Shown one piece after another: positions 1 to 64,000 of a stretch of DNA of 64,000 bases. Numbering within the stretch: position 1 is the first letter of the stretch; each line of letters begins with the position of its first letter. Origin of the DNA: Sphagnum compactum. Lineage: Eukaryota. The stretch spans positions 18,528,213 through 18,592,212 of the forward strand of contig OZ234493.1 of assembly GCA_965153455.1 (NCBI GenBank). Reading direction: 5' to 3'. The position numbers were made by a program, and so were the translations under genes. The notes beneath the pieces were generated by a model. The model worked only from the letters and a program-made list of their open reading frames with translations. It did no database searches and had not been told where the DNA came from.

Positions 1-3000
1 TGTGATAAATGTCGAAGAGGTTTAATATTGGGAGACCTGTCAAATATAGCGGTGGAGCTGGAGTTGTTGGCTTCTGGCGACAGTGGAAGGTGCACAACAC
101 GCGGACGATGGTGGCCTTCCCTGTATAAACGGATCAACCCTATCCATGTGATTATTTACGAGCTACCAGCTGGCTCGACAAATTCGAACCTTCCGTTGCA
201 TTGACTCATCCATCGAACAATAACACCAAGATCAGCCGGTCCCCATGTGGAATTCCCGATTGAATCAGAGATAATAAAAACGTTTCCTTCTCAGCTGCAT
301 ACATACAATTAGGGTCTCGTTCCATTAGGTTGCTGATCGTAGAGTTACTGCAGCCTAATGGGAAGCCACTGTCATAGGGCCTTGTTTCTTGCTGCAAGGA
401 TAGACGCTTCCCATCGGAGAGATGCAAGTGCATTGTAAATATGTAATTAATCAGGTTGGGAACTCTGGGAACACATGTTCTAATGAAAAAAAAAAAGATG
501 TCAGTATATGGTGAGTGACACTTTTACTCATAGCTCCTGCAATTGGTCAATGCCTGACCGATAGAGCTCTGCGATCACTGTGAGCACTGCCAGTTGAAAA
601 AACCATAATGCAAAGCTACTCTGATCGCGGAATCAGAGCAACCTCAGGGATAAATGTCCTTAGTGGTGATATGTTCTTCAGAAACATTCTTCCATAATTA
701 CAAGAGGAGATAAATGATAATTGCAATGTCCATTATTAAAATGTGCAATACTACTTGGAAAATATTCTTGGACCCCAAGTTGGGGAAGTGGCATCAATAT
801 AGTACAACTAGATATATAGTTCGAGGATCTTGAACTAAGTTTGGAGTTGTAAGCAAAACATTCGTCCATCAAACTCGAGAATCCACACTTTAGATAAACT
901 TCAAAAGTACATAAGCATCACTATTAAAATTTACACAATATTTCGTTGACGCAAGATTCAATTCCAGCTGGTACGCATGACTATCCAAATAATTTCTGCT
1001 CAAATGATGGAACAATTCTTAGCACAGTACAGGATAATTTGATCAGCATAAAATCTGGATTAGTTTCAGTGTGCAGGCCGGGTTTTGCAGCGCAAAGTCA
1101 TTGTTCAAGATAAAAGTCTGTCAATATTTGGCTGGTGAAGTTACTGCAGCTGCAATAGAATAAAATCAGGTAGACGCGTGTACAGACATGAGGACTTTTA
1201 AAAGAAGCGGATAATATCGCTTCTGTTACGTCGTCGTAATTAAGTCGATCTTTTACTGCATTAGTAGAGAATGCATGCATGGCTTTTATAAGAAAGTTCA
1301 GTGGTTATTCTGGCAAGTTTGGTAAATACTAAAGCGGGAGCACAACACAATGACCTGCCTCAGAACACCTAGATAAAAATAGGAGCTTGAAGGGGACAAA
1401 TCATGAGAGAGTTGTGCACGCCGACGCGAATTGTCATTTTAATCTAATGTGTGCCATCACCTAATGTCAATTTGTCATTATAATGTTATATATGCCACAA
1501 TAGACACCACATATCTAGTACATTGTAATGGATGAAACCACAAAGTTTACCTCACGCATGTGTCATGAGCCCCGGCTTTTTTTATGAGAAAAACCACATT
1601 CTTTTCTAGTTGGAGTTATATTATAGTACATGGACTATATTGCACTTGCACAACTATTTAGCGTAATTCCAATTTTGTCATGGTGGTTGGGATGCCCAAC
1701 TACCTGACAGTAGTGGCCTTGGACTCATTCTTATTTTGAATCAACCTGGGAAGAAGCTCCTCGATTGACCTGTAGGGAACTTGTTCGACCCTATTTTAAG
1801 GCTGAAACTCAAGAATCATTGGCACTTTACATATATTTCTATAACCGTACGTAAGCTCAAGCTGCTGTTTCGGCGGATTCGACCGGGCCAGATTTCAGGC
1901 TCTCGCGGATCGGCTCCAACATTTCATGGAAGCAAATTAATTATAAAGCATAATCTAAGCAAGTGATTAAGTCTTGAAACATTGATAGGTAAGAGCGTGA
2001 TCTAGTCCTGGTGGACGGTTGTGATGCTGAGTATCGATGGATCTTTCAAGAGGGAATTATCTCAACTCCGTGGTTCATAACCGATCATTGAGCCATGGCT
2101 CATTTTGGAAATTCCTGGGCCTATTTAAGCACGGCAGCTGGATGCGTACAAAGAACGATTTGCTAGCCGTAATTGGGCTAAGCAAAGATCTACAATCTCT
2201 TTTAGGTCGGTAATTAGACCTAACAAATAAGCCGTGCAGGGATATTCAGTTGAAGGAAACCACCGTCAGAGTGCCTAGGGTTTCTATCTTCATGGTACTA
2301 GCTACGGGGTTGCCAATATCGGTGGCGCGCCGGCCAAAACATGCTGTAGGTGGACATCTGTAGTACTGCGCATGTCGTCCAAAACCAAAATACAGCAGAC
2401 CCCCGGCGTCAACAGTACGTCCCGGTGCTGTACAAGATGCAGGAGCAACTGACTTCTTCCTTTCTGTTAAATGCTCTGGCCCTTGTCTGAGCCAGGTTCT
2501 TTCACTCTGGATATTCAGCTTTCATGAGTCGAGTCGCTTTAATGCTGTACACTTTAGAAACTTTTCGGCGCCGTTGTGGGCCCTTGTTCAGGCATTGAGA
2601 TTCTATCATAGACCCTTTGCTTCAGAGCGAAAGATTTGATTCCCGTTGTTTTCTCAACTCCAGACACCATTTCTGGTAACTAACAGCTTCCGCTGCGATC
2701 TCTCTCAAGTGTTGAATCCAGATTCCAGAACCGACTAGTCTCGTTGGTTTCCTGTTCACTAGTTTGTCAAGTTCCTGGAGTCGAGGCTTATCATACTTTC
2801 TTTTCCGTGGGATTTATTGCAAACGGAGTTTCTGGTCCTCGCGCCCAGCTTTGAGCCAGGTCTCTCGGAAGTCTCCTTGGTCAGAACTTCGAAATCTTCC
2901 TAGTACCTTGATCTTCGAGCGTGAAGATTTAGCGCGCCGCGTCAGGGTTTTTGTTTTCCAAGTGCTAGTTGTTCCTTACTCTAAACCGGATTTCGCCAAT

Positions 3001-3327
3001 TTATTCCGACAGGTTTGTCGTGCTTTGACGGTTTTGCTTCGCTTTTTGAGGAGGGTTAGTAGGGACAACCGCTTTTGGAAGCATGGTCGCACGGTTTTCT
3101 CAGTTTAGTCTCATACGCCCAGCAGGTTGCATATGAGGGAGTTTTCGAACCCTCGTCGAGGTCTTTGTATACTCATCAAATTCCTGAAGGTGTCTCGTGG
3201 CAGAGGACCATGGATTTAGCTTCTGTGTTGCGCAGACCTATGCTGGTGTGTTCGGAAAACGTTCAAGATTATCACTTCGGACAAGAGATCATTTTCGATT
3301 AGGTGGCTGGTCTCAGGTTTAAAGGGT

Positions 3328-4947
3328 ATGGCAGGACCAGGCGGGACAAACACTGCTTGTGCTGCGTGCAAGTACCAGCGACGCAAGTGTGCGCCTGACT
3401 GTCCGTTGTCGCCGTACTTTCCAGCCGACCAGCCGAAGCGCTTTGCAAACGTGCACAAGCTGTTCGGAGTGAGCAACACGTTGCGCATCCTAAAGCATGT
3501 TGACCCTAGCCAGCGGGAGGACACAGTGAAATCAATTGCGTACGAGGCCGACACGCGGGAGAAAGACCCGGTGCACGGGTGCTTGGGTGTCATCATTATG
3601 CTCCAGAATCAAGTCTCAAAGCTAAAGGACGAGCTCGCAATGGCCCGCGAACAGCTCTACATGTTGCAGCAGCTGCAATGCTTCGAGAGCCAACAAGCAG
3701 CTCAGTCCCAGCACCCGATGGTGGCGTCGTTCGCAGGCGTTTCTAGTAGCAGTGTGTATGCGCCCGGCCCTGTTTACGGAAGCAATGCAGTTCTCATGCA
3801 TCAATCACAGAATAATTATTGCGGTTTGGACAACAACCATCTCTCTGGCTCCATGATCAGTTTGGATGATCATTACAGCTTGCGGCATGAAAGCTTCGAT
3901 CCACTCAAATTGCAAAGTGCTACGTATGATCACAGGTGATTCTCGTTCCATGAACTAGGATATCCTTAGAAACTAATGGAATTGTTCTCATGAATTTGCC
4001 ATCAGCTTGTCAACTGGTGCTAGGGTATTCCGAGAGAGCTCTGCTGCACTATAGTACACGGTACTAGCTTGCAGAATGCACCTCTTATCATGCTTCCACA
4101 CTCAGCTAGCTGTTCATGAGTCTTAGACGAACATAGGATTCTCATCTCGACCAAGCTCTACTCGCCAGCTATAAGGATGAAATACTTCTAGAGACCTTTA
4201 GAGGACAAAAGAATTGGCTTGTACATATAACAGACCTAGCCGCAACAGATCAAGAGAGGTCACTGATCAGTCGATCTGCATTTGCCATTTGACGTCTTAG
4301 AACACTTGAACGACAGCTTGCACAGCTCTCCTCAGACTCTGGAGTGTGCACTTGAATTAGTATCATCTGTTGCTTGACGTGAAAGATTGGGGATTCACTA
4401 CGGCGTCTCGAGCCGAGTCTGATCGAGTATTTGAGCATATGTCCAACGATTGGAAGTTATAAAAGAGAGAGGATATGCAGGACTAGCTGCTGGGAGGTTC
4501 AACCTTGAACATCTAACCGAGCTCAAAGCTGATGCAATTTGGAATGTGAGCAGGTACGGTATAACCGAAGCTGATTCGAGCGCACTACACCAGGTCTTAG
4601 CGATGGGACATATGAAAGCAGCTCATGATCGGGCTGAGGCGGAGTTACCAAGAATCGGAAGTTACTTCGGAACAACTGGTCATATGAGTTCAGATCAGTT
4701 CGACGTCGACATCCCCGTTAGCCACCCTCCTCACATGAACAATGAAGCTGCGACATTAGAGCAAGCTGATCAGCAGAGCAATATGCACACGAGGGCACTT
4801 TCCAATGGTCTCGTAAACCTAGCTGTAACATCATCCGACACTAGCGACATAAGGAGAGCGAATTATAACTTGGGCATCGATCACGTCGGTAGAGACCACG
4901 AATTGAGAAGAGCTGGCGTTTATCTTACCTTAACCAACCAGCACTAA
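3328..4947 (+). CDS. LBD: Class I LOB-domain (LBD/AS2-like) transcription factor, LBD27/LBD22-like; join(3328..3935,4554..4947), about 333 aa
   Basis: C-block CAACKYQRRKCAPDC (CX2CX6CX3C), GAS block FANVHKLFGVSN...DPVHGC, and leucine-zipper-like LQNQVSKLKDELAMAREQL. The donor CACAG|GTGAT at 3936 is phase 2. It joins in frame to acceptor GAGCAG|G (AG 4552-4553, CTAAC branch at 4513) and continues in the 4450..4947 ORF. Exon 2 is inferred from phase matching only. Subclade assignment is from recall of the CAACKYQRR motif. Confidence 0.9.
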
Positions 4948-6882
4948 TTATGCAGCTAGTGCTTCTCTCTGCTTTTCTTCCGAATTCATCAGCTTTCATG
5001 AGACTTCATGGTCTCCCAGGGAAACTTGAAGTGTATTAGTGATCACCACTCCGGGGTCAGCTGCTTGACATTTGGTGTTGAGCTCCAGAGTCATTTGAGG
5101 CACGCTAGTTGGGGTTGGAAGTTCGTGCATTATTACTGGAGACTACAAAATAGTACGAGCGGAATGGTTATAAACTGCATTGAAAGTTGAACGTTTTGGA
5201 TCAGCCCAACTCCATTCACCGTTGACGGTCAGCCAGTTAGGAGTTATGGAGCTGGTTAGGAGACTGCAGAGGACTTCTCTTCGCATTGCCCATTGTACCA
5301 CTGGTAAACACATAAGTAGCTAGGAGATCAGTACAGAAAGATTTTGGAACTCACGCGAAGTTGAAAACACTCCAACACTTCGCCTGCACTTGTATAACAA
5401 ATTACAATGTCTAGGTGGGTAGTTAGACCCTTGGATCAGTGATCAGGCGTTAGGGGACAGGCGCTGTTTTCAGGACAAGTTTTCTCCTTCACAGCTAGGA
5501 TGGCAACTAGTTCTAGGTTTCATTCGTAAAGGGAATAGCTAGGGCGCAGTACTTGCAATGTGTGGATTGAGCTCCAGCTGACTACATATTCGTCTCAACC
5601 TTGAACCAATGGGTTTGACAAGACTAGCTAGCTAAATGTGGATCACGTCCATTACGTCTGAGTTATTGTCAAGTATAACTTTGAAAGGAAATTGATGAGA
5701 GCTTATTGAGTCGAAGTTGTATTAAATTGGGCTGCTCTTGCATGCAAAGCTACTCGACTCGAGAATCAAGTTCAGCTGATTGTAAAGGAGATTTTAGCAC
5801 GCTCATTTTGCAGATCACCTCGTGTGGAACTTCAAACTGGACTATGCCTGGATCAACCGGATGTGCTGTAAAGTGTCTCATGCGTTTGTGTGATCCGTTT
5901 GAACTTCGTTTCACTGATTATAACATAAGCTTTACCTGTTTAAAGTGAAACTCGGGCAATTCTAGTGTAATTGGATTAAGCATTTAACTTTTGAGTCAGA
6001 CTTTAGGTGTAGAGTCTCTTGAGTCTTTAAACATTCTTCTTGAGTTCTCTAAGTTTCCTGTTCTTTGGAATAATTAATGCATGCCAGACCGTGCTTAGAT
6101 GATTTATTTTGGTTGCTTTCTGGCTCCCAGCTGAAACATTGCGTTCTTGCTCCTGACCAGGATGGACTAATGAATCTATCTCTGTTGAACCCAATAGATG
6201 ATAATACAAACATCGCACTGAATCTCTAGTACCTCTTTCTTTGCAGGGTTGACACCAATGTTGGCTCATTATATTCTGGGTTGCCAGTTAACCAGATCTG
6301 TCGGGTGCAGCCTCCCACTGGAACCGGACCTGTGCTACATGGCTGGACTCATAAAACTGGACCTGGAAGTGGCCAGTTGAACTACTGGATCTCCGATCTG
6401 GAAACATCCAGATGCATGAATTATCAGAACCCATGATGCCTCTGGATTATTCTTGGTCGGTTGAATTTCATCAAACCCATCATGTGAAGTGCTGCAATAT
6501 TTCTTCAAGTAGTTACTAGCTCCTCCCTGGTTCAGTACATTACTAGATATATGTCAGCTTGACCTGCAATGTTACCTGTCACCTTACCACTTATCATGTC
6601 AAACTGTTCAACAGAACATGCAAAACTCAAACCTGCATTTATAGATATAATAATGTGCCAAAAAAAGTTCACAAGAAGACTGATGTACATACCATGCATC
6701 CTGCACAAGTTGTAACTAGATTGACATAAGCTCTAACTTGTGAACAATTTTGAGTTATGTCATTTCAAGTAATTCTACAAATTGGCTTCAAAATTTGTAT
6801 CTGCTAAAGCTCCAGCAGCTGGGTTCATGTGCAGAGTTTTACATTTATTTTTCTATTTTTCAATATGAAGAATTATTGTATA

Positions 6883-8250
6883 TCTATCAATGAAGCAAGG
6901 TAGTTTGTTTGTTTTGTTTTGTACCGATGAGATCCACCAACCCGGGATGTTTCAGATCGCGTTCTTGGTCTCTTTGGAAAGCTCTCTAGAGGATGAGGGG
7001 TGCATCGGCTTGGTTTCATGGCGTTTGGACTTGCGGTGTAGAGGTTCTTGAATATTGAATGATTTCTTCCCTGAAAATTAAATTAAATCTTAGCTCGAAA
7101 TTTATGAGGAATTGGAATCTGGCTTTGGTGTTGTTGGAAAGATCTTGATGAGCAGGATTTAATGGAATTTATTTGGTAAGATCTGGATTCAGAATGCGGG
7201 AGATATTGATTTTTAAGTGATTTCTACTGCTGAGAATTCAAATAAATTCCCAAAAAACCAGGTTTTGAAAGGAAAAATCAGTTGAGAACTTGTTAACACA
7301 GGCCACATTAGTCGATCTATGAAGGAAGGTTTTGTTTCATAGTTAGCAGATCCACCAACCCGGGATGCTTCAGATGGTGTTCTTGGTGTCTTTGGAAAGC
7401 TCTTGACAAGGAGGGATGCATGGGCTTGGATCCATGGCGTTTGGACTTGCAGTGCAAAACTTCTTGGATATTGAATGATTTTTTCATTGAAATTTAAATT
7501 AAATCATAGCTGAAAATTTTAGAGGAATTGGAATGTGCCTTTGGTGTTGTTGGAAAGATCTTGATGAGCAACATTTAATGAAATTTATTTGGTAAGATTT
7601 GGATTCAGAATTTGGGAGATATTGATTTTTAAGTGATTTTTGTAGTTGAAAATTCAAATAAATTCCAAAAAACCAAGTTTTGGAAGGAAAAATCAGTCAA
7701 GAACATGATAACACTTGAAAGCTTACCATTCAATTCAAACATAATTTCCTTTCATATTTGGCCATTCAACAAGTTGATGCATACATTGCATAAGAACGTT
7801 CACATGTGAAGTTCCCTATTTTGTAAGGGGTTCACACTTGGGCCAATGGCACAGGCCACACTAGTCTATCTATGAAAGAAAGTAGTTTGTTTTATTTTAT
7901 TTTGTAAGTATGAAATCCACCGAACTAGGATGTTTCAGATCATGTTCTTGATGTCTTTGGAAAGCTTTTGACGAATAGGGGTGCATGGGCTTGGTTCCAT
8001 GACGTTTGGACTTCCAGCGCAAAAGTTTTTGAATATTGAATGATTTTTTCAATAAAAATTAAATTAAATTGTAATTGAAAATTTTGGAGGAATTGGAATG
8101 TGCCTTTGGTGTTGTTGGAAAGATCTTGATGAGTACAATTTAATGGAATTTATTTGGTAAGATTTGGATTCAAAATGTGGGAGATATTGATTTATAAGTG
8201 ATTTGTACCATTGAAAATTCAAATAAATTCCAAAAAATCAGTTGAGGACG
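6883..8250 (+). mobile_element. Head-to-tail array of three non-autonomous Helitron-like elements (6883-7311, 7312-7864, 7865-about 8250 truncated)
   Basis: Each unit starts TC(T/G)ATC(T/A)ATGAA, and the units share the body GATCCACC...TTTGGAAAGCT...GTTGTTGGAAAGATCTTGATGAG. The two complete units end ACAGGCCACA(C/T)TAG. Junctions read TTAG|TC (7311/7312) and CTAG|TC (7864/7865). There is an A before the first TC, and no TIR or TSD. Confidence 0.7.
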
Positions 8251-11200
8251 TTTGGTTTTCAAATTAAAAATATTTTTAAATTATAAAATTAATTAAAATA
8301 TATATTTACCCTTGACAACTAATATATGTGTGACTTTATATTTTTATTCATATATTTTGTAAATTCAAAGAAAAGTTACATTCCTAATTTTATCTTGATG
8401 ATTTTTTTAATTGGCAAGTTTTGTTAAACTTGGTATAATGTTAGTTATAAGACATTAACCTTTTTTAACTAATGTTTGAAATTTGGGTGAAAACACATTA
8501 TGGGTGAACCACTTTTGTTAAAAGAAGGTGATGTACATATAACAAATATCATAATATAGAATAAGGTCAAATTTTGATGTTATATAGGATTGAAAATTCT
8601 AAACATAAGGAAAAAATTAAAATGTGCATGATAGCATTATAGAATTCAAAGTTCACTGTGAATCAAATTTAATTTTGATCCAATAGTTAAATAAACAGGA
8701 TTGAATAAAATCAATGTATTTATACTTTATTTGATGGCCATAAAGTCTCATGTTCGTGATTCATGACACATTACTATACAAAAAAAAATTGAAAAAATAG
8801 TATAATGCACAATTACGAAAATAATAAATAAATAAATAAAATTGGCAATGATTTTTTAATGAAAATATTATTATTCATTTATTGTTCAAAAACTTTTAAA
8901 AACACACTTTTTGAATTCATGGATTTTCAACCAAACAATTTAAACTTCAAAATGATCATAGATTCCATTTACATATATCAATATCATTCACCAAAAGGGT
9001 GAAAACATGCTAAAGTATACAATTAAATGTCCTTGATTTATAATGGAGTAAAAAATGAAATAATTTTTGACAAAACACAAGAAAATTTATTCAAATTTTA
9101 TTTAAATTTCATTTTGAAACTAATGTGGTGCCTTCCATTTGGTTTATATTAGGGTCAAAACAAGATAAAGTAAACAAAAAAAGTAAATGCCTCCACTTCA
9201 ACCTTGTGCCACTCATATAACTATTATAAAATAGCATCAAATTAGGTAGAAATATGTGTCAAGTAACATTAGTTTGCTTTATCAAGTTTATAAGAATCTA
9301 ATTTAAAAAAACTTAAAAGCAAATGAATTTTTAAAATAGTAAAAAGTACATTCGAAATCGACTAAAAAATACATGTTCAAACTTATTTTTTAATTGGAAA
9401 AATTAATGAATATGATATGTAATAAGTTAGGAAATGAATATTAACATATGTTTTAGCAAGTCATCACAAAAAAAACACATTTCCTTTTTATACAAACCTA
9501 CTTGACACCTACTTGAAACTAAAAGCACATAGTGAAAAATAGACGTCAAAAGCTACTTATATTTTGAAAAATCTACTTGTAACTTACTTTTACAATTTCA
9601 AATATGAAAATCAATGCACATTAGTGTAAACATAAATATTATATTTAATAATTGAAATGAAAACATTCAATGTTCCACAATTCTATAATGGGTTTTGTTG
9701 TCATTTTAAATCTACTTGTTCTAGTTTTAACAAAGTAATCAAGTTATTCACTTTATCTTGCTTACACCCATTAAGTTGAATACAAAATTTGAAAAACTTT
9801 GGAATAATAAAAGTAAGGAACAAGTATTTTTGAATTTGACTAGTCAATATGGTGTTCAAAAGTACATTTTCATTAGAAAATTTAATGAAATACATTTATG
9901 TGAAATTATATTGTATATTCAAAAGAAGGAAAATAAATATATTTTATTTTCTCTTTGGTAGAATATACTTGAAACAAATTTTACTCAACAAAAAGTATGC
10001 TTCAAAATTATTTACATTTTTTTAAGTCTACTTGAAACCTACTTTTTTACATTGTAAAATTTTTAAATTAATAATGAATAAGTATCTTGTTTTTTATCAT
10101 TTAAGTAAAAATATTAAATTTATAATAATGTTTTGCTGGGTTTTGGTCCTATATAATATTCCAATAAACTTTTTTTACATATTAAATCTATAATTGCAAC
10201 GAAAAAAGGGGGGAAAATTTTAACAAAGGAAAATAATCATATTTTGCATAAAAATGAATATTTCCCAACCCAAGTTTAAAACAACTTGGAGTTCAAGTAT
10301 GCAATAGTTAAAAGATTCACTATTACAAAATGTGGATGTTGTTCACTAATCCTCATTCACTAGACTGGTAGATTCACTACATCCCCACTAAATCCCATTC
10401 ACTATTACTAATGAGTTCACTCAAAATCCAACACAATAACTTGGTGTATGAGGACACCTTTTGTTGTAATGATTAGATGTGTAAATTTGTTGTCAAATTT
10501 TTTTATGGTTGTGGAATTTTTTTCAATGTTGCAAAACTTATTCATTTTATAGTATATGATATTTGATGTTGAAAATTATGGTCTAGAAATATTTATGGTT
10601 TAATTATCAAAAGCTAAAATTGTCGACATTATTAATTGATGTGAAAAATGACTAGATTTATGGTTAGGAAAAAAAATGATATTGGTTGGATATAGGTTGT
10701 GTTATTATTTGCAATGGATGTGCACAAACACATTTGATAGACCTTCATTCAATAGTATAAATGTACATGCCCAAAAGGGGATTCTTTGTAAAAGAAATTA
10801 AATACAAGTGGCAAAGGAAAACATTGCATATTACAATACACTTTAACTAAAACATGAAACAATTAAAGAAATTAGGTGTATGTACTTTTTAGTGGCTCAT
10901 TTTAAGTAGATATAACATTCCCTACCAATCCTTTATGAATCCATAAAATGTGTTCAAATAAACATGGTTATTACTTCCACTACGAGAAATTGTGTCCAAA
11001 AAAACCTCACTATCCTGCAATTACATTGCAACTATCCTATGTAAATACAAAAAAATTAAAAATAAAATTTCATGTCAAAAATTCTTGAAAATCTATTGTA
11101 ATTGCATATTAGTCCCAAGACGAACCCTTTTATAAATGAATGTACACACCATATATACAATTCTGGTCAACCATGTTTGACTTTGTTGAAAAGTTACACA

Positions 11201-11959
11201 AATGTCACATATGACAATTATAATACAACTAAAATAAATTAAGCATTCATTAACAACTTTTCCAAGCAATTATTTTACAATTACTAAAGATTTTCATAAA
11301 GTCACCTTATATTCACCCTATCTTTCAACCTCCTTTCACCCCCTATCCCCTTTTTGAGTGAAGTCTGCAAAATTAAAAAAGTATTAAATTTAGTTATGAA
11401 ATGATGAAATTTAACATTTAATGCACAAGGTTCAAGAATAATTATAATAGTTGTATAGGTAAGAACAATGAACATATATGTAATAGTCGTGGAGGCACTC
11501 AAGAAAAAGGATAAAAGAATAAGATGAAATTCATCTTACCACAAAAAAATGGTGTGTTTCTGAATTTCACCCGTTGTTGAATGCTAATGTATTTTTCTGT
11601 AGATTTTTTTTTAATCTCACCTCGTTTTGGACCTAGTTTAAGGTTTTGGTGCTTTGTTTTGTTGACTTTACAAAAAAATCTACTATATTGAATTTTTGTG
11701 CACCTACCCAACTACTAGCTACAATAATTACTATTATTATACATTAATATTTAGACTCCAAATTAACGATTAACATTAGTACTTCTTAATTATTATGAAC
11801 TATAATAATTAGTGTACATAGTAAATAAATTATGTTAAAGTATAACCACCCATCATCGATCATTGGTCAATGATTGAACAATTTTGAATCTTTATTGTTT
11901 CATATCTATTTTGTGTGATGTAAAGCATCATGGGAATGTCAAAGTAAACTTTACATGAA

Positions 11960-12908
11960 CTGATGTGACCTATGTCATTGGCCCAAGTGTGAACCCCTTA
12001 CAAAATAAGAAAACTTAACATGCGAACATTGTTTTATAATGTATGTATTGATTTTTTGAATGGCCAAATATTAAAGGAAATTATGCTTGAAATGAATGGT
12101 ATACCTTCAAGTATTATCACGTTCTCAACTGATTTTTCCTTCCAAAACCTGGTTTTTTGGAATTTATTTGAATTTTCAATGACAAAAATCACCTTAAAAT
12201 CAATATTTCCCACATTCTAAATCCAAATCTTACCAATAATACCAAAGGCACATTCTGATTCCTCCAAAATTTTCAGCTATGATTTAATTTAATTTTCATT
12301 GAAAAATTCGTTCAATATTCAAAAACTTTTGCACCGCAAGTCCAAACGTCCTGGAATCAAGCCCATGCACCCTTCTTCGTTGAAAACTTTCTTTCCAAAG
12401 AGACCAAGAATGCGACCTAAAGCATCCTGGTTCAGTGGTTCTCCTATCTACAAAACAAAACCTTCCTTCATAGATAGACCAGTGTGGCCTATGCCGTTGG
12501 CCCACGTGTTACCACATCCTCAACTGATTTTTCCTTCCAAAACCTGATTTTTTTGAATTTTTTTGAATTTTTAGCAACATAAAAACATTTAAAATTTAAT
12601 ATCTCCCACATTTTGAATCCAAAACTTACCAAATAAATTCCATTAAATCTTGCTCATCAAGATATTTCCAATAACACCAAAGGCACATTCCAATTCCTCC
12701 AAAATTTTCAGCTACGATATAAGTTAATTTCAGTGAATAAATCCTTCAATATTTAAGAACTTTTGCATCACAAATCTAAACATTATGGAATCAAGCCCAT
12801 GCACCCCTCTTCATCTGAGCTTTTCAAAAAGATCAAGAATACAATTTGAAGCATCCTGATTTAGTGGATCTCATCTATACAAACAAACTACCTTGTTTCA
12901 TAGATAGA
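11960..12908 (-). mobile_element. Two head-to-tail copies of the same Helitron-like family, reverse orientation (12908-12479 and 12478-11960)
   Basis: The reverse complement reads A|TCTATCTATGAAAC... and has an internal junction GGCCACACTGG|TCTATCTATGAAGG at 12479/12478. The body is homologous to 6883-8250. Confidence 0.7.
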
Positions 12909-15119
12909 TGTTTCAATTCTAGAAACAAAACAACAACAACGAAAATACACAATCATGTAAAAATCATATAATGTGTTTTGCTTTTTAAATGACCTTTTAT
13001 TTCTAAACACCATATTTTCCTTGTTTCTCATTTGTTTTCAACAATTTAAAATGTTATACATGTGCAAAGTTAAGATCTACATTACCTATGAATTCCAAAA
13101 GTAAACAAACAACACAAAAAAACCATGAAATTTTTTTTGAATTAAACCGGCAACCAAACAGTGATCCTACTTACTTTTGAAAATCATACTGTTTTTTAAT
13201 TTTAACAATTTAAACAACTATGGGTGCGCTAAATAAAGGTTTAAAAAAACCTTTTGCACTTGAAAAGCAAAGTGACAATGTATTAAGATTTGAAACTTTT
13301 TGAGAGTTTAAGTGTTCGTCCATTGGCCTGTCTTGTAATAGTTCTAAGTGAGTTGCAACTATAATGCAATTAGTTTTTAATCCCATATTATTTATCTTAC
13401 CTTTCAATTTTGTAAAGTATATAACTAAAAATGCTAAGAATACTTTTTAAATGACAATTGGAATAAGCTAATAAAAGAAGGTTTAGCTTTAAAAGTTTAA
13501 TCAAAATAAGATTATCTCAATTGACCTACCTACCTAGCCTAACCTACCTACTTATCTACCTAAACCTAACTAACTATTTATCTACCTAACCTAGGCAATG
13601 TAGGTAATAATGTCTACCTATCTTAAGCCTACCTACCTATTGATTTAAACACCATGTGTCAACATTTTCTCGCCCTTTAATTGAATGATCTAAATTAAAT
13701 TAATAAATTTAATATCTAAATAAATTTAAAATCATCATGTGTCCATTGATCATTTATTAACACATCATTGTCACACCATGCCTATGTAATATGTAATTGC
13801 ATAATAGTTGTAACATAATGGCACAATAGTTATAAAACAATGGCTCATTAGTTATAATGTAATGGCATAGTAGTTGCAATGATCTAATTGCAACATAGTT
13901 CCACAAATTGAATATGTATATAATTTCATATATGATGAATCATGTCATTACAATTTTTGTAACTTGTTTGATAGCACTCAAGTTATAAAAAAACATTAAG
14001 TTGTAAGTGGTCATTGTAACTCAAAATTACAATTAAAACCTAATTGCAAACTTAGTTAGAAAACATTTATTTTTTCATATTGTTTTTAAAATTTTCATTA
14101 CAGTAATCTTTGACTACTAAATGTTCATTTGCCTATAAATGAGCTACCAAGCTCTAAATCAAAATTGATATCAAAAGATGTTGATGTCATCTACCATGGT
14201 GGATGCAATTTGAGAAAAAAATTTAATCCCATAAAGTCCACATGAACAAGAGCCCAACAAAATATTTGAAAAAATGCACTTCAAGCCAAAAATACTTGGG
14301 AAAAAAAATCCATTTCAAATGAACTTTTGGAAATAAGGTTCAATTCTTACTTTTCAAATTTCTATAATTATAATTTATTAAGGTTTCAAAAACAATTCTA
14401 AATCTAACATTATTATTTCAATTTCAACCCATATTCAATTGCTACGAATAATTTGGAATGAAATTCAAAGTAAAATTTTTTTGACAACCTTGTTACTCAA
14501 AATTAATCCATATTTTCAAGCTTCAAAACTCCATTATTGACAATGGATGTATTATTTTCAAAAAAAATTGTACATATGTTTTCATAATCAAGTTGTTAAT
14601 TTTAAACCAAATTTCAATTGACAAATTTAAAATTATGGTACCCACCAAGCATTTAAACATAATGCAACCTATAGAAATTGCCATTATGACATCAAAAATG
14701 AACCACTTAAATTGCATCCACCCAATTGGCACATAAAATGTTGTTTAAACGATGATTAAACAATGTTGTTTCTTCTAAAGACATAGGTCAAATTATTTTT
14801 AAAAAAATTCTTCATGTTGTTTATAGCGGATATACTATTGATGGATTATATTAGGTCCAACCATGTGCCACCTTGGGCATAATTCCAATCCTTTTTTTAA
14901 CATATTTGTAAGATTCATAAACAAAAAATAGTGTTGGAATTATGTGTTGTATTTATAACTTTCCTTTTTAATATATTAATATATTAATATCAAAATAAGC
15001 TTGAAAATAATAAAATTAAATTAAAATATCTTTTAGCACATTTTAAGGTCCATAACCAATTTTTTTTAGCTTAAAAAGAATATTAAAATAATATAAAAAT
15101 AGTTTAAGCATTGTCTACA

Positions 15120-15520
15120 TCCTATATATTAATTCAGTAAGTCTGTCAGTCTGTCCGGGACAGTATATTTTGAATCCGTGTGAACAGGGTGTGGTTATCT
15201 GTCTGTTAGTCCATCAGTCTGTTACAGGCGGGCTGGGCACGGACTGGGCACGGGCACGGGCGGGAACTGGGCACGGACTGGGCACGGACTGGGCATGGGA
15301 CTGGGCACGGGCACGGGCGGGAACTAGGCACGCATTGGGCACGCCCTGGGCACGCACTAGGCACGGGTGGGACTGGGCACGGATTGGGTACGGGACTGGG
15401 CACGGACTGGGTACGGGACTGGACACGGGCACAGGCGGACTGGGCACGGGCACAGGCGGACTGGGCACGGGCGGGCTGGGCACGGGCGGATTGTGTCCGA
15501 ACGTCACGGGTACCCACTAG
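15120..15520 (+). mobile_element. Non-autonomous Helitron (about 401 bp) carrying a GC-rich minisatellite
   Basis: A|TCCTATATATTAATT...GTCTGTCAGTCTGTCC 5' end and GTGTCCGAACGTCACGGGTACCCACTAG|T 3' end, i.e. an A^T target with TC...CTAG termini. The 3' end is nearly identical to 18228-18255. Confidence 0.75.
15226..15490 (+). repeat. GC-rich minisatellite of GGGCAC / GGACTGGGCAC units
   Basis: More than 20 GGGCAC-type units are directly visible. They explain the low-complexity ORFs called in several frames. Confidence 0.95.
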
Positions 15521-15579
15521 TATTATCTAAACACAAAGTTTTTACATTGTCGCAACATGATTCTAGAAGCATTGGTAAC

Positions 15580-16134
15580 TCATATTAACATGGTTGGACC
15601 TAATTTTATATACAAAGACATAGGAAAATTGGATTGAACAAATAAGATCATGAAGGAGGTGAAAGGAAACCTAAGATTTATTACAAATTAACATAAAAAC
15701 CAAAATTCATTTGAATGTTTTTCAAAAAAGTTAAAGATAATTTGGATTTATTAAGACCCGACATGATGTAAGATTCGGAACATGAATTTTATTATGCCAA
15801 AAAGAAATTTCCTAAATGTGTGAAAATTTTCCAAGCCAACGAATGATTGTAGGTTTTGAATTTGAAAATAATGGGTAAGGCCTATAGAAAAAGATGTGAG
15901 ACATTTTTTTCTAAGTGGGCAAATGTGAAAATTTATGATATTGATATGTTTAAAATCATTGAAACAATATTTTATTTGATGTGTCTTGATGATTCAAGTA
16001 AACCAACTATGGAAAAGTTTTTACTTGTAGTAATTAAAGCATTATATGAAATAAATGGTTTAATAGAGATGTGGCTCCAAAAGCAAAAAATCATAACACA
16101 TTACAAGGTTGATGGTTATCATTCGTGTGCCTAA
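15580..16134 (+). pseudogene. Highly degraded hAT-superfamily transposase relic
   Basis: Broken translations give, in the expected order, LDL..KDIGKLD*, LDLLRP..RFGT and (ORF 15856..16134) IETIFYLMCLDDSSKPTM. These resemble plant hAT motifs LDLxLEDIGK, LxRPxxTRFAT and LRLVDxDxKPxMG (recalled consensus). Confidence 0.45.
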
Positions 16135-17646
16135 TTCATTATGAAAGGTGAGCAAGATAGAATAGTTCATTATGTTAGTTCTCGATAATTTACTTGTCAA
16201 GCCAACAAAAAATAATAACAAAACTCAAACTTCAATGGCATTTTTTGCAAGTTTAACTTTTACCCAAATATACTTATCATGTACAAAAAGAGAATATTAT
16301 TTACCCTAATCTAGTTCTCTCAAATCTACATACCCTAATGAAATGCATACCCAACCCTATTCAAAACCTTGGAAGTGTAAATTACCCATACCCAAAGCCA
16401 AATATGTTTTGGCATCCACATAAAAACAATTATGTCTTTGTTAGTTATGTTAATTAAATATGTCAACATGTGACTTTGTTAATTATGTTAATTAAATGGG
16501 GAGCTTCACAAGTTTTTTTTTTTTTTGGGTTACAATTAGTCAATTTGATTGGCCCATCACAAGAAAATACAAAAGAAAACTAAAACTTTAAAGGCGTCCC
16601 AAAATATAAAATCTATGTGAGGATGTAATGTTTCCCCTTTGGCCAAACTACATACATGAAGGTGAAAACTTTGGGCAAACCATATGGGATCAAATGGAGG
16701 ATTGTTAAGACATTGTGGTAAAAGTGGGCCACATTGAACCAGCACCCACCAGCACACCATCCATTGGATGCCCATTATTACTCAGTTGTGGATGAACCTC
16801 AAATGAGTTAATCTTTGGTTTGACCTTGGTAACCAATTCTGTAGGAAATAGGTCTCATACATAGGTAGGAAGGTAGGACAATAGGTAATTACTAGGTAAG
16901 TAGATGGGTTATAGTTTATACATATGTAACTACTGTTTTTTACTAACTACCTAGTAACAACCTGCTTTTGGGTTGTTAATAGGTATGTAGAGAAAAAAGC
17001 AACTGAGCTAACCACCATGGTTAGATAGTGAATTGAAACCCAACAGAAAACTGTTTCCTAACCATTTACCATTCATCCTTCATAGTGCACTAGTGGGTGC
17101 TGGTTTGCTGTGGCCGTAAAAGTGCACATGCTAAGAATGGGAGGAGTGTGACAAGGATATTGTAGTACCTTTACCATTTTGACAATTGATTGTCCAATAA
17201 TTAATTAAATTTTAAATCTTAATTTCGGCACTTGGTTTTTTAATTCCGAAAATTTTGACAAGTAATCCTTATAGATCATAATAAGCTGTTGTCTCCTGTT
17301 TTGGAACAGTTTAGTGTGTCTAGATGACTTCAGCACTAGTATTTGACCCTCGCAGGTCTGGGGTTCAAACCCTGGTAGTGAAAATTTGGGATCAAACTCT
17401 GACAATGAAAAATTTGATTTTATTAAAATTTCAGCACAAATAAGAAATAATTTTTCATACTTTTTCAAAATTTTGAATAAACAAAAACTAATTTAATTTA
17501 TACCGAAATGATCAAGGTAGTACAGTATATTTCAAATGGAAGTTTCAGCCCCTTATTTTGGAGGTTTCATGTTTACTGAAATGATTCGAAAGCCTACTCG
17601 AGTGCCTGAAGATGAGCTACAAATTATTTTTAAACTCGGCCACCAA

Positions 17647-18255
17647 TCTATATTATAATTCCGCTCAGTCCTTATTATGGTACTTTTGAATGGTCCTCCA
17701 CTCAGTAACTTTGTGGACAGGGGCCTGGGAGAGTGGGAGTGGCTGGGGCCTGGGAGTACCAAAACTTTTTTTTAATATATTAATTCCGCTCATGGTCCTC
17801 CAAAATGGTACCTCGCTCAAGCGTCGGGCAAGACAAAAAGCACTCGCTGCGCCTCCACCTGCCACTCTGCCTGAAACCCTGCCCTCTCAAGAATCTCCGA
17901 GGTCACGTCACGGGGGACTTCATTTACATTAAAAAGTATCTTAAGGCAAAAGAAGAATTATGAAATTCAGAATATTTCACTATGCAAAAACATAATCTTC
18001 CAAAAATCCTCAGCAAGAAAAATCCTTCAAGAAATTATCACGGAAATGTGGCGATTTAGTTTTTTTTTTTGGAAATTTTCCAAAATGCTCGCTTCACCAT
18101 GTATGTTTTCATGGGGGACTTTTCAACAGATTTTCGTCACAAAAAATAAATAAAATAAAAATAAAATTAGCTACTTTGCACCTTTGTGTGTGTCTCTCTT
18201 GGTTTAAAGAAACCGGGGGACTTCACAGTGTCCGAAGGTCACGGGTACCCACTAG
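17647..18255 (+). mobile_element. Non-autonomous Helitron (about 609 bp), same 3' end as 15120-15520
   Basis: A|TCTATATTATAATT at 17647 and GTGTCCGAAGGTCACGGGTACCCACTAG|T ending at 18255. The 5' boundary is less certain than the 3'. Confidence 0.6.
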
Positions 18256-18261
18256 TCAAGC

Positions 18262-19124
18262 TGTAATGGGAGATTAGGTTACCCCAACTTTTGAGCGCCC
18301 ACTGATCAGGGAAATTAAGTTATGTGTTAATTGAGCCATTTTGTTTTTGAGTGGCGGCTGCCTTTTCTTTACTTCTGCATGGGAAGCTTTGTTGTTTCTT
18401 GAGTGAGATGTTGCGCTGAGAGATTTGCATGACGACTGCACTGAATGGGTATGGAGTCTGAGTGGCGGCTCCAAATTATAACTAGGGTCGGTGATGCAAT
18501 TATGGAGAATGGCGGTTTGGGAGCGTAAAGGAGAAGACAAGGCGATTTGGAAAAAGGGCTTCTGGATGCAACGAACGGCGTTCTAAAGAAAGATCAGGAA
18601 GGCTGTTTTGGGGAGAAAAGTTGTTTTTGGATGGAGAGTGTAAAAACAGAAGAGAAGAGAGCAGGAGGGGGAGAAGAAGGAGTTCTGTAGAGGGGAGCTT
18701 AGCTATGCTAGAAATCTTCCGCTGCGTCTGGTGAATAGTAGAGCTTCTGCTGCAGAAGCATGGAGGAGAGGAATCAGAGAGAGAGAGAGAAGGCAAGGTA
18801 CTGAGGAACTATCAGACTATTTTTTTCTTTTGGGTAAGCCTGTGATGGCAGAAAATGCTTGTGCTTTCGGGATGTACATAGGCTGTGAATAAGATACAAG
18901 AGTTTCTTTGAATTGCATCAGTGTGCAAGTGTTGTGGGGAATGTTGTTTCGTGTCCGTCAGTCTTTGAATCGGAGTGCATCAGAGGGAGAATGTAGGCAG
19001 TTCAAGTTTTGGAGAGGTTAAGGAGTCAGTAAGGTGTGAGATCGATCTGGAAAGCTTGGACACCAGGGTCTACAGAGGAGAGTACATGTGTTGTTAGAAT
19101 CTGAACCCTCTCTTTTTGGTATCA
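18262..19124 (+). repeat. 5' LTR (863 bp if taken to ...TGGTATCA; U5 proper ends at 19116, before the PBS)
   Basis: Colinear with 25337-26199. By eye there are six A/G substitutions (18568, 18585, 18779, 18819, 19004, 19014), no indels, and terminal ATCA versus TACA. Confidence 0.95.
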
Positions 19125-19134
19125 GAGCATGGTT
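19117..19134 (+). promoter_or_regulatory. Primer-binding site complementary to the 3' end of initiator tRNA-Met
   Basis: TGGTATCAGAGCATGGTT. The first 12 nt are the canonical plant iMet PBS TGGTATCAGAGC. Confidence 0.92.
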
Positions 19135-19192
19135 GCGTATGTGAGTCTCATAGGACCTGAGGATGTGTAGATGCAATGACAGTTGAGTCATC

Positions 19193-19856
19193 ATGTCGTC
19201 GTCGAGCGCAGATGAGATTCCGGCAGAAGAACTAACTCAGGACATGCAGGAGCAACGAATCATCATTGCCTTCGATTTTTTCACTAATTTGGGTGGACCA
19301 CCGAGAGGATCTGTTGTCCTGCGTTTTTTTGGTTTCGGCCTCATCACCATTGTAGGAGTAGAACCTAAAGAGGCTCGCATAGGAGATATAGCAGTAGAGA
19401 TCGCTCACAGTGGATTCTACACTCGCGCCGAGGTTTGGGTGAAGGTGAGTAATGGATCAAGGGGCTGGGTCTCAACCTCCCAGTTACAGACACAGTACTA
19501 CTTCACGACGTACCTTGCGTAGAGTGACGCCCTCGTCTGCTGAGCGACAGCGTGGTATGCCAAGACTGGGGGACATTTGGGTTCCCAAATCGATTCCTTC
19601 AGCAAACCATTTTCCCAGGCTTTACATCCCTGGAGTAGAGGACTCGTTCCAGACTGGAGATCGCATTATCCGAGTGGAGCATGGTGGGTCGCGGTCGCGT
19701 TTGATCAGTTGGAGGATCTGGCGCGATGCAGGAAAAAGCTGGCAATTCCAGCAGGAGTCCTCAGATGAGCAAATCTTTTCTCTCATTCCATCTAACTTCT
19801 CACCTTTACCTTTAAGACCTGTCGCTGAAGGTGAGCAGTCTACGTTTTTTGGTTGA
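19193..19856 (+). pseudogene. Extra ORF upstream of gag (ORF0, about 220 aa, apparently split by one +1 frameshift near 19500-19522); unknown function
   Basis: An ATG-initiated ORF (19193..19522) overlaps a second ORF (19452..19856). Together they fill the PBS-gag interval, and both halves carry GD-hydrophobic motifs (RIGDIAV, RLGDIWV, QTGDRII). Confidence 0.45.
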
Positions 19857-19911
19857 ATCGCAACTGACTCTGTCTTGAAGGTTGTGGATTAGTGTTGCAC
19901 TTCCCTTCAGG

Positions 19912-22900
19912 ATGACAAGTCCACAAGGTATGGACGAATTGTTCTGGGGACGGGAGTATGAAGATGTTAGCGATTGGGCAGAAAGACTTACCATGGCTGC
20001 GGAGGTGCGGGACCTCACCGCAGACAAGCTGTTCAAGATCGCAAACTGAACTTGAGGGGTAGGGCCAGAGAATGGTTCCGGAAGTTGCAACCAGCGCCAG
20101 CTGACTGGACCGAGTTGCGAAATTTGATTGTGCTGAAGTATGGGGGAATTGATGCTGACGACATCCGAATGAAAATGGATGCCGTCAAGCAAGAACCCAA
20201 AGAAAGGGTCCAGAGGTATTTCGAACGACTGGATAAGTTGTTTCGAAAAGGGCAGATACAAGATGCAGAGCAACACAGACGTTTTTGGCCAGATTAAGGC
20301 CTGAAATCCGCAAGTTGTGCGTTGTGAGAGCTTTCGCAAACATCGAGGAATTGGTGAATGCTGCGATAGAGGTGGAAAGGGTGTTGGGTGAGCTTGGTGA
20401 GACACCATATGAACCTCTTCGAGAGGAACAGGAGGAGGATACATCGGAGGGCACTGTAGAGAAGCAGGTTACTGCATTGAATAACACCCTCATTAATTTC
20501 TTCAAAGGGAATTCGCATGATTCAGCATCATCATCCTCTTCCACGGCCTTTGGAGGATGCCAACTCTGTAAGGGTAAGGACCATATGGCCACTGCCTGTC
20601 CGAGGCTAAATGAAGCACGGCCAAAATGTGCAAAGTGCAATCTGCCGCATAGGACAGAGAACTGTGGTGTCAAATGTACCTTCTGTACAGGACTTGGACA
20701 CTCTGAAGATAAGTGCTGGAAGAAGCCCAAAGATGGGAAATCAACAGCTGGGGCAGCGAATTTCTTAGAGGTGATGCTTGATGATGAGGCGGCGACCGAA
20801 CGGCAACTCAACAGGCTATGTGGAAATGAGAATGCATTCTCCTACACTCGAGTGCCGAGAAGAAGACTCCTGTCGATGTGGCGCCAGGAGGAATTGCACC
20901 AGTTCCTGAAGCTGAGAGGGAGGGAGCTGGTATGAGCAGGGACGGTTCTGTGAAGTCCAAAATCCTCTCACATTTCATAAAGGGGAAAATCTCTTTGTCC
21001 CCCATGGAGACTGTTCTCATGATTCCTGGTGAGCTGGAACACCTGGAAAGCTTGGTGAAACTAGCAAGAAGGAAAAGGGATTCGGAGACCACCGAGAATC
21101 AGGTTTCCGTGGTCTCTGCAACCCATTCACTCCGAAGGATCTGCGTCAGTAAGACGCATCGGAGTAAAACTCTGCACTTACCTGTAGAGATCAACGACTG
21201 CATTATTGAGGGACTAGTGGATACAGGAGCATCCATGTCAGTTTTGGCTACTGCTGTAGTGAGAGAATTAGGCATAATGCATCTTGTGACAAGGAATGAG
21301 AGTTACAAGACAGCATCGGGAATAGTCACTCGGGCATTGGGCCGGGTTGATGAAGTACAGGTGAAAATCGGGGGAGTCCAATGTGCTATGACTTTTATGG
21401 TCGTGAACACGGATGGGTACGACGTGTTACTGGGTCTGGATTTTCTGATGAAAATCGGGGCTGTGGTTGATGTGGAACGAGGACTGATTCAGGTGAGGCA
21501 CGGACCTGGCACCCATGTGGAGGTTTTGCCACTCACGGTGGTCAATCTGCTACAGAGAGTGAGCGCGGGTGCAATAAGGAGTGGGACGGCAACCTGTAGA
21601 AAGGACGCACCTGCCAATCAACGGGGTGATGTGGAATCTGATCAAAATCAGAAGGTAGTTGAAGGAGGTGATGATGCATCTGTTTCAGACTCTGACGATG
21701 AAGGTGACGATGATGAGTTTCATGACTCAGAATCTAATCCTCTGGAACAGAGCGATTCGGATGATGAACTCGTGGATACTGAGTTTGAGGAACTGATAAA
21801 CTCAGAAGGACCACAGGGAATGTTGCAACTGATGTTGCAAGAGCAGACTGATGGGATCATGACGGAGGAGAACTCGGATGGGGATGACTATGCCGACTGG
21901 ATTAAGTGGTCATCTGATGCAGAAGAGAACAGACTATCCGTGTGTGAATCCGCACGCAATATACTCGGGCTAGTGCCGTTGCAGCAGCATAAGCCCGATC
22001 GTGACTCTGTGATCCCAATGATACTTCAAACCGCCCAGGCGAGAACCGAAGAACCTGATCGCAAGACCAATGAGGGGTGCGTATCGGGCAACCATTCTGA
22101 GTCAGGGATTAGATGGAAGGAGATCTGTGAGCGGATCAAGGTCGACGCCGATTTGGATGAGCATGGGCAACAACAACTCTGGGTAACCTTAGAGAAATAC
22201 AAGGACGTTTTTGCTTGGAACAAGGGCGAACTGGGCTACTACACCATTGGTGAGCATAACATTGATACGCAGGGATTCTCGCCTTGCAATGCATCTCCTG
22301 GACGACTGTCTTACTGGGAGGAGGCTGAAGTTAAGAGGCAGATCGATGTTCTGGTTGACCTAGGTAAAATGCGACCTAGCAACTCAAAATATGCCTGTAG
22401 GACAACACTGCCAGTGAAGAAAGATGGGAGTAGGCGTTTCTGTGGGGACTACAGACCTCTCAACGCTCAAACGCGTCGAAACATGTTTCCGATGCCTCTC
22501 GTCGAGGATGTAATTGATCAGCTAGGGAAGTCAATATGGTTTACTGCTCTCGATCTACAGTCTGGTTTTTGGCAAATACGCATGGCTCCAGAAGATATGA
22601 AGAAGACGGCGCTAATCACCAAAACTGGATTGTATGATTGGACTGTGATGCCATTTGGACTTAAGAATGCGACGAGCACGTTCACTCGAACCATGTCGGA
22701 AGTCTTCAAGGATTTGGGGAGCACGTTTCTGAAGGTGTTCGTGGACGACCTCAATGTCCACAGTGAAACATGGGGCGACCACATTCGACATTTGGATGCA
22801 GTACTCTGCAAACTAAGGGAAGTAAATCTGAAGCTCAATCCTAGCAAGTGTTGTTTTGCTGCTAAGAGTATCACCTTCTTAGGTCACGTTGTGAGCAGAG

Positions 22901-25291
22901 AAGGCATACAACCTGATCCTGGAAAGATTGAGGCGGTCTTACACTTTCCGACTCCAAAAAATGTCACAAGTGTCAGATCTTTCCTAGGACTGACAGGTTA
23001 TTACCGAAAATACATTAAAGGTTATTCGAATCTAGCAGGTCCTTTGTTTGAGTTGACAAGGAAGGACGTTGTATTTGCATGGGATGTGAATTGTGAGCAG
23101 GCATACCAGACACTGAAGGCAGCTCTGGTGGACGCGCCTGTATTCACACGACCAGATTTTAGACGAACCTTCTGGCTGGACGTGGACTGGTCACCCAAGG
23201 GAGTTGGGGCTATCCTGTCCCAGAAAGAAGGGAAGTTCGAGAGGGTGGTGGCATATGCCAGCAAAAGTTTGATTGACACGCAGAGGAGGTTTCATCCGAT
23301 GGAGGGAGAGTGCTACGCTCTGATCTGGGGTATAATGCACTTTAGACAGTACTTGCATATGAAGCACTTTGTCCTACGAACAGACCACAAACCACTGGAG
23401 TGGTTAGCGACTGTATCTGATACACATGGTCGAAGAGGCAGATGGGTCGGTATGCTGCAGGATTTTAGCTTCAAGATAGTGCATCGACCAGGACTAAGGC
23501 ACATGAACGCTGATGCCTTGAGCAGGAACCCAGTTGGATTGGCTGTAGAGGATGAGGATTTCGGTGAAGAGATCCGAGACATCACAAGTGCTCACCCTGA
23601 TGCACCTGAAGAAGGAGCAGAACTTCTCTGTGCTATGGCAAGCAAGGAGACGGAGTGGATGGGCGTCAGAAGGAAGGACAGAAGGTTTGTACGGCACAAT
23701 GCCTGTTGTTATGGCATCAATCACCAGAAGAATGTCCACAGCCATCAGTTGTTCATGCTGGGTGTTGAGGCAGAAGAGGAACTTTCGGAGGAATCTGTCC
23801 CGGACGAAGAAACAGTGCCAGTGCATGATGGGCCAGTACAACATGAAGAAGAGCAAGTGGTGCTGAAAAGGAGAAGGCCCCAATATTACGATAAGCGACA
23901 ACAGTTGGAATTGGTATTGGCAGCTCAAAGAGCTGTCTGAGTTCGGGGACCCTGAATTGAGCCCCACAGAACTCGATGAGGAGGAAGACCAGGGAGTGAA
24001 GCACAATTGTGCTGACATATGGCGAGATGCAGAATGTCTAATGCTGATAAGGGAAGGTATATTGTCTGATGCAGTAGACCTTGATGAGAGCAAGAGGATT
24101 CGTAAGAGGGCAAGCAATTATTGTTGGAAGGAGCAGAAGCTCTTCTTCAAAACATTGCTTGTGCCCAAACCCGAGGAGAGGCTGTCTCTGGTAAAACAGA
24201 TGCACGAAGACCTAGGGCATTTTGGTGAACAGCGAACATTGGCAGAAATTCGACGCAGGTACTTCTGGCACAGTCGAACTACAGATGTAAAAACGGTGAT
24301 CAAGGGTTGCCAACAGTGCCAATTAGTGAAGAGCTCGGGAAGCATCCGATCAGGAGACGAGCAATTGAAGAGTATCCCCATTTGTGATCTTTTTCATCGA
24401 GTTGCCCTAGATACTGCAGGGCCATTGCCTGAGACTAGGTCAGGTAACAAATATATCCTGGTGGCCATCGACCACTATTCCAAGTGGTGCGAAGCAAAGG
24501 CGGTTGCTGATCATGGAGCCAGAACAGCAGCCAGGTTTCTGGAGGATGACATAATCTGTAGGTTTGGTGTCCCGAAGTTCGTACTGACTGACAATGGGGG
24601 GGAATGGGCTACAGAGTTCGATGTGATGTGTAAGGACTATGCAATCCAACACCAACGCACTGCACCCCAATGGCCTCAGTGCAATGGGATGGCCGAGCGT
24701 ATGATCAAGACCATCAAGCATGGCATAACTGTGCTTGCTGCTGCTCCTGCCAACACACATTGTTGGGATGAGCAATTAGCCAAGGTTCTGTTTGGATACC
24801 GATGTGGAATCTAGGCAAGCACTAAATTCTCTCCGTTCATGATTCTTACTGGCCGCACACCTCGTTTGCGGGCTGACAACTACTTGCAGGCCTTGACTGC
24901 TGAGACTGACGATGGGAATGGTATAGAAGAGGCTGCAGCTCAGTTTCTGCAAAAAAAAGTGGAACTCATTGGAAGCATCCACAACAACGTCCTGTGCAAT
25001 GTGGAACAGGCACAAAAACAGCAGAAGAAAGTCTATGCTGCCTGGAGAGGTAAGCATTTGTTTGAGGGATTGATTGCAGGTCAAACCATGGTGAAGATGA
25101 AAAAGCCAGGGAAGAGAAGGGCTTTGAGTGCAATTTGGGAGGGACCCTACCAGTTTATTGGACACACAGATGGAAAGGGGAACCTCGATTTTGAGGAAGG
25201 CTCCCGACTGTGCATCATCCAAGATGGCGAAGGTCACCAATGGGAGAGATCTCGTCGGGACCTCCAGATCTTCTACATTCCACCAGACTAG
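19912..25291 (+). pseudogene. gag-pol polyprotein (Gag, three Zn knuckles, aspartic protease, RT, RNase H, integrase) with four frameshifts and one nonsense codon
   Basis: Knuckles CQLCKGKDHMATAC, CAKCNLPHRTENC and CTFCTGLGHSEDKC. Protease LVDTGAS. RT RFCGDYRPLN, LDLQSGFWQI, MPFGLKNA and FVDD. RNase H DVDWS...TDH...ADALSR. Integrase HEDLGH...CQQC, LDTAG/TDNG/NGMAER and GPY. Frame breaks near 20045, 20285, 20865 and 23928; TAG (from CAG) at 24812-24814. Confidence 0.93.
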
Positions 25292-25316
25292 ATGGAGCTG
25301 AGGGACTCAGCTGTTT

Positions 25317-25329
25317 AAGAAGGGAGGGG
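25317..25329 (+). promoter_or_regulatory. Polypurine tract
   Basis: AAGAAGGGAGGGG, separated from the 3' LTR TG by TTACATA. Confidence 0.88.
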
Positions 25330-25336
25330 TTACATA

Positions 25337-26199
25337 TGTAATGGGAGATTAGGTTACCCCAACTTTTGAGCGCCCACTGATCAGGGAAATTAAGTTATGT
25401 GTTAATTGAGCCATTTTGTTTTTGAGTGGCGGCTGCCTTTTCTTTACTTCTGCATGGGAAGCTTTGTTGTTTCTTGAGTGAGATGTTGCGCTGAGAGATT
25501 TGCATGACGACTGCACTGAATGGGTATGGAGTCTGAGTGGCGGCTCCAAATTATAACTAGGGTCGGTGATGCAATTATGGAGAATGGCGGTTTGGGAGCG
25601 TAAAGGAGAAGACAAGGCGATTTGGAAAAAGGGCTTCTGGATACAACGAACGGCGTTCTGAAGAAAGATCAGGAAGGCTGTTTTGGGGAGAAAAGTTGTT
25701 TTTGGATGGAGAGTGTAAAAACAGAAGAGAAGAGAGCAGGAGGGGGAGAAGAAGGAGTTCTGTAGAGGGGAGCTTAGCTATGCTAGAAATCTTCCGCTGC
25801 GTCTGGTGAATAGTAGAGCTTCTGCTGCAGAAGCATGGAGGAGAGGAATCAGAAAGAGAGAGAGAAGGCAAGGTACTGAGGAACTATCAGACTGTTTTTT
25901 TCTTTTGGGTAAGCCTGTGATGGCAGAAAATGCTTGTGCTTTCGGGATGTACATAGGCTGTGAATAAGATACAAGAGTTTCTTTGAATTGCATCAGTGTG
26001 CAAGTGTTGTGGGGAATGTTGTTTCGTGTCCGTCAGTCTTTGAATCGGAGTGCATCAGAGGGAGAATGTAGGCAGTTCGAGTTTTGGAAAGGTTAAGGAG
26101 TCAGTAAGGTGTGAGATCGATCTGGAAAGCTTGGACACCAGGGTCTACAGAGGAGAGTACATGTGTTGTTAGAATCTGAACCCTCTCTTTTTGGTTACA
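25337..26199 (+). repeat. 3' LTR (863 bp, TGTAA...TTACA)
   Basis: Direct repeat of 18262-19124, followed by TSD AAGC. Confidence 0.96.
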
Positions 26200-28401
26200 A
26201 AGCATCAACCATAATGCCATTGTTTCTGATACACTAAATGTTCACTCATAAGCATGTTTATTGTAATCAAAGACTAATCAATCACTTTGATTTTTGAATT
26301 TTGACATTGGATTTGACATCTGAATTTTTTTTTTAATTTTAAAAATGTAAAAATTTTCCTCCATTTTTAATTAAATTAAAGGTATATATGCTATGGGGGT
26401 ACCCAGACCATACCCATCTACTAAATAATAATAATGATAATAATACTTAAACCCTAACCTAATGAATTTTTTTGAATATTAATATACTTTTATCTGAAGG
26501 ATAATAAATTTAAAAACATTATATACCCTTACCCAAGGATATATCAAAAACAATATACCTACACAACACTAATTTTTTCCTAAAAATTCATTTATAAACT
26601 ACCCTTAACATTAGATTTTCTTATTGCCATAGTGTGAAATTTTGCCCAAAAAATTAACCCATTCGAACCATTATTTCATATAATGTTAAATTGTAGAATA
26701 TTTATTAGCTTTATGTTGAACATAAATGACACCAAAAAAAAAATTATTAAGCACCATGCTTACTTGTGGTAGTCACAAGGTGCCCTTGGAATACACTAGG
26801 GAATTCCCCCAAGTGCTTTATTAAAGAGCCTTGTGTTGGGCCTTTACCTCATATAGGGCCCTCCACGGGGGCCCTTCACCTATGTAATCCCTGTTCAAGT
26901 TTCGTTCATCACCTGATTGTAAGTGTGAACTTGAGGTTCATCCACTATTTTCATCCACTTTGCCAGATTATTTATGATAGTAACTACCGTTCCCTATTCA
27001 AGTTTTTACCGATTTATATTCATCAACTGATAGTAAGCCGAACCTGAGTTTCATCCACTATTTTCATCCATTGTACCTTTTGTAAGAGAAAGTAACTTCC
27101 AGTTCTGACAAGGGAGCGACTTTGGGAGGTAGTAGGAACTACTTTGGACGTTGACAACCGCAGATCTTGAGGATCTGACGGTTGTGTGTCTACGCTTAGT
27201 TTACTCTGTCGTGGCAGTGTACTTGTGGCGCGATGTCCCGGGTACCGGACGGAAGATCTATATCGTAGGATTTCGCATCCGACGGTCTGGATTCACGCCG
27301 AGCTTGCCTCGTCGCTTAGTGTATTCTTCACGCTTTTGTCCATGGCGGCTGCGACTTCCACTCTCTTCTGCTTTTCGCTCGTAACCGCCGCGCGCTTCTG
27401 CGCCGTTGCTCCTCTGCTTTTCTTCTCTCCCTGTATGCGAGCTTCTTTCCATCTTGAGGCCGGCCGTGAGTGGACTTCTCTGTTGTCTCTTTTTCAGCTA
27501 GTGACGGCGTTGAGTTTTGCGCTTGTTCCCGCCTCACCGTCGCATCAGGGTTTGTATTCGGATTCCGTCTTCACGCGCTCTGACGCTACTGGTACGTGCA
27601 ACAATTTGTCTGCTTTTTCTCACTTTGGACCCTGAGCTTGGTTTTCCCTTTCAAAAACCAAGGTATGATTTTCCCTTTCAAGGTGAAGTGGTCGAGTCTG
27701 GTGCTTTTGCGCTTCACCAGGGTTTCGCTTCACCAGGGTATCTTTCATTCGACTCCGTCCCCGCCTGTTGTGGTCGATAGGGCAAGTAGAGAAACTCGAA
27801 CCAGAACGCGGTAGGTACTATACTCTGTAAACAAGCGATCCGCTTCGCTGCTTGTATTTCGGTTGTCAGTTTGTTGAGCATTTTAACCCAAATAAGACTC
27901 ACTGCTAAAGATGCTATTTAGATAGCGGACGGATGTTGAATCGCCGTAGATGTGTGTTTGTTGGCGATTTAGCGAATATGATATGATCGCATGTCATGCT
28001 TGGTTTTTCAGCATTTCGTATTTTCGCTAACGTGTTGGATTGGTCATGGATTTAGAGATGTAGCATGCAGGCAATAAAATGCTGCAGCCGCTTTTATTTG
28101 CGTAGGTATCCAGATACTCTCTTTCAGGTTACTGTAGCTTAGCGGTGTTATCACTGTAATATTATTTTGTCATTGTGCCCATGAAATGAACTTTTTGTTG
28201 TGTAATCTTATACCTTTGGAGTCAAGCAGAAAAAGAAGAATAGTGCATTCTGAATATCTGGATTCTCTCCCTGGTTTTAGAGAAATTGTTCGTTTCGAAT
28301 ATTCAGATACTTCCCTGGTTTTATCTACTCCCTAATGGTGTTTGGTTTCATGCTTGCAGAGCCATACCACCATCATTACAGTTATCCAAACAACATTCAA
28401 C

Positions 28402-30829
28402 ATGCCAAGGTATGAGGATCGGGACAGGAGTGATAGAGGTTACAGGGGTGATGACAGAGGTTACAGAAGTGAGCGCAGTGAGAGATTTGAATACAGAGGG
28501 GATGATGGAGCAACACGCCTGTATGTTGGTGGTCTCTCCACCCGCACAAGAAGCAGAGATTTGGAAGACGTCTTTGCCAAGTATGGGAGGTATGAATCAC
28601 TTCCACTCTCCCCACCAGTAGGTTGGATAATACTTCCAAGGAATAAAAAACTCCAGCAAGCGCAATTTCAGCAGGTGTTTCTTACACCAATGCAGTAGTA
28701 TGGACGGCAATGTGCATGTACTTACACCCAACCTGTTCAACATAGTGTTTTGAGTGCAAGAACTCCAAGACACTTCTGTGTGCTTTCCCTGGACCTATAT
28801 TGTGAGTGTAGGAAGCCTGTGGATCTACTGCCCTTCACATGGAATCGATTTAATGCTTTCGCATTTCAAGTGGACCTGCATGAGCAGTGCCAACAGGTTG
28901 TGATTAGCCACCTCCAGTGGAAAAAGCTCTCCACTTGGAGGTGCTTGAAAGGAAATTCAGTGCGAGAAACTGAATGCTGCTAGCCTTCTCAAAGAAGGCT
29001 AGCCTTGCCATAGGTGGTCTCATGTTACGTTTCGCACTAGGTGTGTTGTTGGCTGGAGAGGTCCTACCTCAATGGCCGCCAACGGGTCATGATATGGGTA
29101 GGTCTAAGCAGTACCTTGCATGATGTTGTTGAAGGTTGGTGGGCTTACTCCCGGCCTGGAGGTCTATGATGAGAGGTCTTTGGTGGCATTTGGTGGCTCA
29201 TGCTCGCGAAGGTAAAAAGGGGAGGCAGGCCATCATAGGAGTGCTTCTCTGTTTATGTGTGAATTGGCCTTACATACGTACGTTGATGGAATGACGAGGT
29301 TGGAAGGAAAAAGTGGTGTGTGATTCCACTGACACACAGTCTCATGCCATGACTTGATGTGGTGCCCTGCTCTTACTTGGCAACCCTTTCTGCAGAATTC
29401 GAGATGTGGATGTGAAGCACGACTTTGCCTTCGTTGTATGTACTCTCTAACCATCCCCTTCCTTGAATCATCCATGTTTTTGAGTTTTCTTCTTCTGACC
29501 TCTCAAAGTTGTTGTGCTTATGTGTCCAATAAGACCTGTACATATTTGGACTAGATTCTGGAGCAACAAAAACATACTTGCTTGCATCTCTTGATGCTCT
29601 TGCATTCATGTTGCTTCCATCTTGCTGGTTGAGTATGAAGTGCTCTGTGTGAGTGTAAAGTTGTGTGTCTTTTTTTATTTGTGTTGAATGGATGAAATTT
29701 CATGATCTCCTGAATTCCCAAGGTTTTTGTTGGTTGCAGGAGTTCAGTGATTCTCGGGATGCTGATGACGCGCGACATTACTTGAATGGCAAAGATTTTG
29801 ATGGGAATCGTCTGATTGTGGAGTTTGCTAGAAGGGTTGGTTCAATACTAACTCTTTTTACACCTGATCATCAATGATGCTCTGCTTGTCAGTTGAAATA
29901 TGCAGGATTTTCCATTCGCTCTTTCATGGATATGTAGTCAGGTCTGATACTAATCTGCAATTCTCTCTCCATGGATGCAGGGCCCTCGTGGTCCAGGAGG
30001 TGCTCGAGTGTATCTTGGACGTGGCCCGCCTCCAGGAACTGGATGCTGCTACAACTGTGGCAATGATGGCCACTGGGCCCGGGATTGCAAAGCAGGTGAT
30101 TGGAGGGATAAATGCTATCGTTGTGGACAACGTGGGCACATTGAGCGGAACTGTCGGAACAGCCCCCGGCTGAACAGCAGGTAGGTTTGAACTGTGTATA
30201 TTTTCTAAGTGTGGACCTGAAGATCTTGTAATTTCTATCTACCTTGAAACAGTTTCTTTGGTAACTTATTTGTTGTTGTTTGCAGTCCATCTCGGTCACG
30301 GTCCCGATCCCCAAGGGGACATGGCAGGAGCCGAAGGAGCTTTTCTCGCAGCAGGAGTCTGAGCTACAGGTTTGTTCTTTTATTTTTAATGCTGTGAGGA
30401 CATTGCTCTCCAACCTTTTGGTGCTTTTATGCCATCATCTTTACTGCCTGAAGTCTGGAATCACCACATGTAGAAACAACATGCTGATTGTAAGTTCTGT
30501 TTGGTGTGGCTTTCAGTCGTTCGCCAGTAAGGAGGGACCGCAGCCCTGTGAGAGATGAGCGCTCAAAGAAGAGTTACAGAAAAAGCAGGAGCATGACTGG
30601 CAGCCCTCCAGCAACAAAGAAGCGGAGCATGTCAGCAAGTCCCATGGGTAATGGTAGAAGCCTGTCTCGAAGTCCTGTGCCTCGTAGTCAGAGCCCACCA
30701 CCCCGTGGAGTGAGGAGGGATACAAGCCGCAGTCTCAGCCACAGCCCAAGAAATGGTATGGAACTGGAAAATTCTCAGAAACATCAAACCTCTCCTCCTC
30801 CTGCAACTGCTGGGAGCCTCAGTCCTTGA
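28402..30829 (+). CDS. RS2Z: RS2Z-subfamily SR splicing factor (RRM, two CCHC knuckles, RS/SP tail); join(28402..28589,29396..29435,29740..29835,29981..30180,30286..30369,30517..30829), 306 aa
   Basis: [12 protein letters not shown]...[46 protein letters not shown], knuckles [14 protein letters not shown] and [14 protein letters not shown], and an RS-rich C-terminus. All five introns are GT-AG with matching phases (921 nt total). A 5'UTR intron ends at acceptor AG 28358-28359. Confidence 0.95.
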
Positions 30830-33800
30830 TAATGTTCTACTTTTCTTTGCACATTTGACTGAGAACACTGGTGATGTGGAACCTAGTGATGAGAACAAGG
30901 TTGAGGTACAGTAGACATCAAACTATCTGCTGTAGCTTTTTGCTGAGGTGCAATTTTGAGTTTATTTGGATTGGGGTTTTATATGAAGTAATTTACTCAT
31001 TTGGATTTTTTGAGTGTGTACACATGTTTATGGAATGTTAAGCAACTGGTGCTATGTGTCAAGCCTGCTCTGCCATGTCTTGTGTCATTTAGAGATGTTT
31101 CCTCAGCTCTGAGAGGTCAGTGTGAACAAACTTGTTTGTGAATATTGTTTTCTCAATACTATTTGGAACTGTTATTACCCAACACAACCCCAACATATGT
31201 GGTTGTATTTCATGGCACCTACTTGGCTCCTTCCTATGTGGTGAAAGATGTAAGGGATGAGATGGAGTTTTGTTTAATAAAAATTTGGTGACTGGAGAAA
31301 TTGAGGACAAATACAAGTTATCAAGTTAGGTAACTAGTTATTCTCCTAATCTGTGAAACCATGTAGTTTTGATCCAATCCATAGGGTGTAGTACTCAACA
31401 TTCAAATTTCTAACTTGGAAAGTCTTTGAAAATCTTTTCATTCAGAGGTGCTCATTGAGCAGTTGAACCTTGGTTTTGGCGTTCAGTAATCTTCAGGGGT
31501 GAGTTCCAAGTTTGATGTGAGAGTGTGAGGCTATGATTATGTTTGAAGTGGTTTATGTTGTTGGAATCATGGTTTGATGAGTGTGTGATGTTGTGTTATC
31601 TTTGCCTTTCAGGTGAGCATTCAATACCCATGTATTATCATGGGTTTGTTAGCAAGTTATAGATTATCTTCCTTCAGCCTTGTTTTACGTTTTTTTGGTT
31701 CCATAACTGTGACTTTGATTTCTATGTTTTTAGAATGTCCCACAACTTAGGGGTATTGAAGAAGCCATTGTGTAGTGAAGGAAATTGTAGTAGGTCATTG
31801 AGGACAATTGAGGGGGTGTCATCAGAAAGAAGGTGCTGATTGTTGATTCTCCTGGGCAGGTTTAATACCAAACCAGCAGTGACTCATCAAGGCCCTGTTC
31901 TTGCTTCTGAAGCTCTTCATATTGAGCCCATTTTGAGATATGGTAACATCTGCCTAGTTTTATTATGTTCTCCTATTGGAGTGTTCAATATTAGAAGCCC
32001 CTTTTTGCACTTAAGATCACCCCAGCTACCAACGAGACTCATAGGATGTGCAGACGAGTTGAAGAACCTACTACATTGGGTGGCAAACAAGTGTAACCGA
32101 CCTATGCACTCTGACAAACAGACTATACATACAGCAACTCACAATTGACCTTCACACCGAGCAAACAGAAGTTACTACTAGATGATAGAAATTGTATGAT
32201 GGTCTATGAGGATCAATACATGCACAGAAGCATAATTTTCCCATCTGATCTACTGACCTCCCATGTGTGGACCATTGTTGTCCAGGTCTGGATTTCAAAA
32301 TGAAACATCAGTTTTGGCTCTAATTCTTTTTTTGTTTTTCGATGGAACCTCTGGACTTGTCTTGAGACTGGTTGTTTCAAATTGTAAAACCTCCAGTTGT
32401 GGTTATTTTCACAAAGAATTTAGAGTTGACCTAGTTTAAGATCCCCAGTCTAAAAGAATGAATCTCCTTACTTTCGCTGGGAGGATGCAAGGATGAAAAA
32501 AGGAAGCATGAACAAATTGTGGGAAAGGTACTTTTGGCTTGGAGAGAATTGAGAGAAATTAGGACCATCAATGTTGAAAGTCCTTACATACTGCCACAAT
32601 AAGTAAACTCAATTTTCAACTTGGATCCAACCGTGAATGTTAAATGCTGTAGGCCAATCTTACAAGGCATTCCAATTGAAGTAATTTAATGACATTCCAA
32701 TGGTGAAGTAATCACCACAACTTCTCAATGCTGTTCCAGATCATGAATCCAGAGGGTTTTCAAGCCTAAAGTGTGAAAAATAACATTAATCTCCACATGT
32801 TGGGAGTTTTGACGATGATATATTTTCCATGTGATGCTGGAAAAAAATGGAAGTTGCGGAACAATTTGAAAGGCCAAGGTTAACAAATGGCCTATGCGAA
32901 AAATATTGGAGAGGAAGGCTAGAAGGGATAAGAATGCCTCCTAATCAACCAGACAGTCCATTTTCCATCTCCTGTGAGGCATTTGATAGGAGATGGTTTT
33001 GAAATTTGAATTGGAAACCATTGGAATTCAAGATAGGAATGATTGACACAAACAACTTAAATGATGATGAAGTGGGATATATTTCATATGTAATTGCCAC
33101 ACTGGGAAGTCTAAAAGTTGGCATTGGATTCAATGTTAAAACATGTGACTAGCTAATCAACACCAAACTTATGGAAACATTGGTGATAAAATGGGTGAAA
33201 AAGATATAATCAGACACAATTTCTTCTCGATGAATGCAATAATAGCAAATGTGATTTCATGAGTCCATTGATCTTTTTTCTTTTACTTTTATGAATTTGA
33301 AGAGGTAGATTTAAAACAATACAAAATTGTTCATTTGTATCATTCCAAACATTTGAGGATCCAACAAATTAAATTGAACCTATAGTGTTTGCATAAAGAA
33401 CTTTACTTTATCAACCAACATAATGGCTTTCTCAATAAGTACTCATCCTAAAAGAGAATAGGAATCCAAGAACGTGTGTGAACTTCAGGGGTGTAATCAA
33501 GGTGACCAAAATTGGCCACTATTCATTGCCATTTTGTGATGGGATCTTTAAAAATTTTGTAAGGTACAAACACACACACTTCGAAATAGTTATAAATGGT
33601 TAGCATCAAATGAAATTTGTTTTAAAGAACCAATTGAAGACCACTGGTGACATTGAGGACACTATCCAAAGATTTAACATTTTCCTATCCTTTGGGGTTC
33701 AAGCTGGTGATTGTTACAAGTCAGTAAATAAATATAAACAATCAAGCATGAATGTTGCATGCTTTTTGTACATGTTGTCCATCGAACTCGGAAAAAACAT

Positions 33801-36800
33801 GACAATGTAGATGGCCTATTTAGGGCTCATGAAGGCGTGGTAATGTGTTTAGCAATAATGATCTTTAGTGGGAATTTTCTGTGAACATTGAAAGAATGCC
33901 AAACGAACATGGGAACATTGTTCATTATTTAAAGGTGTGAAGTACCTTCTAGGAACTTGTTCATAACAAGAGTTGAAAATACACCATCATTGTGAATCAA
34001 CTTTTCCTCCAAGGGTGGGAAGGCATTTTATGAAAAATTGTTGGATAAAATGAGATCCCAAGGTCTATGGAAATTTTGCAATGAACATAGCAACAAGCAT
34101 CATTGAAAAAATCATTACATATAAAGATTTTGTGAAACTTCTCATATGGATCAAACAAAAAAAATTGTCTTTTGCAACCAGTTTTTGGCTTATACAACCA
34201 ACAAGTAGTTGCATAAGTTGAAAACTAGTTGTGTAAGTCAAAGACTAGTTGCAAAAATTGGTTACAAAAGATAAGATTTTTCTTTTTAGAGGTTTAGGCT
34301 TCTAAAAATTGTCATTTAAAATGATAATTTTACACTTTGACCATAGCTAGAATTAGCTCCTAATCGAAAATCTTAAACCCCTATACATGAAAACCTTTGT
34401 GCTTGGGCAAAGCAATATGGACCATATTTGGAGACTTCAGCAAATTCCAAATTTTTTTTTAAATCTTACCTGACGGTTTTAATAATTTTTTAAAACATGT
34501 TTCCTTCTCATTTAGAGTGAATGGACATTCATCATGAAGAGCATGAGGAACTATATAAGGCATGTTAATTCATGCATATATGTATATATATATAATTAAT
34601 GATGTTGTCTTTTTATGACATTTTATTTTGTAATGTCTTTTCACAATCCCACATATGAAAACTATGGGCATCCTATCTTGTGCAATTGAAAATTGTGATT
34701 GTAGGAGTAAAGGCATTAAGGTTGATGTGTTGTTGTGTTCAATGATTAAACACATCCTAAACCATGTAATTTTGATCTAGTCATTGGCATTTATGATTCA
34801 TCACTAAAATTTATGGATACAAAAGTTTTGAAAATTTTATATCCATGGGAATGTATTGGTTGGTTGTTCATTTGTTTGGGATTCAAGTTCTTACCAAAGT
34901 TCATACTTTTGTTTTGAAGCTGTGAAATTCTTGTCATGAATACCCACATGAGATGATTTTGTTTGGAATCCATGAATGACAACACGATTTTAATAAGATG
35001 TGTCCTTGTGTCAATCCACATGTGGGTATGTGTATTACATATTGGCTCATTTTGACAAATATAACATTTCATACGTATCCTATGCAAGTTCATTAAAAGT
35101 GTTCAAGTGGATATGTTTTTAAGATGTCATTATTGTAATCTATGACTACTACATGATCATCCATTTACAAACCTTCCCAAACTTAGGTCAAAACTTACAT
35201 TAGAAGGTGTTCGTGTCATTTTTCATGATAGATGTAATTTGGAAGTCCTAAGAAAAAATCAATAATGTCCAAAAGAACAAAACTCCATCTAGATATTTCA
35301 AAACCACATGTTGTAAGCAATTTTTTGAGAAATAAGAAAAAATAAAACTAATCCAAAAGGACTTATGAAAATAATGCCCAATTTTGACCATAAGTATATT
35401 ATTAGACTTTGGTTAAGGTTTTGAAGGCAATCTAAAACATATGAGTTTATTCCTTCATATTATAACATATATTTAATTTGGATTTAATCACTATAAATTA
35501 TATTTATGAGAATTAACATCATTGCAACACCTCAATTTTATAACATTTCAATCAAGCAACTAGTCCATGTTTTCACTTTCAAAAGTTCATTACAAGAAGT
35601 GAATGTACTCTCAAAAGTAAGGAACTACATAAAAGTTTCCATAAGGAAATTGTTAACCTAATACTAGTTGTCACGTGGAAAATTTAAGGTAGTGTTTGCT
35701 AGAAGCATTAAATGATTTCTATTTAATAAAATAAAATTGATCAAATTAGAAGAAATTTGAAAATTAATTATTCAATTTACAACTAGATTTTAATTGTAAT
35801 GGACACTTGCAACTATGAAATGTTCTGGTTGGTTAAAACAAGTGCCATTGGACAATTAGTCCCAAAAGAAACCATGTAGCATGGAAGTCACATCAACAAT
35901 TGCAAACCCTTATGACTACAATCCACTTTCTCATCCACTATCATGGATGAACATGAATATGATGTGGATCTCATGTAGTTTGTCAAATTTGACTTTGTGA
36001 TTACATTTGTGATTTCCTTATGGATAGTGGTATGATGCCAAGTGTTCTAACTACCTAGATTAGCCTAGTTACATATCTAGGTAAAATAATAGGTACCTAA
36101 ATAATAGGTGCCTACTAGCCTACCATTATAAAGTGATAATTTTTGTCAACTCATTTATTTCACATCTTGTTACATACATTAGTTATGTGAATAGGAAGTT
36201 AGGTAATATGTACAAATCATGTAGGTAGGTTGATAGGTAGTTGGTAGATTGCATACCTACTTACCTACCTAAGAAAAAATGTGTAAGTAGATGGCCCAGA
36301 AGAAAAAATGTTTTTATGTATACATACATACATACCTATCTAAGTAAAAAATAGGTAGGTAGGTAATAGGTGCCTACCTTAGCCTACCTAGCCTAACCTA
36401 ACCTTGTAACTAAACTAGCCTATTAGGTAATAATAACAAGTTTTAGTTCACCTACTAACCAATGAATGAACTTGTACACTTTGAATTGCACTAGCAATTT
36501 AAATGCCACATGTCATCTTGTCATCTATATATAGTTGCAAATAAGGCTACGATGGTAGTTACGTAGGTATTGTGTGGGGGATTGGAGGCGGGTTTACATC
36601 AGTGTTGGGTGGGTACCAGAAATCGGCTGGGTTTCAAGTATGTTCTCTTTTCAATTTTCAATTTGAACTCTAGCACTTTGAAAACTAGCTGAGTATCATA
36701 GAGGCTCAAATTTGATACTTATGAAAGTTATGTCAAGTGAACCCTCAAGGTTGGTCCTCATGTTTATATAGGTTCATAAAATTTCAAAGAAATAGAAAAA

Positions 36801-38300
36801 TCTATCATTATCCTTGCAAGATTTGAACCCAAGACTTTCTAGATATACTAAAAAACAATAACCATCATTAAATAAATTTTTATATGAACAGGAGTGAACC
36901 TTAGATTTAAAACTTTACATAAGTTGGTGATCTTAACTTTAAAACAATTAAGATGAAAGAGCATTAAATAAAAACAGTCATATGCATTATTTTGTGTGAT
37001 TAAATGTGACTTTATATTTAGTACTTAAGTTTACTTTGAAAACATCTTGGGTCCTCTCTCTTTGTCCTCCCTCTCCCCCTTTGCAGAACATGGCTTTAAG
37101 GGGGGGCATCTTGGCTGGGTGCTTTGTTTTAATAAAGTTTACCAGGGTTTCATCCATCTAACTAGGTTTCTAATTAGGTAACTACTTTTACCGTAGCCTG
37201 TAAAATGAGGTGAGGATTGGCCTTATTGAAAATGAGTTTGAAAACAAACAATTCTCAAGTTTGATGATAATCTGAACACTGACAAGGGTATAATAAAATT
37301 TTGAAATTTTGTAAAAGATCTCGTATCATTTGTTCTCGTCTTTTTTTACTTTTATGAGGACCACCCAACACTGATTTTAGGGCGTAGGTTACTGAGGTGG
37401 AACCTCGATGATTAAGCGGTGGGTGGTTCAGTAGTAACAGGTTTCCAACAAATAAATGATACACTGGTGGGTGTTGTGTCATATAATGGGTTGCAGCAGC
37501 CTACAAATAATTGAAGCTTTCCTTTGTCACTTCTTTTTTGAAGCTTTCGGGATAATGTAACTCTTGATGAGGAGTGGTAGAGTTCCAAAAGTAAGCACCC
37601 GCCTGCCTGAGGCAGCAGGGCCAAAGGGGTGCTTACTTCTGAAACTCCCGTCTCTAAGTTCATTATTGAGCATATAAAAAATGGCTCAATCTTTTTATTT
37701 ACAAAAACAATCCACCATACATGACAAGTAATACAGGAAAAAAATGAAAACAAAATTACAGTGACACTCTCAAGAAATGAAATAAATGCTTGCAGACATA
37801 TATTATGCTGTGGGAGCATACCTCCAAATACACAAGAAAAAGTTAAGTTGTGGAGGTTTTTACAAGTAAAAAAAGTATGGCAGTCTGAGACTCAGCAAAA
37901 GAGCTAGCAATGTATACACTAGGGTTTAGGGTTTAGGGTCCTAATCTCAGTTGGGAGCAAAATTCCAAGTTACTACTACTCAAAAGCACCCAACTTCAAA
38001 GTAAGCAAAAGAACTCCAAATTACTGCAGCAAGTGACAGACTGGTCCATATATTAATAATTCTGATGATTTCAGAGGTGGGTGATTACCGAATGCAATAA
38101 AAAAAATTAAAATTTGCGGGTCTTGCCAAGCTTTTCACCACTTTCCAGCACCCATCTGCATTTCTAGGTTAAGGTTTGGTTACCTATGTATGTATCATTT
38201 TGTCAGATGAAGAAATTCTACAGTTGCCTTAACACTTTTCCTGCTTGATTGTTGCCAAAACACTTATCATGGGCGGGGCAAAAAGAGTTATGCAAAAATA

Positions 38301-38500
38301 AATATATCCTTTACGATTGATTATTAAATTAACTTATGAAATTTTCATTAAATATAGCCTTTATGATTGATTATTAAATTAACTTATGAAAATTTCCTTA
38401 AATATAGCCTTTATGATTGATTATTAAATTAACTTATGAAAATTTCATTAAATATAGCCTTCATGATTGATTGTTAAATTAACTTATGAAAATTTCATTG
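38301..38500. repeat. Tandem repeat, 50-bp unit x4
   Basis: AATATAGCCTTTATGATTGATTATTAAATTAACTTATGAAAATTTCATTA repeated four times, each copy within about 3 mismatches of this consensus. Confidence 0.95.
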
Positions 38501-41428
38501 TACTTGTTGCTCTTAGATTACGGAGCAATAAAAATGGCCCAACAAGCAAGCGTGAAAACAAGTCTTGCCTAAAATAGGACCGACCATAATATACATAAGG
38601 AGAAATTTTGACAATTGAGTTATGCGGTTTTATTTATCCGGCTTTCCACTTGTGGGTAAAGCAAAGCAAAGCATTCGTTTTTCCAAATATTTGTGGAGAA
38701 TCGAGTGAAAAAGTCACAACCAATGCCCATAATTGGCTTCCATGTCCGTTTACATGACCAGTGGCAAATCAAGGACCACCAAATTGGTATTTACCTATAC
38801 ATGGCCAAGTCATGACCAAAAAAAGGTACCAAATTGGGGCAAATTTGCAGCTAATTTGGGCAGCTTGCCATTCCGATTGTCAGGGGAACCTGTTTTTCCG
38901 CATACACACACGCAAAATCTAACAAAAATCAGCACACACTTTGCCCCACTCCTTCAGAACAACAAACAGTATTCCACAATATCCGAGGTACTTTTGGATG
39001 TGTTTGCTAAACCTTACTAAAGATTGCGCTTCTAATCAGCACCCCCTAAGCAAAATGGGGAAAATATCAAAGAGTTAATAAGGAAACTGAGTCTGATTTT
39101 AGTAAAATTTCACTAAATGTATTAACAGGACCCACATCCCCCATAACTATGCAAAATACACATCAAGTTGAGTGTTTGTAAATAGTAACTCAATGGTTGA
39201 GACAATAAACAATTTTTGCACAAGTTGGGAGTTCAATACTCAACAATTTTGACAACTATCAATAATTTTTTTCTCTGTTTTTTTGGCAAGACCTTTTGAG
39301 AATTATTTGGTGCCAAACATGAGTGAGTAGGAACAATACTTACATGTCCAAACTCAATTTTGCACTATTTAAATGTTGTACTTCATCCAAAGTAAATAAA
39401 ATAAAATCGTGTATAGTAAACCCCATTTACAATCATGCCCATTTTAATCATATTTTTGTTTGCGTCACGTATTTGTCGGTAACCATCTGTTTTGTTAAAA
39501 ACACCATTTTTTAAAGTCACAATCACATTCAATAGTAAGACAAAATATTTGCAAAGCTTTTTTTTGTACATATGATTATAATGAGAGAAATTCAAAGCAA
39601 ATATTAGAGTTTTGTAAAATGTAGTTCCCTTTGACAATGTTAGTGTTGTTTTGTATTCAAGTTGTGCAAACTAACAACAATGAATCTAGTTGAAAAAAAG
39701 GACAACTTTTTGTGCATACAAACAAAAAAAAGTGCAATCTTGCCAAGAAAATAAAAAATCTTAATTTAAAAAAATTAGTTGAAAACATACACAAGCTAAT
39801 AGGTAAGGAGCTCAAATTCAATGTAAATTGTCAAGTTAAAATAGACAGAAATCACAACCTTCTTCAAGTTTAATAATGCATAGTAGAGCTTAGGATAACC
39901 CATGTAAGAAATTTAAACATAGGCACCTTTATCTAGTTTAAAGGGCTATTTTGTAATAAAAAAAATTAACCCTATAATCACAATCTTGTAAAAGTTTATA
40001 TGAAATGTGACGATTAAAACTACACCTTGCGACAAAATAAACTATACATGTTTAAATCACAATTCATTAGTGTCATAAAACAAATAAGCGGTCACCAAGG
40101 GCATGATTATAAAGGGGGTTTACTGTACTACTTATGTTACTATGAAAAAAACCTCAGTTGCTTTACTCTGCACCATATCCACAATGTCCAAGGTTGGCAC
40201 AGAATTCATGAAGCCTTTTGAAATTGAAGCTCACCTGCCCCTGCAAAGAAGAAGGGACGGTGTCAAACTGTTTTGGGTACTTACGACAGAAACAGAAAAG
40301 GGGAAACAATTTGTCAGAGTCAGCCCACCATCTGTCTACCATTATGCTCTAGTCACTTCCATATATGTTATGGTAGATTATTCCACCAGCTAGAGAGGTA
40401 GCACTTGTGCTACAACACTTTGAGAGAGTTCATGGCTAATTCTTGGTAGGCCCCATAGCAGCCACCAACACATCTACCTGATCAGAAGGTATGAAATATA
40501 CATTAAAAAAATTATACATATACACATATATATATATAATAGACTCTCCAACAGCCATCACCTCATGGGCAGATACACTACTTTCACCAACAAGTCTATC
40601 TTCAGCACAAAGCTGTATGGGCAGCAGCAACAAGTATGCTTTCACGTCAAGCTGGCAAAGCATAATTGTCAACTTGCAATTCTATACAAAGTTGTTCCAA
40701 AAGCTTTAGCAACAGATGGAGATATGGTATATACAGCCTCAATTCCACACCACCATTGAAGTTGTTTTTTTGTTTTTCCTTCCTATATAGCCCTATCCAT
40801 GTTTGCACACGCTTGTAGACAGACAGACAGACAAACAGACAGACTTTCTACTTCATTTTACTTTGCCGTCTCACAAATGGCAAATGGCTTGCTGTAACAA
40901 CAGTAAGTGATACTCTGCAACAATGGGTACCTTCTACTACCTTGCCTTTTTATGTCAACAAGCCTGTTGTAGCACACACCTAAAGAGCATTTCCAATGTC
41001 AGCAGTAGTAAACATACACAAATACTTGATTGAAGAACCCTGTTTAGATTTTGTGAAATTAAGTTTGAACTTGTAAAAAATGTATAAGATGGATTTTATT
41101 TTTTTTCAATTTTATGGTTTCAAAAGTTTGGCTTAGACTTTCCAAAAAAATTTAGCAAATTCTTTCTGAATTTACACTTTCAAAAGTCCAAAAACAATGG
41201 TTGTCACACTATGAAAATTCACTAGAATAAAGACTGCCGATGCATAGAATACAATGATCTTCAAAAGGGCTACTAAAAGAACATGATTGCTTTGATGCAG
41301 TTGATCATAATGATGATTGATGCATGTGCTGACATTTTAATAATCTCTCCCATTATATTGTTCCACTTTTCATGTTTGTGGCGTGAAGATTTGAAAATAA
41401 TCTGTATTCTATGTTGATGTGCTAAATA

Positions 41429-41832
41429 CTGTAGAGGCCCCCAATAGGGGGTGTGGGTGGAGATGCCACTCTTAGGAGCATCTCCACCCCAAAACTGTAA
41501 ACAACTCCTTTATTTTAAAATACAATAGTGTTTAATGATCACTATCCCCACCAACAAACATCATAAAAATTCCCTTTAAACACTCAAAGACCATTTATGT
41601 CTTTACATCTGGACGAGTAATAGTCGCTGTCCAAATCCATAGTAGAAAAAAGATTTTAAAGGGGATAAAATGACCACTGCAAAATGAACATCAATACAGG
41701 AGCCGCTGAAGGATTAATGCTATCATGCTGCAAGATTTAATGAAAAGGGGTGTTTGCAGGTGTGGGGTGGAGATGCTCTTAGTCGGGCATCTCCACCCAC
41801 ACCCAGCAAATATATTTGGGCCTCTACAACGG
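41429..41832. mobile_element. MITE-like element with about 80-bp imperfect TIRs, each containing an internal palindrome
   Basis: The left arm TGTAGAGGCCC...GGGTGTGGGTGGAGATGCC-n-GAGCATCTCCACCCC is mirrored by the right arm GGGGTGGAGATGCTC-n-GGCATCTCCACCCACACCC...GGGCCTCTACA. TA flanks both sides (41427-28, 41833-34). Confidence 0.7.
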
Positions 41833-44800
41833 TATATCACATCCACCATATAGTGTACACTATTCCTTCATCCGCACTTAAACACGAAATAGTGGACAGT
41901 ATAATGTAAGAGAATATGTAAATCTCACCATCTGAGCGAATCATTAAGGTTGGCCAATCAGAAACAGTCATTTCCTTTTATTGGTTCACTTTGAGGGCAT
42001 TGTATCGTAGACAAATTTACAGGCCAACACTCACAAGTTTCACACTATTGGACTTGTATACTTTGATCAAGATATATATTATACGGGTCATTTTACTGAT
42101 GTGGGTGGAGATGCTCTCTCCATGGAACATTTGGAGAGTAGTTTCTCTGTCTCAGTGTGAAATCAGATCACTGCATGGAGGCTGAAAGTGGGGGCTGGAA
42201 AACTGGACTAGTTGTGGGGCCTGGGAATTTTGTACACGAACAGACAACAGACTGTGCTCCCTATGAGAAGATGAGAATCAGATAAAAGTGTTGGTGGACG
42301 GTGGCCAATGAGGATCAGTTCTTGTGAAAAAGGTCACAACACAAGCTGTAAAGCTTTTGTCTTGTAGTTCAGTTCATGGGTCCGATTCTTTTCTAGTCCA
42401 TTGCTCTAATTTTCTTCGTCTTGAAATGAGATAGAGAGCCTTGGAGAGCTAACCCTAGAAAGAAAAAAAAAGCACTCAGTTGTGGCCAGTTGTGGCCAGT
42501 TGAATTGGTGATGCACATTCATGGGATTACATCAGTTCGTACACCAAACCAAACTCTCCTCCATCCAATAAGCTTCATGACAAATTGCCCAAACTAGAAC
42601 CCCAGTGAGATAATTCAAAGCTAGATGTATGGGCCACACTTGGAAGCGAAGAAGATTAAGGTTCACTTTGCAATCAAGCTGATGACCTTTTGCATGTGTA
42701 TGTGTGACATTATGGAGCTTCAAATGCATAGTTGTCCCCAGCCCCAATTCCCAAAGCCCTTGTTGGTCTCTTTCGGAGAAATGCTTCATCCTAGCAAATT
42801 ATACACCAAGCATAATACAAAAAGTGCAGATGATGACTGTTATATGACTGCCCCCTTGGGTTCATCATCCTTTTGCCAGAGTCCAATTCAACCAGTTGTG
42901 TTGTGTGGGTATCAGAAATGACACCAAATCCCCCTTGGTCATCAGGTTGGTTCTTTAATTGTGAAAAGCTTCAAGTTACTTCTTAGTGTATTTCAAGGCA
43001 CTCTTATGTAGAGTGTAAGATTTCGTGGAGCTTTCTGTTTTTGGAAATGCTTCACATTGTTTTTTTCCTCGTGATACCCAATGGGTACTGATGAAATACC
43101 TGTCAAGTATCATGGGGGAAAATTTGAAATAAAAAATCACGTCAATTTTCACACTTGTCATAATTTTTGCACTCTTCCTTTCCTTCATTCAGCCTATTTC
43201 AGCAGCTTTTTCACCTTGTATTTTCCACCTTGGATGTATAGTGTAATTCATGGTTTCTCTCAATAAAGTTGCACAGTTGTTTCCTGTGTGAAGTTGTCAT
43301 TCTTTAGCACAGAATACAAAGTGAAGAATGCCAAACATTCACACTAAGGAGGGAACTTAGTTGTTGTTATATTGAGGAGTAAGCAAGGGGACACACTTGT
43401 TCGCGCACCCCAAAAAAAAAAGGAGTAAGTTTGAAATAATTCATGACCTTCAAACTTGTATCTTGCAAATATCCAGGTTTGCTGAGTATGCTCAGAAGCA
43501 CAATAGATGATGAGAAGCCGCCAGCCCTGCGATCTCTAGAGCCTTGTTCACACATAAAGCACCAGCAGAAATTTCATAGTGTATTTGCAGGGCACCTTAC
43601 TCAAAGGAATTTTTCCTCCGCTTATACCCGTGAAATGCCTCCACTCGTTTTTCTCCCACAATACCCTTGTGTTTCTCATGATACCCGTGGGTATATTTTC
43701 CCATGATACCCAGCAGATACCTGATGGATACCACTGAGTATCACAGGAAAAGAGCGAAAATACAAATTTCTGGGACTTGGGTGGACTTGGGTGGGTACCC
43801 AACACAAACTTGAATGAGTAGCCGTACATGGTGGTGGTAGTAGTAGTAGGCCTGAACTACCCTACCTCTTGATGGGATTCACTTGTTAGACAACCAAATA
43901 TTTGTGAGATTTCTCCCCAAATTCCATACCATGGAGGTTCCATTGTGGATGAAATGGATTGGTATAGATGCAAAACATTTCCCATTTTTTATGAACACAT
44001 GTGCCTAATTTGCACTCTATGTTGTTGTCGGGTATTTCAGACCACAAAGAATATATCTCATAATCTCCAAATTCTACCCGATTCATGTGCTTGATATAAT
44101 TTGAAGAAATATCAATCATATATGTCCTTACCCATCTGTTATGTACATGCCTATATATGTGCAAAGGTATCTAGGCTCGATTGTCTAGAATTTACATTCT
44201 TGCACGACAAACTTCCATGTCCACACACCTATGGCATTATTCCCCGTGGTTGGAAAAGGCAAGATTCCAACACCTGAATTTGTCAAGTTTCTCTACTAGA
44301 AGGAAATGTCAATCCATTTCCCCCTAGTTCTCAAGTCTTCTCTAAGGGGGGTAAAAAAAAATACCAAAAACTAATCCTGAGCAGATTATGAAAAATCAAA
44401 TCACATCATGTCAAAATCAAATCTGTAGGATTTCAAACACACAAATCACTTAAGCCGGCGAATCAACACCTCTCTCAACAAGAGATCTAATCTCAACAGG
44501 ATCGCAAGGTGATCCTGTATGTGTGGGTATGCACTCTTAGTTAGATCGCGCTGTCGGACGTGAAAACATATTTGAAAAGTCTTGTAAATACCCAATTGCC
44601 CGTAAGTTGTCAAAGAAGCATTCAAAGCACACAAGGAAAAAATTATGTCCTATTTCAAAGGCTAAAGGGCTAGGAATTTCTCTTGGGAGCAGGCCGGGAC
44701 AGTTTAGGGTTTAGTGTATAGGTAGGTTATGGGTGGGGGCCAAAAGAAGCTCTCAAGCTTTTAAAAGGTCTATTTCTTCCATTTCAATAATACCAAGTCA

Positions 44801-45904
44801 TCCCCAGAAAAATGGATCAATTGAATGTAGTTACTTTAGTGATGTGATTCAGACAATTTTGTATTTTGTATCTATCTACCATTTAGCTTCACAAAGCAGC
44901 TTCCAAAACTAGACTTGAAAAACTCTTGTATATATCCCCCCCACCCTCCAACGGCAAAGAAGAATCAAACACAACCCGAACATTCCCTATTGTTGAGTAA
45001 CAAACTCTAGAATCAAATAAGAGCATGTTATGAATCACACAGTTCTATTTTTGGGTTTAAGAAGAAGATCACCTCCGTGCATTTAGCAAATAATTTTCAG
45101 TTCTATTTCTGGTTTTAGAAGGAAAAAAGCTATAGGCTATATCTGGGCATTATAGCAGATAATTAATTCTCAGTTCTATTTCAGGTTATCGATCTCTGTG
45201 TAATTTTACACATAATTCTAATTCTGTTGCTTGTCATGGTTTACAGCCTTAAAACACTTTCTATGTCTCAATTTGTTCAAAAACCCAAATTGCACACCTA
45301 CCAATAACTCTCTCTATTCAATACAGTGCACAGAAGAGAACATGCCAGGCCAGACTATCTGCACCTGTGCATGGCTTTGCAAGTTTTACAAGGTCTTGGA
45401 ATTTGTAATCTGTTTTCTATTAGTAGTGTCTGAACACTTAAGAACTCAAAGGAGGGTATGTTGAATCCTCGCGCATTGTTCCTTTGCTGCTTCTGAAGCT
45501 CACAGAAAATTTCTAGCCACCTAGCTAGCGCTTCCAACGCTCTGCAAAAAATTGCTCAATTTGAGAAAGAATGGGGGAAAGATATAAGGTGTTAGTGTAA
45601 GGGGGTTTGGTGTTTGGTGATGGATGAATTAAAACAGATTAGGATTTCAAGCTTAAAATCTTTGATAGTTGCAACTTTGCTTCTGGAATACAAATAGGTT
45701 TTGTAAAGCTCTAGTTGGCACACCCACTGAGTTTTACATCAGTCAAAACAGATTTAAAATGAGGAAGATATGGGGCTGGAACTAGAGAAGGGGTGTAGAG
45801 AGCTAAATTTTCAAAAAAAATTGAAGCAAACTCTCATTCACCCTCTTCCTGTGTTTTTCTGCATTGCTCCTTCACTTTTGATGCTCAAATTTGTAGGCCT
45901 CCAG

Positions 45905-46690
45905 TTTGCACATCCAATGACATAAACATCGCTCAATTTGGTTAATGAATGAAGAAAATATTGTAAAGTGTTGGATGACAGATAAAAAAATATATTGTAA
46001 AGCGTTGGATGATAGGCAAATGTTCCAAACATCGCTCAATTTGGTCAAGGAATGAGATAGTTTTTGTAAACTGTTGGATGATAGGTAAAAAATATTGCAA
46101 AGCATTGGATGATAGGTAAACATTCCAAACATCGCTCAATTTGGTTAAGCAATGAGGAAAATTTTGTAAAGTGTTGGATGGTAGGTAAATGTTCCAAACA
46201 TTGCTCAATTTGGTTAAGGAATGAGAAATTTTTTGTAAAGTGTTGGATGATAGGTAAAAAATATTGCAAAGCATTGGATGATAGGTAAAACATTCCAAAC
46301 ATCGCTCAATTTGGTTAAGCAATGAGGAAAATTTTGTAAAGTGTTGGATGGTAGGTAAACGTTCCAAACACTCAATTTGGTTAAGGAATGAGAAATTTTT
46401 TGTGAAGTGTTGGATGATAGGTAAACGCTCAATCTGGTTAAGGAATGAGAAATTTTTTGTGAAGTGTTGGATGACAGGTAAACGTTCCAAACATCGCTCA
46501 ATTTGGTTAAGCAATGAGGAAACTTTTGTTTAGTGTTGTTGGACGATACGTAAAAAAACATCATAAAGTGCTGGATGATAGGTAAAAAAAATATTGTAAA
46601 GTGTTGGATGATAGGTAAAAAAATGTTCCAAAACATCACTCAATTTGGTTTAGAGGGAAATTTTTGTAAAGTGTTGGATGATAGGTTAAT
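45905..46690. repeat. Composite minisatellite built from about 30-bp (GTAAAGTGTTGGATGATAGGTAAA) and about 45-bp (CCAAACATCGCTCAATTTGGTTAAG(G/C)AATGAG) modules
   Basis: About 15 TTGGATG-type modules and about 9 CTCAATTTGGTTAA-type modules are visible. They explain the repetitive ORFs on the minus strand. Confidence 0.92.
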
Positions 46691-48054
46691 ATTTCATGAT
46701 GCGCGGTTCTACCCTAGTACATAGCCAGTCCAAATAAGACAACTAGTTTTCTTTAGTAAATTAGGTGTTTCGGTGCTGTGGTTGGGTGTTCCCCTCGCAT
46801 TGCTGTGTTTTGCTCTCTCTTTCTCCAATGGATTTAACCATTTGTGCCAAAACAAAACAAGACTACAAATTACAAGCCTTAAAATACGAGTCAACAGTAT
46901 TTCATCTTCTCTCAAAATCCCATCCCCCACACTAACAACTACATATTAGTCCTTGTGCACAAGAGGGCACAACAAAACTCAGCAAATTCATTCACAATCT
47001 GCTGATGCTTTCTTCCAAACAACACAACAAAACAATCCACATAATTGCATATCACGACAGAAAGGAGTACATCTGTTTGAAGGACTAACAGCAAGAAAAC
47101 GCCCCCTCTCCTTCCCAAAACACCCAACTTTCACCCAATCAAGTTGTCATACACCACATACCCACAACACACATCTTGCACATGACACCCAAGTCTTACA
47201 AAACACCAACCTCACAAGGACATCCAAAGAGCTTCACATAATCAGATTAGGTAACTGACACTATGGCAATCATCATTTACTAAAATCCAAAAAGAACTCC
47301 CAAATCCTTCTGAGTTATCCTGAATAACAGGACATTATTGTACCACAAGGTCATTCAAGAGAAACAAATACTAAAATCTTTATTTTGCACAAAGTGTTTT
47401 TGTGATACACAGAGGGCTGGAGCTCAATGAGCTCTCAAGGGTAAATTACAGGGGGCATGTAAAAGGTTGGGGAAGAAGAAAATTACATAAAGTTTACAGG
47501 GGATGGTCACAATATCTGTACATGACTAATTGCCGTAAAAAGATGGGAACTAAGAAACTCAAATTCTCTCTTAAGATGCAAAACTCTCAAAGATTTTGGC
47601 TATGCAACAACTGTTAAATGGCAGTGTTGCTCCAGCTAGTTGCCTTGTCTAGCCGCACTCCTCACTCTTTCTCGCTTGCTCTCTCTACGCTGCTCCGTAA
47701 TGTGTACAGGGGTTGTGAATGGAGAAGACTCTTACATAAATAACAAGCTGTCCTCTTCAACAACTTATAGTCAGCTTCACCATAAGAATGTAACAAACTT
47801 TTCGATTGGCTCCCAGCAGATATTGTCAATCTCTCAAAATCAGTACAAATCCCGTTTCTAAGATTTACCTCTCTGCTGTTCACCATCCAAGCCATCCAGT
47901 CAAACTGGGATGTGCTTCCATGCTCCCTAGCTTCCAGGCTCCCTCCAGACAAGAAGGTATCAAATGGACCACCACAAGATACCACCATCCAAGTACTGTC
48001 TTCAATGGAGTCTACCCTGCAAATGTTGCAGGGGTACTACTCATTACTCCCCGA

Positions 48055-48930
48055 CTATGCAAAGGCAGAGACACGACAGCATGAATCAGATCCAGATGAA
48101 GCAAAACCTTCAATGCGCACCACTGGATTCGCCTTGTAAGATGAAGGTCCACAAGATGAGATCTGCTGTGACAGCACTGACTGAGCTCTTTGATGCAGGA
48201 ACTGAACATCATGTATCAGTGGATTGCCTGAGCGACTTGGGGGTGATCCACAAAAGTAAGGGGGTGAACATGCAAAACTGGATGTGTCATTATATCCTCC
48301 CTGCACCATGGACACAACCAAACATCAGTTCCAGATGTCGGATGCAAACACAAACAAAAATACAAAAAAACAAATGATCAAGAAATGTCATATTCCCAAT
48401 TAACAAATTGAAATGAAAAGAATACAACCTACCTTGCTCAGAAAAATGTCAAGAATTTCAAAACCAGCATCACCTTCACCTCGCATTGTTGAATGGCTGC
48501 ACAAAAATAGATATCAAAAGATAAGTATGGTGCAAGCATGTAAAAACTTCACACAGATAACACTGAGAACAAACTATACATGAGCAGCTTGAGAACAGGG
48601 TCACATAGAAAACTCCAAAATACTAAATGACTTCAACACAAGAAACTAAATCCCAAAGGATTTGTGTCAATTTTCAGAAAGCATATACATTATGGAGTTC
48701 AAAGATGGGCACCTTCGGCACCTGCGAGATGGTTTCATGAACTCTGTGGCAGGACCTGAGATGTTAGTTGCACGCCTGGGCTTTGGACATATCACTTCTT
48801 CTTCATGTCCTTCACCACGGTAACCTCCTCTCTGCCTCCTCCTTTCACTCATTTCTGGACGATTCTCCAAAGAGTTCCAGGGACCAGCAAATTGCTGGAC
48901 TCCAGAGAGATTTCTTGCACAGATCTCCAG
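48055..48930 (-). CDS. Uncharacterised conserved plant protein (ICPKPRR / ILDIFLSK / [16 protein letters not shown] / VRIEGF family); complement(join(48055..48300,48433..48496,48713..48930)); 175 aa from CUG 48930 or 149 aa from first AUG 48852
   Basis: Three exons join in frame through GT-AG introns (donors 48712 and 48432; acceptors 48497 and 48301) and carry the family motifs in order. From recall, this is the family of Arabidopsis At1g13390/At3g02555/At5g16110; this needs a search to confirm. The start codon is uncertain. Confidence 0.85.
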
Positions 48931-49798
48931 TTTGGCAGTTTTTGTTCACCAAGAACAATGAAGATGTTACTGTTGTCTCTTGGAGAACAAGACACTGTAC
49001 TGTACCACCAGCTTTACTCCTGCTTTACTGTTCTCCAGTGAAGTATTTACAAGTTCACTAGTGGAGCTTCAATGGGAGCTTGAAGAAACCAATAGTGAGC
49101 AAAGTATTTTGAAAAATTGTGCTACAAAACTGAGCTCAACATTTACAAGTGGCTCACATATGTACAGGATGTCCCTCAAGTCCTGCACAACACAACCCAT
49201 CCACATAACAATCAGTTAACTGAACACACATTGCAACACTGTGCAAAACACACTTCAAATGAATCATTTTCCTCACCACCTGAAACTTCAGGAACAAGTT
49301 TACAAAATAGCTAAGGCAGTCAAGATTTGATGGACATTAGACCAAGATCCACAGACCAGATCTGAAGCATATGACCTCAATGGGCTGCAAAGACATGAGA
49401 AGAGGAAATAAGTTTTGCAAGGGTGGACCATGCAGGTGAACTGGTTCCATAAACTGTCAACAAGGGTGACATATATCCCTTGAACACACCCTGTGGATTT
49501 TACATTTCTCTGAAGAAGCGTGATCTTATCTGAATCTGAGCCCAGATCAGAAGACCAGCAAACATCCTATTCTCCACAAGAACAGGGACACAACAAGCAA
49601 ACTGGTTGCACCAGCACCAGAATCCATTCCACAGCCAGCTTAAAATCTTGGTGCTGCTAGAGTAGGACTCATCTCAGTGGTGGTACAGTGTTTTTATCAG
49701 ACACTGTATCCAGTCTGGTGAAAACTTATGGAAGTGTACACACAAAAAACAGACTGCAACTAGGTTGAACCCATACAGCAAAAAGCTCATGCAATACC

Positions 49799-50029
49799 TC
49801 AGGCCTTCAACACAGGATTGAAAACTCTGAAGGTCCAGATGTTGAACATCAAACCTGACAGGCAACCACATGGGAGAACTGAATGCAAACAGTCCTTTCC
49901 AACCACGGGTAAACCAACCAAGACAATAGTACCGAAAGAGCAGTCAACTACGAATGCAAGAAACGTCAACAAGCTCTCTCCACACACTGGAGATAGCTCA
50001 GAAATGGCCTTATACTCAATAACGGCCAA
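49799..50029 (-). CDS. Candidate peptide uORF (76 codons from UUG; 16 codons from internal AUG 49849) in the 5' leader of the gene above
   Basis: Open frame LAVIEYKAISELSPVCGESLL...VDCSFG...MFNIWTFRVFNPVLKA*. The UUG has A at -3 and G at +4. The TGA lies 1 nt before a strong donor (GAG|GTATTG, 49797) of a leader intron whose acceptor is at 49079. Confidence 0.5.
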   Translation of the reverse strand: MAVIEYKAISELSPVCGESLLTFLAFVVDCSFGTIVLVGLPVVGKDCLHSVLPCGCLSGLMFNIWTFRVFNPVLKA

Positions 50030-51619
50030 AGTTCAAGGCAGTCGAAATGGATGACAGATTGCCAATGAAAAGAGCCGAGCTCCGACCCAGACGAGAACCA
50101 CCACCCCCTCTTCAGGGAGCAAACAAGCCTCAAGTGACACAACGCTGCAGACAGAGGACCTTACAGAAGCCTTTGGAACAGTTTGCTTATGTCTTCCTCC
50201 AAGACAGCAACGATGGCGTTACGAGAGCAAGCTATTGACGACACGACGACAGGGACCAATCAGGATGTTTGAAACCTTCTCGAGTCGCAGCAGCAGGCAA
50301 GGTAGAACAGCTACCACAAGATCAGAAAAAGGAAAAATTTTGATAACTTGGGAGGAGTACAAGAGAAACAAACATTCGCAGAGACTGGCAGAAATCCATA
50401 TAACTGACTACGGGAAGGAACAGATGTGTAGACAGATCCCAGAACACTGTTTTCGATTAGAAGAAACAGTGAACAAGTCACACACACAAAACAAGAGAAA
50501 CAGCCGACCAGAAACCCGCTAAAAATAGGGCAAGAGAGGGGAGACAAACAGTAGCAGAAGAAAGCAGATGCATCATTATCGTCGCGCAGACATGATAATC
50601 ACATACAAAACAGACACTCAGAGCTTCACAGAATGCGACAAAACCTAAGAAGACGTTCTTCACGACATCAGACATCTTCTCACAAAAACTCTACACTAAA
50701 CACACGGTCGGAACCAAGCCGCTTTTCACAGATGCAAAGGCGAACATACTGAGAGAGGAGTAGCGTGCGCCATACTACGCACAATCAGACTGAATACAAG
50801 TAGTATGAGAGGCAACTCAAGAAAACAGATCTCAACCAAGGCGCGAGGTGGTACTCTCCCTCGGGCATCACACAAGAAAAAATGAACAAAAGGCGCTCTG
50901 CTTCTAAGAGAAAACAAACGACTAAGGAGAGTAAAGAACCAACAGCAGGACTGACAGTCTATTGTCCAAAACAGAACCACAAGCCTCTCGCGCATCACGA
51001 CATCAGGAAGGAATGAAAACGGCCGCTCTAATTCTCAAAGAGAAAAACAACACCAGAAACAAAACTCCTACTCGCTCAGGAGAGCGAAAGAAGAAGCAGC
51101 AACAGGAAGGACTGAAGGTCTATGTCCAAAACAAACAAACAGACAGACGCGGAACAGAAACATAAGCCTCCAACGCGTCACGACATCAGGAAGCAATAAA
51201 ACCAAGGCCCTCGGATTCTCTCAAGGAGGAAATAAAAACAATACCAGAGAAGCCTACCGGCTAAGAAGAAAGACGAAAGGGAAGGAAAGAAGCTGCAGCA
51301 GGAAGAGGACTGACGGCTATGTTAAAAAAATACAGATGTGCTCGCTGTCCGTGACCTTCCAAAGCTCCCGCTTTCAAAGCAAATAGCAGAAGCAGAGATG
51401 CAAAACCTTGAGAAGAGAAGAAGAAGAAGAGAAAACATAAATCTTGTGTTGTGTGAAGAAAGCATACCAGGCTCGAGAACTGCGAAGGCAGTCCCGCGGA
51501 GACGAGGACCAAATAGGCAGCAGCAGCAGCAACAACAACTGAGTTAGAACATGACGATGAGATCTGCCGGGACAAAAGAGAAAAGGCGCAAGCAAAGCGC
51601 TCTTGTGCTACTGCGACAG

Positions 51620-51801
51620 AAGAGAGAGAGAATCAGAGAGAGAGAGAGAGAGAGAGTGGAAGAGCTGCTGCAATGGAGAACACGGAGAAAGGAAAAACGG
51701 AAATGAGACAGGGCGCCAGTCTAAATAGCCAAAGACAAAGCCTGATTAGGAACCTGATTAGTAGTAAGCATGATTAGTAAAGTGATTAGGAACCTGATTA
51801 G
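51620..51801 (-). promoter_or_regulatory. Putative core promoter and TSS region of the minus-strand gene: (CT)n leader tract, TATA-like TATTTAG (51721-51727), five CTAATCA boxes
   Basis: (GA)n at about 51620-51655 on +, CTAAATA at 51721, and TGATTAG at 51743, 51755, 51771, 51783 and 51795. Confidence 0.55.
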
Positions 51802-53188
51802 GGGCGGAGATTAACTTAGTGACGGTGATTCCCTATCGGCCCGGCAGATGAGAGTGAAACGGGCAGGGCGGCGTGGTTACTTTGTACTTCTCTCCATGTG
51901 AGTGACCCCCCACGCGCCTCCGTGCGCGCGCGCAAATTTTCCGTCCAACTGTCTTGCTGCCCACGCTGCCCGAATCGAGATCCCGAAAACGTCGGATGCG
52001 TGGCCGCGTTGCCCCCCGGTGGGGGTGGGGGGTTGAAAACTCCTCCTTCTCTTAGGTACCTACGAGACTACTACCTACTTACCTTCCTTCCTCCCTACCC
52101 CTCCGCCATCCCACGTTTTGAGTTTCATTCACCTACCCACCTATGAGTAGGTAAGTACGTTTTTACATTTGCCGTTCCCTCCAGTTTTTTGGGAGTTTGT
52201 AAAATTTCAAATTACACTTGCCCCCCCCACCCCCCTTTCAAATTTTTTTTGGCTCCTCCGTTTCTTTCATAAAAAAATGAAAATATTTAAACAAAAACAT
52301 TTTAAAAACTGATAGCCCTTAATTCATGCCCCCTTTTCGGTTGGCCGTAGTACCTTTACCATTCCGGCAATAATTAAATTATTTTCAGTAAATGTCGATT
52401 AATTTTTTAGAAATTAGTGGCGGAAGTTCCAGTGTTACATGGCCATTTCGTTTATTCTCGCTCTACACGGTTATATTATCTTTGAAAATGCGGAAATTTC
52501 AGGAAATTCTTATTTTTTGTTACTGTTCGAGTGAAAAAATGATAAATAAATAAATAAATAAATATTTGGCAAGAAGATGTAGGAATGAATGGTAGGGAGT
52601 ATTTATTATGGTACTCTTTTGTTTTTTTCCCAAAAACAAATTTGTGGACTGACCGACTGACCACTTGGCAAGCGACAAAAAAATGTGGCTAAAAAAACTT
52701 TATAAGAAAAATAAATTTCCAGCGAATTTTTTTTTCCCTTTTTTTCCAGAACATTACACTGGTCATCGGTAAGAAATTGAAAAGAAAAAAATAAAAAATT
52801 ATAGAAAAGCCCCTAAGTTAGGTCCCCTTTAAGTATTTTTCCCATTTGCCCCAACGACATGGTGGACTGACCGACCCTTGGGCAAGAGAAAGGAAAAAAT
52901 ATTAATAAAATAAAAAGAAAGCCCCTAATTCAGGACACCTTTTTACTATTTTTTTTTCCCAAAAAGAAAATATTTTGCACTCGCCTCTGGGCAAGCAAAA
53001 TGTGTCTCAAAAGCCTAAAAGAGAAAAAGAAATTTCCAGCCCTCTTTCTACTCTTTTTCTTTTCCCAAAAAATTACAATTGGCCATGGCCAAGAAATATG
53101 AAAAATAAAAATAAAGGAAAATTCATTTGTTTTGGATGTACATTGTGGTAATGAAAAATATAATCGTTGATTTTATTTTATTTTCCTG

Positions 53189-53570
53189 ATCCCAAATTTA
53201 GCTATTTAAGGTGGTTACACTTACTTAACCCAATGGTTTGTTCGATTTGGATTTTTTTCATCCCAAGAATTTAGCTATTTTTATAGGTAAGTTACACGAA
53301 CTTAGCCCAATGGTTTGCTTGATTTTCTTTTTTTCATCCGAGGAATTTAGCTATTTTATGGGTGGCTGACTTACTTAACCCCAATGGTTTGGTTGATTTC
53401 ATTTTCTTCATCCCATTAATTTAGCTATTTTATAGGTGGTTAACTTACTTAACCCAATGGTTTGTTCGAATTGATTTTTTTCATCCATTGAAATGAGCTA
53501 TATTTTATAGGTGGTGAATGTACTTAACCCAATGGTTTGTTGGATTTTGATATTTTGTTCATCCCAAATT
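53189..53570. repeat. Tandem repeat, about 74-bp unit x5
   Basis: ATCC...AATTTAGCTATTT...GGTGG...ACTTAACCCAATGGTTTG recurs at about 53189, 53260, 53336, 53410 and 53483, with a partial copy at 53561. Confidence 0.88.
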
Positions 53571-55501
53571 TAGGTCCAATTTTGCGTGAGGTTCGACACT
53601 TGACTTCATGTAACTTGTCAAAATACAAAAGTTTGGCAGATGCCGTCTGTCTTTCCTATACTTGGGCAATATCAAACCTTTTGAAGTCTGTGTTTGTGTG
53701 CTGCTGGGGCCTAAATTTATGCCTCAAAAAGGATTTTGTGTTCTTTGCTGCTACATTTGTGGGTGGGTTCAACTTGGAGGTACCTAGTGTGGAAGCTGGG
53801 CCCCATGACCCAAACCACACATACACATACACACCCCCCTTTGACATTAGAATCAAACAAAAAGCTCAAACAAATCAAACGCCTCCCATCCTCCTTTGCG
53901 TGCTTCTTCGCTCGGTCGCCCTTAGTGTTAGTGGGTGACCAACCATGACCCACACTAGTGACAAGTAGCACGGTTATTCTTTTTAAGCCTAACTATTAAG
54001 TAGTGACCACCCCATCTCCCACACAAGATGATCAACAAGAGACCTTAAGTGGTATAGGTAACACCCATGGATTTGGGCGTTACCAAAACAAGGCACTCAT
54101 CCGCCCAAGGTGGCCGCCAAGGGAAGCACCGGAAGCATTCAATTCTGGGTACGCCCCCCTCCAACGGCCTTGTAACATACATAATGACATGTTCAACATT
54201 TGCAAAGACTTTCATGACACCCAAAATAACCACAATGTGCCCTACCAAAATGTGTAAGGTGCTGTCCCCGAAACGTAAGATGTTTTAATGCGAAAAATGA
54301 GACCCTAAGTCGGCTTTATGTAAACAATTATCACAACCCGGACTGACAATCTAATCACATGAACATGTTGGGGTCCATTTTGGATATTGTCGTACTTCTA
54401 CAACGTCTCATTTGTTTGACACAAATGAGCACTTTATTCGGTGACTTCGCGGTCGCCCTCAGTAAATTATAAACTATTTCAAATCTTCGTTTTCGGGAGG
54501 GATGATCAACTCCGCAAATATCGATCAAAACTTGAAAACGTGTATTAGTATGATATTTTAGAAACCATAATAATTGAAATAGGTAGTCAGGATTGGTATA
54601 TAATATATTTTCATGTTTTGATTTTTGGTCTCTCGTGCCCCTCTCGTGCCCCCCCCCCCCCCCTCCGGCCCTAGGTTTCCGATTTGCAGCAATTTTGACA
54701 AGGACTAAGGAACACTATGTACCCAACGCAACGCAAATTCACAAAATATATTTGGGAGGCAAAGTTTTGACCCGAAAAATAAAATCCCAATAAAACTCGG
54801 TATCAAAATTGAATCGGAGGGTAAACCCTAGAAATATGGATGGGTCACAAATTATGATTTGTTTGTTCGGCTGCTTCTTCGGCCTGTTCTTGATCATATT
54901 TTTTTTTCTAAGTCAAAAAAAGCAAGCAAAAAAAAATTGCATCTCGGCCTCATGTTCTCTCTTGCTTGTGATAGGATAGGTGTCCGAGAACATGATAAGT
55001 CCCACCAAATACGGCCCTTCTTGCAGAACTCCCCCTCTCCCCTCAATCAGATCACGGATACGATTGGTTGATTGGTTCCACAGCAACTGGCATTAGTACT
55101 ATCTGTTAACCTCGGATATGCAAAGTGGTAGTAAGGAAGGTTTCTAGTCCTCCCCCGACCCGACCGAAAATTTCGACATCTTTTACCCTCGAAAGTAAAA
55201 AGATGATGTCGAATTCATTTCCGGCCGTTGTCTTGCCCTTACCAATCAACCAATAAGAAAATTAGGTAAGCCCAAAGTGAGGAGCGCACTCATCAGAGGC
55301 CATCGGAAGATATATTTAGGGCTAGCATCAAAATCATCCATCTAAATTATGGATGAATGACCAAATGTCATGATATTGATGATGAAGATCATGACCACTT
55401 GCTCAATGTTATTATATAGAATGAAATATTCTCATGAATTTATTTTGCATTTATAATCAAATTTGTATGCATTATCCGAACCACATTTATTTAGTTATTT
55501 A

Positions 55502-56330
55502 TTTATTTATTAAGGAAGTTTGTTTGTTTGTTTGTTTTGTTTTGTTTTGTTTTGTTTGTCACGTTCAAATCTCTTAACTCACGGCACCCCTTATCAAGGT
55601 CTCGGTATCATCGGAAAACCTTCAATGAGTACATACATGTGCACCAAGGTGATTTCATAATATTTCGTCATATAATGCAAAAATTATTGAATTTTGAACA
55701 AATTTTTCCATTGAAAATTTAATAAAATCAAAACAAAAGTTTTTACGAAAATTGCAGTGCACTTTTTTATATTTGTTAGAAATCTGATAATGAGGAAGCT
55801 TTTATGGAGATCATTTTGTAATTTTGAGACCCGTTCTGTGCGGGAGATATTGAATTTTGTGCTACTTTCGTCATTGGAAATTCACCACACCGCAAAAATT
55901 GGTGTTGAAAAAAGAAATTTGTTGAGCAATGAGTTCAAACTTGTGCCAACAACATAGTGGTCACACTAATTGAAGGGCATTTTGTTTGTTTTATTTGTTA
56001 AGAACTCCCAAATCATAGCATCTCTTCTCACACTCTTCATGCTTTTGAAAGCCTATGATGAGTATATGGGTGCATTGAGTTGGTTTCATAATGTTTTGAC
56101 CTATGGTGGAGAAGTCATTGAATTTTGAATGATTTTTCATTAAAATTATATGAAAATCAATACTAAAATATATATGAAAATTTGGGCATGCTCTTCACTT
56201 TGTTGGAAAGCCTTTCAGGATTAAGATTCAATGAAGGTGATTTGGAAAATTTTAAACCTCAGGTGTGGGAGAGGAGATATTCAATTTTGAGTAATTTTGT
56301 CATTGAAAATTTAATGAAATGCCCCAAAAT
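55502..56330 (+). mobile_element. Two degenerate tandem copies of a diverged relative of the 6883-8250 Helitron-like family
   Basis: Start resembles TCTATCTATGAAGGAAG followed by (TTTG)n. Shared GGAGATATTGAATTTT...CATTG(G/A)AAATT body, and a GTCACACTAAT end at about 55970 followed by a second unit. Confidence 0.5.
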
Positions 56331-58916
56331 TCATTTCAACAAATGAAATATTCCTAAATATTCACTATTTTTCCTTCAAAATATTTTTTTGATTTGGAAG
56401 AAATATATTTTTGAAAATTTCAACATTTCTGAAAATAATATAATTAGTGTGGAATTGGCCAAGGTACTAGGGTATGTGTTTTTGCTTGCACACCCCCAAG
56501 CTAAGTATTCCATAATAATATCCCTTTATATTTGATGAACATAAAATAATAAGCCCTTGAGATCTTTTCCAAGGTGCAATGAACAACCTTGAGTCATTGT
56601 GGTTGTCATCAGTCAGTCGACCCATCCCATCGGGTATCTTTCTCGTTCCTTGGTCACAATTGCAACACATGTATCAAAAACTTATCATGTAATATTATTA
56701 TACTACATATTTGTTGTAAAAGTTAGTCACCACTTTGTAATGCACAAAGAGCACATGTTTTTTTCTATCCCCAACATATTTTTCTAGTAAAAATTTAAAC
56801 ATCATTTTATATTGAAAACATCCAAATTCTTTACTTTCCGTTTTTTGAATAAACCATAGAAATTTCTCTTATAGTTCATGAACTACAGAATTTTTTGTTT
56901 TTCTGGTACTTAAATGATACTATTTGTGGACATAATAAAATATAACTACTTTACTTGTGACTTCACCACCCCAAAAAAAAACTAAAATTAAGATTGCTAT
57001 GGTGGGAAATATATATCAAAAAAAAGGGTCAAAAAAAAAAAGCTCTCGTCCCTTGTTTCAGTTTCAAAGGAATGTAAAAATGTAAAGTTTGTTGACAAAG
57101 TGTGAATGGGTGTCCTTTTGATCCATAAGGCTATGAAGCCATTTACTTCCTTGTGGGAGATGGACACTTTCTAACCACTATAACAAAAGGCAATGTAGCC
57201 TAGTTGCTTGTTTATCCCCCTTAGTTTAACTTTAAACCTAACAACCACTTGGGTTGTTTGCTTGATTGTCTTTTTGGAACCAACAAACACTTAGGCTTGG
57301 TAGGCTAGATGAAGAAACCACAAGTGTGGACTGTAGGTCACTGACTAAGTCCCATTCACAAAATCCTAATCCAATCATCAAATCAACTAGTGAAAAGGCC
57401 AAAGTGTGAAAACAAAAGCTACAAGCCATTTGACATACCTATTTGACATTAAAGTTTTGTGTGATGGTCTCCTTAAAAATCCACCTTAAGGCTTGGACCA
57501 AGTCAAAAGCTTACACATTGGGTAGGGTCAAAGTCCCATGGACAAAAGAAACTTTCCAAAGGAGGGGAGGGAGTTTCACATGAAACCCACCATTTGCACC
57601 ACCATGGACCTTAGTTAGTTGGCTAAGTGACATTTGGTCATTTTATTGCAAATGTAGTATTACTATATAGCTACCCTACCCTTTCAAGTATTTGACTTGA
57701 AAAATCTCTCACCCTTTGAAAACTTTTCTTCCTCATAAAAGGTCTAACTTAATTTACGAGAAGCAATTTGAATTTTGAACTTAGGGCTCATTGGGGACCC
57801 ACATATAAGTTGAGATGCTCATTGCTTTCTTCTCCAATTTTGCTACAGTTTTGCACCGTTTCCTTTCATACATTCCTCCTCCTTGTAAAAGGTATTTTAT
57901 AATAGCCTTGTGTTTGTTGAGCTTTCTATACCTTTTAGGGTTGTAGCCGTTCATAGCGTTCCACGATCATTTTCGTGAAATTATTGCAGAATTTTTATTG
58001 AAAATTATTGCAAGTATGTTGTTGCCGAAGTAGCAACCCCCGATCATAGTAGTCATAACCCTCATACGACAAACAATTTGTCCAAATAATTCCCTAGATT
58101 TGCAAGTTCCTTGTTGTTCAAGAACCTCGCCGACCCAAAGCGCCACCTGCAACAAATCATTATTATTGAGGTTGCGCGACAATAGCATCAGTCAGTATCG
58201 CACTCGACCGTTGTTGCTGCGTTTGTCACACTTTTAGGACGCCATTTTGACAGCAGAACACTCCAAAACATCAAGCCAAGTGAACTCGAAGGAGGCGCAA
58301 CCCCACAGAGGAGGCAATGAAGTATCAAGCCCCCGGGTAGTAGTAGTGTACCCGACTGAACTGAATGAAGAAGCTGGTGGTTGTAAGCATTAAAAATGTC
58401 CACAACATCAACAACTCCAATCACAAGGCCCCCAATCTCCCTTCTCTTCCTTACAATCTCCTCAATGATTCGATCAATGATATCTGATTTCTTCCTTACT
58501 AAATACCATTCTCATCTACAAATTTTGTATTTGTTTTATCTCATTTTCAAAATTTCATTGGTATTTTTCTTATCTTCTTGTGCATTACTAACTGGCCAGA
58601 GCTCTTCCTTTCTTTTAATTTTGTGATGTAGCCAAACTCGTGATCATCCACAAGAAGATTTAGCCAAATTTGGCTATAGACCAGATATGAAAGTATATTA
58701 TTCTTTATCTTCGGTAAAAGGCCCTTGGACCTGGGCAATACCAGGATGGGACCGCGGTCAGTTGTCACCTTGAGTCACCCCTTCTTCTAGTAATGCCCTC
58801 GTCTTAGGACCCTAACAAATTCTAAGTTTGGTTTTCACTGGAATTAGTTTTTTTCTTTTTGCATTTTTATTGCATTGGAATATGTAGTGACCATTTCGCA
58901 ACCCAAGTAAGAGCGA

Positions 58917-59416
58917 CTAGTGTGACATGTGCCATTGGCTCAAGTGTGAACATGATTATGTAATTGCTCAAGTGTGAATGTCCTGTGCTGATATAAGTCA
59001 ATTGGGAAAAAATATTTTAAGCTTAAATCGATTTCTTATGAAAAAAATTACTCAAAAATTCAATATCTCCCTCACCATAGGTCTAAAAATTATGAAATCG
59101 CCTTCAAAGAAATCTCACTCATCAAAGGCTTTCTAGGAGTACCAAGAGCTTACCCCCAATTTCTCTAAATCAATTTATATATGATTTTACTGAATTTTAA
59201 ATGACAAAAATGTTTAATATTCCATAATTGTTGCACTAGAACTCTACCCATTATCAAACCACCTTGGTGAACCCTTCTTCATTGAGGGTTGAAATCATCG
59301 GTACCAAGGGTAGCAAGAGGAGGGGGCCAAGGGGGGGAGGGGGGGACAACATGATTTTGCAGATGTCAATGTGACAAACAAATAAAACAAACAAACCACT
59401 TTCCTCAATAGATAGA
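58917..59416 (-). mobile_element. Single Helitron-like element of the same superfamily
   Basis: The reverse complement begins A|TCTATCTATTGAGGAAAG...TTTGTTTG and ends CCAATGGCACATGTCACACTAG|T. Confidence 0.65.
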
Positions 59417-62400
59417 TGGGACAACGGGTCAGGGTGTTGGGTGATTATTACAAACAGGAACAGACCCCCCCCACAATTATCATGAAGGTTCTTAGGATTC
59501 ATAATCATAATTCCCAAACAAAATTATTAAAAAATAAAAAAAAGAAAGGACTGACCCATACTCGATATATAACCACGGCTTTCAAAATTTTCAAAAAAAA
59601 TCAAACAATTAGCCATAAAAATCACTAGTTGCTTGACGATTCTTTCTTTGAAACCGCCAGTGCTTAAAAAAATCAAATAACCACGCAACATTGGTCCTCA
59701 GTACCAGCCTCTGTTTTTCTTCGTTGGCTATATATATATATATATATAACCAGAAAGCGATATTTAAAAAATATAAATGTGCTAAAATCAAGTGTTTTTT
59801 TCTGATTTTCAATAGCCATATTTTGACCAAAATTGTAAGAAAATTTGCCAGATAAGTGACAGAGGGAATCCAATCCTGCTACTTACAGTAGGTACTTTGA
59901 AGCCTCTGGAGTTTGAGAGTGTAGGCTAGTTGGTTACCTTCAACCACAATTATAATTACCATAGTACTACACCTGGGCCAGTTCGACACGAATTATATTA
60001 TTTTCAAAAATGTTGAAAATTTCCCCACAAAAAAATATTACTAAACAAGAAATATATTTTTTTTGAAAAAGAAAATAAAGAATATGATGAAATATTCAAC
60101 CATATGTACATCATTTCTTGAAACAGAATCCTCAAAAATTATTTAATTAATTAATTATTCGACAAACATGTGTTGAAGTCACCAATGTACTACGGTACCG
60201 TAAGTGAAGTTCCAGACCAGACCAAAGTGCGCATCACGCCTCCATATCTCCCTCTCTCTCTCTCTCTCTCTCTATTTCACAGAGTGTTTTCTTTCCGAAT
60301 TTCTTTTCTTAGCTGCTAAAATGGCAATCATCCATAAGAAGATTTAGTCAAATCTGGCTATAGACCAGAAAATAATGTGCAAATTTGCATAATCTTTAGT
60401 CACCCTTCTATATGTCTGGCTACACAATGAAAACCACATACACCAATCTGGCGATTTTTTAATTTTTTTAACTTATTTCTGGCGACTGACAACCTCTGAA
60501 ATCAGTTATTTCTCGAATTTTTTAATTTTTATTTCTCATTTTGGCGACATGTCGTCAGTAAAAAGAAAGGCTGATCTCTCTCTCTCTCTCTGCACGCGCA
60601 TCGCGCCGTCCTTTCGCTTTGCACCAGTTACTTTATTGTCTGCACGTGGTAAATAACTGAAGTAACAGTAGATATTCTTCTTTGTCTCCCCTTTGCCAGG
60701 ACTAACCTAACTTACATCCCCTGTTTCACACAGATGGATGGATGGATGGATAGATGGATGAAAGTAATTCTCTGCTTTTCACCTCATCCATCTTTCACCA
60801 TCCATTTTTGTATTATTTCCTGTACTCTATTGTATGGGAGTTTTTTTTCCAGGTATTTCTCTTTTGCTCGTTTATCTTTTTCTTTTTTCTCGGTTCTTTG
60901 CTTCTAAGCCATGACCTAGAAGAGAATTTTTTTAGTCTATTTGGAGGATACGTTTTCTTGCAGAAAATTTATGTTTGCAAAGAGCTGGAACTTTTTCGTT
61001 TGACGAGCGAGCACTATGATCTCAAAATGTTTGTGTTTTTTTTTTGGTTCGAGAAAGAAATTGTTAAGCTTTTGTCATGGTGTTGTCTTTAATCTTTTAC
61101 AATGATGCTTCATTTTATGCGAAAGAAATTTTTGTTGTAGTCTTTACGCCAAGTAAAGCTCTCAAGCAAGGGCATTACCAAAAATGGGCCCAAGCTCGGC
61201 TATTGTCTCGCTTAGGCCCTTATTCCGATAATGCACTTGTCCTCAAGCTTTACCCTACACGTAAAGACCTATGAGAAATTTTCTAGTGTATTTCGAGGTA
61301 ACATTACATAGCCAAATTTTGAAACGGGCAAAACACAAGCCCTTTGAAAAATGAAACACTTTCAAGAGTGGCCATTTTGCTTTTCAAAATTCTCGTCCTC
61401 GTTTTTCCATGTTTTCCATACACTTACGCACCAAGTATCATGGGAAAAAACCAATCAAAAAAATTCTTGTAAGTTGTTACGCCAAGTAACGCCACATTCA
61501 TCGGTTGTTACCCTACCACAAAATGTTACCCTTCCACAAAATGCCTCTAGCTAATGTCATAGCCTTTTTTTCTCTTTTTTTTTGGTCCCCTTGGATCTTG
61601 GGTTGTTACATATGTTGTGTCAAAGTCTATTTTTCTTGGTTTTTTGGGTTGGTAGTTGGTAACCAAAGTCTTCGACTAGAGCCTATGAATTTATTTATTT
61701 ATTATTTTGGGGGGTTACTAGCAAAGGCCTCTATGTTATTGTGAGTTTATTTTTATTTTTCCCTTTTTCTCTTTGGGTTCTACCAATGGTTATTACCATA
61801 TTGTTCTTTCTATTTTTTCTTAAGGTGGTTTTTAAAATTTGGGGTTTTTCTAATTTTAAATAAATGATTTTGTGATCTTCCTATATTATTGGCTACCTAC
61901 TAGAACCTTATTCATATTATTCATACAAAAACTGCAAAATTTTGCCCCAAAAAATCACTATTTGGGATTGTTCTCATATTGATAACCATACACTTGTGAC
62001 CATTGGCATTTTCTCCCTAGTGTTCTTGATATCCATAAGATGCCCTTATGTATCTTGAGGGTTTAACAAAAGGGGTGAAAAAGAATGGGTTTTTGCAAAC
62101 TTTGCACACAAATTTTAAGCTAGACCACAAAGAGAAAGCACAACTCATTTGGACAAGAGGGGATAAAGCTCCTACCCAGCCCTTCATTTACAACTAAAGA
62201 ATCGCACTTTTCAACATTTTTAATGAAGAAACATTGCATATGTTTCATGCGCTTTGTACGGGCCACAAGAAGACCCGAAAGAACGACAAGCCAAGGCCAT
62301 CCTCACACCCTGCACTTTTCTACTCCCATTGGTCACCTTGCATTTTAAAAAAACAACCAACATGTAGTAGAGGTCTCATTTTTCCGGCCCTTTTTTTTGG

Positions 62401-64000
62401 CCCCTTTGGGGACCAGGTCACGCATGGTCTTTTTGGTCCCCATTGATGCCATTCGGGCAAATAAAACATACGAATTGTGAAACCCGAAATTTGGAGTGAC
62501 ATGAATATTGTTTTTGAATCACAATTGAGCCGAGTACGAGAGCCGAGACCATTCATTTGATGGATAAATTCACGGAGTATAAGGTCCAAAAGCATTCATT
62601 TGTTGATAGGAGTCGAACACCACCGAAGACATGTGTGTGTTCCGTCCCTCAAAAATTGAACAAAAAAGGAGTTGATGTGTGGCGGATGGCGTTCCACAAA
62701 GGCGATCCAAATGGCCCATCCTCGGGCCATTCATATGCACCCTAAAAACCACGAGTAATGCTATCGTCTTAGATTCCGGCCGGGTCAAGGTTGGAAACTA
62801 CTTTCCTACATGATAAGATATTGGAAAAGAAATGCGTTGGAAACCACCAAAAGGAGGGGAAGGGAGAGAGGGAGACAAGGAGAAGAGGAAGAATCTGAAC
62901 CCGAATGTCTTCGATCATCCTTTTTTCATTCAAAAGCTTTGTGGAAAGGGTTTTCGAAGCAACCTTGAGTATTTAGTTTCGGGGCAAAAGCCGTGCATTA
63001 GAACTTAGTTTTGAGGCAAAAGGCTGTGCTTTAGAACTACTTGGGCAAAGTTCAAATCCCAAATGCTTTGGATGATTTTTTTCCCAACCCATTGAAAGTG
63101 TGTTGAAGAAACCTAACACCCATTTCCTTGTTTTCCTTTTCTTTGTTCTTTTGGGGGGGGGGGGGTGGGGGAGAGAGAGAGAGAGGAGACCAATGCTTGA
63201 GAAACACAAAAGGAAAGGAGAAAGTATATAAAATCTAAGTGGTTTATGAGAATTTTCATTTAAAATAGGTTTGAACAAGCCTTTGGAGATCCATTGAGTT
63301 TTGCCCTTTTGATCCTCTTGCGTGTCATGTTCAACTTCCAAATGTCAATAGCCCCATGCACAATATTTGTCTCTTACGATAGGAAATGGTTTTAGCACAT
63401 GCTTGGAATGTGAATTTGAAATTTTCGTGAAGTTTGTAATTCAATGTGCTTTTGAAATGTTTACAAAATCTACCCACAAATACATACAGGCCTAGTCTTC
63501 AAAGAAAATTTCTAGAAAAACATTTCCAAATACCTAGTCCCAAGATTTTCTATAGAAAGGAAGAGGATAAGGATAGTATTTCTTTTCTCAAAAAAAAATT
63601 GGGAATTTCTTTTTTGTAATTTTTAAATAGAATTCAACTAATTTTGCTAATATTCATAGGAATTTTCCAATTTTTATATCACAAAATTGAAAAAAAAAAA
63701 TCCCAATGAGTTTGGTGGGGGGCTAAGGGGGGGGGTACTTTCAAATCTCCAAATTCAAAAATTCTCCTAGAGTTGAATTTGGAAGTTAATATTCCGACCA
63801 ACCCAAAAAATTCAAGTTCCCCCACAAAGAGATTTTCACCCCAATATTTATCATTTAGAAACCCTTTTATTGAGTTCCATGGTGATTTACTTATTATTGT
63901 CCCTAAAACAAGATGGAAAAAAATAAATTATTAATTATTATTATTATTTTATTTTATTTTAAAGTCTCTTAAGCATGAGCAAGAGCTGGTGCACCTACCT

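Follow-up and report, generated by a model that had tools for sequence, protein, structure and literature searches.

For human genes, non-AUG starts have been deduced from conserved in-frame coding regions that precede the annotated AUG (PMC3105428, in the text available), and the same conservation approach has been taken in Arabidopsis and eudicots, where the cases described in the available part of the paper include the CUG of FCA (PMC6380273). A study from 2026 that applied proteogenomics to maize, rice and soybean, in the portion accessible to us, describes non-AUG extensions as showing 'a lack of evolutionary conservation' (PMC13096810). The gene described here lies on the minus strand of the window, the 64,000-nucleotide stretch of Sphagnum compactum contig OZ234493.1 that was analysed (positions 18,528,213 to 18,592,212 of that contig, assembly GCA_965153455.1; all coordinates below are those of the window), and is predicted to be a further case of a conserved CUG-initiated N-terminal extension.

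Like the 5' extended main ORFs set out in the available text of PMC6380273, it has an in-frame region upstream of the AUG that is closed by a stop, free of AUG and apparently under purifying selection as protein; the region opens with a conserved near-cognate codon that has a G after it, and leaky scanning giving two proteoforms would be expected. Unlike those cases, it belongs to another gene family and to the mosses, which are covered neither there nor in PMC13096810 as far as the available text of the two papers extends; within that text the words 'moss' and 'Physcomitrella' have 0 occurrences. Several of the Arabidopsis cases have ribosome data according to the same partial source, whereas the present one is known from sequence and RNA-seq, and its family includes sister genes with an AUG at exactly the position of the CUG, such that the exchange of AUG and CUG is visible within a single family. 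With the extensions of PMC13096810, again as described in the accessible part, it shares a near-cognate start, CUG being among their commonest codons, and positions -3 and +4 of the Kozak context that matter; it differs from them in being conserved from Sphagnum to another moss and in being homologous to N-termini that start with AUG in vascular plants. The literature search turned up no CUG start described for this family; it covered the papers apart from the supplementary tables of PMC6380273 and PMC13096810, which might list a member.

On the minus strand, sequence reading and translation place the first ATG of the main frame at 48852-48850 and the nearest in-frame upstream stop, a TGA, at 48948-48946. 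The interval between them reads ACA AAA ACT GCC AAA CTG GAG ATC TGT..., with the CTG at 48930-48928, an A at -3 and a G at +4; 26 codons run from the CTG to the codon before the ATG, and the TGA closes the frame 5 codons upstream of the CTG. The preliminary description of this DNA, made from the letters alone, had reported the open frame up to this TGA, the GCC AAA CTG G at 48930 with its favourable -3 and +4 letters, and a 26-aa extension; all of these are confirmed, the translation being identical. A poly-A RNA-seq set of raw reads (X22), together with the contigs of three other runs, was aligned to 47500-51500 at 90% likeness. First mates fall on the plus strand, consistent with minus-strand RNA, and the features of the gene, from 5' to 3' along the transcript, are as follows.

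51468-51500, minus strand: 3' end of the first exon, non-coding (42 reads join 51467/8 to 49181/2; depth 14 in the bin 51386-51500)
49183-51467, minus strand: 5'UTR intron, GT..AG, 2285 nt (42 reads with 27 starts; depth 0 over 49242-51385)
48713-49182, minus strand: second exon, holding the 5' leader, the in-frame stop, the CTG, the extension, the AUG and the first 140 nt of the annotated CDS (RNA-seq)
49154-49159, minus strand: start-stop uORF, ATG TGA (sequence)
49122-49142, minus strand: 6-codon uORF, ATG TTG AGC TCA GTT TTG TAG (sequence)
48946-48948, minus strand: in-frame TGA (sequence)
48928-48930, minus strand: proposed CUG start, GCC AAA CUG GAG (CTG in 16 of 16 DNA copies; aligns with the start Met of homologues)
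48853-48927, minus strand: putative N-terminal extension, 25 codons (coding-type substitutions against the second moss)
48850-48852, minus strand: first AUG, the annotated start in public Sphagnum models, 149-aa form (P0002, P0061)
48497-48712, minus strand: intron (66 reads on the main joint)
48497-48712, minus strand: minor alternative donor of the same intron, 9 nt upstream, with exon end 48722 (7 reads)
48433-48496, minus strand: third exon, 64 nt (RNA-seq joints; agrees with P0002/P0061)
48301-48432, minus strand: intron (78 reads)
48055-48300, minus strand: last coding exon, GGYND...VRIEGF...SAFA, with stop TAG at 48057-48055 (sequence, RNA-seq)

The public models of this paralogue, P0002 from S. 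fallax and P0061 from S. magellanicum, are both 149 aa long and start at the AUG. The first exon extends past 51500, and the transcription start is outside the stretch seen; a CT microsatellite lies at 51621-51656, beyond the seen part of this exon, and an ATG TTC TAA stands on the minus strand at 51552-51544, which would be relevant if that part is transcribed. At the other end, the 3'UTR reaches at least 47500. The ATG of the uORF at 49122-49142 is the last in any frame before the main ATG, and the ATG-free stretch of 287 nt that results in the window is equalled in 94 of 20000 shuffles.

Metagenome contigs were scanned with an alignment (A1) of N-terminal regions, and 15 loci were confirmed out of 578 pattern matches. 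Five (L001-L005) are of the window's own paralogue type, with 100-96% amino acid identity, L001 being a spliced transcript; five (L006-L010) represent a second Sphagnum paralogue, with 91% amino acid identity, L008 being a transcript; and five (L011-L015) come from a second moss, with 72% amino acid identity, L011, L013 and L014 being spliced across the first coding intron and L012 being genomic. Together with the window this gives 16 DNA copies, which represent two paralogue types of Sphagnum and a single further moss. All 16 carry the CTG, flanked by A at -3 and G at +4 in the context AA(A/G) CTG GA, and the extension is 26 codons long in the Sphagnum copies and 25 in the second moss. In every copy an in-frame stop lies 5, 39, 19 or 46 codons upstream without an intervening ATG, and no ATG occurs in any frame from a point between -171 and -212 down to the main ATG. 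Only three in-frame near-cognate codons follow the TGA in the window; the CTG comes first among them, and it alone has A or G at -3 together with G at +4. By chance alone, a 31-codon open frame would be met with a probability of (61/64)^31, or about 0.23; since such a frame with one well-placed CTG could thus arise by chance, the case rests on the conservation of the CTG in the 16 copies and on the coding pattern of the substitutions.

The second exon has an RNA-seq depth of 77-86 across 48706-49107, and no splice joint was found inside 49182-48713 among the X22 reads, where depth is about 80 and joints were reported from 3 reads upwards; the mature mRNA therefore contains both the TGA at 48948 and the CTG, with no AUG exon spliced onto the extension. 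Three transcript contigs, L001, L008 and L014, show the CTG and run collinear with genomic contigs over the 252, 237 and 224 nt that precede it. L008 and L014 diverge from the genomic contigs past the collinear part, which shows that the position of the 5'UTR intron is shared. L001, which matches the genomic contig L002 over all 252 nt, ends at the position of the exon boundary of the window. Among the 40 of 224 read differences that were listed, no variant falls at 48928-48930, though this is weak evidence by itself.

These data bear directly on the possibility that an alternative transcript which escaped sampling, from another promoter or splice acceptor, brings in an in-frame AUG. Such a transcript is implied by the 198-aa public models P0003 and P0064 of the second Sphagnum paralogue, in which a predicted exon further upstream (MFKVIHLMLTCWCY) is spliced to an AG some 25 nt before the CTG; annotated lengths for this paralogue vary (149, 160, 160 and 198 aa), and the RNA-seq evidence for the window comes from one raw-read set. 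The acceptor that these models use is nevertheless absent from the window, which has TTCATTG where the second paralogue has TCCAGTG, and an acceptor in a gene of the window's type could lie only in the 15 nt that separate the TGA from the CTG, in an exon where no joint reaches at least 3 reads. In the second paralogue itself, the transcript L008 is collinear with the genome over its 237 nt upstream of the CTG and has its in-frame stop 39 codons upstream. We consider the chance that an AUG arrives in this way to be slim indeed.

Coding constraint was assessed by Nei-Gojobori counts on the 25 codons after the CTG. Between the window and the second moss (L011) there are 12 synonymous and 8 non-synonymous differences (Sd and Nd), with pS 0.74 and pN 0.14 and a binomial P of 3e-4 under neutrality, while the next 44 codons, which are annotated, give pS 0.75 and pN 0.16. 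Comparable values are obtained for the extension between the window and L012 of the same moss (pS 0.73, pN 0.18, P 1e-3) and between the second Sphagnum paralogue and L011 (pS 0.67, pN 0.13, P 6e-4); the window and the second Sphagnum paralogue differ by Sd 4 and Nd 2, with P = 0.025. Against the second moss the in-frame pN/pS of the extension is 0.19-0.25, comparable to that of the annotated exon, whereas frames +1 and +2 give 1.4-3.1; between the two Sphagnum paralogues these other frames give 0.60 and 1.39, values that derive from six differing positions. The differences between the window and the second moss fall on codon positions 1, 2 and 3 in the numbers 4, 2 and 14, one Ser is retained as TCT in one and AGT in the other, and the sole indel within the extension is of 3 nt, removing or adding one codon (TGT). 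The pattern is that of purifying selection acting on the predicted peptide, in the CTG frame only. The preliminary description had taken the CUG to be the start of the full-length protein; in keeping with that claim, a CTG stands at the same position in all the DNA copies of the relatives, none of the 16 has a stop or frameshift in the extension, and codon-level constraint there equals that on the annotated exon (pN 0.14 against 0.16).

This conservation has a sharp 5' boundary. Identity between the window and the second moss is 76% from the CTG to the ATG, with the single 3-nt gap, and 43% over the 100 columns that precede the CTG in the alignment, where gaps of 6, 2, 5 and 1 occur. The Sphagnum paralogues are about 72-76% identical upstream of the CTG, with gaps of 21, 1 and 1, and 93% identical and gapless in the extension; one of the 1-nt indels between them falls 7-9 nt before the CTG, and in the three groups a shared GGTGA stands 20, 21 and 19 nt from the CTG. 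It is thus at the CTG itself, or within two or three codons of it, that constraint on the protein and conservation of the frame begin.

It could be held instead that translation starts only at AUG 48852 and that the 78 nt upstream are plain leader, whether as the young relic of a lost ATG start or as a regulatory element acting at the nucleotide level. The public gene models do begin at this AUG, and the entire leader is fairly alike within Sphagnum (the 72-76% just given, for ungapped columns upstream of the CTG between paralogues), for which reason close comparisons alone are weak. The comparison with the second moss is the more telling one: pS there is near saturation at 0.74 and yet pN stands at 0.14, changes favour the third position, the Ser is kept across the TCT/AGT difference, the only indel is of 3 nt, and the other two frames have no such pattern. 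A relic would not be expected to remain open and constrained over such a divergence, nor would the conservation begin so abruptly at the CTG, and we regard initiation at the AUG alone as very unlikely.

Homologous proteins were assembled in an alignment of 34 rows (A4), in which the column of the CTG holds M in 21 rows and L in 11, with no residue in the remaining 2, the gymnosperm proteins P0028 and P0030, which begin further downstream. The L rows include three from Sphagnum (the window, the second paralogue P0060 and the third paralogue P0071), the second moss P0066, P0070, the Ceratodon-like P0094 and P0101, a further moss group made up of P0067, P0068 and P0011, and, outside the mosses, Selaginella P0029; besides Sphagnum they span at least four moss groups. 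Among the M rows are the lycophyte proteins P0078 of Selaginella (MEICARNL...) and P0023 (MEIYARNL) and P0079 of Diphasiastrum; P0074, P0075, P0076 and P0086 (MDTCVRNL / MDSCVRNL); the angiosperm proteins P0033 of Macleaya (MEICARR) and three of the MNxC..QQ type; and ten moss proteins of a MDFTRN/MEFTRN clade. In six of these rows (P0008, P0012, P0017, P0018, P0106 and P0086) the M is internal to a longer called ORF and so represents a true ATG. The preliminary description had given an angiosperm N-terminus MNxCxxQQNAF...EEM before VCPKPRR, which is matched by P0037, P0039 and P0044, and had supposed that it would align with the extension rather than with the AUG, as the position of the CTG in the start-Met column indeed indicates. 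All 11 L rows have K before the L and D or E after it, which at the nucleotide level means A at -3 and G at +4. The downstream Met is kept in 11 of 11 L-type rows and in 9 of 21 M-type rows, these being counts of alignment rows and not of independent events. The moss groups outside the DNA copies are known from protein calls, among which the first residues of Logan entries are unreliable: the M that opens the Logan entry P0006 corresponds to a GTG in L011, and the IMG entries for the same proteins start with V or L.

The extension could also be translated from a near-cognate codon other than the CUG, either the AUC or AUU two codons after it (48924-48922 in the window) or, in other species, a GUG upstream, with the CUG surviving as an ordinary conserved Leu codon. 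An ATC or ATT with G at -3 does occupy codon +2 in all 16 copies, an in-frame GTG lies 6 codons upstream in the second moss, and a Leu codon could persist for the sake of the protein. Genes of the window's type, though, have no near-cognate within the 5 codons from the TGA to the CTG, and the frame upstream of the CTG is lost between paralogues, as is seen from the 20, 21 and 19 nt that separate GGTGA from CTG. Only the CTG combines A at -3 with G at +4; AAA or AAG precedes it and GAN follows it in the 16 DNA copies, with matching residues in the 11 L-type rows, and the AUG of the homologues lies at exactly its position. A start at one of these other codons we judge to be unlikely.

The reading that we favour, and hold to be probable, is that the gene encodes a conserved CUG-initiated proteoform of 175 aa, probably along with a 149-aa AUG form produced by leaky scanning. 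Cap-dependent scanning would proceed through a leader with only very short uORFs and, after these, would resume over about 210 nt without an AUG; a fraction of the ribosomes would then initiate at AAA CUG G (48930) to give the 175-aa protein, with Met as the presumed initiating amino acid, carried by Met-tRNAi, which is usual at near-cognate starts. The remaining ribosomes would cross the 78 nt that follow, which are free of AUG in all frames in each of the 16 DNA copies, and start at AUG 48852 to give the 149-aa protein. CUG starts are usually weaker than AUG starts, and the 149-aa form may for this reason be the major product. The downstream Met kept in 11 of 11 L-type rows fits the need for a second start in CUG-type genes. 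From the structure of the transcript and from the comparison, rather than from observation of the products, we infer that initiation takes place at the CUG and that both proteoforms are made, which supports the non-AUG initiation of a full-length protein put forward in the preliminary description.

A search for RNA structure after the CUG yielded nothing significant (z = -1.18, with 26 of 200 shuffles as good and no supported covariation). The consensus fold has 21 pairs, 2 of them with both-side changes in one or two sequences, and a covariation term of -0.39 kcal/mol. An invariant hairpin, CCAGCA...UGCUGG, about 32 nt downstream of the CUG was also considered; its invariance proves nothing, and it was not taken as support.

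For a maximum-likelihood tree, 39 rows were chosen by hand from the matches, with fragments and read-through ORFs omitted, and were trimmed to begin 6 residues before xCPKPRR, which removes the influence of N-terminal annotation. The three Sphagnum paralogues form one clade (97/93), and all other moss proteins form a second (88/95), in which the L-type groups occur alongside the AUG-type MDFTRN clade (100/100). Midpoint rooting was used for drawing only and gives no direction to the change between AUG and CUG. Either order of change would require the CUG to have been kept through the duplications of the Sphagnum paralogues and in at least one moss lineage outside Sphagnum. Sphagnum parted from the other mosses in one of the earliest splits of the group, and the near-saturated pS between Sphagnum and the second moss is consistent with a deep divergence. 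One possibility, which we offer tentatively and would rate as somewhat short of even, is that the CUG was fixed before this split and kept in one lineage, with the moss-specific MDFTRN/MEFTRN paralogue clade later returning to AUG. The presence of the downstream AUG in 11 of 11 rows against 9 of 21 offers a hint, and no more, that CUG-type genes rely on both proteoforms being made, their ratio being governed by the stringency of start-codon selection.

By its sequence the window gene is a member of a small land-plant family without a Pfam model. No Pfam family was found for either exon searched; an LRRCT match to one of them was below threshold, with an E-value of 0.043, and was disregarded. 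A search with the last coding exon gave Sphagnum proteins at E 1e-46 to 1e-41, Physcomitrium at 1e-29 and angiosperms at 1e-5, the matches being moss, liverwort, lycophyte, gymnosperm and angiosperm proteins of 143-273 aa. A word search based on exon 1 returned 5 proteins. A profile search of representatives returned 18, from which P0077 and P0082, repetitive and seemingly unrelated, were excluded. The window protein, P0037 of Melia and more than 800 angiosperm proteins share xCPKPRR, FE(I/L)LDI and VRIEGF; GSPPSRxxNPL is a further conserved block of the family, and the C, P, P and R of CPKPRR do not vary across the 34 rows of A4.

Several family members, for example P0037, bear the label 'translocase subunit seca'. 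Arabidopsis AT1G13390 (CORG1) is possibly of the same family, to which it is likened by sharing this odd type of label; no Arabidopsis protein appears among the best 120 of 847 family matches. CORG1 is reported to repress growth in the cold and is said to carry that kind of annotation, according to the text available (PMC9585020). If the relationship and the two-proteoform reading are both true, mosses would have a built-in translational control of a CORG1-like growth regulator.

Annotation pipelines call AUG starts only. The public models of the window gene probably lack a conserved N-terminus of 25-26 residues that is present in the vascular-plant homologues, those of the Physcomitrium and Ceratodon counterparts apparently lack the same segment, and several moss genome annotations probably truncate the protein at this end. 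Should the prediction hold, the gene would provide a counter-example to the general lack of conservation described for plant non-AUG extensions in the accessible part of PMC13096810; what distinguishes it is the depth of its conservation in mosses together with the AUG-type sisters at the same codon. The occurrence of AUG or CUG at one codon position, in a transformable group of plants, would amount to a natural experiment for near-cognate initiation in bryophytes.

Some L-type proteins also have a Met further upstream. P0070, P0101 and P0011, available as protein calls, open with an M that stands 7-12 codons before the L. In P0084, a protein-only record of the third Sphagnum paralogue, the frame is open from an upstream in-frame M, which tblastn places approximately at the window leader near 49155, and this paralogue might use an AUG start with a longer extension.

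Public gene models of the second Sphagnum paralogue, taken across Sphagnum species, give four differing N-termini for this one gene, and since they disagree on where the protein begins, they suggest that annotation pipelines struggle where the conserved region has no AUG before it. The models, by protein length, are:

P0003 and P0064, 198 aa
P0063, 160 aa
P0065, 160 aa
P0059 and P0062, 149 aa

In a third Sphagnum paralogue, P0084, which was read as protein only, the extension that lies between the proposed CUG and the first AUG is part of a called ORF that begins far upstream and has no stop before or within it. An in-frame M is found in the part matching the leader of the second exon, so that this paralogue may have a longer, AUG-started extension; the upstream part looks non-coding, being rich in Trp and showing no in-frame conservation with the other paralogues. 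Outside the mosses, the column of the moss CUG is occupied by K-L-D in the Selaginella moellendorffii protein P0029, whose annotated Met lies 21 codons upstream; the paralogue of this protein, P0078, begins MEICARNL at that same column. P0029 could be either an independent case of the same start-codon switch or an over-extended model.

The leader of the window gene carries two short upstream ORFs:

49154-49159, minus strand, start-stop uORF (ATG TGA)
49122-49142, minus strand, 6-codon uORF

Both of their ATGs are present in the spliced transcript L001, the single locus of the same paralogue type that was compared, with stops 1 and 6 codons on. In L008, a transcript of the second Sphagnum paralogue, a comparable short uORF occurs at about -190, and the start-stop uORF is absent. 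The window also has one additional base in the 5' leader, at 48969, relative to the raw poly-A RNA reads of set X22 (46/46); this base is likewise missing from the contigs of two other RNA runs, X1 and X18, and from the five metagenome loci of the window's paralogue type (L001-L005), and reflects strain variation or else a minor error in the assembly. Its position upstream of the in-frame TGA leaves the reading frame of the extension unaffected.

At 48091, 48139, 48278, 48892 and 48953, 12-36% of the X22 reads show a second letter. Because these same reads bear 2-11 more differences, they appear to come from a diverged second copy (a paralogue or second subgenome) rather than from editing; the reads were aligned at 90% likeness.

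The RNA reads also reveal a minor splice donor:

48713-48722, minus strand, alternative 5' splice site, preceding the main donor by 9 nt (7 reads, versus 66 for the main one)

Its use would delete three residues (RCR) from the protein. Finally, an (AG)18 / (CT)18 microsatellite lies at 51621-51656, inside the first exon or just upstream of it, and is probably close to the site of transcription start.
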